From positions 992,001-1,056,000 of the forward strand of contig CAXXDV010000003.1 of assembly GCA_963674745.2 (NCBI GenBank): a stretch of DNA of 64,000 bases, in the 5' to 3' direction. Position numbers and translations under genes: made by a program. The stretch is from Desulfosudaceae bacterium (lineage in GTDB: Bacteria; Desulfobacterota; Desulfobacteria; Desulfobacterales; Desulfosudaceae). The notes under the pieces were generated by a model. It was not told the origin of the DNA. It searched no databases and saw nothing but the letters and a program-made list of their open reading frames with translations. This document shows positions 1-64,000 of this stretch, in pieces (within the stretch, counting starts at the first letter, position 1; the number at the start of each line of letters is the position of its first letter).

Positions 1-2004
1 TTTGCCCGCGGCGGCATTGCCTACTACTATTTCCTGCAGGGTGATATCAAGGCCTGCAAAAAATATCTCGACCTTACCCTCAAAGACGGCGAAAAAGCCG
101 GTCTGGTCCGGCAATACACCTCGCCGGAATTTCTTGAAATGGGTTTTGCCCTGTACAAAGCCGGATTTTCCCTGTATTCCGACGGCGACCTGCAGAATGA
201 AAGCATTCGTATCATGTCGGAAAACAATCTTCATCTGCGGGGCGTCATGCTGCGACTGGCGGCCGTCAGACGGTTTGAGTCCGGGGGGAATGCCGAAGAC
301 CTTAAAAGAGACCTCCAACTCAGCGCAGACTGGCTGCAGACCGCGGGAACGCCGGTTCAGCTTGCCAGAACCCGCTTTGAGCTTATCCGCATTCATTTAA
401 AAACCGGCGCCACCGAACAAGCGCGTCAGCTGGCGCAAAAGGCCTGGAGAGACCTGGCCGGATATGGCGAACAATTTTACCCGGATGATTTACGTCCCCT
501 TCTGCCGCCGACCCAGGATCCGGCCGTTGACGAAACCACGGAGGAAGTGTTTTTCACCCGATTTATCAGTATCGTTCAGGATATAATGCCCGCGCCGGAT
601 CCGGAAGCATTGCTGACCCGTCTTGTCAAATCCACAAACCGGTATTTCGGGGCGGAAAGAGGGGCGCTGTTCTGGTTTGACAATAAAAATCTTAAAAAGG
701 CCCCGGTCCTGCGCGCCGCAAGTAACATTACGGATGAAGAGGTGTTTGCCGAGAGGTTCCGATCCAACCTGGCCCTGGTATTCGAAGCCTTCCGGAACAA
801 CCGTCTGCAAATGATCCGTGGCGGGCAAACGAACCGGGGGGAATTTAAAAACAAGGCGGTTTTATGTCTTCCCTTTGAAATCGAAGGTGAAATCCGCGGG
901 GTTCTTTATCACGACAATTCATACCTTTCCGATTGCTTCAATTTTCTCAGCGAAACCCAGCTGAGTCGCCTGATCCCGGCGCTCGGTAATTATATCGAAC
1001 ATGCCTGCGGGTTGAGCCGCGGAATCGAGGCCTTGACAGACCGGCCCCTGATTGCATCGGAACAGTCGACCAGGACGGAAATTGTGGGTAACAGCACCGG
1101 ACTGAACAACGTTTTAGCACAGATTGACAGGATTGCCGTTACCGACAGCACGGTTCTGGTTTTAGGGGAAACCGGGGTCGGCAAGGAGCTGATTGCCGGG
1201 CGCATACATGATAAAAGCCCGCGCAGTGACCGGCCCCTGGTTATCATCGACCCTACCAGTATTCCGGAAAACCTTGTGGAAAGCGAACTGTTCGGTCATG
1301 AAAAAGGCGCCTTTACCGGCGCTGACCGGCAGAAAAAGGGGCTCATGGAACTGGCCCACAAGGGTACCCTGTTCATTGACGAGATCGGGGAAATCCCGCT
1401 GTCCGCCCAGGTTAAACTGCTTCGGGCGATCCAGGAAAAAACCTTCATGCGGGTCGGCGGGACACAGACAATTTCCAGCGATTTCCGCCTGGTTGTGGCC
1501 ACCAACAGAGACCTTGTCGAGGAAGTGGCCGCCGGGCGGTTTCGGGAAGACCTGTATTACCGCTTGAATGTCATTCCGATTCTTATCCCGTCCTTAAGAG
1601 AAAGAAAAAAAGATATTCTCCATCTGGCCCGCTATTTTATAAAGCGATACGCTGTCCGCTACAACCGCCCTGAATTTGAACTTGATGAAGAGCAGCAGGG
1701 CGCTCTGCTTGCATATGCCTGGCCGGGGAATATCCGGGAACTCAAGAATATCATTGAAAGGGGCGTTTTGCTGTCAACCGACGACCGCCTGGGGCTTGAT
1801 CTGCCTTTGAGCCCGACCCCGCCGTCAACCACGGAGAATCCGTTCACGGACATGCCCACCCTGGATGAAGTTCAGGGACGCTATATCTCTCATGTGCTGA
1901 GGGAGACAAAAGGGAGAATCGGCGGACCGGACGGCGCGGCCGCCATCCTCGGCATCAACCGGACGACCCTTTACCACCGTATGAAAAAACTCGGCATCCG
2001 CTGA
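1..2004 (+). CDS. sigma54-dependent enhancer-binding protein (helical N-term, GAF, AAA+, Fis-type HTH); 5' end outside window
   Basis: Frame open from base 1; GETGVGKE Walker A, ESELFGHEKGAFTGA, FIDEIGE, WPGNIREL, C-terminal [20 protein letters not shown]. Confidence 0.95.
   Translation, partial: FARGGIAYYYFLQGDIKACKKYLDLTLKDGEKAGLVRQYTSPEFLEMGFALYKAGFSLYSDGDLQNESIRIMSENNLHLRGVMLRLAAVRRFESGGNAEDLKRDLQLSADWLQTAGTPVQLARTRFELIRIHLKTGATEQARQLAQKAWRDLAGYGEQFYPDDLRPLLPPTQDPAVDETTEEVFFTRFISIVQDIMPAPDPEALLTRLVKSTNRYFGAERGALFWFDNKNLKKAPVLRAASNITDEEVFAERFRSNLALVFEAFRNNRLQMIRGGQTNRGEFKNKAVLCLPFEIEGEIRGVLYHDNSYLSDCFNFLSETQLSRLIPALGNYIEHACGLSRGIEALTDRPLIASEQSTRTEIVGNSTGLNNVLAQIDRIAVTDSTVLVLGETGVGKELIAGRIHDKSPRSDRPLVIIDPTSIPENLVESELFGHEKGAFTGADRQKKGLMELAHKGTLFIDEIGEIPLSAQVKLLRAIQEKTFMRVGGTQTISSDFRLVVATNRDLVEEVAAGRFREDLYYRLNVIPILIPSLRERKKDILHLARYFIKRYAVRYNRPEFELDEEQQGALLAYAWPGNIRELKNIIERGVLLSTDDRLGLDLPLSPTPPSTTENPFTDMPTLDEVQGRYISHVLRETKGRIGGPDGAAAILGINRTTLYHRMKKLGIR
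1832..2004 (+). repeat. 173-bp direct repeat copy 1 (HTH-coding 3' end of the sigma54 activator)
   Basis: Matches 2710-2882 with about 10 mismatches by manual alignment; last ~64 bp identical. Confidence 0.95.
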
Positions 2005-2031
2005 CTTCCCGTCTTTTCAGATTACGGTGAA

Positions 2032-2481
2032 TTACGGCAGATTCTCAAGATCATTCAAATCTTTGAAGCGGCCGCTTGCTTTTTTGTTTATTCTGAGGTT
2101 TTCAAGATCGATGATTTTAATCTTCGTATCATCAATGCTGTCCTCAATGCGGGCCATATAGCAGGTTTGAAAATCTACGCCGGAAATTGTTGTCAGGAGT
2201 TCGATTCGTATGGGTGCGTTTCCCATTCGAAGGACCTTGTCTTTCTGGAGAAATAATGATTCTTTAATCTCCGGAAGATCAAAACCGAATTCCTTCAGCA
2301 CCACCACCAATTTCTTTGCGTTCTCCTGGCTTGATCCAATCCAGATATCCAGATCAGTCGTTGCGCGTGGATAACCATGATAGCCGACGGCATAACCGCC
2401 GATCAGCAGATAGTCAACCTTATGAGCGTTCAGCAACTTCAAAAAATCTTTGAAGTCTTGCGGTAGAGATGTTTTGTCCAT
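2032..2481 (-). CDS. Minimal nucleotidyltransferase-fold protein
   Basis: YLLIGGYAVGYHGYPRATTDLDIW (GG...DxD) and NKKASGRFKDLNDLENL motifs. Confidence 0.85.
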   Translation of the reverse strand: MDKTSLPQDFKDFLKLLNAHKVDYLLIGGYAVGYHGYPRATTDLDIWIGSSQENAKKLVVVLKEFGFDLPEIKESLFLQKDKVLRMGNAPIRIELLTTISGVDFQTCYMARIEDSIDDTKIKIIDLENLRINKKASGRFKDLNDLENLP

Positions 2482-2617
2482 AATTTATTCTGCGCATCAT
2501 TTCGATTGCGAAAAAACGATCCTGTGGCGACTGTTGCAGCCAGAAAGTGTGATCGTTTTGTTCATCTCTTAGATTATGAACGGTGAGAATGTTTTTATTG
2601 AGTCGTTCGTCAAGCAT
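2420..2617 (-). CDS. Small protein overlapping the nucleotidyltransferase start (putative partner/TA-like pair)
   Basis: FWLQQSPQDRFFAIEMMRRINYG pattern resembles small genes preceding this NTase type; ATG at 2617. Confidence 0.65.
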   Translation of the reverse strand: MLDERLNKNILTVHNLRDEQNDHTFWLQQSPQDRFFAIEMMRRINYGQNISTARLQRFFEVAERS

Positions 2618-2705
2618 AGATTTTATCAATCCTTAGAAGTATAAGCGGATATTTAATAATAGCAGTTTCCCAGATAAAGTAACAAGAAAATTCTGAATAT
2701 AGAAT

Positions 2706-4682
2706 TCAGCGGACAATCCGTTCACGGACAGGCCCACCCTGGATAAAGCTCAGGGACGCTATATCGCCCATGTGCTGAGGGAGACTAAAGGGCGAATCGG
2801 CGGTCCGGACGGCGCGGTCGCCATCCTCGGCATCAACCGGACGACCCTTTACCACCGTATGAAAAAACTCGGCATCCGCTGATTTTCCTGCGCTCAAAAC
2901 AAACGGTTTAATGTAGTCACAAAACATGGCCCTGACCGCCGGGTTTTTTTCCCTGCTGTAGAGACGCTCAAAAACACCGACATAACCTGTTTTCTTATTG
3001 GAATAGGCCATGGAAGAGACGTGGTCCAGATGGGCGCTGACGCCAAGATGGATGCCGGTTCCGGAAAGCCAGTCGATGAACCGTTCCCTGATACTGATGC
3101 TGCCGTTTGCGGTCGGTTTGGCCCAGGCTTTTCTGCCCGAACAGAGTCCTGTCCGTAAGGCTGTTTTGGTGGAACAGACCCTTTTTAACATGTCGTACAT
3201 CATGAAAAAAGTGACCAGGGGACTGTTTTTTAATGCGTCCGGAATTTCCCGGTTTGACTCCATCAAATCCGATGTGGACAACGAACAGAAATAAGGGGTG
3301 GTTCCCTGCCTGCCGTACATGAATGTGCCTTTTTTTTGGGAGTCTGAAAAGTTTTTCGAGCCCGGCAGATCATTTAATACAGTAGCCTGTAGCGTAATCC
3401 CGTTTTCCAGGCAGAAGTCGGCCACTTCAACCCCGGAGTGATCATCCAGGGCGTTGAAGTAATCATGCGGCAAACCGGTGATAAAGGCCCCGTGGAGACT
3501 GATGCCCTGGTCCTGAATTTTTCTGATCTGCCGGGAATAGTATTCCGGCACGCTCAGGTGCTTTTTTTCAATGGCCCGAACAGCGTTCTTGCCGATCAAC
3601 CGGAGGTTTTCCAGGTTCAGCGATTCCATACCAATGAAAAAATGACAGCAGCCGGATCGCCTCATTTTTTTCATCAGTTTTGGTTCATCGGCGATATCGA
3701 TGGATATCTGGGTAAGGTAATTGATTTTCACCCGTCTTCTGATGAGTTCATCGAGAATCTCTTCCAACCTTTTTCTGCTGATAAGCATGTTATCCGGCAG
3801 AAACACGTAGAATCGATTTTTAAAGTTGACGCCTTCTTTCTGAAAATATTCGATTTCATCGACAAAATCCTTAGGTGAACGGGAGGTGAATTGACGCTGG
3901 TTTTTCGGCACAGCCGAAATAGAGCAGAAACTGCATGAATAAGGGCAGCCCAGGTAAGGCGCGGCCACCCGGGCCCTGGAAATACGGCTGATATATCTTC
4001 CGATGACCGGCAGTTTTTTGAGGAAAGGCGGTTCGACTTCCGGAAGCGGATGAATGTTGTCATTTCCCCATACATTATCTTCAAGCGTAACGGTCCCGGC
4101 ATATTCGGGTTTTAAACAGCGTTGCTTCAGGTCAGCAATTACTTCCCGGATGACATTTGAATCCCCGGGCCCCCGAACCTGGCTGATAAGTTCAGGATGA
4201 GGTACGTGTGGTTTGACAAACCGTTCAATGTCGTCAGGAACCGAGGAGACATGAATGCCGCCGATAATCACCGGGATCTCCCCAAAATTCAGGGCGACAG
4301 TTACCAACACTGCAACGGGAAAATTGGCGCTGATGGCGGTAATAAAAACAGCCCGGGGCTTGTTCCCCTGTTTTTTGATAATATCACGGATTTTCCGCCG
4401 CCGGCCGTCAGCGATGAATATGGCAATATCCTTTTGAATCGCGGCCACCTGATTGGCGATATAATAGGTGGCGTAATTTTCAAAGCCGAAAAACTCGTTT
4501 AAGCCATGCCTGAATTTTGACCTATCAAAATTCAAAAACTCAATATAATTTTCTTTGTTCAGTTCTGTGGCTTTGCGGTTAGTCAGATATGCGAGAACAT
4601 CCGGAAGCGAGGCCGTTTGATTGCCGACCATTCCCATCAGGTCATAAGTGACCGGATTATACATGATATAGTAATCTTGCAT
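2706..4682 (-). CDS. B12-binding/radical SAM protein
   Basis: GCPYSCSFC CxxxCxxC motif, VIIGGIHVS cobalamin-domain motif, FIGMES; last ~58 codons are the antisense of the HTH repeat. Confidence 0.85.
2710..2882 (+). repeat. 173-bp direct repeat copy 2 (orphan HTH-coding fragment)
   Basis: cggacaatccgttcacggac...ggcatccgctga, offset 878 bp from copy 1. Confidence 0.95.
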
Positions 4683-4762
4683 TTTTTTTAAACAGCAAAG
4701 CCTGTCGGCCGGCCGCCCCCCTTGTTTTTTGTTAATACAAAGACCTCTTCCCCGAAAGGGCA

Positions 4763-4792
4763 GGGGCCGTCGTATCTTTAATTGACGGCCCC
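4763..4792. terminator. GC-rich hairpin downstream of the 4842-6296 gene
   Basis: ggggccgtc-N12-gacggcccc inverted repeat; no clear adjacent U-tract. Confidence 0.45.
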
Positions 4793-4841
4793 GGCAGGCG
4801 TCAAACGCTCAAAACAACTAACGCCCCAATTGCATGAAATC

Positions 4842-6296
4842 TTATTGCGGTTCGATACGAACTATCCCGCTCAAAGTGCCCTGCCAGTAGACGTCGTTTA
4901 TACCGATATTACCGGCCATCTGAAGGGTGTCCGAAAAAAGCCCGGAACCGATTTTGGTCTGCTTCATCACCGCGCCGGTATCAGAGTCAATGACGGTAAA
5001 ATAGTAATCATCCGATGTACTGCGTTCCACCGTGTAAATATACTCGTCTGCCGTTGACAATTTCGGCACCGCGGCCGAGCGTACGTTGTTTTCCCAGACA
5101 ATAGTGCCTGAAGCGCATGATGAATCACCGGCACAGTCATTAATATCCACCCGGACCATGCCGCCCACGAAATCGGCGCTTTCCGGAATCGAGTCTTCGG
5201 CACCTTCGGGCAGCTGCGGGTAGGGATACCCATAGGTGGAAGCGACGATAACGGTATTGCCGACGCCAATGGCTGAATTTTCGGTTCCGGAATTCACTCC
5301 TGCCGTAAAGATCGGCTGCTTGCAGACCAGGCGACCGTCGTCAGAATCAAGAACAATAAGGGAAATTTGGCCGTCGGCGTTATCCGTCAGCATGACATAG
5401 TCCGTGCCGGTATACGGTCCAAAAAAGGTCGGGGTAGCGCCGCTGCCGTGGCTCAACTGCCCGGGCTTGCGGGCTGAACCGGCGTCATACGCGTACCGCC
5501 AGGCAACATAGGGCTGGTTGTCATAATCCTGCCATAACAGGTAAATGGCCTTGCTGGTGACAACGGCCGCCCGGCCGTCAACAGTCGTAGAAAAGGAATT
5601 GTCGATCCGCTCGTCATCTCCCAGTTTCAGCCATGAAATGTTCTGCCCGACCGGGGCGTTGGGATCGTATATCCCGACCACAGATTTCTGGGTGGCAAAC
5701 CAGATGGTATCGTCGGCACCGGCGCTGATACTCACCACCGCGTCACAATCGCTGCTGCCGCAATGACCGGTCACGGCGGACAGAAGCGATACGCTTTCTG
5801 CAACGGACAGCTCCCACCAGGTGGAAAACCAGAAACTTTTTTCTTCGGCTTTAACGCGGATTAAATTCTGGCCGCCGTCAACCATAACCAGCCGGTCCTG
5901 GGTATCAAGGCAGGCGTATACACCGCCCAGCAGGCTGCCGGCCTCCAGCGACAGCCGGGCCTTTTCCTTGCCGTTGCGCTGTTTAAGCAGGCGGACGACC
6001 GGATTTCTTCCTAGCATGCTGGTACTTAAAACAAAAGGTTTGCCATCTGACCGTATCAGCATGGTCGGACAGGCGGCCCAGAGCAACCGGGTGACGACAT
6101 CAACATTGGCCACACCCGGCCCGGGAAGCGGCGATGTGTCGGACGAGGCGACATCCCCGTGCATGCTGGATGCGCCGTCCAGTCCTACATAGGGGAAGGT
6201 CGGCGCAACCGTTCCGGTTACGGCCAAGACCGTTTGTGCACTGATAAGCATAATCAGCATAACTACTGTGAACGAAATAATATTTAACTTTTTCAT
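4842..6296 (-). CDS. Secreted hypothetical protein, probable beta-propeller
   Basis: 484-aa ORF with signal peptide and RBS; beta-rich, GSGATPT motif. Confidence 0.75.
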   Translation of the reverse strand: MKKLNIISFTVVMLIMLISAQTVLAVTGTVAPTFPYVGLDGASSMHGDVASSDTSPLPGPGVANVDVVTRLLWAACPTMLIRSDGKPFVLSTSMLGRNPVVRLLKQRNGKEKARLSLEAGSLLGGVYACLDTQDRLVMVDGGQNLIRVKAEEKSFWFSTWWELSVAESVSLLSAVTGHCGSSDCDAVVSISAGADDTIWFATQKSVVGIYDPNAPVGQNISWLKLGDDERIDNSFSTTVDGRAAVVTSKAIYLLWQDYDNQPYVAWRYAYDAGSARKPGQLSHGSGATPTFFGPYTGTDYVMLTDNADGQISLIVLDSDDGRLVCKQPIFTAGVNSGTENSAIGVGNTVIVASTYGYPYPQLPEGAEDSIPESADFVGGMVRVDINDCAGDSSCASGTIVWENNVRSAAVPKLSTADEYIYTVERSTSDDYYFTVIDSDTGAVMKQTKIGSGLFSDTLQMAGNIGINDVYWQGTLSGIVRIEPQ

Positions 6297-6366
6297 GCTG
6301 CCCCCCTTTAATCGCTCTTTATCGAATATGACCTTTTTCCTGGTTATTGCTTACCGCCTGATAAAT

Positions 6367-6687
6367 TCATCCCTCGTTGATATATCGCACACCACACCCA
6401 AATCGACGATCATCTCCTTCCTCTATCTGTCTGCACCAACAGACTTCCGCGGGACGATAGTCCCAGGTGTTTAGACCAACCCGATCAGGGGCCGAGGTCT
6501 TTTTTAATTTAATCATAATGTAGTCCCCTGCCTTTAATGGATCGGAATCTTCAAAATACGCCCCCCCCCCTTTACTGTAATTCATCATCAATGTGGAAGA
6601 TAAGATCATCGGCTCATCTCTTAATATCACCACCGGGACTTCACATTTGAATCGAGGGTGCGCCCGATGCTCTTTTTGCTTATTCAT
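6367..6687 (-). CDS. PilZ-domain protein
   Basis: EHRAHPRF (RxxxR) and NYSKGG (D/NxSxxG) motifs. Confidence 0.8.
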   Translation of the reverse strand: MNKQKEHRAHPRFKCEVPVVILRDEPMILSSTLMMNYSKGGGAYFEDSDPLKAGDYIMIKLKKTSAPDRVGLNTWDYRPAEVCWCRQIEEGDDRRFGCGVRYINEG

Positions 6688-6875
6688 TCAGATATACCCG
6701 TTGTGTTTTTTTAAGAAAGCCGAGCTATTAATATTTTTTCCAATTATCGGCGGATATCTCTATGTGTTTTTTCCTGTTATATTCATCTGATCTCAAAGTC
6801 CAAACAATAACGAAGACTTTTTTCCTTGTCGCCGAAAAGATGTGCTTGCTTTCGAAATATTATTGTTATTCTCAA

Positions 6876-6892
6876 AGCAAATTCAGTGCCAC
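6876..6892 (-). promoter_or_regulatory. sigma54 (-24/-12) promoter upstream of the PilZ gene
   Basis: Minus strand TGGCAC-TGAAT-TTGC; IHF-like AT tract ~6900-6925 and tgttga-tatg-ttgaca near-palindrome at 6951-6966 upstream. Confidence 0.8.
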
Positions 6893-7084
6893 AGAATTAT
6901 TATTATAACAATTTGATTTTATTTACTTAAAAAATAAACAGAATGGTCTGTGTTGATATGTTGACAATTTGCTGTTCATTATTAAACACTAGGAGAGCAA
7001 AAAGCGATAACCAGCCCCAAACAATACTAATCGTTGGTTGAGATAATTCCGTTTTCATCCTACCCGCCATGCAGGGGCATGAAA

Positions 7085-7257
7085 ACCGGAAGAAAAGCAA
7101 ATTGACACAGGCGCAGTTGGCCAAGCGGTTGAACTCCAGCCAGTCCAGGGTCGCAAAAATGGATACCGGCGATCCCAGTGTTTCTGTTGATCTTTTGGTA
7201 AAATCCCTGCTGGCTCTGGGAGGCGACAAAAATAGCATCGCAAAAGCCATTATCTGA
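7085..7257 (+). pseudogene. 3' half of the Xre/HigA antitoxin (third, partial copy)
   Basis: Near-identical to the 3' part of 13045-13353 and 14578-14886; homology to copy 2 continues ~65 bp past the stop. Confidence 0.9.
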
Positions 7258-7428
7258 GATTCATTAGCGTACTTTCCTATCAGGTTCGGATTGTATTTCT
7301 CCCAAAGGGAATCCGCAGCTTGTTCATGCGCTTTCTGAGCGTGTTAGTCTGACTTCATCCCGTATTCCGTTGCCAGGACACTCTAATTCTGAACTGTTTC
7401 ATGGCTGTCCCTGGATTTTGCAATTGAA

Positions 7429-9285
7429 CTATTCAAATTTAAACCAATCTATATTACATACGTGATTAGAGTCATCATTAATGAATTCTAATTGAATATT
7501 ATTCATTCCTGCAACAGGATTAATGTCTGTTGTTAATTGATTATAGTCAGTCCAGGTTCCTGTTGATGGCAAATAAATAAAACCGATAATTTCTTCATCT
7601 GTTGTTTTAATGATTATAAAACTGTTGTTCTGCGGCGTTGCATAATTTATTTTGACTTTTGTCGCGCCATTACCAAAATTTACGTTTGCATACACTGAAG
7701 AACTACTATGATTAACCCATCCCAATACACTCCCGGAAACAACAAGGCTGTCATAATCATCACACGCTTCGGCCTGAATAGGAGAGAATGCATCTTTTTC
7801 AGGCAGAGGTGTCAGATCAAATGTTATCCAGTCAATATTTAACAGGTATGAGTCGCCACCTGTAAACACGAAGTCGACATCATGTACTCCGGCGATGAAA
7901 GGGATATCAACTTCCTTGTTAATCCAGTTATGCCACCCGCCGGTATTACCGATTGAGGTTTCCCCTTTATAAATATTATCGATATAAATTTTTACAGTGC
8001 CGCCATGATAATCAGAAGCCAATCTCATATTAACTATGTTGGCGCCACGGCCAAAGTCAATTTTGTTGAATTTAATAAAGTCGTTGTTGTTGATGTAGGC
8101 TACATGTGATCCGCCTGAGCTATATAATCCGCTTTCCAAAAGAATTCCTCGTTGAGCAATATAATCTTCTGCTTCGATTATTGAGGATGCCTCCGTAATG
8201 GATAAAGGGATATTTAATATATCGTAAAGAGCCGCTTCGCCATGGTTTTGATGATAATAAAAATCATTGGACAACTCCTTTATGTAATTGTTTTTTACGA
8301 CACTGGAAAGGTTTGGATTTTTATCGTCGATAGTCGAGTCCAGCCAATCAAAATAGGTCGCTTCATTCCAGACACGCTGCCATTCCCACGAAATATAATT
8401 GAACGCCTTAACACTTTTTCGGCTTCTGATCAGCGAGAAAAACGGATCAAAAAATATATTCCAATCCAGGTCATGGTTTACGCCAACTTTTCTAGGTGTT
8501 ATTTCAGCTAAGATGACCGGCTTATAAAGAATCTCTTCCGCATATCTGAAAAATTCATTTGTATAAGGGTTGTTAAACCGATATGCTTCAAAAATATCAA
8601 TACTCAACCAATCAGGCGGATTGATTTCCGGATACCATCTATTAAAATCTTCCCTGAATTCCCCGGCAAAATTACGGGATAAAAAACATAATACAGTCGC
8701 ATACATTGGATTATCAAGCATGCCGTTATTGTCCATTGCAGTTGTAAATCTATTCCAGAAAAACTTGTATTCAGATTCGTTATATCCCTTGGAATAACCG
8801 GTGTTAATTTCGTATTCAATACGAAAGAGGATGGGAATGTTCAGTGATTTTGCTTTTTTGCAAAAATCATCAAATTGCTGCATATTCGGAATTAATGGCG
8901 CATCATTCCACATTACTGAAATCAGCAGAACAGCGGACGCTTCTTTGAATGCATTAACATTGATATTTACATATTCTTCATCCCATCCGGAGTAAGAGAC
9001 TGTGTTTGTATAACCGCCATCAATGTAGGGCATAATAGAAACGTATATATTATCCAGAACTGCTTTCGCAGAATTCTTCTGCAGTTGATAATCCTCCATA
9101 TTCTTCAAAACAATTTGGAAATTATCATAAGAAGTCGGCACAACCTGCTGCCCCAGTCCATGCAGAACGCCTGTTTCAGGCTCAAGGGCAGCGCCGTAAT
9201 ATGCTCTTTGTGTATAAGGGCTTAAAGAATAAGCATTTGAGGCAGAGATAATTAATAAAAAAATGATAAAAAACAGCCTTTTCAT
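7429..9285 (-). CDS. Secreted GH26-like glycoside hydrolase with two CBM6-like modules
   Basis: Signal peptide; FRIEYE and KPVILAE candidate catalytic Glu motifs, WYP..DW; two EAE..IDFG..TGGW..NIDW repeats; AT-rich. Confidence 0.75.
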   Translation of the reverse strand: MKRLFFIIFLLIISASNAYSLSPYTQRAYYGAALEPETGVLHGLGQQVVPTSYDNFQIVLKNMEDYQLQKNSAKAVLDNIYVSIMPYIDGGYTNTVSYSGWDEEYVNINVNAFKEASAVLLISVMWNDAPLIPNMQQFDDFCKKAKSLNIPILFRIEYEINTGYSKGYNESEYKFFWNRFTTAMDNNGMLDNPMYATVLCFLSRNFAGEFREDFNRWYPEINPPDWLSIDIFEAYRFNNPYTNEFFRYAEEILYKPVILAEITPRKVGVNHDLDWNIFFDPFFSLIRSRKSVKAFNYISWEWQRVWNEATYFDWLDSTIDDKNPNLSSVVKNNYIKELSNDFYYHQNHGEAALYDILNIPLSITEASSIIEAEDYIAQRGILLESGLYSSGGSHVAYINNNDFIKFNKIDFGRGANIVNMRLASDYHGGTVKIYIDNIYKGETSIGNTGGWHNWINKEVDIPFIAGVHDVDFVFTGGDSYLLNIDWITFDLTPLPEKDAFSPIQAEACDDYDSLVVSGSVLGWVNHSSSSVYANVNFGNGATKVKINYATPQNNSFIIIKTTDEEIIGFIYLPSTGTWTDYNQLTTDINPVAGMNNIQLEFINDDSNHVCNIDWFKFE

Positions 9286-9361
9286 CGTTCCCCCCTTTTA
9301 AATGATATTTGACTCTATTTCCCAGAGTAGTTGAACGAAGCCGCTGACAACAGGGTTTCGA

Positions 9362-10756
9362 TTAATGAACTGCCCTGTATTCCTCAAGCGCTTTTTGTAT
9401 GTCATTGATAAAATCTTTCGGAAAAAGCTTTCCCGCCACTTTCTGCTGAACGGTTTTACTGGCCTTTTCAATCGCCTGTTGATCTTCGGGTGAAAAGGTT
9501 AACGCCTTCATGCCGCATTTGGTTTCAAATGCTTTCAGGCATTTTTCTTCGTAGTTTCTGATCTGTCGCTTCCATTCCGACTCAAGGGAAGACCATTCAA
9601 AGGCCCATACTTCCATAAAATTCCGGAAAAAAATTTCGGATCCATCGAGATGTTGTCGAATTTTATCTTTCATATAGCTACCGACAATAATGGCCCCTGG
9701 AGTGTAGATTACGGGCTGCTTAAAGTAATAGTTTAAATATGGATAAGCCTGCATGCCCAGCACCCAGGACGGCGGAGCCATCATTATATTGTCCCGGATG
9801 TTATTGAGCGTGGCAACAAGGTCCGGCACGTCAACAGAATCCGGGCTGATCCCCAGTTCCGTGTAAAATGTTTTTTCAAACTCACCGAACCAGCTGAGCA
9901 CGTTCTCTCTTCGCATATCATCCAGCCCGGTTATTTTGTTTCCTGAAAATATATTTAAAAACCCGGTGTCAATAAGTGCCAGCAGGGTATAACCTCGCTT
10001 TTCAAAACTTTCGTCCAGTCTTTTTCTAAATTTTTCAGATATATAATCGACCTCATCATAATTTCGGAACAAACCGGGCAACATCAGCACCGACGATTCC
10101 GGGCAGGCTTCCAGCATACCCAGTGCGGTGCAGCCGCAATCGTCCAGTTCGCCGTTTTCCATTTTCTGAAGAACCTCTCTGTCATCGCCCATGACACCGC
10201 CGCCGTAAAGTTTTGTCTGGAGTCTTCCGCGGGCCAGCCTCTGTTCAAGTTCAGGAAAACCGATGGTTTCAGCAACCGTTAGCCAGGGGGTACCCGGTGG
10301 AGCCAGTGAACCGCATTTAAACACGATCGGGCCTTCTGTTTTAAAGGACGAAGACAGCGACCGCCACATCACCGTTTCAAATTCTTCCCAGTTCATATAA
10401 GGGGTAAACAGGGCGTTAACCCGCTCCGGAAGCAGTTTTAAAAAATACCGGGATGTTTCCCGGCGATCCATAATAGGGAGAAGCGCTTTTTCTATCATTT
10501 TGGCAAGTTCGGACTTCTCCACTTCACCATTCGCCAACATGGTTTTTAGGATCTGTTGGCGTTGTTTCATGGCCGCGCTGAATTCCCGACCGGTCCATAA
10601 AGCCTCCAGGTTGTCCTTTAATATGTCCTCAAACTCAGCCCGGGTAGCTGCTGCTGCCGGGTCCACAAGCGGCTGTCCGGCGATAAACAGCAATATGAGT
10701 CCGCAGAACACTACTCGAGAACGGAAATTTTCAAAAAGGGTAAAAGAAAAGATCAT
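9362..10756 (-). CDS. TRAP substrate-binding protein (DctP family) with N-terminal extension
   Basis: GSLAPPGTPW, LYGGGVMGDDREVLQKMENGELD, LPGLFRNYDEVDY. Confidence 0.8.
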   Translation of the reverse strand: MIFSFTLFENFRSRVVFCGLILLFIAGQPLVDPAAAATRAEFEDILKDNLEALWTGREFSAAMKQRQQILKTMLANGEVEKSELAKMIEKALLPIMDRRETSRYFLKLLPERVNALFTPYMNWEEFETVMWRSLSSSFKTEGPIVFKCGSLAPPGTPWLTVAETIGFPELEQRLARGRLQTKLYGGGVMGDDREVLQKMENGELDDCGCTALGMLEACPESSVLMLPGLFRNYDEVDYISEKFRKRLDESFEKRGYTLLALIDTGFLNIFSGNKITGLDDMRRENVLSWFGEFEKTFYTELGISPDSVDVPDLVATLNNIRDNIMMAPPSWVLGMQAYPYLNYYFKQPVIYTPGAIIVGSYMKDKIRQHLDGSEIFFRNFMEVWAFEWSSLESEWKRQIRNYEEKCLKAFETKCGMKALTFSPEDQQAIEKASKTVQQKVAGKLFPKDFINDIQKALEEYRAVH

Positions 10757-10822
10757 TACTACACTCCCATGGGTCGTTTAGTGTCCACAAAAAGACTATG
10801 CAACTTAATATATTGGATTCCC

Positions 10823-11326
10823 TTAATCGTTATGCTCATCAAAGGTCTCGTCCCTTGTCTGAATCACCCTTTTATAGTTGCTGTACATGCTTTTTTTTTC
10901 ATGTGAGCCGGAAGGCAGACCCGGCAATCCCCGGAAAGAGAACTTTTCATTATCTGCTTCCTGCCAGGTAATCAAGGAGCAGTTTCTAATGTTCAGTTTT
11001 TCCAGCAGGTGGATGGTGCTGGTTTTCGTTTGCAACGGCACAGCCAGATACCAATAGTCGAATGCTTTTGAATAACCGAGCCACTGACATTGCGCCTGAT
11101 TCTCGGTAATTGAATCAGTTGATTCAAAAGCAATTCCCCAAGCCTTTACAGGAGTCGAGTTGTCGGTCACAAATAAATCAATAGTCAAGCCCTCCCTCTC
11201 GCTATCCTCCTGATGGTCGTGGTATAAACTACAGGACATTCCAAAATCATAATAGATGCCGGCTGCGGCAAAAACGGTTGCATCATGACTGTACTTTTGA
11301 ACAGAAAGTTGATTGTCACTCATCAT
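10823..11326 (-). CDS. Hypothetical protein
   Basis: 167-aa ORF immediately downstream of TetR, same strand. Confidence 0.55.
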   Translation of the reverse strand: MMSDNQLSVQKYSHDATVFAAAGIYYDFGMSCSLYHDHQEDSEREGLTIDLFVTDNSTPVKAWGIAFESTDSITENQAQCQWLGYSKAFDYWYLAVPLQTKTSTIHLLEKLNIRNCSLITWQEADNEKFSFRGLPGLPSGSHEKKSMYSNYKRVIQTRDETFDEHND

Positions 11327-11341
11327 TGGTTATTTAATTCC

Positions 11342-11992
11342 TTACTCTTTCTTCTCAATAAAGGACATGATCAACAGAAAAAAGAGATCGGCTACCCTGG
11401 TGACGTTTTCTTTCCGGGAATAGCCCACTTCATCCAGCAGTCCGTTATTGTAAAGACTGACAATACCGTGAAGCTGGCTCCATAACGATATTTGTAAAAT
11501 GCCGATATCTTGCGGAAGATTATATCCGGCCGCCTTAAATTCCATAACGCATTGACTCATTAGTTCCAGGCTTCGAAGAGTAGACTCACGTTCTCCGGCA
11601 GCTATCTTTTCCAGGACGGTTCCCACGTAGTAAGTGTATTTGGGTGCGGCCGAATCGAACATGACCTCGTAGTAATGGGGGGTGTAAAGGCCAAACTCCA
11701 CGTACGCCCGGATCATATTCCAGGCTTTTGTCTTGAGGTCTGAAACGGACCCGTAGGCGGCCGATATTTTTTCGTAAAGGATGTCACCAGCACGCTTGCG
11801 GATGGCAATATTGATCTCGTCTTTATTGGCAAAATAGTAATACAGGCTTGGCGCGGCCATGTTCATACGGGCCCCGATTTTTCGCAGGGAAAGATTCTGA
11901 AAGCCATCTTCTTTGACGACCTGTGCTGCAACGTCAATTATTTTGTTTTTAAATTCGTTTATTTCCTGATCATTCCGTGGCGTCTTGGGCAT
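11342..11992 (-). CDS. TetR/AcrR family regulator (WHG-type C-terminus)
   Basis: GFQNLSLRKIGARMNMAAPSLYYYFANKDE HTH; LWSQLHGIVSL. Confidence 0.92.
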   Translation of the reverse strand: MPKTPRNDQEINEFKNKIIDVAAQVVKEDGFQNLSLRKIGARMNMAAPSLYYYFANKDEINIAIRKRAGDILYEKISAAYGSVSDLKTKAWNMIRAYVEFGLYTPHYYEVMFDSAAPKYTYYVGTVLEKIAAGERESTLRSLELMSQCVMEFKAAGYNLPQDIGILQISLWSQLHGIVSLYNNGLLDEVGYSRKENVTRVADLFFLLIMSFIEKKE

Positions 11993-12020
11993 TTCCCCTT
12001 TCCTTTTCCTTGATTTTAAT

Positions 12021-12049
12021 CTAACACATGTTCGTCTAACAGCTGTTAG
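12021..12049. promoter_or_regulatory. Tandem palindromic operators upstream of tetR (probable autoregulation)
   Basis: ctaacagctgttag perfect palindrome 12036-12049 plus degenerate ctaacacatgttcg 12021-12034; minus-strand TTGACA near 12070. Confidence 0.7.
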
Positions 12050-12282
12050 GTATATGAGTCGTTGATTTATGTCAAGTAAATAATGAAGAAACGAAACGGA
12101 TTCAATTCATGGATGAAATCATGGGGAGTCGGGAATCCAGTATAAAAACCTCTTCTTTCGTTATTGCGACCCGAACCTGCCGATTCCCGGGTTATCTATT
12201 TAATTACTTTCTGGAAGGTTGAGGCTATCCGTCGCATTGCCTGTGGGTTTCAACCAGGAAGCCGGAATGACCAAGCACAGGC

Positions 12283-12365
12283 ATTTTCTCCCTGGGTTGT
12301 AGGGGAGAACTTTTTCATGCCTTACCCCTTGTGATAATCGACGATCTCAACTTTTAATAAGAGCC
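12283..12365 (-). pseudogene. Remnant of a higBA-type TA junction
   Basis: Minus strand reads ...KVEIVDYHKG* then MKKFSPTTQGE, resembling the HigB killer-family C-terminus (VEIVDYH) and HigA N-terminus (PxHPGE). Confidence 0.55.
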
Positions 12366-12485
12366 ATGCGGAACGTTTCGGTTTTACGAAAGAATAGGGT
12401 TGTAATATTGATTAATTACGGTGTAATATCGTTAGGGTTGTTTGAGGGGCGCAGTCTTATAAGTATTTGAAATTATTTAAAAAAA

Positions 12486-12516
12486 TGGCGGAAGTGCATG
12501 GGAATCGAACCCACCC
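12486..12516 (-). mobile_element. att core: 31-bp duplicate of tRNA-Sec 3' end inside attP-like site (12366-12593)
   Basis: tggcggaagtgcatgggaatcgaacccaccc identical to 23585-23615; tgcggaacg motifs at 12367 and 12570/12581. Confidence 0.92.
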
Positions 12517-12656
12517 TTAAGTTTTTAACTATTTGATAATAAATCAAAATTTTTATAACCTGCTTTTTTTGCGGAACGTTTGCGGAACGAATTTTCAATA
12601 GCACAATCGATTTGAAATTATGCAATAGACTTTTTTTAAAAAAGAACAAGAATCAG

Positions 12657-12688
12657 TTGACAATATGTCAGATCTGACATAATATAAT
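12657..12688 (+). promoter_or_regulatory. sigma70 promoter with 18-bp palindromic operator, TA copy 1
   Basis: TTGACA-17-TAATAT; tatgtcagatctgacata (12664-12681) between the boxes. Confidence 0.85.
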
Positions 12689-12692
12689 ATTC

Positions 12693-13052
12693 ATGAGTCC
12701 AAGCGATAAACCACTCGTGTGGCTGCAAGGCGAAATTACAAGTCCGCCTTTTTCTTCAAATGCCCGAATTGAAGCGGGGTATTTATTACGGCAACTCCAG
12801 AAAGGCATAAAACTGTCTTTGCCTCAGTCGCGGCCAATGCCGTCAATTGGGGCTCGTTGCCATGAACTGAGGATAAACGATGAAGCAAGAACCTGGCGAA
12901 TCGTTTATCAGGTGCATAAGGATGCCATTTTGATCCTGGAGATTTTTGAGAAAAAGACAGGCAAAACTCCGAAATCAGTAATTGATGTCTGCAAACAAAG
13001 AATCAAATTCTATGAGGCAGACGTTAAGGAATGGGAAAAGAACAATGGATAA
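12693..13052 (+). CDS. Type II toxin, RelE/ParE superfamily (HigB/Gp49-like)
   Basis: SRPMPSIGARCHELRI..WRIVY..ILILEIFEKKTGKTP. Confidence 0.9.
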   Translation: MSPSDKPLVWLQGEITSPPFSSNARIEAGYLLRQLQKGIKLSLPQSRPMPSIGARCHELRINDEARTWRIVYQVHKDAILILEIFEKKTGKTPKSVIDVCKQRIKFYEADVKEWEKNNG

Positions 13053-13353
13053 GAAAAAAAAGAAAGCCATAGAGTCTAAGGGCTATAAGGTCGGCTCCGT
13101 GGATGAGCTTCTTGGCCTGAACGCTGATGAAATGGAATACATCGAATTAAAACTGTCCCTCAGCCAGGCTTTAACAAAGCACCGGAAGAAAAGCAAATTG
13201 ACACAGGCGCAGTTGGCCAAGCGGTTGAAATCCAGCCAGTCCAGGGTCGCAAAAATGGAAAACGGCGATCCCAGTGTTTCTGTTGATCTTCTGATAAAAT
13301 CCCTGCTGGCCTTGGGAGCCGACAAAAATAGCATCGCAAAAGCCATTATCTGA
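13045..13353 (+). CDS. Xre-HTH antitoxin (HigA-like)
   Basis: LTQAQLAKRLKSSQSRVAKMENGD; ATG 13045 overlaps the toxin end. Confidence 0.9.
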   Translation: MDKKKKKAIESKGYKVGSVDELLGLNADEMEYIELKLSLSQALTKHRKKSKLTQAQLAKRLKSSQSRVAKMENGDPSVSVDLLIKSLLALGADKNSIAKAII

Positions 13354-13523
13354 CTTGTCCTGAACAAACAAACTCCATTTCAAAGCACGGATCAAACTCA
13401 GGAGCGTGATTCATAGACGTCGTTTCAACTGTTTAGCTGTATTTCTAATCGATAATTTTGTTCCTGGATACATTTTTGAGGCATCAAAATTATCGTAAAC
13501 GTCACTCCAATACGGTGTTCCCA

Positions 13524-13899
13524 TCAACTCGAACACAGATTCACAACTCTTTTTCCAATATGCTTGGCCTCTTCAATTGCATTTAATGAAAATGATGCGC
13601 CAGGGCCTTGGAGCACATCCCCTTTGGCCAGCCCGTAACCAATGCTTCCCCCTGCTACTTTCATGTCATGAATTGAAAAAAAACTCTGCAAAAAGCTGAG
13701 GGCCTGCCAGCCACCGACCCTTCTTGTGGCGACAATGGCAGCAGCGACTTTCCCCTTCAGCTTCCGGGAAAACAAATATGAATACGTTCTGTCAATAACC
13801 GCTTTTGCCTGGGCACTGACATTAACAAAATATACCGGAGTTCCAAATATTATTCCGTCTACTTTTTCCATACAGTCAAATATTTGATGCATATCAGTA
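13524..13899 (-). pseudogene. 5'-truncated flavodoxin/NADPH-dependent FMN reductase (Isf-like)
   Basis: DGIIFGTPVYF..AQAKAVIDR..LKGKVAA; N-terminal flavin-binding/Cys region absent; sequence breaks at the repeat boundary 13900. Confidence 0.8.
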
Positions 13900-14019
13900 A
13901 TGCGGAACGTTTCGGTTTTACGAAAGAATAGGGTTGTAATATTGATTAATTACGGTGTAATATCGTTAGGGTTGTTTGAGGGGCGCAGTCTTATAAGTAT
14001 TTGAAATTATTATAAGAAA

Positions 14020-14050
14020 TGGCGGAAGTGCATGGGAATCGAACCCACCC
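14020..14050 (-). mobile_element. att core: second 31-bp duplicate of tRNA-Sec 3' end inside attP-like site (13900-14124)
   Basis: Identical 31-mer; arm motifs at 13901 and 14104/14115. Confidence 0.92.
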
Positions 14051-14189
14051 TTCAATTTTTAACTATCTGGTATTAAATAGGATTTTTGATAATCCGCCTT
14101 TTTTGCGGAACTTTTGCGGAACGAATCCTCAATAGCACAATCGATTTGAAATTATGCAATAGACTTTTTTAAAAAAGAATAAGAACCAG

Positions 14190-14221
14190 TTGACAATATG
14201 TCAGATCTGACATAATATAAT
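14190..14221 (+). promoter_or_regulatory. sigma70 promoter/operator, TA copy 2
   Basis: Same TTGACA and tatgtcagatctgacata palindrome (14197-14214). Confidence 0.85.
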
Positions 14222-14225
14222 ATTC

Positions 14226-14585
14226 ATGAGTCCAAACGATAAACCACTGGTGTGGCTGCAAGGTGAAATTACAAGTCCGCCTTTTTCCTCAAATGCCCGA
14301 ATTGAAGCGGGGTATCTACTACGTCAACTCCAGAAAGGCATGAAACTGTCTTTGCCTCAATCGCGGCCAATGCCGTCAATTGGGACTCGTTGTCATGAGC
14401 TGAGGATAAACGATGAAGCAAAAACCTGGCGAATTGTTTATCAGGTGCATAAGGATGCCATTTTGATCCTGGAGATTTTTGAAAAAAAGACAGGCAAAAC
14501 TCCGAAATCAGTAGTTGATGTCTGCAAACAAAGAATCAAATTCTATGAGGCAGACGTTAAGGAATGGGAAAAGAACAATGGATAA
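14226..14585 (+). CDS. RelE/HigB-like toxin, copy 2
   Basis: 119 aa, a few substitutions versus copy 1. Confidence 0.9.
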   Translation: MSPNDKPLVWLQGEITSPPFSSNARIEAGYLLRQLQKGMKLSLPQSRPMPSIGTRCHELRINDEAKTWRIVYQVHKDAILILEIFEKKTGKTPKSVVDVCKQRIKFYEADVKEWEKNNG

Positions 14586-14886
14586 GAAAAAAAAGAAAGC
14601 CATAGAGTCTAAAGGCTACAGAGTCGGCTCCGTGGATGAGTTTCTTGGCCTGAGTGCTGATGAAATGGAGTACATCGAATTAAAACTGTCCCTCAGTCAG
14701 GCTTTAACAAAGCACCGCAAGAAAAGCAAATTAACACAAGCGCAGTTGGCCAAGCGTTTAAAGTCCAGCCAGTCCAGGGTCGCAAAAATGGAAAACGGTG
14801 ATCCCAGTGTTTCTGTTGATCTTCTGATAAAATCACTGCTGGCTCTGGGAGCCGACAAAAATAGCATCGCAAAAGCCATTATCTGA
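14578..14886 (+). CDS. Xre-HTH antitoxin, copy 2
   Basis: 102 aa, 3 substitutions versus copy 1. Confidence 0.9.
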   Translation: MDKKKKKAIESKGYRVGSVDEFLGLSADEMEYIELKLSLSQALTKHRKKSKLTQAQLAKRLKSSQSRVAKMENGDPSVSVDLLIKSLLALGADKNSIAKAII

Positions 14887-15004
14887 GATTAATTAGCGTT
14901 GTTTCCTGTTCGGTTTGGTCTATATTTCGCCCAAAGGGAATCCCAAGCTTTAATTCTTTGGCTTTCCGTTCCACAAAACAATTGATCATGGCCGGTATAT
15001 CCTC

Positions 15005-15028
15005 TGCGGAACGTTTGCGGAACGAATT
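15005..15028 (+). repeat. Isolated arm-motif doublet without tRNA core
   Basis: tgcggaacgtttgcggaacgaatt identical to 12570-12593. Confidence 0.85.
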
Positions 15029-15119
15029 CGAAATAATTTATCGCAAATATATTCTTTTTTGACTTCATAAATTTTCCCCATGAATTTTCTTGTTTTTCGA
15101 TCCTGAAGCGCAATACATT

Positions 15120-17780
15120 TTATTCATCATCATTTTCGCCACAATTCACTCCCGATTGTAAACTTGTCAAAAAACAACCACCGCCACTGCCACTGCCGGT
15201 GTTGCCGCCATCCGTGGAATTGTTGTCCTGTCCGTTTGTCCCACTTATCACGGACCCGGTAACGCGCATGGCGATGGAATAGAGGCCGGAACGGGTGGTG
15301 ATAAAAAGGGTGCTGTTGTCCGCCCCCCCAAAACAGGCATTGGTCACCTGGCCGGGTGCGCTGATGGTTTCAATCCAATCCCCCTTGTCATTAAACACCA
15401 GCACGCCGTTCTCGCACAGATAAACATTATTCTCATTGTCAATGGTCATGCCGTCAGCGCCGATATAGGCGAAAACCTGCTTGTCCGCGAGGCTTCCGTC
15501 ATTGTTAATGGTATAATGGTATGTTACTCCGGCGCCATGGTCCGTTACATAAAGAATCGTTCCGTCTGCAGTGCCGACAATACCGTTCGGACGGATCATG
15601 TCATCAATGACGCGAACAACCGATCCGCGGTCGGGAGTGATATAATACACGTGCTGGCCGTCCTGTTGCAAAGTTGAGGAGAAATAGAGTGGATCCGTGA
15701 AATAAACACCGCCGTCCGGGCTTATCCAGAGGTCATTTGGCTCATTAAACGGAACATTATTATAGGTACCGGCGATGATGGTTGTGTTGCCGGCATCATC
15801 AATGGAAGCCAGGCATCCGCCAGTCCCCTGGCAGGCCAGAAGATTGCCGCTTGTGTCAAAATACAGGCCGTTGGTTCCCATGGAATTTGTCAAAAATGTC
15901 GACAACACTCCTTCCACGGACCATTTATAAATAAGATTCGAGGAAATATCTGAAAAAAAGATATTACCCCCGTCATCTGCAGCCGGTCCTTCGGCAAACG
16001 AGAAATTCTCTGCCAAAGAGGTCACCGTCCCCCCGGGAGCCACAACGCTTCCGGTATCATCCGTTTTAAAAAGAAAATCCGTGTTTTCAATGACCGGCAT
16101 ATCGATTTTTGAGGCGTACAGCCAGGCGCCGGAACAGTCATACACACTGGGATTTTCCTGATAATCCGGAAAGTTTTCATAATACCCCGTGCGGAGTGCC
16201 ATCAGGGTTTCTGCCTGGGTGCCGGACAGGCTGTTGCCCACCGCCGCAAAGTTGGTGGCATAGTGGTACATCATGGCACCTTCATATGCCCCGTACTGCC
16301 GAACCAGGGCAATAACATCGTCTTTGGAAACAGGCGTACCATTCATGAAAAGCCGCAGCTTTTCAGCTGTTTTCTGCCTTTGTAAGACAATGTTGTTCAA
16401 GTCTGTTCTCTGGATATCCACCAGGCCGGTTATCAGGCTCGCTTGAGTTTCATCGAGTGCGTCAAGAAATGCCTGTCCCATGTCCGCGGTAAGGTTGGTG
16501 TCAATGGTCACGGCTTCCCTTGCTATTAAGGGCGGGATGTCTTTCATGTAAAAAGAGCCAAAGTAGGTCCCGTGGCGTTCCGGACAGAAATAGGTGTCTC
16601 CTTCAACAGATCCCAGGTACCAGGCAAACAGCTGTGTGGCATAAGTGCTGACCAGCACCCGGCCGTCACTCACGGTAAGGCCGGACAGATCGACAGGATC
16701 TGCCGCCGGCCACTCTTCATTGGCAATGGTCCCGCCTTCACCCGCCTGTTCGAACAGGTTATTAAATTCGTCCAGCAAATCAGAAAGGGCTGTTTTCTGG
16801 GCATCGGTCAATCCCACCACAATGCCGCCGAGCACATTAGCCCTGGAGTAACTGATGTCCGCATCAATTTCATACAAATCTGCCGTGAATTCTTTTAACG
16901 CATCTTTATCCAGGCCTGTTGTTCCTTCCGGCAGGTCATTTTCCAGAAGACGGATGAACGCCTCGATCATGACAAATCGTTTATATCCGTATGCATCTAC
17001 CTGCCATGCCTGAGTATTGGCCAGGTCCACCAGGGCCTGAACCTGGGCATCGGTTAGAATCGACAGGACGCTGTCTGAAATTCTGCCGGCAAATTCCGTG
17101 TTATGGCCGAATCCGTTGGGTGTGATGTCCCGTAAATACTGGAATCCGAAAAAGTCGGATACTTTGCCGGGCGGAAAAAAGGTATTGGAGCAAAAATCGC
17201 TGGTCAGAAATGCCAGCGCGGAAAATGCAATTGTTTTCATCTGGGCTTCATCCCCGATGGCCTGGGTAATGGAGATCCCAGCTTCGGTTGTATCCGTTGG
17301 ATTGTTTGCATCCGGGGGGTCAGTATCTCCTGTATTTTCCGAATTTGCAAAATATGCATTGCAGGCATCGCGGCAATATTTTCGGTCACCGCAGGCAAGG
17401 TTTGACGATTCATCGCAATAGGTTTTGCAGTCTGCCTCGTTGTCAAGTCCGATCATCGTTATATAATCATAATCAGGCCCCAGAACGGAAGGGGCTTCTA
17501 CGGTGATCAAATCGGTATTATTGTCAAACCCTTCTCCTGTTTGTGTTTTAGCAATGCAGGCATCCCGGCAAGCTTGGCGTTCTTCGGCGTTTTTCAAGCA
17601 GTCACAACAATCTTTGCATTCAGGTTCAGACCCAGTATGATTCAGGCAGGTATCAGTCGTATTCTCTGATGCCATTGCGATGGATATGTGACAAAATATT
17701 CCGGAACAAATTCCAAGAACCATGAGTAAACAGATACACCAATGAAACCTTCTCATATAAAGTTCGTATTTTGGGGTCAT
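15120..17780 (-). CDS. Secreted multidomain protein: Cys-rich repeats + unknown helical domain + SMP-30/gluconolactonase domain + GGGCF C-terminal tail
   Basis: FSFAEGP, FNEPND, YFTDP, RPNGI, GADGMTID lactonase-propeller motifs; GSGGGCFLTSL tail. Confidence 0.85.
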   Translation of the reverse strand: MTPKYELYMRRFHWCICLLMVLGICSGIFCHISIAMASENTTDTCLNHTGSEPECKDCCDCLKNAEERQACRDACIAKTQTGEGFDNNTDLITVEAPSVLGPDYDYITMIGLDNEADCKTYCDESSNLACGDRKYCRDACNAYFANSENTGDTDPPDANNPTDTTEAGISITQAIGDEAQMKTIAFSALAFLTSDFCSNTFFPPGKVSDFFGFQYLRDITPNGFGHNTEFAGRISDSVLSILTDAQVQALVDLANTQAWQVDAYGYKRFVMIEAFIRLLENDLPEGTTGLDKDALKEFTADLYEIDADISYSRANVLGGIVVGLTDAQKTALSDLLDEFNNLFEQAGEGGTIANEEWPAADPVDLSGLTVSDGRVLVSTYATQLFAWYLGSVEGDTYFCPERHGTYFGSFYMKDIPPLIAREAVTIDTNLTADMGQAFLDALDETQASLITGLVDIQRTDLNNIVLQRQKTAEKLRLFMNGTPVSKDDVIALVRQYGAYEGAMMYHYATNFAAVGNSLSGTQAETLMALRTGYYENFPDYQENPSVYDCSGAWLYASKIDMPVIENTDFLFKTDDTGSVVAPGGTVTSLAENFSFAEGPAADDGGNIFFSDISSNLIYKWSVEGVLSTFLTNSMGTNGLYFDTSGNLLACQGTGGCLASIDDAGNTTIIAGTYNNVPFNEPNDLWISPDGGVYFTDPLYFSSTLQQDGQHVYYITPDRGSVVRVIDDMIRPNGIVGTADGTILYVTDHGAGVTYHYTINNDGSLADKQVFAYIGADGMTIDNENNVYLCENGVLVFNDKGDWIETISAPGQVTNACFGGADNSTLFITTRSGLYSIAMRVTGSVISGTNGQDNNSTDGGNTGSGSGGGCFLTSLQSGVNCGENDDE

Positions 17781-17835
17781 TTCACTTTCTCCTTATAACA
17801 ATTTGATGATGTGTATTATTTACTCGAATCTGATT

Positions 17836-18189
17836 TTATTTTTGATCCGGCGGCGGGTCAAGGCAGCTTATCTTTCTCGGATCAAAACCCGTAGCTTTAA
17901 TGGCTTCCTGCTGCGCCGCCCCCCGCCGGATTCCGGCTTCCCTGAAGGCGTTATTTATTGCTTTGGCATCGGCTGCGGTTAGAGAATCTGGATTATACTT
18001 AGACAGTATGTCCGCAACTTTTGATTTCAATTCATCCGTCAGGGTCTGCCCTGATTTTTTAGCCGAATTATTATAATTCCCGGTTCCAATTTCTGAGGTG
18101 TTTAACTCCTGGGCAAAAGATACATTGCAAAGATGGATGGTCAATATTGCACAGCCCCATGTTAATACGTTTTTAAAATTCTGTTTCAT
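17836..18189 (-). CDS. Small secreted hypothetical protein
   Basis: AGGAGG RBS, signal peptide ending SFA. Confidence 0.75.
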   Translation of the reverse strand: MKQNFKNVLTWGCAILTIHLCNVSFAQELNTSEIGTGNYNNSAKKSGQTLTDELKSKVADILSKYNPDSLTAADAKAINNAFREAGIRRGAAQQEAIKATGFDPRKISCLDPPPDQK

Positions 18190-18265
18190 TTTGGCCCTCC
18201 TTATTCTTTTGGTTTTAAAAGGTGACTTTGGTTACCCAATGTTGATTAGAGTATAAAAATGAATT

Positions 18266-18423
18266 ATGAACTGAAGATGAATTGACAAAAAAATTTTTAT
18301 TTTAATTTTTTAGCCTCAAAACATTAAACTGAGCAAATGTGTTATTTTAGATTTCGAGCATTCGCTTTAATGACCAAAAATGAACTTCATATTAATGAAA
18401 TGCGTTTTTCATTTTCGGTTCAT
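18266..18423. promoter_or_regulatory. Divergent promoter region with OmpR-type TTCAT-N6-TTCAT direct repeats on each strand
   Basis: atgaa at 18266/18277 (minus) and ttcat at 18408/18419 (plus), each ~10 bp upstream of a -10-like hexamer. Confidence 0.55.
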
Positions 18424-18514
18424 TTTTGTTGTATATGATAAGGACGGGAAAATGATGGGAATAATTATTCAGGTGTTATTGTTTTAAATTCATTATCCTG
18501 AAAGGTGGAACGTC

Positions 18515-19186
18515 ATGCGAATTCTAATAGTCGATGATGACCAAAAACTATGTGATGTGTTGAAACGCGGTCTGGAAGAAGAAGCATACGCCGTTGATTG
18601 TGTATTTAACGGTGACGACGGGGAATATTACGCTGAAAACACCCCTTATGATCTTATTATATTAGATGTTATGATGCCGAAAAAAAATGGGACTGATGTT
18701 TGTAAATATCTTCGCCAGAAAAAAATAAACACATGCATCCTCATGCTTACGGCAAAAGATGCCGTGGAGGATCGTGTCAAAGGGCTCAATAGCGGGGCGG
18801 ATGATTATTTGATAAAACCCTTTTCATTTGATGAATTACTGGCAAGGGTGAGAGCTCTTTTAAGGCGTGATGGCGTTTCAAAATCATCTGAGTTAAAGGC
18901 TGATGACCTGTCACTTAATACTACAACGCGCGAAGTGAGGTGGAAAGAACAACTTATTAATCTGACAACTAAGGAATATTCAATTCTTGAATACCTGATG
19001 AGCAATCCCAATGCTGTTATAACTCGGACAATGATTGAAGAACATGCATGGGATTATGAGTTGGATAGCATATCAAATTTGGTCGATGTTTACATTCGAC
19101 GGATAAGACAGAAAATTGATCCGGAACAAGGTAAAAAAATCATTCAAACCATCCGTGGGGCCGGTTACCGGATAAACGTCTTATGA
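18515..19186 (+). CDS. OmpR/PhoB family response regulator
   Basis: ILIVDDD, LDVMMP, LTAKD, GADDYLIKPF, winged helix QTIRGAGY. Confidence 0.95.
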   Translation: MRILIVDDDQKLCDVLKRGLEEEAYAVDCVFNGDDGEYYAENTPYDLIILDVMMPKKNGTDVCKYLRQKKINTCILMLTAKDAVEDRVKGLNSGADDYLIKPFSFDELLARVRALLRRDGVSKSSELKADDLSLNTTTREVRWKEQLINLTTKEYSILEYLMSNPNAVITRTMIEEHAWDYELDSISNLVDVYIRRIRQKIDPEQGKKIIQTIRGAGYRINVL

Positions 19187-20715
19187 AATTCCTTCACAGT
19201 ATTACCTTCCGCGTCACACTCTGGTACCTGGCGATACTTGGTGTAATGATGGTGCTACTTGGAATCGGTGTTTATGTGACCCTTTCCAACAGGTTGTATC
19301 ATCATCTTGATGTATCCCTTAAAGAGAGAGCCGAGCACCTTTCCGAGTTCCGCGATGTTCTGTCCATCATTGCCGGAGGAATGTTTGAAGACCAAGCGGG
19401 GGAGTATATTACTTTTTACTATTACGAGGGTAACCGGTTAAAGCATATCGCTCCTAAAGATAATGTATTCCCGATGACAAGAGAAGTGATCGACCGTGTA
19501 TTATCAGGAGAAACGCTGTTTGAAAATGTTGATATACCTCAAAAAGGATTGTTTCGGGTTCTCATTTCCTCATTCACGCCAGATAATCCTGTAGTCAGAC
19601 CAGATCAATTCAGGAGAGAAAGACAACAGCCTAATTATGAACGAAGGAGAGATGGAGGATTTAAATCTCCCCCTCGTCGTGATGACAGACCCAATAGACC
19701 ACCTCCCCCTGACTATAAAGAAAGATATGATCCCAGAATGAAGGTTACATCAGCGGCTCTTGTTATTGCACGCCCCACTAAGGATATAGAAAGTGTTCTC
19801 AGACAACTTTTTCATATTCTGGTAATCGCCATCCCTTTGACACTGCTGTTGGCCGGTGGAGGCGGAATTTTTTTGGCACATCGGGCATTAACCCCGGTGA
19901 AAAGGATCTCAGACACAGCGCGTCAAATTGAAGAAAGCGATTTGAGTCGTCGCATTGATGTGCGCACAAAGGACGAACTGGGCTTTCTTGCCGAAACTCT
20001 CAACCAGATGATCGAAAGACTGGAAAATGCATTCAAACGACAGAAAGAATTCACCAGCGATGCATCACATGAACTTCGTGGTCCCCTTGCCGTGATCCAG
20101 GCAGAAGCTTCATTGTCTCTCCGCAAAGCGCGGGAACCACAGGAATATAAAAAAACGCTTAAAGTGATTTCCGGTGAAGCTGAACGTATGGCTTTTTTAA
20201 CCAATCAGCTTCTTGAACTTGCCCGGATGGATGCCGATAAGGAGCCTGATGTATCTGAATCAATAAACTTGAAAGAATTTCTTCAGAACATCTGTTCCGA
20301 TATAACAATTTTATGTCAAGAAAAGAACCTGGAATTACAGACACATCTTTTAAGTCAAGTTCAGATTAAAGGGGATCGAAAAAGTTTACAAAGAATGTTT
20401 TTTAACATTTTGAATAATGCAATTAAGTATACGAAAGAAGGCGGGACAATTCGTCTTGCTTTGGAAGAAAAAGACCACATGGCCGAGGTCTCTATTTCAG
20501 ACACGGGAATTGGTATACAAAAGGAAAGTTTGCCATATATTTTTGAGAGATTTTATCGTGTTGATAAAGCAAGATCCCGCAGTGAAGGAGGAAGCGGTTT
20601 GGGTCTCTCCATATGCAAACAGATCATTGATGTTCACAAGGGACGAATCGATGTTAACAGCCAAATGGGTAAAGGGAGCACCTTCACCATTAAATTGCCT
20701 ATTATAACAAATTAG
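19183..20715 (+). CDS. Sensor histidine kinase (2 TM, HAMP, HisKA, HATPase)
   Basis: DASHELRGP H-box, NAIKY, DTGIG, GGSGLGL; Arg/Pro-rich periplasmic insert. Confidence 0.95.
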   Translation: MKFLHSITFRVTLWYLAILGVMMVLLGIGVYVTLSNRLYHHLDVSLKERAEHLSEFRDVLSIIAGGMFEDQAGEYITFYYYEGNRLKHIAPKDNVFPMTREVIDRVLSGETLFENVDIPQKGLFRVLISSFTPDNPVVRPDQFRRERQQPNYERRRDGGFKSPPRRDDRPNRPPPPDYKERYDPRMKVTSAALVIARPTKDIESVLRQLFHILVIAIPLTLLLAGGGGIFLAHRALTPVKRISDTARQIEESDLSRRIDVRTKDELGFLAETLNQMIERLENAFKRQKEFTSDASHELRGPLAVIQAEASLSLRKAREPQEYKKTLKVISGEAERMAFLTNQLLELARMDADKEPDVSESINLKEFLQNICSDITILCQEKNLELQTHLLSQVQIKGDRKSLQRMFFNILNNAIKYTKEGGTIRLALEEKDHMAEVSISDTGIGIQKESLPYIFERFYRVDKARSRSEGGSGLGLSICKQIIDVHKGRIDVNSQMGKGSTFTIKLPIITN

Positions 20716-20824
20716 ATCAGCTATTCCAGATTATGTCTATTTCGACATTGGGCTTTTTCTGAGGATGAGGATTGACGAATTCAATATGCTGAATTAGGGG
20801 TTATGGATAAATCTTCAACGTTTC

Positions 20825-21060
20825 TTGACGGCTTTTTAGACGGCTTTTAACGCCCGTAAACGGCTTTTGGTGGTCGAAAAAGCCAATAAAATCAAGTAGA
20901 ATACGCTTTGGAACGCTCTGTCACGCCGGAGGTCGCGAGTTCGAGTCTCGTCACTCCCGCCATTATACAAATCAAATCCAGTTGGTTATAAACTGCCTGG
21001 ATTTTTTGTTTTTACAGGTTATGGTCCAAGCGGCTTATTAGACGGCTTTTTTGACGGCTC
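20825..21060 (+). mobile_element. attP-like site with tRNA-Asp 3' half (20918-20962) and GACGGCTTT arm repeats on both sides
   Basis: ctgtcacgccggaggtcgcgagttcgagtctcgtcactcccgcca runs from anticodon loop (GTC) to CCA; arms at 20825, 20837, 20857 and 21028, 21039, 21051. Confidence 0.88.
20974..21007 (+). terminator. Intrinsic terminator after the tRNA-Asp fragment
   Basis: aaatccag...ctggattt followed by T-tract. Confidence 0.65.
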
Positions 21061-21244
21061 AAGCACAGTTTTTTCTCTCGCTTTATGTATGGCTTTTCTT
21101 ACAATAACAATCGGATATACAGGAGACGGTATCCGGTTAACATAGCCGGCGGTCGCCCTCCCCTTTCTTTGAAAGTACCTGTAAATCGAAATTATCAATC
21201 ATGAGCGAATAGCGATCTTTGGGTCGTGACGCCTTTTTTTGTGG

Positions 21245-21984
21245 GATAACGTACAATATTTTTCGCACATTTTTTAATGAAGAAGTAGCCCTCGATCTGG
21301 TAAGGGTTGGGTAGACCAAGACTCAACCACAAAACAGAAGGAGAGCTACGAATGCAGGATACCAAAAGGTGTGCGGGAAGCAAGGGTTTAAAATCAGGGC
21401 AAATAATCAAGATCGAGCAGGGGCAGTTAAAGAAGCACTTGGACAAGGTGGTCAGAGGGACGGTGGAGGAGACGTTGAACGCCTTGCTGGATGCTGAGGC
21501 GGATCAACTGTGTAAGGCCAGGCGATATGAACACACCAAAGCCCGCAGAGATACCCGGGCAGGATTTTATACCCGTAAGCTGGAGACAAAGGCCGGAGAG
21601 GTTGAGCTCAAGGTGCCCAAGTTGAGGACGCTGCCGTTTGAGACCGCCATTATCGAGCGTTACCGGAGACGGGAGAGTTCGGTAGAAGAAGCGCTGATAG
21701 AGATGTATCTGGCCGGCATATCGGTCAGGCGGGTGGAAGACATTACCGAGTCCTTGTGGGGAACAAGAGTCAGTCCTTCAACGGTAAGCAACCTGAACAA
21801 GAAAGTATACGGTCGTATCCGGAAGTGGCTCGAAGAACCGATCACCGGTGATTATGTATATGTTTTTTTGGACGGGATCTGGCTGAAGCGGTCCTGGGCC
21901 GGGGAAGTAAAGAACGTCAGCGTTCTGGTAGCGATAGGAGTTGACCGGTTCGGTTATCGCCAGGTATTGGGTGTTAAAGAAGGC
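21245..21984 (+). mobile_element. IS256-family element, left end and 5' half of transposase (ATG 21352), truncated
   Basis: FETAIIERYRRRESSVEEALIEMYLAGISVRRVEDIT and YVFLDG are IS256/mutator motifs; probable IRL near 21245-21270; C-terminal half and right end absent. Confidence 0.9.
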
Positions 21985-23084
21985 GGCATTTCTGTCCCTC
22001 CTGCCACCAGAAGCGGGTGGTGGAATTCGGCGAGTGGCTGTGCACGGATGTGCTCAAATCCGTTCCCCATCGGCAATGGGTATTCTCCATCCCCAAACGG
22101 CTGCGGCCCTGGTTTTCTCATGACAGAAAACTGCTGGCCGGGCTGTCACGGTGTGCCTGGAAGGTTTTCTGCCAATATCTGAAGCACTCTGTTCCGCATG
22201 ACGATGCCGTGCCCGGCGGCGTGGTGGCGGTGCAGACCTTTGGGGACTTCCAGAACTTTAACCCGCATCTGCACATTATCGCCACGGACGGCTGCTTTTA
22301 CGGGCAGGGGCAGTTCCAGGTGGGGAGCCAGCCGGTTGCTGATGACCTGACGCCGCTGTTCCGGCAGGAGGTGTTCAAGCTGCTCAAATCTTACGGCCTG
22401 TCGGAACGGGTCATAGAAAACATGATGGGCTGGCATCACAGCGGGTTTAATGTTTACTGCGGTCCGGCCATCTGGCCGGGCGACAACACCGGCGTCGAGA
22501 ACCTGGCCCGGTATATTATTCGGGCGGCTTTTTCTCAGGAGCGGATGCAATACATCCCGGCCTCAAGCGCATCCGACGGCCGGGCCAAAGTCATTTATCA
22601 GTCTAAAAACGGCCGCGAGCGCAAAGTGTTTCCGGCCCTGGACTGGCTGGCCCAAATGACCACGCACATCCCCAACCGCAGGGAACATATGGTCCGTTAT
22701 TATGGATACTACAGCAACAAGAGCCGGGGCCAGCGGAAAAAAGCGGACCAGGATGACGACATTGCCAACATCATCGAGACGGACCTGCCCAATAAGGCCT
22801 TCAGAAAATCCTGGGCGCGGCTGATACAGAAGATATATGAAGTTGATCCGCTGTTATGCCCCAAGTGCCAGGGGGAAATGAAGATCATCAGTTTTATAGA
22901 GGAGCAGGCCGTCATCAAGCAGATACTTCAGCACCTTGGTTTATGGGAGACCCGCAACAACGACCCGCCGACACCGCAACTGAATGTTGTCCGGGAACTG
23001 ACCTATCATCCTGCGCCTGACCAGGCACAGGATGATGACGGATACTGGCCACAGGTTCCCGATTATGGCTACTGGGCGGATTGA
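21981..23084 (+). pseudogene. IS91-family rolling-circle (Y2/HUH) transposase missing its N-terminus
   Basis: RRHFCPSC zinc-finger tail, FNPHLH HUH motif, LARYIIR, RYYGYYSN, DPLLCPKC. Confidence 0.9.
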
Positions 23085-23252
23085 TTATTTTAGAAATTCG
23101 GTCCCGGCGGCACAATAGAGCTGCCTCAAAAATCCCGCTTTTTCTGAAGTTTTTGTTGTCCTGACGGCTTTTGGGCTTTTTCTGCCTCACCTTGAAACGA
23201 CCTGCCAAATCCGCCCCAAACCGCACGTCAACATGTGGTGCCCTCAAAATCA

Positions 23253-23308
23253 TTGACACACAAACCCGGCCCTGCTATAGTTTACGACCATAAAAGCAAG
23301 TTCTTATC
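23253..23308 (+). promoter_or_regulatory. Outward sigma70 promoter and oriIS-like end of the IS91 element
   Basis: TTGACA-17-(TG-n)-TATAGT at 23253-23281; AAAAGCAAGTTCTTATC at 23292-23308 resembles the IS91/ISCR oriIS TTCCTAT end. Confidence 0.7.
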
Positions 23309-23382
23309 CATTTATCTGACCGACTTAAAGATACGCACCCGGCCAAGGCCGCGGCAAAAAGACAAACAATAATAATTCTCAT
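23309..23382 (-). pseudogene. 5' end of a lipoprotein gene interrupted by the IS91 end
   Basis: GGGAGG RBS, MRIIIVCLFAAALAGC lipobox, then runs into IS sequence. Confidence 0.6.
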
Positions 23383-23584
23383 GATTCCTCCCATGTTTTG
23401 AGTTTTTTAATAACCTCCGACCGGCCGGGTGCGGGCTGAATCCCCGGTCCCGACCGGCCGGGTGCCCCGGATGATTTTTTAATTTTAACTTTTTGGGAAA
23501 TCCTGTTATATAAATACGGAGAAGATGCGGAGAAGGAAAGAAGCAGATAAAAAAAAAATAAATACCTGAAAAATCAATAAAAAC

Positions 23585-23682
23585 TGGCGGAAGTGCATGG
23601 GAATCGAACCCACCCGGGACGGTGTTAGCGCCCCACACCGGATTTGAAGTCCGGGAGCATCACCAGAACGCTGCGCACTTCC
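23585..23682 (-). tRNA. selC: tRNA-Sec (UCA)
   Basis: 8-bp acceptor stem GGAAGTGC/GCACTTCC-GCCA, anticodon loop ctTCAaa, long variable arm, GTTCGATT T-loop. Confidence 0.97.
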
Positions 23683-23700
23683 ATGACCTGTTTTGTGCAT

Positions 23701-23729
23701 AAAGTAAACAGGAATGTGATATCTGTCAA
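23701..23729 (-). promoter_or_regulatory. sigma70 promoter of selC
   Basis: TTGACA-17-TACTTT on minus strand. Confidence 0.7.
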
Positions 23730-23759
23730 TGTATTTGTCTTTTTAAAAGGAAGGTTTTC

Positions 23760-24896
23760 ATGACGGTAAACACAAAGCGTCTGGCGGATACGTTCGACGC
23801 GCTGGTCAGAATTGACAGTGAATCAAGGGACGAGCGTGCGGTCTGTGAATTCATTTCCGGATTGTTTTCAAAGCTGGGCGCCCAGATCATAACCGATCAT
23901 TCACAGGCGCAAACCGGCAGCAACACCGGTAACCTGCTGGCACGGTTTGAGGGAAATCAGGGTCTGGAGCCCCTGCTGATCGGTGCGCACATGGATACGG
24001 TTACGCCGGGGCGGGGGATTATTCCGGTTTTCAAAGACGGGCTGTTCTCCAGCGAAGGTGATACCATTCTGGGCTCTGACGACAAGAGCGCCATTGCCAT
24101 CATGTATGAGGCCATGTGTGTGCTGCAAGAGGCCGGCGTTGATTTCTGCCCCCTGGAACTGGTTTTTACCGTGTGTGAAGAAATCGGTTTGATCGGTGCT
24201 AAACATTTTGATTTTTCCCTGTTGCGGGCCAAGAGCGGTTATATGCTGGATGCCTCAAACACGGCCGGTATCGTGACCCGGGCGCCGGCCGCCAATCGAC
24301 TGGAATTTGTGATTCACGGTAAAGATGCCCATGCCGGTGCCCATCCGGAAGACGGTGTCAATGCGATCTCAGTAGCCGCAAAAGCCATTGCCTGCCTTGA
24401 GCCCGGCCGGGTTGATGAAGAAACCACATTCAACATCGGCTTGATCCAGGGCGGTCAGGCGACTAACATTGTGCCGGCCCTGGTCACGGTCCGGGGAGAG
24501 GCCAGGAGTCAGCGGGATGACAAACTGGACGAGGTGACCGATCAGGTGGTAACGGTTTTTCGCGAAACGGTGGCCCGGGCGGCTGAACAGTCGAGGCATG
24601 AGGGATTCCCGTACCTCGAGGTTTCAGTCGTCAATGATTTTAAGAGTTTTTATATCCCGTCCGATCACCGGGTGGTCACAACCGCCGCCAGTGCCGCCCG
24701 TGTTCTGGGTTTCGATATGGTGGAAACCGTATCCGGCGGCGGGTCTGACGCCAATATATTCTTTCAGCACGGTATTACGGCCGGTGTACTGGGAACCGGT
24801 ATGAGGGATATTCATTCCGTACGCGAGAACGTTGCCCTTGATGACATGGCCCGGGCTACTGATCTGTTGATTGAAATCGTAAAAGCCTCTTCCTGA
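23760..24896 (+). CDS. M20 family metallopeptidase (PepT-like)
   Basis: AHMDTV, LGSDDKS, CEEIGL, GGGSDAN, IHSVRE. Confidence 0.93.
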   Translation: MTVNTKRLADTFDALVRIDSESRDERAVCEFISGLFSKLGAQIITDHSQAQTGSNTGNLLARFEGNQGLEPLLIGAHMDTVTPGRGIIPVFKDGLFSSEGDTILGSDDKSAIAIMYEAMCVLQEAGVDFCPLELVFTVCEEIGLIGAKHFDFSLLRAKSGYMLDASNTAGIVTRAPAANRLEFVIHGKDAHAGAHPEDGVNAISVAAKAIACLEPGRVDEETTFNIGLIQGGQATNIVPALVTVRGEARSQRDDKLDEVTDQVVTVFRETVARAAEQSRHEGFPYLEVSVVNDFKSFYIPSDHRVVTTAASAARVLGFDMVETVSGGGSDANIFFQHGITAGVLGTGMRDIHSVRENVALDDMARATDLLIEIVKASS

Positions 24897-24907
24897 TGTC
24901 AGTACCA

Positions 24908-25093
24908 CAGAGGTGGCGCGGCCGGGTTGGCCGGGCGGCGTTCCTCTACAACACCCATCAATACGTACCGCGTCCCGTAGGGGCACCCCCCTGTGGGTGC
25001 CCTCCATCAGGGCAGGCACAGGGGCCTGCCCCTACTACAATGTTTACCAGCGTCCTTCCGCGTCTCATAGGGGGTACCCCCCAGTTGGTGCCC
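24908..25093. repeat. GTAG-type REP/REPIN cluster
   Basis: gtaggggcacccccctgtgggtgccc...gggcaggcacaggggcctgcccctac (24977-25035) plus degenerate flanking units. Confidence 0.85.
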
Positions 25094-25125
25094 GTTCATT
25101 TCTTCCCAATGGAGAAAGATCCGGA

Positions 25126-25743
25126 TCAGTGGGCCGAATAGCTCTGCGGAAAGCTCTGGGGAACGCCTTCGAAGGGCGTCCGCTTTTTGGATTTGAGTGT
25201 TTTCGGGTCCCTTAACGTTTTCAAAATATCAATGCTTTCCTTCATACCCTTAAGATGACGGGCCATGCCAATGGCCAGGCCGGTGATGTTTGCCATGGCC
25301 TGGACAAAGTTGACATCTTCCAGCGTAAACTCCCATGGCTCGGCGGTATAGACCCGCAGGGCACCGATGACCCGGCCGCCGGTAACAATAGGAACGGAAA
25401 GGATCGAGGCGATACCCTCTTTTTCGGCTGCTTCCGGATACTGAATGCGGGGATCATCGCTGACATCATAAATCGCGACCGGACCGTCTTCCAGAGATGC
25501 GGCAATAGACTGCAAGGCGCTTAACGGTCCTTTGTTGATATATTCATCACTGAGGCCAAAGGAAGCTGCCACTTCCAGGGCATTGGTACTGCGATTAACG
25601 AGAAACAGGGTGCACCCTTTAACATCCAGGGCTGTCTTAATGCTTTCCACAGCCATTAACACGACCTCTTCAGGATCACGAGAATGAGAAATGGCGTTGG
25701 TAATTTTCAGTAATGTTTCATAATTGAGCATTTGTTTTTTCAT
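25126..25743 (-). CDS. Stand-alone GAF-domain protein
   Basis: LEVAASFGLS..DDPRIQYPEAAEKEGIASILSVPI..VIGALRVY. Confidence 0.9.
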   Translation of the reverse strand: MKKQMLNYETLLKITNAISHSRDPEEVVLMAVESIKTALDVKGCTLFLVNRSTNALEVAASFGLSDEYINKGPLSALQSIAASLEDGPVAIYDVSDDPRIQYPEAAEKEGIASILSVPIVTGGRVIGALRVYTAEPWEFTLEDVNFVQAMANITGLAIGMARHLKGMKESIDILKTLRDPKTLKSKKRTPFEGVPQSFPQSYSAH

Positions 25744-25999
25744 GTGCCCCCCTTATGGAATAATGACAAAAATTAATATTCCCACCATCTTTTTCGATGA
25801 TCCGGCTTCCATCAGATGGCCAACACGGGTGATGGAAGCCGCAAGTGGCATAGCTTGAGCCGCATTTTTCCTCCTCTTAGACAGAGAGGCGTCTAAACGT
25901 AATTAACAGTGCTCGGGGGTGAGGCGGCTTTGTCGGATAGAACGCAGCTTAGGAAGATTTTCTGGTTGAGTGTCAGACCCCCCGGATCGTTTAACTTTA

Positions 26000-26028
26000 A
26001 TAATAGACCTGACTGACTGAAAAGGCAA
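26000..26028 (-). promoter_or_regulatory. sigma70 promoter giving a ~250-nt leader for the GAF gene
   Basis: TTGCCT-17-TATTAT on minus strand. Confidence 0.6.
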
Positions 26029-26213
26029 ATAAAAAACAGTAAGTCGAGCCTCCCAGGCACAAAAAATTACGACGCAATATCAGGCTATTTCAGCATTGTC
26101 GAGACACTGGGCAAAATCGACCGATTCTGCTTGATTATTCCGTTTGCATATAATAAATTTTTTAGTTTGAATATAACCGCGTGTGCGGGTCACCATAAGG
26201 AGGTAAGGACATT

Positions 26214-26774
26214 ATGAAAGATTACAAAATAAAGGATCTGATGGTTTCTCTTTCGGAGTACGCCACGGTATCCGAAGACGCGACGTTGTATGAGGCGGTG
26301 GTCGCTCTGGAAAATGCTCAGCAGAGTTTCAAGCAGGACCGATACCCGCATCGGGCTGTTCTCGTTTATGACAAAAATAAAAAAATTGTGGGGAAATTGG
26401 GGCTGCTTGATGTGCTCAAAGCCCTTGAACCAAAGTATTTTGAAATGCAGAACCGTCAGGGCATGACCGGGCTGGGTTTCAGCAAAAAGTTTATGAAATC
26501 CATGTTGGAAAATTTCCGGTTGCTTGACGGGGCCATGGAAAACATCTGCAGAAAAGCCGGGGAAACCAAAGTCAGCAAGATTATGGTCCAACCCACGGAA
26601 GGCGAATATGTTGATGTCGATGCTTCATTAAACGAAGCCATTCACCTGCTGGTTTTGGGACAGCATCAGTCCCTGCTGGTGACCGATAAGAACGGAGACA
26701 TTATCGGTGTTCTGAGGTTGACGGATATTTTCACCGACATTTGCCAGACAATGCATACATGTGGACTTTCATAA
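26214..26774 (+). CDS. CBS-domain protein
   Basis: AAGGAGG RBS; two CBS repeats (VSEDATLYEAV, VDVDASLNEAI..IIGVLRLTDI). Confidence 0.9.
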   Translation: MKDYKIKDLMVSLSEYATVSEDATLYEAVVALENAQQSFKQDRYPHRAVLVYDKNKKIVGKLGLLDVLKALEPKYFEMQNRQGMTGLGFSKKFMKSMLENFRLLDGAMENICRKAGETKVSKIMVQPTEGEYVDVDASLNEAIHLLVLGQHQSLLVTDKNGDIIGVLRLTDIFTDICQTMHTCGLS

Positions 26775-26818
26775 TTGCTATTTCCCCCCTTTTTGTAAGC
26801 TTAAGGAGGCTTTGATTC

Positions 26819-28294
26819 ATGGGTAACGCGCAGTCATCTGAAAAAAACTGGACAAAAATTATCGCCCTGTTCGGCGGGATTTTTTTATTCGCACTTGTTT
26901 ATTATTCACCGCCCTGGTTCGATGCCGTGGATCCGGAAGGAAAACACTTCGTCTTGTCCCAGGAGGGCAAAGGCGCCCTGGCGGTATTCTTGCTGGCCAG
27001 TACCTGGTGGGTCTTTGAGGTGGTTCCCATCGGTATTACCAGCCTGATGATCGGCATCCTGCAGGTGTTGTTTCTCATCCGTCCGGCCAATGAAGCATTC
27101 AAGGACTTTATGGACCCCTCGGTGCTGTTCATTTTCGGCTCCATCGTTATCGGCCTGGTATTTACCAAAACCGGGCTGACCCGGCGACTGGCCTATAAAA
27201 TGCTGATAATTGTGGGTGAACGTACCAGCATGATTTACCTGGGCTGTTTCGTTGTTACGGCCGCCCTGGCCCATATCATGGCCCATACGGCCGTGGCCGC
27301 CACCATTTATCCGCTGCTGATGGCTATTTATGCGCTGTACGGCGAAGGCGACAAACAGACCAAGTTCGGCAAAGGCCTGTTTATAGGCATGGCCTATGTG
27401 GCCGGGGCCGGCAGTATCGTAACCCTGCTGGGCGCGGCCAGGGGCGCGGTTGCCATCGGGTTTTTCAAAGATGTCGTGGGTAAGGACATCGGGTTTTTCG
27501 AGCTCACCTACTATATGCTCCCTATCGGCTGGTTGATGACATTCCTGCTGTGGGGGTATTTCATGATTGTCTGTAAACCCGAAAAAAAGACCATCCCGGG
27601 CCTGCGCGAAAAAGCACGGGAGCTGAACAAGGAACTGGGCGGGATTACCCGCCAGGAAATTATAGCCGCCGTTATCGTAGGGGCATGTGTCCTTTCCCTG
27701 GGTGTGATCGCCGTGTTGAAGTCGACGGTCCCCGGTTTTCATCCCCCCCATAAAACCGCCGTTATCCTGCTGTCCACGGTTCTGTTTTTCTTGGCCGGCA
27801 TTTTGACCATCGAAGATCTGGAAGAAGTGCCCTGGAACATTATTCTGTTGTTTGCCGGCGCCATGAGTATCGGCTTCTGTCTGTGGCAGACCGGTGCCGC
27901 TGAATGGCTGGCCATCAACTGGCTGGTTATGTTTGAAAAGGCCCATTGGTTTGTGTTCGTTCTGGGTATTGCTTTTTTTGTCATGATCATGACCAACTTC
28001 ATTATGAACGTGGCCGCCATTGCCATTTCCCTGCCGGTGGCCCTGGTTATCGCGCCTTACCTGGGGGTGGCCGGAGAAGTTATTCTGTTCGCTTCACTGG
28101 TGACCGCCGGTATGCCTTTTCTGCTGCTGGTGGGTGCCGCTCCGAATGCCATCGCCTATGACTCCAAACAGTTTACCACCGGCGAATTCTTCCTTTACGG
28201 TCTGCCCGCCAGTGTTCTGCTGATGGCGGTGGTCGGTTTTTCAGTATATGTGCTGTGGCCTCTGATGGGCATGCCGATTACAATCGGTAATTAA
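26819..28294 (+). CDS. SLC13/DASS family permease
   Basis: WWVFEVVPIGIT, KTGLTRRLA, VPWNIILLFAG, GAAPNAIAY; many TM helices. Confidence 0.92.
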   Translation: MGNAQSSEKNWTKIIALFGGIFLFALVYYSPPWFDAVDPEGKHFVLSQEGKGALAVFLLASTWWVFEVVPIGITSLMIGILQVLFLIRPANEAFKDFMDPSVLFIFGSIVIGLVFTKTGLTRRLAYKMLIIVGERTSMIYLGCFVVTAALAHIMAHTAVAATIYPLLMAIYALYGEGDKQTKFGKGLFIGMAYVAGAGSIVTLLGAARGAVAIGFFKDVVGKDIGFFELTYYMLPIGWLMTFLLWGYFMIVCKPEKKTIPGLREKARELNKELGGITRQEIIAAVIVGACVLSLGVIAVLKSTVPGFHPPHKTAVILLSTVLFFLAGILTIEDLEEVPWNIILLFAGAMSIGFCLWQTGAAEWLAINWLVMFEKAHWFVFVLGIAFFVMIMTNFIMNVAAIAISLPVALVIAPYLGVAGEVILFASLVTAGMPFLLLVGAAPNAIAYDSKQFTTGEFFLYGLPASVLLMAVVGFSVYVLWPLMGMPITIGN

Positions 28295-28379
28295 CTGGAT
28301 TTACTATAAATCTGTTTTGCGGAAACAGGCTGCCGGGGATTACCGCCGGCCTGTTTCCGGTTTTTGGGCAGATAACCTC

Positions 28380-29852
28380 ATGAAACAGGTCAGCCTTTCC
28401 ACACGTATTTTTTTTAATGTCTCCCTGTTGCTGGTGGTCACGGTCTGTATGGGGGTTACCACTATCTGGTTTGCCAGCCGGTTCAACGGTATGCTGCACC
28501 AGATATCCCAGGAAGCCATTGTGCTGGTTCAGGCCTCCCGTGAAATGAACACCCAATTGGCCAATCAGAAAGGGTTTGTCACCTATTATTTTCTTGACGG
28601 TGATCAAAAATGGCTAAAAGAGCTGGATACCCATCGAAAACAGTTCAGCGAATGGCTGGATAAAACTTATGAAATAACCCATGGCCCCGCCCAGGCGTCT
28701 TTACGTGAACAGATCAAGAGACAGTACAATGATTATATACTGGCTAAAGACAAAGTCATTGATCTGTACCAGTCCGGAAAAAAAGAAGAAGGTGAAGCCC
28801 TGCACTGGAAGGTCCGCGATCAATATTTTCAGCTTTACGAACTGTGCCGCAAGTATTTGAGCCTGAACGAATTACAGATCCGCAAGGCCCGTGACAAGAG
28901 CCGTCAGAATTTCCGCCAGATCACTTCTGTCACCATAACCCTGATTGTGTCCCAGTTTATTCTTACTGCCTTGCTGTTGTTTAATCTGATCAGCCATATC
29001 ATTATCCCCATTCAGCGTCTCTCACGTGAAACGGTGACAGACAAATCGGTTCCTGAACCGGGCAATGAGGTGAACCGTTTGAGAGATAGTGTCCATGAGT
29101 TGCTTGATGAACGGGACCGCACCAGAAGTGAACTCGAGCAAAGCAAGGAAATGCTCATGAACTCGGAAAAAATGGCCTTGGTCGGCCGACTGGCACCGGT
29201 CGTGGCGCACAGCATCCGAAATCCCATGACATCCATCAACATGCGTCTGTTTTCTCTCCAGCGCAATCTGGACATGACCGAGAATCAAAAAGAAGATTTT
29301 GAGGTGGTGTTTGAGGAAATGAATCGGCTGGACAATATCGTTCAGAATTTTTTGGAGTTTTCCAAACCCCATAAACTGAAAAAACAGCGGATCAGTATCT
29401 CGAAAATCATCTCCACCACCATGGATCTGCTGTCCTATCGCCTGGATCTGTATAATATCACCATTACCCGCCAACAGGAGGTGGAAAATCTCGAGCTTGA
29501 AGCTGATCCCGGCCTGTTGAAGGAGGTGTTTGTCAACCTCATCGTCAATGCCTGTGAAGCCATGGAAGACGGCGGGGAAATTATTGTGGTGGAAAAAGAA
29601 GCCGTGGCGGATAACATCGGCCAGGCCATCATGATTGAAGTCATTGATAATGGTCCGGGCATGTCTCCGGAAATGCAGGACCGGGCCTTTAAACCGTTTG
29701 AAACGACCAAGCCGGACGGTACCGGGCTGGGCCTGTTTATTGTATTAAAAATTATCGAAGAACACGGCGGGATATTGAATCTCCGTTCCCGGGAAGGTCA
29801 GGGCACTACCTTTACGATTATCCTGCCGGCTTATGAAAAGGTTTCCGCATGA
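28380..29852 (+). CDS. Sensor histidine kinase with helical periplasmic domain
   Basis: VAHSIRNP H-box, NACEA, DNGPG, GTGLGL. Confidence 0.92.
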   Translation: MKQVSLSTRIFFNVSLLLVVTVCMGVTTIWFASRFNGMLHQISQEAIVLVQASREMNTQLANQKGFVTYYFLDGDQKWLKELDTHRKQFSEWLDKTYEITHGPAQASLREQIKRQYNDYILAKDKVIDLYQSGKKEEGEALHWKVRDQYFQLYELCRKYLSLNELQIRKARDKSRQNFRQITSVTITLIVSQFILTALLLFNLISHIIIPIQRLSRETVTDKSVPEPGNEVNRLRDSVHELLDERDRTRSELEQSKEMLMNSEKMALVGRLAPVVAHSIRNPMTSINMRLFSLQRNLDMTENQKEDFEVVFEEMNRLDNIVQNFLEFSKPHKLKKQRISISKIISTTMDLLSYRLDLYNITITRQQEVENLELEADPGLLKEVFVNLIVNACEAMEDGGEIIVVEKEAVADNIGQAIMIEVIDNGPGMSPEMQDRAFKPFETTKPDGTGLGLFIVLKIIEEHGGILNLRSREGQGTTFTIILPAYEKVSA

Positions 29853-31288
29853 GTACCATTTTAATTGTTGATGATGACGATCAGCTCCGACAAAGTTTTT
29901 TTAAACTGCTGAAGGAGGAAGGCTATGATGTCAGAACCGCGGCCAGCGGTGAAGCCGGAATTGAAGAGGTCTCACGGGAGGTCCCGGACCTGGTCGTGCT
30001 GGATATCAAAATGCCGGGAATGAGCGGTTTAGAAGCGTTCAGCCAAATCCGGGAAATTGACGCTACGCTGCCGGTTATCATCATGACCGCCTATGGGACA
30101 ACGGATACGGCTATTGAAGCGACCAAACTGGGCGCTTTTGATTATATTTTAAAACCATTTGACATTCCTTTTGTTTTAAAACTCATTCAGCAGGCACTTG
30201 AAGCCGGACGGCTGATGCGAAATCGGGTGGAAATGAACGGAACCCCGGAAAGCGCCCCCCGGGATGTGCTAATTGGGCGCAATCCGGTCATGCAGGAGGT
30301 TTATAAGTCTATCGGCCGTGTGGCATCGACCGATGCCACAGTTCTTATCCAGGGAGAATCCGGCACCGGCAAGGAACTGGTGTCCAGGGCCATCTATCAG
30401 TACAGTAACCGCTCAGACAAGCCGTTTCTGGTGATCAACTGCGTGGCCCTGCCGGAAACGCTGCTGGAGAGCGAGCTGTTCGGCTATGAAAGGGGGGCCT
30501 TTACGGGCGCCAACAGCCGGCGTATCGGAAAAATCGAGCAGGCTCACGGTGGAACAATTTTTCTAGATGAAATCGGTGATATGCCGCTTTCCATTCAGGC
30601 CAAGATTCTGCGTCTGCTTCAGGAAAAAAACATTGAGCGGCTTGGCGGCGGAAAACCCATTGCGGTTGATGTCCGCATTCTGGCCGCCACCAATCGCAAC
30701 CTGGAAAAGGCCATTGCCGAGGGTGCTTTTCGCGATGATTTATACTATCGGCTTAAAGTCGTGACCATCACGCTTCCGCCCTTAAAAGACCGCAAAAGTG
30801 ACATTCCACTGTTATGTGATTATTTCATGGCCAATTTTTCCCGTGAAATGGGGATTGAAAATCCGGGTATTACAGAACCCGCCCGGAAAATCATTGCCGA
30901 ACGCGCCTGGCCGGGAAATGTCCGGGAACTGGGCAATACCTTGAAAAAAGCGCTGATCTTCAGCAACGGTTATCCCATCCGGCCGGAAGATGTGTCCTAT
31001 GCCATTTCAGATACCGGCGATCAGCCGTCGGACACGGAGATTGAATCAATTGAACGCCTGAGCCGGCAATGGGTGGCCGGCATATTAAACTCAAGCAAAT
31101 ATGATGACAAGTTTAATTTCCTGATGGACACGTTTACCCGGATCGTGATCGGTGAAGCATTGCGAATAACCAATGGGAATCGCAGTCAGGCCTCTAAGAT
31201 ACTGGGTTTGGCCCGGCCGACCCTGTTGTCCAAGATTGAAAAGTTAAACCTGACCACGACCACGACCGTTCGGCATGAAGAGGAATGA
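29849..31288 (+). CDS. NtrC-family sigma54 response regulator
   Basis: REC + GESGTGKE + GAFTGA + Fis HTH. Confidence 0.95.
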   Translation: MSTILIVDDDDQLRQSFFKLLKEEGYDVRTAASGEAGIEEVSREVPDLVVLDIKMPGMSGLEAFSQIREIDATLPVIIMTAYGTTDTAIEATKLGAFDYILKPFDIPFVLKLIQQALEAGRLMRNRVEMNGTPESAPRDVLIGRNPVMQEVYKSIGRVASTDATVLIQGESGTGKELVSRAIYQYSNRSDKPFLVINCVALPETLLESELFGYERGAFTGANSRRIGKIEQAHGGTIFLDEIGDMPLSIQAKILRLLQEKNIERLGGGKPIAVDVRILAATNRNLEKAIAEGAFRDDLYYRLKVVTITLPPLKDRKSDIPLLCDYFMANFSREMGIENPGITEPARKIIAERAWPGNVRELGNTLKKALIFSNGYPIRPEDVSYAISDTGDQPSDTEIESIERLSRQWVAGILNSSKYDDKFNFLMDTFTRIVIGEALRITNGNRSQASKILGLARPTLLSKIEKLNLTTTTTVRHEEE

Positions 31289-31349
31289 TTTAGCGAAAAT
31301 TGTTTATTCGCGCCTTAATCCTTTTGGGAAAAAGGCTTAAATGGCTCTC

Positions 31350-31381
31350 CTTGACCCCTTGACCCCTCGAATCCTTGAACC
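31350..31381. repeat. Four degenerate octamers (cttgaccc family)
   Basis: cttgaccc cttgaccc ctcgaatc cttgaacc. Confidence 0.8.
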
Positions 31382-31389
31382 CTTCAGTT

Positions 31390-31884
31390 TTAAACAGCCG
31401 TTGCGCCATGATCAATTTCGCTCAAGCGTCTTAAAATCTCCCTTGGAGAAGTAGACTGCGAAAGTTTGAGCAGCTGGTTCATTCTTTTTTCTTCAATCTG
31501 GTTTTTGTTCATCACCTTTTTTTTGTATGCCTCCTGAAGAATTCCCATCAGTTCATCCAGCTTACACGGTTTTTGCAGGTAAGCGTAGGCCCCGCTCTGC
31601 ATGGTGCCGACCGCGGAATCAATGGTGCCATGACCCGTGAGAATAACGATTTCCATCCATTGATGTTTTTCCTTCAATGCCTTCAGTGTTTCTTCTCCGT
31701 CTAATCCCGGCATTTTCAGGTCAACCAGGGCAATATCAATATTCATTTTATCGGCTGCTTCCAGCGCTTTTTCACCGCGGTTCACGGCAACGACGTTAAA
31801 ATCTCTGACCTCAAGTTGCTTTTTCATGGACGCCAGAAACTGTTCCTCATCATCTACAAACAGCAAGTTGATCTTATGCTCCAT
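31390..31884 (-). CDS. Single-domain response regulator with C-terminal helical tail
   Basis: LFVDDE, VDLKMP, LTGHG, YLQKPC. Confidence 0.92.
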   Translation of the reverse strand: MEHKINLLFVDDEEQFLASMKKQLEVRDFNVVAVNRGEKALEAADKMNIDIALVDLKMPGLDGEETLKALKEKHQWMEIVILTGHGTIDSAVGTMQSGAYAYLQKPCKLDELMGILQEAYKKKVMNKNQIEEKRMNQLLKLSQSTSPREILRRLSEIDHGATAV

Positions 31885-31956
31885 GCCGCTTTCTCCTTAA
31901 TTATGTCAATTACGCCCAACCAGGGCCGTTAAATACGGTTTTTCAATTTAAAAAGT

Positions 31957-31973
31957 AGCAAATGCTGTGCCAA
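31957..31973 (-). promoter_or_regulatory. sigma54 promoter
   Basis: TTGGCAC-AGCAT-TTGCT. Confidence 0.85.
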
Positions 31974-32500
31974 TTTCGTATTTAGCCGTATCTTGCCCGC
32001 TACACAATAAATTTCTTATTTAAAACAATTTGTTAGTTGGCTTCCCGGTAACAGGGGAAAAGTGATTGAACAGGCCGCCTGTTAAATTCATTGACATGAT
32101 CAACGTCCTTCACAACCGGGTCAACCCGGTCGTGGACCCTCTTTTATTTTTATTTACAACAATCAAACAGTAGCGGAAGGCTTCAACCTTCCAATTTCCA
32201 ATAGGGCGCTGCAGCCCACCGCTGCTGCCTCTTACAGAAATGATCAAGCGGCCAGGGGCTCAATCAAATCGTGAAATGTACGGATTAACCGGCATGAGCT
32301 GAAAGTCGAAGCATTCCCGCAAATAAGGTTTAAGCGGTGGATACGGATCATCATCTGTTTTTTACAACATGTAAAAATTTTCGACGGAATTTAAGTGTTA
32401 AATTCGTTCAAGTACTGAAAAAAAAACCCGCCTCATGAGAATGTCATTTAAAATCAAATTATTATACCTGGACAAAGGACTTCGAAGAAGGAGTGAAAAC

Positions 32501-32517
32501 TTGGCATCATGCTTGCT
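32501..32517 (+). promoter_or_regulatory. sigma54 promoter of the 32.5-43.7 kb operon
   Basis: TTGGCAT-CATGC-TTGCT. Confidence 0.85.
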
Positions 32518-32552
32518 CTATATGAGTTAACGCAAAATAAAAGAGGCGGACG

Positions 32553-32969
32553 ATGACTCGAAAGTACACCATATTAATTGCCGACAGCAATATTCACGTC
32601 AGGCGGTTTCTTGTTCGAGAGTTGAGTAGCCCATCCTATGAAATCATTCAGGCGGCCAACCATATGCAGCTTTTTGCCAGAATATTCGGGAAAAAAACAC
32701 CGGATCTGATTGTCTTTGATATGAATATTCCCTATATCAATTGCCTTGATGTATTAAAACAGCTTTTGAACATCACCCCGCCCATCCCCATCATTATTTA
32801 TTCCTACCTTTCCGAATACAAAGATCATCCCCTGGTAAAAGATACCCATGGCTTTGTTGAGAAAAACGGGAACATCGCCGCGCTGCAGAACAAAATCAGC
32901 GAGGTGCTGAATTATTATTATGAAACCCCCTGCCGTCCCGAACAGGGTCGCCAGGATTTCTCCCTTTGA
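32553..32969 (+). CDS. Atypical single-domain response regulator
   Basis: REC fold; ADSN instead of DDE, FDMNIP, EKN instead of KP. Confidence 0.8.
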   Translation: MTRKYTILIADSNIHVRRFLVRELSSPSYEIIQAANHMQLFARIFGKKTPDLIVFDMNIPYINCLDVLKQLLNITPPIPIIIYSYLSEYKDHPLVKDTHGFVEKNGNIAALQNKISEVLNYYYETPCRPEQGRQDFSL

Positions 32970-34738
32970 TGGAACAACCGATGAATATCGCCAAGAAAAA
33001 CCCGCCCGGAAAAACAAATCTCGAAGCCCAGTCGCGTCATGACACGAATCATGAAGCAGCCCGCTACTATTTTCAGAAGCTGAAAAAACGTATTCTGCTG
33101 ATCATGATGATCGCCTTTCTGTCGCCACTGGTACTGCTGTCGATATATTTCCATTTTCAGTTCAACCTGACCATGAAGCAGAGTGGAAAAATGCAGCTGC
33201 TTTCCCTGGCCGAAAGCCAGCGTAACACCATTGATCTCTTTCTTCAGGAACGTCTGGTGAATATCTTCAACCTGTTTCATGGCGCGGACTTTAAAGTGAA
33301 TCCGGACCAGTCTGATATGGACGCCTATCTCAAGCGGCTTCAGGAAACCAGTGATGCTTTTGTTGATGTCGGTTTTCTCAACGAAAACGGACATAAAATC
33401 GGTTATTCCGGGCCTTTCCCCTTTTTGATCAGAAAAAACTACAAGGATGAATTCTGGTTTGCCTCGCTGATGAGTCGACAATCCAATTATTTTATCAGCG
33501 ATATTTACAGGGGGTTCCGCGATAAACCTCACTTTACCATCGCCGTCAAACAACTGGTGGGAGATAAATATTATATCGTGCGGGCCACTCTTGATCCTGA
33601 CAAGTTTTATCACTTCCTTAAGACTATCGGGCAGGGGAAACATGTTAGTTCCTTTCTGATCAATCTGTCCGGAGAGTATCAGGTCGTGGCCCCCGGTTCA
33701 GGAGAAGTCTTGAAAAAAAGCGAGTTCCAGCCCCGCAACACCCATGGGCCGGATATTGAGGAAATCACCTGGAACGGGCAATCGGAACTGGTGGGCTATG
33801 CATGGCTCAAACAGGTCCCCTGGGCCCTGATTGTGCGGCAGCCGCTTAAACTGGCGTACGCCCGGATGTTCGCCGCCAGGAGATACATCATTATCGGCAG
33901 CGCCTTGACGGCGATTCTTCTTTTTTCCACGGTTGTCATTATTACCGGACGGCTGCTCACAAAAGCCGAAAAAATGGAAAAAGACCGCTATGAACTCAAA
34001 TCACAATTATTTCACGCCGCCAAACTGGTTTCCGTAGGAGAACTGGCGGCCGGGGTGGCCCATGAAATCAACAATCCCCTGGCCATCATCTTTTCCCAGT
34101 GCGGGGTCATACGGGACATATTCGATCCCGAGTTCGGTGGCGGCATCGGACCGGAAACACCGTCCCAGGTCAACGAAGAACTGGATATCATAGATGGTGC
34201 GGTTATGCGGGCCAAGGGCATTACCCAGAAATTGTTGAGTTCATCCAGAAAGTCAACACCCCGGATAACAAAATGCAACCTTAATCATATTCTTAATGAT
34301 GTTGTCGACGGGTTGCTGGAACGTGAGTTTAAGGTATCCAACATCGATCTGGTCAGAGAATACGCGCCTGATCTGCCGGACATCATGACTGACGCCGATC
34401 AACTTCACCAGGTGTTTCAGAACCTGATAAATAACGCCGGTGATGCCATTAAAGGGCCGGGCACAATCACCATCGTGACCAGTGCCGGCGATAATTTTGT
34501 TAAAGCATCCGTGACCGATACCGGTTGCGGTATGACCCAGGATGTTTTGGGAAAAGTATTTCTGCCGTTTTTTACGACTAAAGAGGTTGGCAAAGGAACA
34601 GGGCTGGGGCTTGGTATCAGCTTGAGCATCGTTGAAGCCATGGGCGGGACCATTGATGTCCAGTCCATGCCGGGAGCAGGCAGCACTTTTACCATTACCC
34701 TGCCGATTAATAGCACACAGGAGGTTGAATCGACATGA
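32966..34738 (+). CDS. Cache-type sensor histidine kinase
   Basis: [26 protein letters not shown]. Confidence 0.93.
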   Translation: MMEQPMNIAKKNPPGKTNLEAQSRHDTNHEAARYYFQKLKKRILLIMMIAFLSPLVLLSIYFHFQFNLTMKQSGKMQLLSLAESQRNTIDLFLQERLVNIFNLFHGADFKVNPDQSDMDAYLKRLQETSDAFVDVGFLNENGHKIGYSGPFPFLIRKNYKDEFWFASLMSRQSNYFISDIYRGFRDKPHFTIAVKQLVGDKYYIVRATLDPDKFYHFLKTIGQGKHVSSFLINLSGEYQVVAPGSGEVLKKSEFQPRNTHGPDIEEITWNGQSELVGYAWLKQVPWALIVRQPLKLAYARMFAARRYIIIGSALTAILLFSTVVIITGRLLTKAEKMEKDRYELKSQLFHAAKLVSVGELAAGVAHEINNPLAIIFSQCGVIRDIFDPEFGGGIGPETPSQVNEELDIIDGAVMRAKGITQKLLSSSRKSTPRITKCNLNHILNDVVDGLLEREFKVSNIDLVREYAPDLPDIMTDADQLHQVFQNLINNAGDAIKGPGTITIVTSAGDNFVKASVTDTGCGMTQDVLGKVFLPFFTTKEVGKGTGLGLGISLSIVEAMGGTIDVQSMPGAGSTFTITLPINSTQEVEST

Positions 34739-36798
34739 CCCAATTGCAAGAACCCAGAAAGGACAGCAAGCCGACGGTCATTCTGCTTGTTGATGATGAA
34801 GACCATTTTAGAAACGCGATGAACAAGCAGTTATCATCGCGGGGATACAGGGTGTACGACGTGAAAGGCGGTTTTGACGCCATCAAGATCGTTCGTCATA
34901 ACAACCCGGAAGTGATCATCCTTGATCAGAAAATGCCGGACATGGACGGCATCCAGACATTAAAGGAAATTAAAGCCATCCGGCCGGAAGCGCAGGTCAT
35001 TATGTTGACCGGGCACGGCAGTACGGAAGCCGCCACCGAAACCGGCCGTCACGATGTTTTTAAATACATGCTCAAACCATGCGGCATCAACGAACTGGTA
35101 GAGAATATCGAAGCCGCCCGCCAGGAGCGGGTGTATGCCATGATGCGTAATGAAATAGCGGTGGTCAAACGTCACAGCTTAAAACAGTGGCTGGTCGGCG
35201 TCCACAACGCCCGTCCCGGGCTGATGATTCTGGGCGCTCTGCTGTTTCTGGCCATGGTGCTGATGCCGACACCGGATCGTATGAACCAGTTATTCACAAA
35301 AGACAAGGCAGGGGTGGGGGATTCGGCCATAACCGGTTACGCCGGTTATCGCAGCATGAAAACCGGTGAAAATATTGCCGGGTATTATTTGAAAGAAGCG
35401 GGGCTTCTTCCGAAAAACACGGAAGCGGTTATTGATGATGGGAAACTTGCGGATAAGGCTTCGCTTCGGGCCAGGGTTATGGTCGGCGTTTTGATCGTGG
35501 CCGCCCTGTTTTGGGCTACAGGCGCCATCCCCGTCGGTATTACGGCCCTGCTGGTGGGTGTGCTGATGTACTTTTTTGGCGTTCTGCCACCGGACAAGAT
35601 CGCCAAGGCTTTTGCCAAAGATGCGGTTATTTTTATTTTCGGTGTGCTGGCCATGGCCGCCGCGGTCATGAAAACCGGGTTGGACAAGCGCATCGGTTCC
35701 CTGTTGCTGGGGACGAGCAGTTCACTGGCACGGCTGGCCTTTATCTTCTGCCCGCTGTTGGCCGTGACCGCCTCTTTTCTTTCAGAACACGCCCTGGTGG
35801 CTTTTATTATTCCGGTGCTGATGATGGCCTATCTGGGCGTGGTCCGTACTGCTCAGATTCGCAATGACCGCAATCTGGCCGTGATGATGATTCTGATGGT
35901 CTGTTTTGTTGCCAATATCGGCGGCCCGGGATCACCGGCAGCCGGCGGCCGAAACGCCGTCATGCTGGGGATTTTGACCGATTACGGGGCAGCCCCGAGT
36001 TTTGCCCAGTGGGTCATGTACGGTCTGCCTTTTGTGCCGGTCATGGCCATCGTCATCGGCGCTTATTTCTTTTTCATGTTCCGCAAAAAAATAAAAGTAA
36101 AAAATTTGAATCTGCTGGCGGAAATCCAACAGGAAACCCGAAAAATCGGCAAAATGACCCGGGATGAATATGTAACTGCTATTGTTCTGGTTGTTCTGGT
36201 CACGCTCTGGATCACGGTCAGTGACCGGTTCGGCATGGGCGGTCCGGTCGTCCTGGCCCTGGTGGCGCTCAATATTCTGGGCATTCTTCGCTGGAAGGAC
36301 ATTAATGGTATTCACTGGGATGTGGTGGCCCTGTATGCCAGCGCCTGCGCCATGGGCACCGGTCTGGCTTCAACCGGCGCGGCTTTATGGATGGCGGACA
36401 GTTTTATTAATATTCTTCCGGATGTGTTGATGACCGGAACGGGACTGGCTTTTTCCGCCAGCTTGTTTACCGGCGTCATGACAAATTTCATGAGCGACGG
36501 CGCTACCGTGGCGGCTATCGGTCCCATTGTCGTACCCATGGCCACGATGGCCGACACGCACCCCTGGATGGTCGGCCTGGCTACCGCTTTTGCCTCTTCG
36601 TTCGCCCATGCCATGATTATCGGTACACCCAACAATGCCATCGCCTACAGTATGGCCCGTGATCCGGATACCGGGGAGCAGCTGGTGACAATGAAAGATT
36701 TTTTCATTCATGGCGGCGTTGTGCTGTTGCTGTCGTTCCTGGTGCTGTGGTTCTGGGTCTTTTTAGGCTACTGGCGCTGGATCGGTTTTCCGAGCTGA
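34735..36798 (+). CDS. Receiver domain fused to SLC13/DASS permease
   Basis: N-terminal LLVDDE/LDQKMP/LTGHG/KPC followed in frame by DASS motifs (FWATGAIPVG, GGPGSPAAGGRN, GTPNNAIAY). Confidence 0.92.
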   Translation: MTQLQEPRKDSKPTVILLVDDEDHFRNAMNKQLSSRGYRVYDVKGGFDAIKIVRHNNPEVIILDQKMPDMDGIQTLKEIKAIRPEAQVIMLTGHGSTEAATETGRHDVFKYMLKPCGINELVENIEAARQERVYAMMRNEIAVVKRHSLKQWLVGVHNARPGLMILGALLFLAMVLMPTPDRMNQLFTKDKAGVGDSAITGYAGYRSMKTGENIAGYYLKEAGLLPKNTEAVIDDGKLADKASLRARVMVGVLIVAALFWATGAIPVGITALLVGVLMYFFGVLPPDKIAKAFAKDAVIFIFGVLAMAAAVMKTGLDKRIGSLLLGTSSSLARLAFIFCPLLAVTASFLSEHALVAFIIPVLMMAYLGVVRTAQIRNDRNLAVMMILMVCFVANIGGPGSPAAGGRNAVMLGILTDYGAAPSFAQWVMYGLPFVPVMAIVIGAYFFFMFRKKIKVKNLNLLAEIQQETRKIGKMTRDEYVTAIVLVVLVTLWITVSDRFGMGGPVVLALVALNILGILRWKDINGIHWDVVALYASACAMGTGLASTGAALWMADSFINILPDVLMTGTGLAFSASLFTGVMTNFMSDGATVAAIGPIVVPMATMADTHPWMVGLATAFASSFAHAMIIGTPNNAIAYSMARDPDTGEQLVTMKDFFIHGGVVLLLSFLVLWFWVFLGYWRWIGFPS

Positions 36799-36837
36799 AT
36801 TTCAACAGGATTTTAAATAACACGGATAATAACGATT

Positions 36838-38562
36838 ATGCAAAAGTCAGTCGTAAATAATAAACCCAACGGGGATGAAAAATTCAACCGGATTCGGCGT
36901 ACGATTCTGGTCCGGGTTTTGCTGCTGCCGTTTATTATTCTGCTGATTATTTGTGGAACGCTGATCTATTACCTGGCCACAAATATTTATGATCATGTCG
37001 GAACGGAGCTGGTCATTGTCACCGAAGATCATCGGCGCCTGATAGAACAGTTTTTTGTCGAACGGGTCAGTGACCTTCAATTTATTGCTGCCTCTGTCAG
37101 CCTGTCGACGATTACCGATGATCATCGCCTTGACAGTTATTTGAAACGCCTGCGGTTAAAATCAGAGGCGTTTTCAGACCTGGGGGTGTTTGATGTAGAG
37201 GGCAATCACCTGGCCTATGTCGGACCTTATGACCTGGCCGGACGTAATTATTCCGATACCGAATGGTTTCAAGCGACTCAACATCGACAGGTATATATAT
37301 CCGATGTGTTTCTTGGCTTCCGACAGACGCCGCATTTTATTGTGGTGGTTAAAAAACAGGAAGGTGCTGTTCCGTGGTACCTGCGGGCCACCATTGATAT
37401 GCGTTATTTCAACTCCCTGGTTGAAGATATCCGTATCGGTGAAAGTGGTGAAGCTTACCTGGTCAATCAGACCGGTATTTTTCAGACCAAAAGCCGATCC
37501 GGCGCCAGATTGATGGCTGATGATCCGGATTTTCATCTCTATCCCAAAGACAAGACCCGGGTGACTCCGTTCCTGGAAAGAGGGGCTTCGGGCAATCGAT
37601 ATTTTTATACAATCGGCTACTTGGAACCCACCGGCTGGCGACTGGTGATCCGCCAGAAAACCAGCGACGTGTTTTTTCCGCTGATCAAGGCCGTCATTAT
37701 CGCTTCCCTGCTGGTTCTGATCGGCGGTGCCCTGGTGGTTTTAATCGCCTTTTATCTGTCCACCAATGTTGCCAGTCGATTGACCCTGGCGGAAGCGGAA
37801 AAAAGAGAAATGGGCAGTCAGTTGATCATGGCCGGAAAACTGGCGGAAATAGGGGAGATGAGTGCCGGCATGGCCCATGAAATCAATAATCCGCTGCAGA
37901 TTATGGCCATGGAATTTACAATGATCAATGACGTGTTCGCTGATTATTCAGACGGCCGTCCGTTTGATGATACCGACCGGAAAACGATACTGGATTCCAT
38001 TGAGCAGATCGGATTGCAGATCAACCGATGCCGGGACATAACCCACGGCCTGTTAAAATTTTCCCGGAAATCCGAACTGCATTTACAGCCGATTAATATA
38101 CCAAGTCTGATAGAAGATTCCATTCAAATGGTTGTCCATCAGGCCCAGCTTCAGGGCGTTAATATTAATCGTCATATCGACCAGCATCTGCCTGTTGTTC
38201 ATAGTGACACGGAACAGCTTCGACAGGTGCTGGTTAACCTGCTGAATAACGCGATTTACGCCGTACAGGAGAAAAATGACGGAATGATTGATGTTTCCGT
38301 AAAAAATGCTGACGACAGTGTCAGGATTGAAGTCAGGGATAACGGCTGCGGCATCAATAGAGAAAACCTGGAAAAAATATTTATGCCGTTTTTTACCACT
38401 AAACCGGTGGGCAAGGGGACCGGTCTCGGCTTGAGTACCTGTTACGGCATTATCGAACGTCTGGGCGGAACATTGTCCGTCAAAAGCGAACCCGAAGAGG
38501 GATCTGCTTTTACATTGTCACTCCCTCTTTTATCCGGGGCCGATAAACAGGGGCGAAAGTAA
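36838..38562 (+). CDS. Cache-type sensor histidine kinase
   Basis: [26 protein letters not shown]. Confidence 0.93.
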
Positions 38563-38609
38563 TTAGTATTGAAAATAATTATATAAAATTTCTGATAAGG
38601 AGACGCCTT

Positions 38610-39071
38610 ATGAAAAATCTTCAATTGCTTCTTGTGGATGACGAAGAACGCTTTCTGTCAACCACAAAATTACTGCTGGAAAAGCGGGGTGTTATAACGC
38701 ATACGGCTTCCGGCGGCCGTGAGGCCCTGCGGATACTGGAAGAAAAGCGTGTAGACGTGGTGGTTCTGGACGTCAAAATGCCCGACATGGACGGAATAGA
38801 AACGTTGCGTCTGATTAAACAGCGATATCCCCTGGTGGAAGTGGTCATGCTGACCGGTCATGCTTCCGTTGACTCGGCGGTTGATGGTATGCGGTTGGGC
38901 GCTTTCGACTATCTTATGAAGCCCTGTGATATTGCCGATATGCTCAAAAAAATTCAGGAAGCGTTTATTAAAAAACAGGTCACGGAAGAGAAAATTCAGA
39001 AACTAAAAGTTGAACGAATTATCAGTCATCCCATGGCGGTCTTTGATAAAGAAGGGAAAAATGAGGATTGA
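38610..39071 (+). CDS. Single-domain response regulator
   Basis: LLVDDE, LDVKMP, LTGHA, YLMKPC. Confidence 0.93.
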   Translation: MKNLQLLLVDDEERFLSTTKLLLEKRGVITHTASGGREALRILEEKRVDVVVLDVKMPDMDGIETLRLIKQRYPLVEVVMLTGHASVDSAVDGMRLGAFDYLMKPCDIADMLKKIQEAFIKKQVTEEKIQKLKVERIISHPMAVFDKEGKNED

Positions 39072-39167
39072 GCCTGTACAACTGAGTGCTCATCGATGTG
39101 GTTTAGTCATCATCCGCGGCGGGATTTTTGAAAATAACTTATTGAATTGAGATGTTGAGGAGGCACG

Positions 39168-41024
39168 ATGGCTGCACGAAAAGAAAAAAAGAAAGCAACT
39201 GGTTATGATAAATATATCGACTGGAAAATATTTATTGTTCCCGTTGTGCTGTGCGCACTGGTACTGATGCTCCCGGCAAGTCGGGGCATGCGGGATGTGG
39301 GGGTGGAGTATCAGGTCGGTACGGATGCGGTAATTGAGTATATCACCCAGCAGTTGTTTCAGGCCGACAGCGAGTCCGCCGAACAATGGCAGCTTTTGAC
39401 GGCCCGTATTATGGAAAAAAACATGCGCATGGGCGCACTGAGCGAGGACCGTTTTTTAAAGCGTAATTTAAAATGGTGCAGCAAGTATGATATCCCGGTT
39501 ACAAAAACCCATCTTGAAATGTCTCAGAAGTTTATTAAGGAACAGATCAGTGCCGAAAATTTTCGAAACATCATGTCGGCGGCCATGGATTTACGGCTGA
39601 ATGGACTTCAATATGACCAGCTTGATGATACCGCCCGAAAGGCGGCTGATATCGGCGCCTGGCAGGTCAAGGTTTCCCTGGCCATGACCGTGTTCGTGGT
39701 GCTGTGCTTTTTGACTGAATGCATTCCGCTGCCCGGCGTAGCATTCTGTATCGGTCTGCTGCTGGTTTTCACGGGCGTTCTCAACCGTGAAGAGGTGACC
39801 ATGATGTACTGGAGTGACGCCTGCTGGTTTATTATGGGCAGCTTGATGTTCGCCGTGGCTTTTGTGAAAACCGGCGTGGACAAACGCGTCTGCTTGATGA
39901 TGTTCAAAAAACTGGCCACGCCAAATGTCAAATGGGTGACGCTGATTATTTTTATTATCATTTCTCCATTGGCGGCTTTTATTTCCGATCATGCCCTGGC
40001 GGCCATATTTTTGCCCATCGGTATCCTGCTTTATCAGAACAGCCTGACCAAGGATACACCCCAGGACACGGAACTGGCCAAAATGCTGATGATCACCATT
40101 GCCATGGCCTGCAATATCGGCGGTCCGGGAGCCCCTTCCGGCGGTGCCCGTAATGTTATCATGATGACCTATCTGAACGATATGTTCGGACTGGACATCG
40201 GATATTTCCAATGGGTATCGTATTGTTTCCCCTATCTCATGATTATGATCCCGCTTACCTGGATAATTGTAAATCTGCGGTTCAAGCCTAAAATCAAAAG
40301 CCTTGGCCCGGCCATGGAGCACCTTAAATCCGAAATTAACCGCATGGGGAAATGGAACAAACAACAGATCGTGGCCTTGATTATTTTTGCCGTTATGGTC
40401 TTCGGCTGGTTTACGGAAAAAACGTTTTACGATATGGGCATCCTGCCTGTCCGGCTGGGTATCGGCGTGCTGGCCGTGGCTGGTGCCGTAGCCTATCTTA
40501 TGGCCGGTATCGTTAACTGGCGGGATTACCAGGAAAAGGTTGATTGGGGTGTCGTCTGGCTCTATGCAGGCGCCATTATTTTTGGCCGGGTCCTGGATCA
40601 GACCGGCGCCGCTTACTGGCTGGCCAGAACGGTTCTGGAACTGGTTGCGCCGCTGGGTCTTGACTCGGGACTGCCGTTGATGGCGGTTTCCAACGGGCTG
40701 ACGTCCGTTTTGACCAATCTTATGGCCGACGGTCCGGCAGCCGCCTCGGTGGGGCCCATCGCGCTGAACATGGCCGGCCTGGCGCATCCGGGCACGACTT
40801 ATCTGCCGTTTATCGCCATGTCCACGGCCATTGCCTCGTCTTTTGCCTACTGCCTGATTATCGGCACGCCGCCCAACGCGATTGTCTATGCCAGTGGTTA
40901 CCTGGAGCCCAAGGATTATCTGCGGGTGGGTATTCCCATGTGGTTTATCGCCAATATCCTCCTGCTGGTATTGTCGGGTGTTTATTGGGCGTTGAGAGGC
41001 TTCGGTGATCTGCCGATGTTTTAA
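39168..41024 (+). CDS. SLC13/DASS permease with large N-terminal extracytoplasmic insert
   Basis: LTECIPLPG, GGPGAPSGGARN, VDWGVVWLYAG, GTPPNAIVYASG. Confidence 0.92.
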   Translation: MAARKEKKKATGYDKYIDWKIFIVPVVLCALVLMLPASRGMRDVGVEYQVGTDAVIEYITQQLFQADSESAEQWQLLTARIMEKNMRMGALSEDRFLKRNLKWCSKYDIPVTKTHLEMSQKFIKEQISAENFRNIMSAAMDLRLNGLQYDQLDDTARKAADIGAWQVKVSLAMTVFVVLCFLTECIPLPGVAFCIGLLLVFTGVLNREEVTMMYWSDACWFIMGSLMFAVAFVKTGVDKRVCLMMFKKLATPNVKWVTLIIFIIISPLAAFISDHALAAIFLPIGILLYQNSLTKDTPQDTELAKMLMITIAMACNIGGPGAPSGGARNVIMMTYLNDMFGLDIGYFQWVSYCFPYLMIMIPLTWIIVNLRFKPKIKSLGPAMEHLKSEINRMGKWNKQQIVALIIFAVMVFGWFTEKTFYDMGILPVRLGIGVLAVAGAVAYLMAGIVNWRDYQEKVDWGVVWLYAGAIIFGRVLDQTGAAYWLARTVLELVAPLGLDSGLPLMAVSNGLTSVLTNLMADGPAAASVGPIALNMAGLAHPGTTYLPFIAMSTAIASSFAYCLIIGTPPNAIVYASGYLEPKDYLRVGIPMWFIANILLLVLSGVYWALRGFGDLPMF

Positions 41025-41078
41025 CCAGACAAGACAATGGCCCTAATGCGTTTCCAGTTCAACACAAAGGAGTCGGTT

Positions 41079-41210
41079 ATGAGAAAATCAAAAGAAAAAA
41101 TTTGTAAATACCAGGACGGCAGACTTTATTTTACGACCGGTGCTGAAAGAAAGGTGATGTTTATCCTGACCGTTGCCATGCTGATTGCCGGCATAATGGT
41201 TAAATTTTAA
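41079..41210 (+). CDS. 43-aa small membrane protein (not in ORF track)
   Basis: AAGGAG RBS; MRKSKEKICKYQDGRLYFTTGAERKVMFILTVAMLIAGIMVKF; fills the operon gap. Confidence 0.7.
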   Translation: MRKSKEKICKYQDGRLYFTTGAERKVMFILTVAMLIAGIMVKF

Positions 41211-41226
41211 CAGGAAGGACCCGGCC

Positions 41227-41754
41227 ATGATGACAGCGACCCGAATTCATTTCCCGTTGGCCGTTTATGTTCGGATCGTTACCCGTATGTTCACCGGACC
41301 CGGTGCGCTTTACGGGGAACTTGAAACAACCGGACCGGAAATCCGTGAGGCGTTTACCTTTTTGATATTCGCTTCGCTGATTTCTGCGGGTGCGGGCATA
41401 TTGGTGCATCGCCCTCCCGAGTTCATGGCCGTGTTCGGTATTCTGTTCGCCAATGCTGTGGGGATGTGCTTTTTCGCGGTCATGGTGGGTTACATCATCA
41501 TGATCATGGGATTCGGCAGGAAGTCGTCTTTTTTGAAGCTGTTCAGGATATATGCTTTAGCCTCGGGCACGACCCTGTTGCTGTCATGGATTCCGTTTTC
41601 CCTCATGTTTACAGAACTCTGGAAGTGGTGGTTGATTTTCGTCGGACTGACCAGGGGGGGCGTGTTTAATAAAAAAGAGGGCGCGCTGGTATTGATCCTG
41701 TCTATTGCCGTCATCGTTCTCTTTTTCCGGTCGCTTCTGGCGGTATTGGCATAA
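41227..41754 (+). CDS. Yip1-like multi-TM membrane protein
   Basis: About 5 hydrophobic segments in Yip1-like arrangement. Confidence 0.7.
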   Translation: MMTATRIHFPLAVYVRIVTRMFTGPGALYGELETTGPEIREAFTFLIFASLISAGAGILVHRPPEFMAVFGILFANAVGMCFFAVMVGYIIMIMGFGRKSSFLKLFRIYALASGTTLLLSWIPFSLMFTELWKWWLIFVGLTRGGVFNKKEGALVLILSIAVIVLFFRSLLAVLA

Positions 41755-41805
41755 TCAGGTGTCTGATATTGAAAATGACAAACATAAATTGAAGGAATAA
41801 AAGCA

Positions 41806-42723
41806 ATGGAAAGAAAAATCAAGGTGTTGATGGTTGATGATGAGGACCAGTTCCGGGCTACCACGGAAAAACTGCTGACCCGACGCGGATTTGAGATGAT
41901 TATGGCTGATAACGGCAGATCGGCCATTGATAAAATCAGTCAAAATCCGGATGTGGTCATTCTGGATATCAAGATGCCTGACATGGATGGCCACCAGACG
42001 CTGCGGGAGATCAAAAAGATCAAGCCCGATCTGCCGGTGATTATGCTGACCGGCCATGGTGAAATCAATTCCGCGTTACAGGCCCGTCACGAAGGCGCCC
42101 TGGATTATCTTTCCAAGCCCTGTGATATTAATTTGCTGGTTGGGAAAATCAGGGAAGCCTTTCAGCGGGCAATGAGTGGCGCTGAAGGGAAAGAAAAATT
42201 GATCTCGGATATCATGATTCCGATCGACGAGTACACGCTTTTAAGCCAGAACAGTTCGGTGATGGACGCCATCATGAAACTGCAGGAATCATTTAATATG
42301 AAGATGGCTACTTCGCGGCTTATGGAAACCGGTCACCGTTCCATCCTGGTCGTTGATGACCAGAAACGGGCCCAGGGGATCCTGGCGATTACCGACCTGC
42401 TCCAAACGATGCTGCCGGCTTACCTGAGTGCTCCCCGACCGTCTCTGGCCGACAGCATTCAGTATTCGCCTATTTTTTGGAACGGCATGTTCACGACCGA
42501 AGTCCGGGAAAAAGCCTCCACCCTTATCAGCGAGATCATGTCACCGGTGCCTGTTTCCATCGATGGTGAAGCTTCGTTAATGGAAGCCGCTTATATGATG
42601 ATTCATCATCATGCCAGGCGTTTGCTGGTTGTTATAGATGACGCCGTAGTGGGCCTTGTTCGGGAGCAGGACTTGTTTTTTGAAATGGCCAGGATCCTGG
42701 ACCAGGAAGAGGTAAATCCATGA
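41806..42723 (+). CDS. Response regulator with CBS-pair output
   Basis: REC motifs then CBS repeats similar to 26214-26774. Confidence 0.9.
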   Translation: MERKIKVLMVDDEDQFRATTEKLLTRRGFEMIMADNGRSAIDKISQNPDVVILDIKMPDMDGHQTLREIKKIKPDLPVIMLTGHGEINSALQARHEGALDYLSKPCDINLLVGKIREAFQRAMSGAEGKEKLISDIMIPIDEYTLLSQNSSVMDAIMKLQESFNMKMATSRLMETGHRSILVVDDQKRAQGILAITDLLQTMLPAYLSAPRPSLADSIQYSPIFWNGMFTTEVREKASTLISEIMSPVPVSIDGEASLMEAAYMMIHHHARRLLVVIDDAVVGLVREQDLFFEMARILDQEEVNP

Positions 42724-43679
42724 ACTTGTCCTTGTTTGAGCTGCCAAAAACCTACAAATTTCTTGTTATGGCCGTTTTGATCTTTATGTCCGCCTATCTG
42801 GCCTATTATTACCACCGGGTGCTGGGTACCGGGACGGTGTTTACACACTTTTATTACCTGCCGATTGTACTGGCCTGTATCTGGTGGAAGAAAAGAGGAC
42901 TGATGGTGATTGCGTTGCTTTCCCTGGTCCTTCTGGGAAGTGACCACATTTTTCGGGGTAGTGAAGGCTATGCCAACAATTTCATGCGCATTCTGATATT
43001 TTTCCTGGTTGCCTTTGTAAGCATACTGCTCAGCGAGGGTATTGAAAAAGCACAGGAAAGAGCCAATGAAAACAAACTCTGGTATCAGACCATTTTTTAT
43101 AATGCCGGCACCGCTATAGCGATTCTGGAAAAAGACGCTGAAATTGATTTGGTCAACGTGGAGTTTGAAAAATTGACCGAATATTCAATGGAAGAACTGG
43201 GGACGAACAGAAGCCTGTTCACCATGTTGGCGGATAAACACATGCATAAAGCAAGAAATTATTACTACTATGTCCGTAAAGAGAAATTTTACGGGGCCGG
43301 ATACCTGATGGTCAAATTGAATAACAAGACCGGCGGTGTCAAAGATATCCGGCTGACATTTACACTGATCCCGGGCACGAATAAAATCGTAGCCACCATG
43401 GTTGATGTCACCCAGTTAAAGAAAGCCATAGAAGAACAACGGCGCTTGAAGTCCGAACTTTCAGAAACACTGACCAAGGTGCTCAGCGGATATCTGCCGA
43501 TATGTTCCAGATGTAAGAAAATTCGTGAGGATTCCGGTAAATGGCGCCCTGTGGAATCTTATATCCAGGATCGTACGGATGCGGACTTTACCCATACCGT
43601 TTGTCCTGAATGTGCCAAAATCCTTTATCCGGAACTGATTAATGATCTGGATGATGAGGGGCGGGATTTAATCGTTTAA
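42720..43679 (+). CDS. Membrane sensor: TM domain + PAS + C-terminal CxxC..HxxCxxC domain
   Basis: HFYYLPI TM motif, PAS-like IFYNAGTAI..VNVEFEKLTEYS, LPICSRCKKIR..FTHTVCPEC. Confidence 0.8.
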   Translation: MNLSLFELPKTYKFLVMAVLIFMSAYLAYYYHRVLGTGTVFTHFYYLPIVLACIWWKKRGLMVIALLSLVLLGSDHIFRGSEGYANNFMRILIFFLVAFVSILLSEGIEKAQERANENKLWYQTIFYNAGTAIAILEKDAEIDLVNVEFEKLTEYSMEELGTNRSLFTMLADKHMHKARNYYYYVRKEKFYGAGYLMVKLNNKTGGVKDIRLTFTLIPGTNKIVATMVDVTQLKKAIEEQRRLKSELSETLTKVLSGYLPICSRCKKIREDSGKWRPVESYIQDRTDADFTHTVCPECAKILYPELINDLDDEGRDLIV

Positions 43680-43725
43680 ACCAATTCCCCGGTGATGCTG
43701 TGAACTTTTACAGTTTGAGTGGTCA

Positions 43726-44118
43726 ATGGATATTGTTATTGATACGTCAGCGTTGATCGCGGTGATTGTGGGCAAGCCCGAACGTAAAAAAATAATCAAT
43801 GTGACAAAAGGGCGCACTTTGATCGGGCCTGGTTCGCTTCCCTGGGAGATTGGTAATGCTTTTTCGGCCATGTTCAAACAGGACCGACTATCCCTTGAGG
43901 AAGCCAAAAAAGGGCTGTCGATTTTTAACAGTATCCCCCTGAGGTTGATTGAGCCGGATTTTGCCATGGTGCTGGAGTTATTAAAACAGTCTGATATTTG
44001 TGCCTATGACGCCTACTTTTTTGATTGCGCTTTAAGATACAAATCACCATTGTTGACGCTTGATCAGCGTTTAAATGCAATCGCCGGGCATTTAAATATT
44101 GAAACCGTGGAGGTTTAA
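43726..44118 (+). CDS. PIN-domain (VapC-like) toxin
   Basis: IVIDTSALI, EIGNA, AYDAY, LLTLD. Confidence 0.9.
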   Translation: MDIVIDTSALIAVIVGKPERKKIINVTKGRTLIGPGSLPWEIGNAFSAMFKQDRLSLEEAKKGLSIFNSIPLRLIEPDFAMVLELLKQSDICAYDAYFFDCALRYKSPLLTLDQRLNAIAGHLNIETVEV

Positions 44119-44120
44119 AA

Positions 44121-44339
44121 ATGCAGGTTTACACATACTCTAAAGCCCGACAGAAACTGGCGCATCTTCTTGATCTGGCCGAAAAAAACGGGAAAGTCAT
44201 CATCCGACGAAAAGATGGTAGAACGTTTTCCATGGTTCCTGAAAGAATTTCATTTTCACCTTTAGATGTTCCAATGGTTAAAGCCGTAATAACCACGCAG
44301 GAGATCGTTGAGATTGTCAGGGAAGGGCGGCAGCGATAG
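44121..44339 (+). CDS. Phd/YefM-like antitoxin, downstream of the toxin
   Basis: YTYSKARQKLAHLLDLA..VIIRRKDG. Confidence 0.85.
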   Translation: MQVYTYSKARQKLAHLLDLAEKNGKVIIRRKDGRTFSMVPERISFSPLDVPMVKAVITTQEIVEIVREGRQR

Positions 44340-44344
44340 CGCAG

Positions 44345-44376
44345 GGGCCAAGGATTCCAGGGGTCGAGGGTTCAAG
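44345..44376. repeat. Four degenerate octamers (ggttcaag family)
   Basis: gggccaag gattccag gggtcgag ggttcaag. Confidence 0.8.
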
Positions 44377-44409
44377 GGCCTTTAGAACTTATTTATAGAC
44401 CCCGTTCTT

Positions 44410-45267
44410 TCATGCAATTACCTGATGAATAATGTTGTTTTTGCCGTTTTCCTTGGCCTGGTACATCAGGTTGTCGGCCGCTTTCAGCATGTCCTCAATG
44501 GAATCCGGTGCCGTTTTGTAGGTGACCACTCCCGAGCTGAAAGTCACCGGCCAGTTGTTTGCCTGCATGGTCGACGTCAGCTTATCACCCAGTTTCCGAA
44601 CAATCCTATGGGCATTTATCTCGTCTGCACCGGAGAACAGTATGCAGAATTCATCACCACCAAATCTGGAAGCCATGTCAATTGCCCGGATATTTCCAAG
44701 AAGCGTTTGGGCCAGTTCCGTAAGCAGCCGATCACCGGCTTGATGGCCGTAACGGTCGTTGACAGATTTAAAATTGTCCACATCCATGCAAAGTATTGTC
44801 AGCGGCAGGCTGAATCTTCCCGCTCGTTTTAACTCCACTTCGGCAAATTCCATAAACGCCCGCCGATTGGCCAGACCGGTAAGGGCATCCGTTCTGGCCA
44901 GTTTCTGCTGCATGTTCAGGGTCTGTCTCAATTCCCATATCAGGAAAACAAAAGCCAGAAAAACGACCAGTCGGAACGTTTCATTGATAAAGGGAACCCG
45001 GGGAGACGAAAAGGTGTGAAGAAATTCGAGATCGGCCATCAGCCAGGCCAGAGCGCTGATCGTTGCGCATATGCACCCTGCTATCAGTCCCCAGACCCAG
45101 GTCATGACCAGGATAGGGAAGAAATAAAAAATGGAAAACGCATACTCCGGTCCGGTCCAGTAACGGATGTAACTGATCGCGCTGATCAGCAACAAGCTTA
45201 GGATAAGCACGCCCGCTTTAACGGAACCTGCCACATATCCCGCCAGGCGTCGGCTCATTGTATGCAT
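44410..45267 (-). CDS. Membrane-bound diguanylate cyclase
   Basis: DALTGLANRR, DVDNFK, RFGGDEF, RAID I-site; start placed at ATG 45267 behind GGAG. Confidence 0.92.
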   Translation of the reverse strand: MHTMSRRLAGYVAGSVKAGVLILSLLLISAISYIRYWTGPEYAFSIFYFFPILVMTWVWGLIAGCICATISALAWLMADLEFLHTFSSPRVPFINETFRLVVFLAFVFLIWELRQTLNMQQKLARTDALTGLANRRAFMEFAEVELKRAGRFSLPLTILCMDVDNFKSVNDRYGHQAGDRLLTELAQTLLGNIRAIDMASRFGGDEFCILFSGADEINAHRIVRKLGDKLTSTMQANNWPVTFSSGVVTYKTAPDSIEDMLKAADNLMYQAKENGKNNIIHQVIA

Positions 45268-45364
45268 TTTGCCATCTCCGGGATAAAAGCCGCGATCGGT
45301 ATTGGCCGGAAAGATATCCGTCCCGGATTTATTGTTTTTTCCCGGGACGGATGAACGACTTGTG

Positions 45365-46120
45365 CTATTTTTTGGCCGGCAATTCACCGAACTTCATTAC
45401 AAATGCCTGCCGGACCAGTTCGGCGGCGTCTTTGGCATCAGTGATATAATCCCGATTAATGACCATATCGAATTCACAGGGATGAGCGTCTTTTTTATTA
45501 AAGTTCTTTTTAAAAAAGACCTTCTGCATCTTGTCCTGCTCGTCCAGTTGCCGTGCCGCTTCTTTTTCGGCGACATTCAGAATTTTGGCTACCCGTTTGA
45601 TGCGGTGATCACGGGAGCTGATAAAACGAACTGCCAGGAGATCCTCACGTGGAAGGATCAGGTGCGTTGCCCGGCCCACAAATATTGTCGGGCCTGTTTC
45701 CGCGATTTTCAGGACAGAATCAACCAGGTAGCGCATGTAATCCCCCATGGTGAATGATTTGTCTCCGAACAGCATGGACGCCAGTTCACTCATATGACCC
45801 GGATAGCGCTCATCGAAACCATCGAGCGTCTCCGTCTGCAATAATTTTTCTCCGGCAATGTGCTCCATGATTTCCCGGTCAACGACTTTGTGCCCGGTTT
45901 TTTTTCCGAGTATATCGGCGATTTCAAGGGCACCCACACCAATTTTGCGGGAAAAACAGATATGATGCAGGCGATCCTTTTTGCCGGCCTTTTTTTTGGC
46001 CGCTAACTGTTTTTTCATTTCCCATTCCCGGAGGCATTGATCCACCATGGTAGCCGTGCTAGTCCGCTTTTTGGCGTACATGCCGGGAACGTATCGATTT
46101 TTTTGACGTGAATCAGCCAT
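45365..46120 (-). CDS. Cytidylate kinase-like family protein
   Basis: ICFSRKIGVGALEIA, VVDREI, IFVGRA, FDMVIN. Confidence 0.85.
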   Translation of the reverse strand: MADSRQKNRYVPGMYAKKRTSTATMVDQCLREWEMKKQLAAKKKAGKKDRLHHICFSRKIGVGALEIADILGKKTGHKVVDREIMEHIAGEKLLQTETLDGFDERYPGHMSELASMLFGDKSFTMGDYMRYLVDSVLKIAETGPTIFVGRATHLILPREDLLAVRFISSRDHRIKRVAKILNVAEKEAARQLDEQDKMQKVFFKKNFNKKDAHPCEFDMVINRDYITDAKDAAELVRQAFVMKFGELPAKK

Positions 46121-46189
46121 TTTTCTTTCTCCTTGTTGTTAGTTTCTGGTTATTGATAATCACAAATAATAAGTCCGTATCTGCAAATA

Positions 46190-46341
46190 GGTTCAAGGAT
46201 TCAAGGGGTCAAGGGGCCAGGTGTTTATTATTAAGTATTTTTTTAATATCTTTTGGCCTGTTTCAGTTACGGTTGCCGGCGATTAATTCTCCTTTATTTT
46301 TTGTGTTGTCTTGACCCCTCGACCCTTTGAATCCTTGAACC
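46190..46341. repeat. 152-bp MITE-like unit with 32-bp inverted ends built of octamers
   Basis: 46190-46221 is the near-exact reverse complement of 46310-46341. Confidence 0.75.
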
Positions 46342-46345
46342 CTTT

Positions 46346-49048
46346 TTATGATGCCTCTGGCAAACAGTCCGCTTTATCATCACATTCCAATACCAATTCA
46401 TATGTATCCGATCCCGGTACCCGCTGGACGACAAACCCCAACTTCCTACCCAGGGCCATCATTTTGGTGTTGTCCGCCAGCACGAGACCTTTTATCCTTT
46501 CAAAACGGTAAGGCCGGGATACTTCCAGGCAACGCTTCATCAATGCTGCGCCGATTCCTTTGCCGTGGTGCTCATCAGCTACCAGTACTGCAAACTCAGC
46601 CTGTTTCCGGTTGTGTTCCGGGATAACCCTGGCGACACCAAGCAATCGATCCCGGTTGTCCTGTTGCACCACTGCGACCAGAGCGATTTCCCGGTCATAA
46701 TCGATCTGGGTGAATCTGGCCAGCATGTGGTGCGGCAATGTTTTTAGCGGTGAAAAGAACCGGAAATAAATACTCTGTGGTGAAAGTGTGTTAAAAAGTT
46801 CCACCACCAGTGGGGCGTCTTCCGGACGAATGGGCCGAATCAGCAGGTCGCCGATATCAATAAGATTGAGCCGCTGCTCATATCGATTCGGGTAGGGACT
46901 GATCACCAGGTGAAATGGTGCTTTTTCTGTTGAAGAAGAGACCATGATCCGGGCATCCAGGGCAACAGGTGCCTGGTTGACGATAAACAGGGGGTTGATA
47001 TCTATGGCTTCAATTTCCGGAAAATCAATAACCAGCTGAGAAAGACGAATCATCAGTTCTTCCAGCAGGGTGAGATCAGCCGGTGGCCGCCCGCGGTATC
47101 CTTTGAGGATTCCATAAACTTTTGTTTCTTCCATCATGCGCCGGGCCAGTAAACGGTTCAGCGGGGGCAGGGCCAGGGCCTTGTCCTTGTAAATTTCGGT
47201 AAAAATACCGCCCATGCCGAACAATAGCACCGGACCGAAATCTTTGTCTTTCTTGGCCCCGGCAATCAGTTCATAGTCCGGTGAGGGGATATTCTTCTGA
47301 ATCGTAACACCGGTTATCGTCGCCTCAGGATTATACACCCGGCAATTTTCCATGATCTGTTTGTATGCCGACCGCACTTTTTGGGGTGAATCAATATTCA
47401 GAATGACGCCGCCGGCATCGGTTTTATGGGTAATGTCAGGGGAAAAAATTTTCATAACCACCGGAAAGCCGATCTCTTCGGCACGGGAAACGGCATCTGC
47501 TTCATCCACGGCTGCAACCGTCCGGTTGATGCTAATACCATAAGCCGAGAGCATGTCCTTGGCATCAATTTCATTCAGTATACCCGTCGGCTGGCGTAAC
47601 CCTTTTTGAATCAGCGATTCGACCCTTTCTCTGTCAAACTTCAATCGTTTGGGCAGGGCCGGGGGGATCTGCTGGAGCATTTCGATGTTTTTGGAATAAT
47701 GGTATAAATCCATAAAAGCACGGACCGCCCGCTCCGGTGTGTCAAAAGTGCTGATACCGGCCCGATTGAAAAGGTCTCGTCCAGCCTCTACTTCCGCCCC
47801 GCCCATCCAGGCGGTGAAAACCGGCAAATTTCGACCCTGCAAGGTGTCGATCAGCTTTTTTGCAACTTCCGTGGGTTGCGACATGGCCTGGGGCGAGAAC
47901 ATGATCAGCAGCCCGTTGACTTCTCTGGCTTTTACCAGAATATCGACAACCTGCCGGAATTTTTCAGGCGAGGCGTCACCCAGGATGTCAACCGGGTTGG
48001 ACCGGCTCCAGTGAGGCGGCAGAAGTGCGTCCAGTTGCTGCAGGGTATCCGGCTGCAATTTTACCGGCTCAACACCGTAGTCGGTCATGGAATCTGCCGC
48101 CATGACACCCGGTCCGCCGGCGTTGGTCACAATGGCCAGCCCGGGCCCCTGAATCTGCGGCTGTTTGGCCAGCAATTCAGCACAATCAAATAGTTCCTGA
48201 AACGTTTTGACCCGGATGATACCGGCCCGTTTGAGTGCGACGTCGTAAACCGCGTCCTCGCTGGCCAGGGCGCCTGTGTGTGAGGCCGCGGCCATGGCCC
48301 CGGCTTTTGTTCGACCGGACTTTAAGGCAATGATCGGTTTGACCCGGGAGACCCCCCGGGCGGCACTCATAAAATTTCTGACATGGGTCAGGTTTTCAAT
48401 ATACATGACGATGCTGCTGACCTCGGGGTCTGCGCCTAAATAGTCGATCACATCCCCGAAGTCCACGTCCAGCATTGATCCGAGGCTGACAAAATAACTG
48501 AAACCGATGTGTTCTTTAAGGGAGAAATCCAGGATGGAAGTGCAGATGGCGCCGCTTTGAGAGATAAAGGCCATTTTGCCCTGTTTGGGCATCTGGTTCG
48601 CAAAACTGGCGTTTAAACCGTTTTTTACCGACATGATGCCAAGGCAATTCGGTCCGATAACCCGAAATTGATCAGAAGTGCCGGCGGATTCAATTATGGC
48701 CGCTTCAATCTCCGCCCCGGCCGTCCCGACTTCCTTGCCACCGGCTGAAATTACGACGGCACCACCGCAACCCGATTCCCGGCACTGTTTGACAATTGCC
48801 GGAACCGTTCTGATGGGCGTGGCAATAACAACAAGATCCGCGGGCTGCGGCAGTTGCTCGATCGACTTGTAGCTTTTCCGGTCCCACAGCTTTCGATGGC
48901 CGGGGTTGATCGGGTAAATGGTTCCGGGAAAACCGCCCATAACCAGGTTTCTCATCACGGCCGTTCCGATACTGTCCTGCTTTTCACTGGCGCCCACGAC
49001 AGCTACGGAACCCGGGTTGAAAATTTTTTCCAGATGATAAATGCTCAT
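46346..49048 (-). CDS. Acetate-CoA ligase-like/GNAT fusion (Pat/YfiQ-type protein lysine acetyltransferase)
   Basis: CoA-binding VVGAS, IGPNCLG, SQSGA, SHTGALA, ATP-grasp HKTDAGGV, C-terminal GNAT FTQIDYDRE..HGKGIG. Confidence 0.93.
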   Translation of the reverse strand: MSIYHLEKIFNPGSVAVVGASEKQDSIGTAVMRNLVMGGFPGTIYPINPGHRKLWDRKSYKSIEQLPQPADLVVIATPIRTVPAIVKQCRESGCGGAVVISAGGKEVGTAGAEIEAAIIESAGTSDQFRVIGPNCLGIMSVKNGLNASFANQMPKQGKMAFISQSGAICTSILDFSLKEHIGFSYFVSLGSMLDVDFGDVIDYLGADPEVSSIVMYIENLTHVRNFMSAARGVSRVKPIIALKSGRTKAGAMAAASHTGALASEDAVYDVALKRAGIIRVKTFQELFDCAELLAKQPQIQGPGLAIVTNAGGPGVMAADSMTDYGVEPVKLQPDTLQQLDALLPPHWSRSNPVDILGDASPEKFRQVVDILVKAREVNGLLIMFSPQAMSQPTEVAKKLIDTLQGRNLPVFTAWMGGAEVEAGRDLFNRAGISTFDTPERAVRAFMDLYHYSKNIEMLQQIPPALPKRLKFDRERVESLIQKGLRQPTGILNEIDAKDMLSAYGISINRTVAAVDEADAVSRAEEIGFPVVMKIFSPDITHKTDAGGVILNIDSPQKVRSAYKQIMENCRVYNPEATITGVTIQKNIPSPDYELIAGAKKDKDFGPVLLFGMGGIFTEIYKDKALALPPLNRLLARRMMEETKVYGILKGYRGRPPADLTLLEELMIRLSQLVIDFPEIEAIDINPLFIVNQAPVALDARIMVSSSTEKAPFHLVISPYPNRYEQRLNLIDIGDLLIRPIRPEDAPLVVELFNTLSPQSIYFRFFSPLKTLPHHMLARFTQIDYDREIALVAVVQQDNRDRLLGVARVIPEHNRKQAEFAVLVADEHHGKGIGAALMKRCLEVSRPYRFERIKGLVLADNTKMMALGRKLGFVVQRVPGSDTYELVLECDDKADCLPEAS

Positions 49049-49082
49049 GTCTTATCCTGATGTTTTATGAAATATTTTCGGG

Positions 49083-50006
49083 CTAAACGACCCATACGGT
49101 AAAATCCCTGCCGCTGTGAATCACCTTGTAACTGACCCGACCCATGAAGAAGTCCTGTACACGGGAAATACCTTTGCGACCGATAACGATGGTGCCAAAC
49201 TCTCCGGATTCAGCTTCCCGGACGATCTCTTCGGCCCGGCTTTCCACACCGTTTAAAACCTTGCCTGATACCTTCTCTTCATCAAAGCCGGCTTTGATGA
49301 GTTTTTTCTTCAGCTCTTCAATCTTACGCATGACTTCTTCCTGAATCAGCGTCATGACTTCGGCCGGCATATAGTCCGGACTTACCGGGTTCAGTGCGCC
49401 TCCGCAGCGAATAGCGTGAAACAGTTCAGCGGAATAATCATACTGGCCGAAATATTTGCCGATAAAATTAACGGCCTGGGCAGATGAGGGTGACCCGTCA
49501 ACCGCGATCAGGACTTTGTTGTTATGTGGTCGCCTGCCGGCAAGAAGAATAGGGACGTCCGGAAATTTGGATAATAATTTGCTTGAAACACTTCCCAGGG
49601 TGATGCTTTTGATTGTGCCCATACCCCGTCGTCTCAGAATGACAGCATCATACCCCCCGGCTGCTTCGTCCAGTATATCCCGGGCGATACCTTTTTCCCG
49701 TTTGTGAATTTTAATCTTAATGTCTTTTTCAGAAAAACCGGCTTCAACCAGTCTGGATTTGGCTTCCTGCATGAAGGCCTCAATGGCTTCCAGTTTTTCT
49801 TTTTTCCAGGCCTCGAATCCTTTTAAGGCGTTCGGACGTGTCGGATCATTGTCCATATCCCAGTAGCATTCGGGTATTTCGCTGTATACGTGGTAAAGTA
49901 CGATTTTGTTTCTTTTGAATGTTTCCACGTCAGTGATATACCCGATCGTAAGTTTGGATCGATCGGAACCATCGATTAACACCAGAATTTTTTTGTTTTT
50001 ACCCAT
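49083..50006 (-). CDS. Tandem-domain universal stress protein
   Basis: ILVLIDGS..LGSVSSK and VLIAVDGS..GRKG..MGRVSYK. Confidence 0.92.
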   Translation of the reverse strand: MGKNKKILVLIDGSDRSKLTIGYITDVETFKRNKIVLYHVYSEIPECYWDMDNDPTRPNALKGFEAWKKEKLEAIEAFMQEAKSRLVEAGFSEKDIKIKIHKREKGIARDILDEAAGGYDAVILRRRGMGTIKSITLGSVSSKLLSKFPDVPILLAGRRPHNNKVLIAVDGSPSSAQAVNFIGKYFGQYDYSAELFHAIRCGGALNPVSPDYMPAEVMTLIQEEVMRKIEELKKKLIKAGFDEEKVSGKVLNGVESRAEEIVREAESGEFGTIVIGRKGISRVQDFFMGRVSYKVIHSGRDFTVWVV

Positions 50007-50110
50007 GACTTTTCTCCTTGCCGGTTTGTTTTTGGCCTATTTTGCTGTTGCCGGTTTGACCTGAATCAACCGGATAAACGCTATTGCCGGATCAGTCGTA
50101 ATGCTCGGCA

Positions 50111-50440
50111 TCAATACGCATGAGGTTGACCGAACCCGCATTCACTATCCGGCATAACGTTAACCACCTCCTGATGCATTTTGTCCATAAAGCTTCCTGT
50201 GATTTTCAACTGGTGCGGACGCAGTCGGGATATTCTGATGTTTTTAGTAAACACCATACTTCCGAAAGCCGATATTGACGTCAGGCCACAGGTATGGACA
50301 AAAATACGTTTAAACCATCTTGCATTTTCCTGGATCATGTTGACCAGTTCCATGGCCGCACCACCGTCAAATTTACCAATCAGCTTCAGATGAAGGTTAT
50401 CGCTGTTTTGATGCCTGATGATTTTAAATTTTGAGGTCAT
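50111..50440 (-). CDS. Small STAS-like protein
   Basis: LHLKLIGKFDG..IFVHTCGLTSISAFG pattern; GGAGG RBS. Confidence 0.65.
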   Translation of the reverse strand: MTSKFKIIRHQNSDNLHLKLIGKFDGGAAMELVNMIQENARWFKRIFVHTCGLTSISAFGSMVFTKNIRISRLRPHQLKITGSFMDKMHQEVVNVMPDSECGFGQPHAY

Positions 50441-50505
50441 AAGATCCTCCCGGTAATGATTATATTCTCTTTTTTATCATTCAGTTTGTCGTTACATTAC
50501 TTAAT

Positions 50506-50522
50506 AGCAAATACAGTGCCAG
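50506..50522 (-). promoter_or_regulatory. sigma54 promoter
   Basis: CTGGCAC-TGTAT-TTGCT. Confidence 0.85.
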
Positions 50523-50875
50523 TGTTACGTTTACGGGTTTCATTCTAAACAAAATCGGGGTGGTTATAAGAATATTGTGTGATTAAGTGAGGTTACGTTA
50601 AAATTAAAAGTATATTCCGTTAATCTGATTTCCCTACGCCCCTCCTTCCGGTTATAAATCGTGTATGATGCTCTGAATAATCCGGGTTTGTGCTGAAAAT
50701 CTTTACAAGGTGGAAAGGATTTAAACCGTTTGATTCACAGGTTTTAGCGGCAGAAGAAAGGCTCGATCGAGCAGGGAAAGCAATCAAATTTTCAGAACAG
50801 GCATGACCGAAAATTATTAAAAAAAATGCCGCAGACCGTGCCGGATGAGGCGTGGCCTGCGGCGATCGGGCGTAT

Positions 50876-51808
50876 TTAAATGATCCACACGGCCATTTCT
50901 TTTCCCATGTGCAGTACTTTTCGACTGACCCGGCCCATGATAAATTCCTGAACCCGGGAAAGTCCGCGGCGACCCATGACAATGGTTCCATAACCGCCTT
51001 CACGTGCGGCCTGGATAATACCGCCAGCCCGACTGGCCTTGTCTTCCAGGATCTGTTTGTAAGTCCGACCGGGATGAAATCCGGCATCAATTAATTTCTG
51101 TTCGGCTTTCAGCATGGGGGGGTCAATCCCCTGGCGGGTTTCATCCAGCCACATTTTTTCTTCTTCTGTTCTGAAGACCGTCTGTTCATGAAGAAAGATG
51201 TTCAAAGACCGCACGACATGGCACAGCATGACGTCACGATTGTTTGAGGCCATTAAATCACAGACGGTATCAATGGCTTTAACGGCGCTTTCGGAGCTGT
51301 CAAAACCAATAAGAATTTTTTCGGTTTCCGGACATCCACCGACGACGGCTATGGGCGGGTGGTCGGCGTCGGACAGCAGTTTACTGGTGATGCTCCCCAG
51401 CACGACTTCCTGGATACGGCTGATACCGCACCGTCCGACGATCATGGCGTCATAACCGTTGCGGGATTCGGCCAGGATATCCCGTGCCACCCCCGTTTTT
51501 CGATGATGATAAGTGGATTTGACGGCTTCGGAGGCAAAACCTTCCCCTACAAGGATGGACTCGGCTGTTGCGAAAGTTTCATTGATATGCTTCTTAATGC
51601 TTGCGGCCCAGGCGCTGACAGAGGAAATTTTACTGCTGTAAGCGGCCTCTTTCCCCAGATCCAGAAAAGCTTCGGGAATATCGGTGGCCACGTGAAAAAG
51701 GTTGACCCGCGTGTTTTTTGCCGGAAAAAAGCGGCTGATGTACCGCACCGCGTCCATGGCCTGATCCGACCCGTCAAAGGCCATTAATATGTTCATTTTT
51801 TTACTCAT
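50876..51808 (-). CDS. Tandem-domain universal stress protein
   Basis: ILMAFDGS..LGSITSK and ILIGFDSS..MGRVSRK. Confidence 0.92.
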   Translation of the reverse strand: MSKKMNILMAFDGSDQAMDAVRYISRFFPAKNTRVNLFHVATDIPEAFLDLGKEAAYSSKISSVSAWAASIKKHINETFATAESILVGEGFASEAVKSTYHHRKTGVARDILAESRNGYDAMIVGRCGISRIQEVVLGSITSKLLSDADHPPIAVVGGCPETEKILIGFDSSESAVKAIDTVCDLMASNNRDVMLCHVVRSLNIFLHEQTVFRTEEEKMWLDETRQGIDPPMLKAEQKLIDAGFHPGRTYKQILEDKASRAGGIIQAAREGGYGTIVMGRRGLSRVQEFIMGRVSRKVLHMGKEMAVWII

Positions 51809-51859
51809 GAGAACGCCTCCTTATTTGTTGATACCGGTTTGTCGTTCAATACCTGCGGC

Positions 51860-52639
51860 CTATCTTTCAAGCCATGGCTGATAGTCGTTTTTACGGATAA
51901 TCTGTAACAGGACGTCGTTTTCATGTTCCATATAATCCTGAAGATCCTTGAAATCGAAATTGATCAGTTTTTTAACGCCTGACAGTACCTGCGGAGGGGA
52001 TGTTGCGTATTGCCCCGCCCGTTGCAAGGACACCTCCTCAAGTTGATCAGAGGGGACCACTTCATCAACCAGACCCAGCGTCAATGCCTCTTGAGCGGTT
52101 ATGTCATTGGCGTTCAGCATGATCTGATACGCTTTTTGCCTTCCCAGCATCCGGGGCAGAAAATAACCGCCCCCGCCCTTGGGGGCCATACCCAGTTCAA
52201 TGCAGGGGTTCTGGATAACCGCATTATCGGCCAGGATCCGGTAATCGCAGGCCAGCCCCATATTCAGGTAAGGCATGATCACATAGCCGCTGTTAACATA
52301 GATAACGAACTTATCCAGTTTAACGAGTTTCAACACAAGCTGATTAATAACGTTGTACATGCGGTGCGTGCGAATCATATCCGCCCCGCTGGCCCGCGCC
52401 CGTTTAAAAAAGTCAACAAACTCCTCGCGCCCTTTTGAATCAGGCGCCCCGGAAACGATCAGGACATGAATGTTCCGGCTTCTGCCAATCCGGTCCAGAT
52501 AGTCCAGAACCCGGTCCCGGTTTTCAAGATCGGTGGTACGCAGCAGAAAATCACGGTGAAATCGAAGCGTGGCGATATTATCCTTTAAAGTCGCCTGGAA
52601 CGATTCGTATGAAATATCAAACTCGGATTGATTCTTCAT
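51860..52639 (-). CDS. Enoyl-CoA hydratase/crotonase-fold protein, degenerate active site
   Basis: LACDYRI, LGMAPKGGGGYFLPRMLG, ITAQEALTLGLVDEVV. Confidence 0.85.
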   Translation of the reverse strand: MKNQSEFDISYESFQATLKDNIATLRFHRDFLLRTTDLENRDRVLDYLDRIGRSRNIHVLIVSGAPDSKGREEFVDFFKRARASGADMIRTHRMYNVINQLVLKLVKLDKFVIYVNSGYVIMPYLNMGLACDYRILADNAVIQNPCIELGMAPKGGGGYFLPRMLGRQKAYQIMLNANDITAQEALTLGLVDEVVPSDQLEEVSLQRAGQYATSPPQVLSGVKKLINFDFKDLQDYMEHENDVLLQIIRKNDYQPWLER

Positions 52640-52686
52640 GTCGACTCCTTGGCTCAATGATGGTTGCATCGGCTGATTATTGTCTG

Positions 52687-52703
52687 AGCAAGTGCCATGC
52701 CAA
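52687..52703 (-). promoter_or_regulatory. sigma54 promoter
   Basis: TTGGCAT-GGCAC-TTGCT. Confidence 0.85.
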
Positions 52704-53008
52704 AGGAAGTCGGTTGTGCCTGATTTATAATAGATTGAAAATATTGGAAATTATGATTTTTAAAAAAGTATGCCCCTGTCAGGCATGTTTGTAATTATGA
52801 CGAAGTGTAAAGAAATATGACGGGTGTGAATTTAATTAATTGGGTGCCACGGGCTAACCGGAGGTTGCCCGTGTTTCCCGTAGAAGTTTGATTGCTAATG
52901 AGGGGTATCCCCGCATTAGCGCTAGGTTGTTCTTCAGAATAAACGCTGAACATCGAACATCCAAACCTGTCCCCTTCATCCCTTTCATGTTAAAACAACT
53001 TAGCGGTT

Positions 53009-53151
53009 GTAGGGGCGGCCCCCTGTGGGTGCCCTTTAAGTGGGCGACCACAGGGGGCCTGCCCCTACATTGTTTATGCACGGTTACCACGGTCCGTAGG
53101 GGCCCCTCCTGTGGGTGCCCTTTAAGTGGGCGACCAGCCGGTCGCCCCTAC
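53009..53151. repeat. Two GTAG-type REP doublets
   Basis: gtaggggc...gcccctac at 53009-53068 and 53096-53151. Confidence 0.85.
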
Positions 53152-53180
53152 GCCTGTGCCCCCAAAGGCAATTCTTAAAG

Positions 53181-53621
53181 TCAGATGTTGCCCCCCCTGC
53201 GCAACAGACTCCTCTGCTCGGCTTTTCGGATCCGCTCGTCCTGCTCATCTTTTCGTTTACGCGCGCCTTCGAGTTTTTCCGTCATCTCCTTTGCATCGGC
53301 AGGCTTGAGCAGATAATCATAGGCGCCCAGCTTCATGCCTTCGACCGCGGTTTCAATGGCACCATGGCCGGTCAGCAGAATGACTTCCACGATGGGGCAG
53401 CGTTTTTTGATCTCTTTAAGGGTCTCAATCCCATCCATACCCGGCATTTTGATGTCCAGTACAACGACATCGACACTTTCCTTTTCCAGCGCCTGGAGGC
53501 ATTCCTGGCCGCTGTGGGCGGTCAACACATTATCGCCGCTTTCTTTCAATCGCAGCGAAAACATCTCCACAAAGTCTTTCTCATCATCCACAATCAGGAC
53601 CTTGGTCGGAATTTTAATCAT
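53181..53621 (-). CDS. Single-domain response regulator
   Basis: LIVDDE, LDIKMP, LTGHG, YLLKP. Confidence 0.93.
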   Translation of the reverse strand: MIKIPTKVLIVDDEKDFVEMFSLRLKESGDNVLTAHSGQECLQALEKESVDVVVLDIKMPGMDGIETLKEIKKRCPIVEVILLTGHGAIETAVEGMKLGAYDYLLKPADAKEMTEKLEGARKRKDEQDERIRKAEQRSLLRRGGNI

Positions 53622-54831
53622 TTGGACGGTCTCCTTTAATCCTGTTTAATATATCAGAACAAATATCTTTATTATCCGCCATGGATTCACAGGCCTCCCG
53701 GGTGCGGGGCAGGGTTACCCGGAAATCGGTCTCGCGGCCGATTTGACTGGATACCTCGATTTTCCCACCCAGACGACCGATAATACCGGATGTTACATAC
53801 AACCCCAATCCGGTACCCTTGCCCGGGGGTTTGGTCGTGAAAAACGGTTCAAAAATTTTTTCCAGATTTTCCCTGGGGATACCCGGCCCGGTATCTTTGA
53901 TCGACAGGGTGACCGTGGCATCCGTATGACTCAGGGAAATGGTTATGGTGCCCTCGGTTTCAATGGCCGCCATGGCGTTGGTGATCAGGTTGATCAGTAC
54001 CTGGCGAATGGCGTAGGGGTCACTCCAGATAATACCGTCGGCCCAGTCTGTTTCCTGTACAATTTCGATTTTCCGGTTGGCGGCTTCTTTACGCGCAAAG
54101 TTAACCGTATCCGACACCAGCGCTTTTAAATCGGTTTGCGTAAACATGGTCTCGGGCTGTCGAACAAAGCTCAGGAGTTGATGGGTAATGCGGCTGGCCC
54201 GGTCGATGGCGGATTCGATTTTTCCGATGGCGTTTTCTAAATCCGCTTTACGGGGCAGGGTGGTTTCTTCCATTTTGGAAAGTAACAACCGCACATATTC
54301 CGCGCTCTCCCTGATGATGGCCAGGGGATTGTCGATTTCATGGGCAATGCCTGTTGACAGAGTGCCCAGTGAGACCAGACGTTCGGTGGCCACCATTTGC
54401 TGCTCCATTCTGGCTTTGAATTCGGCTTCCTGTTTTTTCTCTTCTTCACGTCTTCTTTTTTCAACCGCCTGACCGATCTTTTTAACCAGGTGCTCAAATT
54501 CAACCGGTTTGGAAAGATAATCAAAAGCGCCATTTTTGATCCCGTCCACGCCGTCGGCCGTGCAGGCGTGGCCGGTGAGTAAGATAACCTCCGTGTCGGC
54601 ATGGTTTTGCCTGATCCATTCCAGTACTTCATGGCCGCTCATGCCCGGCATTTTTACATCCAGAATCACCACATCCATTGGCTCTGTTGCCATCTGTGCC
54701 CGGCATTCTTCACCGTTTTCGGCCTCGAGGACGGAAAACCCCCTTTTCATGAGCCGTTTTTTCAATGGTGCCCGGAAATCGGCTTCATCGTCCACCAGCA
54801 GCAGGCGTATCTTTTCCACGTATTCAGTCAT
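53614..54831 (-). CDS. Cytoplasmic hybrid REC-histidine kinase
   Basis: REC then [22 protein letters not shown]; start placed at MTEYVEK. Confidence 0.92.
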
Positions 54832-54834
54832 AGT

Positions 54835-55047
54835 TTCAAACCCAAACCTTCGAACCCTGACAAAAGGGCACGGCACGCCGTGCCCCTACAACATTTGCGA
54901 ACGACCGGTGAACCTCAAACCTCGAACCTCGCCATTTCCCCCGCGAAGCGGGCCACACCAGGTCTCACATTCCGTTCCCTTAACCACTTAATCACATAAT
55001 CACCTAACCACTTACCCTAAAACCCTAAAATTTTAAAACTTAAAACC
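54835..55047. repeat. Intergenic mosaic of heptamer/octamer repeats and a REP half
   Basis: gaacctc/aaacctc heptamers, gggcacggcacgccgtgcccctac (54866-54889), taaccact/taatcacc octamers. Confidence 0.7.
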
Positions 55048-55051
55048 TATC

Positions 55052-56632
55052 CTACACCAATCCCAGTATTTTCCACCATACGGCGGCCACCACTACCAGA
55101 ATACCCAGCAGCAGGGGCGTAGCCACCAGGCCGGCCTTGGTCAGGTCCGATGCCTTGAAATACCGGTAGCTGTAAGAAATCGCGTTGGGCGGGCAACCGA
55201 TTACCAGAAGCAGGGCAAAGGAAGTGGCCATTCCCAGTCCCAGGGCCAGGATGGTCGGGTCGATGCCTTCCATTTGCGCCATGGGGATGACAATGGGCAG
55301 GATCAGGGCGGCCGCGGCCACATTGGCCATGGCATTGGTCACCAGGGCGCCGAAAACACCCATGCCGACGAACAGCACCAGCCAGCCCTTCCCCTGGATT
55401 AGCGGGAAGAAGAGATTGGCGAAATAATCCGCGGCCCCGGAATATCCCATGGCCAGCCCGAGGGAGATACCGCCGCCGAAAATGAACAGGGCGGTTCCCC
55501 ATTCCAGGTTGTCGTTGATATGCTCCCATTTTAAAACACCGAACAGCACCAGCGCAGCCACGCCCAGCATACCCGTGATGGAATAATCAATACCGTGGAT
55601 TCCCTTGGTCAACCACAGGCAGAAGGTCAACCCGATGATGGCCAGGGTTTTGAGTTCGATTGGTGTCCAGGGGCCGACGGCCTCGTCAAAGGTCGGCAGT
55701 TTATATTTGGGATTAGGCCTGAATACCAGGTAAACAATACCGACCGCTGCCGGCACGGTGAGCAGTGCCGCAGGCATGGCATAAAGAATCCACTTGAAAA
55801 AGGTGATTTCCAGGCCGGTGTATTCTTTTAAAAATGCCGCAGAAACCATGCATCGTCCCCCGCCGATCAGCGTACCCATACCGCCGCAGGAACAGGCAAA
55901 CGGCAGTGACAGCATCATGAACTTGGCAGTATCGCTGTGGGGTTCGATCCCGGCCGCCCGCATCATGGGCAGCATGGTCACAATACCGATGGCGCAGGCT
56001 GCTGCGTCATGCATGACGCCCGACGCCCACCCCAATCCTATGGCTATAATAAATGTAAACCGCGTCACGTTATTCCCGGCTTTTTTGATGATAAAATAAC
56101 CCAGTCGTTTGGTCAAACCCGCCTCGTCAAGGGCAATGGCGAAAATCAGGCAACACATGATAAAGATGACCACCGGGTGCATATACGGTGCCCAGGCGTC
56201 TTTTGGGTCAGCGATGCCCATAACCACCAGAAACACGCCGATACAGATGGCCGTTATTTCCAGGGGGATCGGCTCTACCACAAACAGAAAAATCAGCACC
56301 ACCAGCACGGCCAGAAAACGTTTGGCGGTGGGGGACAAGCCATTGACATAATCGATGTTCACGTTCGCGCCGCTGATTTTTTTTGCCTGTTCCTTTAGAA
56401 AAAATCCCGTGGCTTCCGCAGCGCCCGGTGTTTTGGCCGTTAAAACATAGGACCCGTCTTTTGTTGACGGTTCTCCGGTCAATTGAAAGTGGGTATTAAC
56501 CGCCGCGTACAGGGTTTGCTGTGCGTCCCCTGAAATCTTAAACGTCGTCCCTTCCGGTCTGGGCAACATCAGCACAATAGCGCCCAGTAGAATCCCGATA
56601 CAGAGTTTGAATCCATTAGATTTGAAAAACAT
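55052..56632 (-). CDS. SLC13/DASS family permease
   Basis: VEPIPLEITA, GGMGTLIGGGR, LEWGTALFIFGGG, GCPPNAISY. Confidence 0.92.
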   Translation of the reverse strand: MFFKSNGFKLCIGILLGAIVLMLPRPEGTTFKISGDAQQTLYAAVNTHFQLTGEPSTKDGSYVLTAKTPGAAEATGFFLKEQAKKISGANVNIDYVNGLSPTAKRFLAVLVVLIFLFVVEPIPLEITAICIGVFLVVMGIADPKDAWAPYMHPVVIFIMCCLIFAIALDEAGLTKRLGYFIIKKAGNNVTRFTFIIAIGLGWASGVMHDAAACAIGIVTMLPMMRAAGIEPHSDTAKFMMLSLPFACSCGGMGTLIGGGRCMVSAAFLKEYTGLEITFFKWILYAMPAALLTVPAAVGIVYLVFRPNPKYKLPTFDEAVGPWTPIELKTLAIIGLTFCLWLTKGIHGIDYSITGMLGVAALVLFGVLKWEHINDNLEWGTALFIFGGGISLGLAMGYSGAADYFANLFFPLIQGKGWLVLFVGMGVFGALVTNAMANVAAAALILPIVIPMAQMEGIDPTILALGLGMATSFALLLVIGCPPNAISYSYRYFKASDLTKAGLVATPLLLGILVVVAAVWWKILGLV

Positions 56633-56673
56633 GTCTGCTCCTTAATAATTATTAAAAGCCGAAAGAGGCTTTT

Positions 56674-56707
56674 GATGGCTTCGTAAAGATATTTTTACTT
56701 TGCCATC
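56674..56707. repeat. GATGGCTTCGTAAA hairpin repeat, copy 1
   Basis: gatggc-ttc-gtaaa..tttac-ttt-gccatc; second copy at 57703-57738. Confidence 0.75.
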
Positions 56708-56736
56708 CATATTTTGTAAGAGGCCATCTTTTTGGT

Positions 56737-57189
56737 TCAGCTGGTTTTTTCCCCGGGAGGCTGCGCCTGGCAGGCCTCGTAAATTTTTTTAATCAAATCC
56801 GTCAGTTCACAGGGTTTGGTCAGATAATCATAAGCACCCAGCTTCAGCCCTTCCCGGGCCGCTTCCTGAGAACCGTGTCCGGTCAGCATGATAATTTTCA
56901 TGGAAAGTCCCATTTGGTTGAATATTTTCAATACTTCGATCCCGTCCATGTCCTCCATCTTCAGGTCCAGGATGGCCACGTCAAAATCCTCCCCCCGGAC
57001 CGCCCGGATGGCATCTTTCCCGCTGAAAGCCTTGGTGACCTGGAAATTACGTTTTCCCAGGCGGTTGGCCAGTACATTGACATATCCTTCTTCATCATCC
57101 ACCAGGAGAAGCCGAATGGGGGCCGCCCCAGAAAGATGGGTGTGTGTTTCTACATCCATGCTTTTTCCCTTTGCATGCTGATCTGACAT
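56737..57189 (-). CDS. Single-domain response regulator
   Basis: LLVDDE, LDLKME, LTGHG, YLTKPC. Confidence 0.92.
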   Translation of the reverse strand: MSDQHAKGKSMDVETHTHLSGAAPIRLLLVDDEEGYVNVLANRLGKRNFQVTKAFSGKDAIRAVRGEDFDVAILDLKMEDMDGIEVLKIFNQMGLSMKIIMLTGHGSQEAAREGLKLGAYDYLTKPCELTDLIKKIYEACQAQPPGEKTS

Positions 57190-57243
57190 GGAACCCCGGC
57201 GTTTTTCCGGATTTCGGTTGATATGTCGTTTTTAAATGTCGTA

Positions 57244-57681
57244 TCAGTCATAACCGCGGCTTAAGACCAGTTTGTCGATACGCGCTTTTTCGATTTTGGC
57301 GTCGTGTGACTGTTTTTTTCTGGCCGCCTCATTAACTTTGGAAACCAGCGTGTCGATGTCGCAGGGCTTCATCAGGTAATCAAAAGCGCCCAGCCTCATC
57401 CCCTCGATGGCGGTCTCCACGGTGGCGTGGCCGGTGAGCATGATGACTTCTTTGAGGGGATGCCGTATTTTTATCTCCTTTAACGTTTCAATGCCGTCCA
57501 TGCCGGGCATTTTTACATCCAGGATAATAACGTCGATTGCCCTTTCTTCGTCCAGAAGGTCCAGGGCCTCTTGTCCACTGTGGGCGGAAACAATCCTCAG
57601 CCCCCGCTTGTCCAGACGCTTGGTCATGGTTTCGACAAAGGGCACTTCGTCATCCACCAGCATGATGTAATCCGTTGTCAT
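57244..57681 (-). CDS. Single-domain response regulator
   Basis: MLVDDE, LDVKMP, LTGHA, YLMKPC. Confidence 0.93.
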   Translation of the reverse strand: MTTDYIMLVDDEVPFVETMTKRLDKRGLRIVSAHSGQEALDLLDEERAIDVIILDVKMPGMDGIETLKEIKIRHPLKEVIMLTGHATVETAIEGMRLGAFDYLMKPCDIDTLVSKVNEAARKKQSHDAKIEKARIDKLVLSRGYD

Positions 57682-57702
57682 GGTCCTTCTCCTTTCTTTT
57701 CT

Positions 57703-57738
57703 GATGGCTTCGTAAAAACTTTTTTACTTTTTGCCATC
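57703..57738. repeat. GATGGCTTCGTAAA hairpin repeat, copy 2
   Basis: Same structure as 56674-56707. Confidence 0.75.
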
Positions 57739-57788
57739 CCAATTTTGATTTTTTTGTAGGTTTATCGATTTTAATAATGTTTTCAGCA

Positions 57789-59483
57789 TCATGACTCCTG
57801 AAAAGGGACCCAGATGCGAAAGCGGGCCCCTTTACCGACCGCACTTTGCACATCGATTTTGCCGCCCATTTTGTTGATGATCCCGTAGCAGATGGAGAGT
57901 CCCAGGCCGGTGCCTTTGCCTACCGGTTTGCTGGTAAAAAAAGGATCAAAGATTCGGGGCAGGTTGGCCTCGGGAATACCGGGGCCGTTGTCTTCCACAA
58001 CGATAACGATGTGATCGGGTTCTATTTCACTGACTTTGGTCGATATTTTTATGGTGCCGCCGGTTTTTTCCATGGCGTCCAGGGCATTGTTGATCAGGTT
58101 GAGTAAAACCTGCTGCATCTCAGACGGTGAAATCGTAATATAGGGTAAATTCTGCTGCAGATCGGTTTCGATAATGACCTTGTTGTATTTGGCCATCTGG
58201 CTGGAAAGATTAACAATTTCCGTTATGGTGTCATTGACCTGGACATCTTTGGCAATGGTGTCGGTTTTTCTGGCAAAACTCAGCAGTTTGTGTGTAATCT
58301 CCTTGCACCGCCGACCCTGGGTGTTGATCTGAATCAAGGCCCGCTTAAATTCTTCCAGGTTTTCGCTTTTACCAAACTCTTCTTCTTCGAGCAGGTCGCC
58401 GATCCACCCGGCTTCTTCAACCATGATGGCCACCGGGTTGTTGATTTCATGGGCGATGCCGGCCGCCAATTCCCCGATGGACGCCATCTTACCGGTTTCG
58501 ATGATCTGCTGATTCATGCCTTCTTTTTCTTTGTCTGTCTTGCGGATTCGTTTGACCATGCGCCGGGCCATGTAGATGGACATGAACACAATGGCCGCTC
58601 CACCGACAAGGAAAATGGCAAATGAAATCAATTTCATACGTTTTAGGTCAGCGTAGGCGTCAGCGCTTTTCTGGGTGACAATGAGGAGCCAGTCGCCGTT
58701 TTTAAGGCTGCCCACGGCATATAAGCTGTCTTTTCCGGCAACATCCTTCCGGTGGGTTACCAGGATTTTGTTCCGCGTTTTTTTCACGGCTTCCCAGAAA
58801 TATTCATATTCACTGGTATCCCGGGGTACATCCATGGTCGGCTGGGTCTGAAATTTTCCGGCCCGGTTCAGGATAAAAGCATGACCGGTTTCCCCTACGC
58901 GCAGGTTTTGAACCAGTGAATTAAAAGACATGAAATCAATGGTGGCCCGGACCAGAAACCACCGGTCGGCCTCTTTCTGTTTGACGGTGACGATAAAATG
59001 GGGTGTACCCCGGATGCCCAGAAAGACATCACTGATGTATGAATTGTTTTGCCAGGCTTTTTTAAACCAGTCCGCGTCGGCATAATTGACGTTGGCCAGT
59101 CCATGGGGACCGGCATAGGCAACCTGATCCCCGTTTTCGTCAACGATGCCCAGGTCAACGAAGACGTTACCGTAATCATTGCTGAGGTAGATCAGTTTTT
59201 TCTGGAGGAAATCATTATCGTTAAGTGTTTCAAATGTTTTGGTTATGGCCAGAAAACGAATGTTGGCCAGTTTTTCATTTAAAAAGGTGTCGATCTGCTG
59301 TTTGTGCTTTAATACCAGCTCCGTCAAATGCGCATATGTTTTTTCATGATAGGCCACCGTAAACTGGTGCAGCAGAATGAAAATAACCAGCAGCATGGGG
59401 GCAAAGGAAACCGAAATAACACCTAAAATCATGTTCCGGGAGAGCGACTGGTAATAGTTCTTCTGTTTGCCGTTGGTTGTCAT
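57789..59483 (-). CDS. Cache-type sensor histidine kinase
   Basis: [23 protein letters not shown]; sensor domain paralogous to 32966 and 36838; start placed at MTTNGK. Confidence 0.93.
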
Positions 59484-59614
59484 AACATCTTTCCGCAAGA
59501 ATTTATCTGTTGCACAAAAAAAGCCGGATTCCATTGACGCTGTCGGAACCTGACTTTTCCGGATCCTGAATATCGGATCTTGCTTCCGTCGCAATGTTTC
59601 ATGACCTCGTCTAT

Positions 59615-59631
59615 TTCATGAAGCATGCCAA
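59615..59631 (-). promoter_or_regulatory. Possible sigma54 promoter (non-consensus -12)
   Basis: TTGGCAT-GCTTC-ATGAA. Confidence 0.5.
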
Positions 59632-59852
59632 AATGTACAATTGTCCGGTTTGCTTTTTCGGGGAAATATGTCGTTCCTTAAGCATTTTTAAAGAAATTAT
59701 ATTAATTTTTAATATAAGTATGTTATTAGTTTAAACATAATATTAAACTTTAACTTTCAGGTTTTCTGCCGGGTAATGAAATCTGTTTGCGGGAAGCCGG
59801 AGGTGTTTTTGTCGATAGGATTGTTTTACAAACTGTAAAAAAAATCGGCACT

Positions 59853-59922
59853 GGTTCGGGGTTCGGGGTTCAAGGTTTGGGGTTTGGGGTTTGGGGTTCA
59901 GGGTTCAGGGTTGGGGGTTGGG
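59853..59922 (+). repeat. Ten tandem degenerate GGTT-NNN heptamers
   Basis: ggttcgg x2, ggttcaa, ggtttgg x3, ggttcag x2, ggttggg x2. Confidence 0.9.
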
Positions 59923-59930
59923 GCGAAGCT

Positions 59931-60090
59931 GTAGGGGCGACCGGCGGGTCGCCCTTACGCATTAACACGGATATTACATTGAGGGGCAACCCCTTGTGGT
60001 TGCCTTTCACCGGGCAGGCACGGGGGCCTGCCCCTACATTGTTCATTGACGCCCGCCACGGTCCGTAGGGGCACCCCCCTGTGGGTGCCC
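59931..60090. repeat. GTAG-type REP cluster
   Basis: gtaggggcgaccggcgggtcgccc, gggcaggcacgggggcctgcccctac, gtaggggcaccccctgtgggtgccc. Confidence 0.85.
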
Positions 60091-60197
60091 TTTTATCGGG
60101 GCAGGTCTTACAGGCTCGTGATGGCGGGTAAAAATCTGTTGAGCCCTGTGATCTGGCGTCTTGACATTCAAATGTTATCTCATTATAAATGCGGGGC

Positions 60198-60650
60198 ATG
60201 AAGATAAAACAACGGTTTATTATGATGTCCGCCACCGGCGGTTATGTGGGAAATCTGCCGGTTGTGCCGGGAACTTTCGGGACAATGGTCGGATTGTTGC
60301 CCGCCTTTGCCCTGTCGCTGTTGGAGAATGCTTATATCGGTCTGGTTTTAATCGTTCTTTTTATTCTGGTGTCGATCTGGATATCCGAACGGGCAGAGCA
60401 GGCGTTGGGGACCGTTGATCCAGGGTGCATTGTAATTGATGAGATTGCCGGCATCATGGTCACGCTCTGGGCGCTGCCGTTTGAATGGCCGGTCGTGTTG
60501 ACCGGTTTTCTGGTTTTTCGCTGCCTGGATATGATCAAGCCCTTTCCCATTCGGCAAATTGAAAAAAATCTGTCCGGTGGTCTGGGGATTGTGGTTGATG
60601 ATGTGGCGGCCGGTGTGGCGGCCCATATTATATTGCGCATCATTTTCTGA
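60198..60650 (+). CDS. pgpA: Phosphatidylglycerophosphatase A
   Basis: PGTFGT, DPGCIVIDEIAG, FRCLDMIKPFPI, GGLGIVVDD. Confidence 0.93.
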   Translation: MKIKQRFIMMSATGGYVGNLPVVPGTFGTMVGLLPAFALSLLENAYIGLVLIVLFILVSIWISERAEQALGTVDPGCIVIDEIAGIMVTLWALPFEWPVVLTGFLVFRCLDMIKPFPIRQIEKNLSGGLGIVVDDVAAGVAAHIILRIIF

Positions 60651-61231
60651 TGGCTTTAGAAAAAGATAAAATTCGGACATTTCTGGCTTTTCCTTTGCCG
60701 GCCGATATCCTGGAGGTAATCAGGGATGTCCAGCAGTGCCTGATCGGTCGGGATATCCGGATTTCCTGGGTAAAACCAGAAAACATTCATCTGACGGTCA
60801 AGTTTCTGGGTGAAATCTCCCCGGCTTCAGTTCAGCTGGCGATTCAGGCGGCCGAAACAACCGCTGTCGGTGCTTCGCCCATGGAACTGTCTGTCAAAGG
60901 CCTGGGTGTTTTTCCGGATGCCAGGCGGCCCCGGGTGATCTGGGCGGGTTTGAGCGGCCGGACGCAGTCTCTTATTGACTTTCAGGCCGACCTGGAGGAA
61001 AATCTCGCAAATGTTGGTTTTGAAAAAGAGCGACGCCGCTTTAAGGCCCATTTGACTCTGGGAAGGGTGAAAAAAAAGCTGTCTCCGGTAAAGCTGGTTT
61101 CCGCTTTTGACGCCTGCGGCGGATTTGCTTCCCGATCTTTTGCGGCTGACCGACTGGTTTTATACAGAAGTCAGTTGAGGCCGGAAGGAGCGGTTTACAC
61201 GGCTCTGCAGGCATTTGACCTGGCAGGCTGA
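60650..61231 (+). CDS. thpR: RNA 2',3'-cyclic phosphodiesterase (2H family)
   Basis: Two HxT motifs (HLTVKFLG, HLTLGR). Confidence 0.92.
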   Translation: MALEKDKIRTFLAFPLPADILEVIRDVQQCLIGRDIRISWVKPENIHLTVKFLGEISPASVQLAIQAAETTAVGASPMELSVKGLGVFPDARRPRVIWAGLSGRTQSLIDFQADLEENLANVGFEKERRRFKAHLTLGRVKKKLSPVKLVSAFDACGGFASRSFAADRLVLYRSQLRPEGAVYTALQAFDLAG

Positions 61232-61281
61232 TGTCTTAAGTTCTGATTTTAACCATATAATTAACACACATGGAGGAGAAG

Positions 61282-62331
61282 ATGAGTAATTCATCCGACA
61301 AGTCAAAGGCAGTGGAAGCCGCAATGACGCAGATCGAGCGCCAGTTCGGCAAGGGGTCGATCATGAAACTCGGTGCCGGAACAATTATTAGAATACCGTC
61401 CATATCGACCGGTTCGCTGGCCCTGGACAAGGCCCTTGGTATCGGCGGTATTCCCCGGGGAAGGGTTACCGAGATATTCGGGCAGGAATCATCAGGAAAA
61501 ACGACCCTGGCCCTGCACACAGTGGCAGAGGCCCAGCAGCTCGGCGGAATCGCCGCTTTTGTAGATGCCGAGCATGCCCTTGATGTGGCTTATGCCAGAA
61601 GGCTGGGGGTAAACTGCGATGAGCTGCTGGTCTCTCAGCCGGATACCGGCGAACAGGCCCTGGAGATTGCCGATATGCTGGTCAGAAGCGGTGCGGTTGA
61701 TATCCTGGTAATCGACTCCGTGGCCGCCCTGGTTCCCAAGGCGGAGATTGAAGGTGAAATGGGTGATTCTCACATGGGGCTCCAGGCGAGGCTCATGTCC
61801 CAGGCACTTCGTAAGCTGACAGGTGTAATAGGAAAAACAAATACTTGTATTATATTTATTAACCAGATACGTGAGAAAATAGGCGTCTTCTTTGGCAATC
61901 CTGAAACCACTACCGGAGGTAACGCACTGAAGTTTTATTCTTCGGTCAGGTTGGATATTCGGCGCAGCGCGGCCATCAAGGACGGTCAGGAGGTGATCGG
62001 CAACAGGGTCAAGGTCAAGGTCGTCAAGAACAAGGTGGCCCCGCCGTTCAAAAATATTGAATTTGATATCATGTACGGCGAAGGCATCTCCAAAACCGGC
62101 GAGTTGCTCGATATCGGGGTTGAGCAGAATATTATTGAGAAAAGCGGGTCCTGGTATTCCTATAATAATGAACGCATCGGTCAGGGCCGGGAGAATGTCA
62201 AGCAGTACTTTGCCGAGAACCCTGATGTTTTTAAAGAATTGTATTCAAAAGTAAGGGACAGCCTCGGTCTCGGCAGTCCCGTGGAGAAAACCGCGGAACC
62301 GGAGACGGAATCGGAACCGGAAAAGAAATAA
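61282..62331 (+). CDS. recA: Recombinase A
   Basis: [40 protein letters not shown]. Confidence 0.99.
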
Positions 62332-62343
62332 TGAGGCGTGTTG

Positions 62344-64000
62344 ATGACAGGAAACGACATCCGCAGTAAATTTCTGGAATATTTTAAAACCAAAGATCAT
62401 CGTATTGTCCGCAGTGCGTCCCTGGTTCCCCAGTCGGACCCGACCTTGCTGTTTGTCAATGCCGGTATGGTCCAGTTCAAGCGGCTCTTCATCGGTGAGG
62501 AAACGCGTGATTATAAAACCGCCGCCACTTCGCAGAAATGTGTTCGCGCCGGAGGCAAGCACAACGATCTGGATAACGTGGGGTATACGGCCCGGCATCA
62601 TACTTTTTTTGAGATGCTGGGCAACTTTTCCTTTGGGGATTATTTCAAGGAAAGGGCCATTGAGCTGGCCTGGGACCTGCTGTTGAACGGGTACGGTCTG
62701 TCGCCGGATGATCTCTGGGTCTCGGTTTATAAGGATGATGACGAGGCCTATAATATCTGGAAAAATACCATGGGCGTTCCTGAAGACCGGATTGCCCGTC
62801 TGGGTGAAAAGGATAATTTCTGGGCCATGGGGGATACCGGCCCTTGCGGGCCTTGCAGTGAAATTCATATTGACCGTGGTGAGCGATTCGGCTGCGGGCG
62901 ACCGGATTGCGCGGTAGGCTGTGAATGCGACCGCTATCTGGAAATCTGGAACATGGTTTTCATGCAGTATAACCGGGACAAGACCGGCGAAATGACCCCG
63001 CTGCCCAAACCGAGCATCGATACCGGCATGGGCCTGGAGCGGATTGCTTCGGTGGTTCAGAACACCGACACCAATTATGAAACCGACCTGATTTTTCCGA
63101 TTATCAAGACCATTGAAGAGATGGCCGAACGGTCATACGGAAAAGACGCGGATGCCGACGTGTGCATGAAAGTCATTGCCGACCACAGCCGGGCGTCCGC
63201 TTTTCTGATCGGAGACGGCGTGCTTCCTTCCAACGAAGGCCGGGGGTACGTCCTGCGCCGGATCATGCGGCGGGCCATTCGCTATGGACGGAATATCGGT
63301 TTAAACCAGCCCTTTCTGCATAAAACCGCGCTGACGGTTCTGGACACGATGTCCGATACTTATCCCGAGCTCAAGGATGCCGGTTCGTTTATTACCAATG
63401 TCATCGAAAACGAAGAAATCCGGTTTTCCGAAACCCTGGATAACGGCCTGCGCGTTCTGCAGGACACACTGGCGGATATCAAGGCCGGGGGAGAAACGGT
63501 CATTCCCGGAGACGTTATTTTCAAGCTCTATGATACCTTCGGTTTTCCGGTGGATATTGTTCAGGATGTGGTCCGGGGTGAGAACATCTCCCTGGACATG
63601 GACGGGTTTAACCGGCATATGACCGGTCAGCGGGAAAAATCCCGGTCCGTGGCTGAATTTTCGAAAACCTGTCCGGCTTACGGCCGGCTGGCCGCCGACG
63701 GCACCAGGACGGCGTTTGTGGGTTATGAAACCCTGGAGAAAAAAGCAAAGGTGCTGACGCTGGTCAGGGACGGAAATGAGCTTGAAACAGCCGGCCAGGG
63801 GGAAACCGTCGAGCTGGTGGTGGATGAAACACCTTTCTACGGCGAATCCGGGGGCCAGGTCGGTGATACCGGGCTGATTACGGCCGGGGATTTTTCAATG
63901 AAGGTGACCGATACGGTCAAGGAACCGTCCGGCCTCACCATTCATAAAGGCGATGTTATATCCGGCGCCGTGCGCCCGGGTGATCAGGTCAGCCTTACGG
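62344..64000 (+). CDS. alaS: Alanine--tRNA ligase, runs off the window end
   Basis: MTGNDIRSKFLEYF..DPTLLFVNAGMVQFK..SQKCVRAGGKHNDL..HHTFFEMLGNFSFGDYFK. Confidence 0.98.
   Translation, partial: MTGNDIRSKFLEYFKTKDHRIVRSASLVPQSDPTLLFVNAGMVQFKRLFIGEETRDYKTAATSQKCVRAGGKHNDLDNVGYTARHHTFFEMLGNFSFGDYFKERAIELAWDLLLNGYGLSPDDLWVSVYKDDDEAYNIWKNTMGVPEDRIARLGEKDNFWAMGDTGPCGPCSEIHIDRGERFGCGRPDCAVGCECDRYLEIWNMVFMQYNRDKTGEMTPLPKPSIDTGMGLERIASVVQNTDTNYETDLIFPIIKTIEEMAERSYGKDADADVCMKVIADHSRASAFLIGDGVLPSNEGRGYVLRRIMRRAIRYGRNIGLNQPFLHKTALTVLDTMSDTYPELKDAGSFITNVIENEEIRFSETLDNGLRVLQDTLADIKAGGETVIPGDVIFKLYDTFGFPVDIVQDVVRGENISLDMDGFNRHMTGQREKSRSVAEFSKTCPAYGRLAADGTRTAFVGYETLEKKAKVLTLVRDGNELETAGQGETVELVVDETPFYGESGGQVGDTGLITAGDFSMKVTDTVKEPSGLTIHKGDVISGAVRPGDQVSLT

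Follow-up and report, generated by a model that had tools for sequence, protein, structure and literature searches.

Our comparative analyses suggest that the tRNA-Asp fragment found inside a selC-anchored island of the 64,000-nucleotide stretch of Desulfosudaceae DNA studied here (hereafter the window) is probably an orphan attP-type site with the arrangement P-O-P', the relic of a lost element whose tyrosine integrase targeted tRNA-Asp or tRNA-Glu, and that it now lies inert in an island devoid of integrase. An odd tRNA fragment would find its explanation as a docking site left behind by a mobile element since lost, and the comparison with other genomes defines a family of attachment sites and integrases with a searchable signature composed of GACGGCTTT arms, a 94-bp spacing and the core TCACGCCGG. 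In many bacteria, both sulfate-reducing and syntrophic, this family marks islands at the genes for tRNA-Asp and tRNA-Glu, defence islands and integrase-less islands included, and its signature is usable to delimit islands in metagenome-assembled genomes. Positions given without prefix are those of the window, while those of the 5.5-Mb genome that holds it (G000) are written as G000:contig:position.

The core of the site is a copy of the host's own gene. G000 possesses a single tRNA-Asp gene (G000:C3:1288249-1288326, minus strand), 275 kb away from the site and on the opposite strand, and positions 20918-20962 of the plus strand are identical to its 3' part at 45 out of 45 nucleotides. The copied part extends from C32 of the anticodon loop CTGTCAC through the CCA; the following base (T) agrees too, and the BLAST match between fragment and gene extends to 57 nt at 96.5% identity. 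The original prediction, made from the window alone, had described just such a 45-bp 3' half starting at the 7-nt anticodon loop and oriented opposite to selC, and both statements hold, the fragment being on the plus strand and selC on the minus strand. The sequence 5' of the anticodon loop is not tRNA-like, the left half-site ACGCT standing where the host gene has the anticodon-stem strand CCGGC. ARAGORN and Rfam detect selC alone in the window; as had been predicted, ARAGORN finds no full tRNA-Asp and PF00589 no integrase there, and neither a second tRNA-Asp fragment nor a full gene was found on the strand of the site anywhere in G000. The fragment carries the tRNA-Asp allele of its host (…GTCACTCCCGCCA), and the exact 45-mer is present in only 7 of the 401 genomes of the order, G000 counted. 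It occurs in G008, a member of the same family, and G007, from the same family again, shares the acceptor-end variant but differs at one further place; the 45-mer was not found in either of the two same-genus genomes, one of which is just 71% complete.

Table 1. Features of the tRNA-Asp attachment site and of the surrounding selC island (window positions)
Feature	Positions	Strand	Remark
Outermost displaced selC 3'-end copy, far end of the island	12486..12516	-	
Second displaced selC 3'-end copy, internal junction of the selC array	14020..14050	-	
P arm, direct repeats: GACGGCTTT at 20827 and 20839, AACGGCTTT at 20859	20827..20867	+	
Conserved box AAAATCAAGTAGAATACGCT, between P arm and core	20888..20907	+	42-row alignment consensus gtaaAat.aGgtggAAT.acgct
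Core: tRNA-Asp(GTC) 3' half, anticodon loop to CCA plus one base	20918..20963	+	host-identical
Hairpin and T-run, intrinsic-terminator-like	about 20967..21015	+	folding
P' arm: AGCGGCTTA at 21029, GACGGCTTT at 21041, GACGGCTCA at 21053, 12 bp apart	21029..21061	+	
Unrelated 180 bp in place of the integrase C-terminus of intact elements	21062..21241	.	
Truncated IS256-family element	21242..22182	+	Transposase_mut profile positions 9-201 of 379
IS91-family (Y2_Tnp) element fragment	22017..23317	+	
selC (tRNA-Sec), anchor of the island	23585..23682	-	

Direct arm-type repeats flanking the core are a general feature of anticodon-loop attP sites. The window's site has three of them on each side, exactly as first described, with two perfect copies of GACGGCTTT upstream and one downstream, and both sets are homologous to the arms of integrase-bearing elements. 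It is the only place in G000 with at least three ACGGCTT within 150 bp, and the doublet pattern, when up to one mismatch is allowed, has a single occurrence in the genome. The conserved box AAAATCAAGTAGAATACGCT that precedes the core may be a site for an accessory protein or for the integrase itself. Downstream of the core, a simple terminator scan missed the hairpin that was detected by folding; together with its U-run it has a folding energy of -12.9 kcal/mol (z = -2.9; equally stable folds arise in 2 of 200 shuffles), in agreement with the replacement terminator that had been proposed, and it would terminate a rebuilt tRNA gene. The IHF-like tracts reported at the outset were not recovered, insofar as no match to the E. 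coli IHF consensus WATCAANNNNTTR was found on either strand of positions 20780-21120 with up to one mismatch.

The sequence downstream of the hairpin is informative as to the type of site. In an alignment of six rows (the window, the attL sites of G406, G403, G404 and G407, and the junction of G029), the core, the hairpin and the first two downstream repeats of the window (GCGGCTTATTAGACGGCTTTT) match the other rows, the attL of G406 reading GACGGCTTATTTGACGGCTTTT, and these two repeats correspond to the canonical P' doublet. All six rows have CGGCT and GACGGC without change, and homology ends exactly where the other rows enter the C-terminus of the integrase. The hairpin of the window is homologous to those of the G029 junction and of the G406 attL. 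Because the same stem is found in a host-side hairpin, in the flank of the attR L100, the hairpin alone cannot separate P' from B', and the downstream side is marked as P' solely by the doublet. Since the downstream sequence aligns with a P' arm up to the expected integrase, the site has the P-O-P' anatomy of an attP and not that of an attL or attR. The attP-like nature put forward in the original prediction is in this way sustained on both sides, by a P arm with the spacing of the family and by a downstream region that aligns with the P' arms of integrase-bearing tRNA-Asp attL sites. The third downstream repeat and the next 180 bp have no counterpart in any of the loci fetched.

The same arrangement recurs well beyond the window. 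A search of 41 related genomes returned four places matching from the first upstream repeat into the tRNA fragment, namely G029:C89 (80% identity over 181 nt), G028:C98, G016:C74 and G036:C404, and in the last two the fragment derives from tRNA-Glu(TTC), not tRNA-Asp. At the scale of the order, the doublet GACGGCTTTTNNGACGGCTTT (up to one mismatch) was found in 43 of 401 genomes, at 47 places, for 8 with the reversed control (counted from the table). Among the 30 loci listed for this doublet, 18, window included, consist of repeats followed by a tRNA 3' half, 5 have the doublet beside an integrase gene that ends there on the opposite strand, and the other 7 are coding-like or other sequence, including L043, in which the pattern found no doublet. 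An exact 21-mer retrieved 59 loci of genome_contigs, mostly labelled Desulfobacterales, Desulfosarcina, Syntrophales and Thermodesulfobacteriota, and no match in viral_contigs; the distant search of plasmids returned tRNA-Asp genes as the only matches. A strict pattern detects a tRNA 3' half with its anticodon loop in 41 of the 59 loci (anticodons TTC in 15, CTC in 14, GTC in 11 and ATC in 1), so that family sites are located at tRNA-Asp(GTC), tRNA-Glu(TTC) and tRNA-Glu(CTC). In 36 of these 41 loci, TCAC stands 94 bp from the start of the doublet, as it does in the window (20827 to 20921). As for the 18 loci without a pattern match, about nine appear by eye to hold tRNA halves that are mutated or truncated, and four or five, from unrelated organisms, seem to match by chance; L069, at least, is a P' site with an integrase next to it. 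The 42-row alignment, in which the window is 56-79% identical to the others, conserves the repeats, the box near AAAATCAGGTGGAATACGCT and the shared core TCACGCCGG. The window's site thus carries each of the family's marks: the P-arm doublet GACGGCTTTTTAGACGGCTTT at 94 bp before TCAC, the box, and a P' doublet whose repeats are 12 bp apart. Judging from these alignments, the upstream repeats, the box and the fixed spacing define a family widespread in the order of the window, the Desulfobacterales by record titles. We found no description of a GACGGCTTT-arm family in the literature on tRNA integration sublocations, on accretion and CIMEs or on Desulfobacter-type genomic islands, nor of its arm motif, its fixed 94-bp spacing or its use of three targets (Asp-GTC, Glu-TTC and Glu-CTC).

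Intact elements of this family share one layout, in which a full tRNA gene is followed by a hairpin, by the GACGGCT doublet and by the stop of a tyrosine integrase gene lying on the other strand. In G124:C17 and G275:C1, a full tRNA-Glu(CTC) is followed about 45-60 bp on by the doublet, then by the opposite-strand integrase stop, about 31 kb of DNA, a P arm of four repeats and, last, the tRNA fragment; in G354:C30 the element measures 1.5 kb and its integrase is truncated. All five of the genomes with Asp-type P arms that were checked have two same-strand tRNA-Asp 3' halves on one contig, 1.4-26.6 kb apart. Three of them (G403, G404 and G407) show the succession tRNA-Asp, hairpin, doublet and integrase of 362-372 aa; the integrase is truncated in G406, and G405 has no integrase and different repeats after the tRNA. 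The integrases of the Asp and Glu(CTC) elements are 57-91% identical to each other. The 362-aa G403 protein (L122:271-1359) possesses a Phage_integrase domain, scores below every curated NCBIfam cut-off and finds its closest solved relatives among XerC/XerA-like proteins (E about 1e-4). The GACGGCTTT motif is tied to both Asp- and Glu-targeting integrases, and the association with Asp-targeting integrases, on which the original prediction had made its reading depend, is confirmed and extends to Glu-targeting ones.

Sites with both arms and no integrase are found elsewhere. The closest relative of the window's site, at G029:C89, is a chromosomal P-O-P' without integrase, in which a short stretch still resembles an integrase end and which is directly followed by housekeeping genes (ppsA-like, carB, guaA, carA and aspS). 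L066 and L117 are P-O-P' junctions at tRNA-Glu, again without integrase, and the contig that holds L066 (G401:C9, 4133-94603) carries four same-strand tRNA-Glu(TTC) 3' halves, as would three elements in tandem, with sizes of about 52, 13 and 25 kb. In G016:C74 (L013, 7302-13411), a full tRNA-Glu(TTC) and a displaced fragment bound 6 kb of DNA devoid of integrase that encodes a TOTE-type AEP primase-helicase-PLD protein and a Fic/DUF4172 protein; the P' doublet is kept, and the whole looks like a small defence island that has preserved both arm sites. Integrase-less derivatives therefore persist.

Family elements encode a tyrosine integrase of 356-372 aa, whose putative arm-binding part would read the GACGGCTTT repeats, three or four of them in an array that begins 94 bp upstream of the crossover, with a further two about 110-135 bp downstream, while its catalytic part would exchange strands in the anticodon loop of tRNA-Asp(GTC), tRNA-Glu(TTC) or tRNA-Glu(CTC), presumably within the 7-nt loop. 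These three target tRNAs share TCACGCCGG. Because the element supplies its own tRNA 3' half and hairpin terminator, the target gene would stay intact after integration. In the window, all the DNA parts of such a system are present, the integrase gene expected after the P' doublet is gone, and fragments of IS256 and IS91 elements begin about 180 bp on.

The cognate integrase is absent from G000. None of the 21 PF00589 (Phage_integrase) matches of the genome falls in the window, and PF00239 (Resolvase, serine recombinase) has no match in the genome. The presence of an integrase remnant to the right of the site was considered and rejected: tblastn of a family integrase against 20900-23700 gave a best E of 0.49, six-frame translation of 21040-21320 disclosed no recombinase motif, and blastn of both flanks of the site against all the loci fetched returned 0 matches. 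No cognate integrase gene thus adjoins the P' arm. In G000 as a whole, a single relative of the family integrases is encoded, at C1:1188527-1189516 beside tRNA-Ala(GGC), with 28-34% identity. It should be added, as a separate observation, that the island at G000:C1:1188342-1189516 has the layout of the family, with tRNA-Ala(GGC), a hairpin, two direct repeats and the stop of an opposite-strand tyrosine integrase; its repeats are TGTGTGAAT, unlike GACGGCTTT.

The island that harbours the site is itself a patchwork of decayed elements and insertion sequences. The 31-nt 3' end of selC is present in three copies, the gene itself and two displaced copies, and in G001:C7, from the same genus, DNA matching window positions 12366-12516 directly abuts selC and an M20 peptidase gene, the two G001 matches overlapping by 59 nt that correspond to the repeated selC 3' end. 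Because its flanks adjoin in G001:C7, the island spans about 12516-23585; it is a clean insertion with respect to this genome, and the site therefore arrived inside inserted DNA. A rearrangement from the tRNA-Asp locus was likewise rejected, given that the two flanks of the island adjoin in G001:C7. The beginning of the island (12357-15120) is a 1534-bp tandem duplication whose copies, 92-95% identical, each comprise a pair of TGCGGAACGTTTGCGGAACG repeats, two genes of Gp49/HigB-like and HTH/HigA-like type, and one displaced copy of the selC 3' end. These TGCGGAACGTTTGCGGAACG repeats (12570, 14104 and 15005) are distinct from those of the tRNA-Asp site, and the third pair, at 15005-15046, stands without an adjoining selC fragment. 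Then come an SGL-domain protein gene, a response regulator and histidine kinase pair, the tRNA-Asp site and the IS fragments. The IS256-family transposase gene (21307-22182) is 90% identical to a second fragment at C1:662712-662949 and is overlapped by a Y2 transposase fragment (22017-23084); the IS91-family element ends near 23317, and its right end (about 23177-23317) recurs at many places of G000 and in relatives. No recombinase was found in the island (12516-23585). Contigs from three sequencing runs over 11500-24500 gave no informative joint, and where contigs ended loosely, at 20918 and 20952-20966, they represent tRNA-Asp genes from other members of the sampled communities. When the DNA of positions 15100-21240 was compared with 401 genomes of the order, homologues 66-76% identical were found in 14 other genomes, where they correspond to the SGL-domain protein and the two-component pair; none of these 14 genomes has the arm doublet, and G029 matched this query at its att site only.

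With its cognate recombinase missing from the genome, we regard the site as most likely a plain relic, and inert, since the integrase gene is gone from beside it and no cognate one exists elsewhere in G000. The original prediction had offered this relic of an earlier element next to a second address at which a circle excised from selC could re-integrate, and of the two it is the relic that we favour. Its well-preserved arms count against a relic reading, and the identity of the core to the host gene speaks against a long-dead one, for which drift would be expected; the site may be young, still selected or gene-converted. A core that equals the host allele would fit an element resident in the host lineage, or gene conversion between the copies. 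As to how the relic entered the island, we can conceive of the attP of a circular element joined to the island by something other than its own recombination, a putative route for which the adjoining IS fragments would be the obvious suspects, or of an internal junction of a former tandem array that was carried in, and both origins would leave the same sequence anatomy. The second of these, in which the core joins the P arm of one element to the P' arm of its neighbour and the piece is then brought into the selC island, is a possibility to be kept in mind, though we give it a good deal less than even weight. Such junctions are common, as illustrated by the four same-strand tRNA halves of G401:C9 and by L066 and L117, many P-O sites precede repeats of a second, TTTCCAACC-type family, and the closest relative at G029:C89 is chromosomal and beside housekeeping genes; against it, G000 shows no array at its tRNA-Asp gene, nor any same-strand full gene or second fragment, and the synteny of the island flanks with G001 excludes a local rearrangement reaching that locus.

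It is tempting to regard the site as a live second address, the selC island being a cis-mobilizable composite that inserts at tRNA-Asp once excised or when an integrase is supplied in trans. All the cis parts are indeed intact and correctly spaced, and because the core equals the uncommon tRNA-Asp allele of the host, integration there would rebuild a perfect gene; elsewhere, integrase-less islands are bounded by such sites (G016:C74, with its TOTE and Fic cargo), tandem arrays exist too, and PMC5704250 describes how decayed elements can be mobilised in cis through accretion. We nevertheless hold this to be unlikely. The cognate integrase is absent from G000, where unrelated DNA and IS fragments occupy its position; in the absence of a selC-type integrase the island cannot excise by itself; and the host tRNA-Asp gene, now located, bears no element. 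The cargo of 15.1-20.7 kb, which the original prediction proposed to look for at tRNA-Asp in other genomes, was found neither there nor beside such arms when 400 further genomes of the order were searched; these, like all the genomes searched, are samples of their groups. The site could work only if an incoming element provided the integrase in trans. More doubtful still in our eyes is a broader scheme, in which the island would be a two-address passenger without integrase, movable by two unrelated incoming integrases or able to invert 275 kb, and in which one integrase clade with a single arm code would serve three tRNA genes through their shared anticodon stem-loop; direct recombination between site and tRNA-Asp would presumably yield an inversion of this size because the two are inverted on one replicon. 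That the fragment is an ordinary attR, the displaced piece that bounds a tRNA-Asp-integrated element at its distal side, seems very improbable even if most family sites with this P arm are attR. An intact same-strand tRNA-Asp gene upstream, by which the original prediction would have recognised an attR, does not exist, the sole gene being the distant one on the other strand, and so no cognate tRNA in the same orientation bounds an island here, as the Islander principle would have it; moreover, a P' doublet and not host flank lies downstream, and the site sits inside DNA inserted at selC. Lastly, isolated GACGGCTTT 9-mers are fairly frequent (contig C3 has 73, both strands counted), which might evoke a tRNA pseudogene fragment beside fortuitous short repeats, but the cluster is the only one of its kind in G000 and shares its spacing, its box and both arms with dozens of loci in other genomes, so that a chance origin is hardly credible.

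Islands anchored at selC are known from enterobacteria, for example LEE and SHI-2. Like these, the island of the window would be an insertion at the selC 3' end with displaced copies of this end, but it resides in a sulfate-reducer-type genome, has no integrase and is made of small tandem toxin-antitoxin modules and a regulatory and cargo segment. The site resembles the anticodon-loop attP sites of tyrosine-integrase islands and prophages, in that the target gene is restored by a tRNA 3' half whose first base lies in the anticodon loop and in that its intact relatives encode a tyrosine integrase of the Phage_integrase family; it differs from them by having no integrase, by remaining whole where theirs are divided into attL and attR, and by its location within a selC-anchored island. 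This is the anticodon-centred class of Williams (2002) and of the Islander database. The Islander report gives 2083 islands with anticodon-centred attP sites and counts tandem arrays (PMC4383910). The review PMC5704250, which summarises Pavlovic 2004 and Bellanger 2011, describes CIMEs as decayed elements that have lost their integration genes, keep their att sites and can be moved by a related integrase, and tandem accretion of ICEs and IMEs as giving arrays with internal att junctions. The selC island is comparable to a CIME, since it has lost integration and transfer genes and retains selC with its two displaced 3'-end copies and the selC-type repeats, plus a further intact att site. Whereas a CIME keeps the attL and attR of one specificity, the window adds a nested P-O-P' of a second, unrelated specificity, that of tRNA-Asp. 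A CIME-style mobilisation of the selC island is putative, and no related element is present in G000.

Several minor observations emerged from these comparisons. The downstream flank of the host tRNA-Asp gene (G000:C3:1288180-1288248) shares the stretch TTTTTTnTTnTTACAGG..TCCA with positions 21001-21028 of the window, on the P' side (22 of 27 aligned) and at an equal distance from the CCA, a score reached by 1 of 1000 shuffles; too short to build on, this likeness may go back to an ancient integration event at tRNA-Asp. Repeats of a second family (TTTCCAACC, TTTCCCACC or TACCCACC, two copies with a few bases between them) lie after many tRNA-Asp or tRNA-Glu genes or fragments (L022, L023, L036, L042, L045, L055, L125, L126, L052 and L130), which suggests that a second integrase family uses the same tRNA targets, often in tandem with GACGGCTTT elements. 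Finally, the displaced fragments of two loci of G154 (L098 and L101), to which no weight was given in our reading, combine a TTC-type loop (CTTTCAA or CCTTCAC) with a tRNA-Asp-like body, reflecting either the decay of an Asp fragment or the recombination of a Glu-type element with tRNA-Asp.
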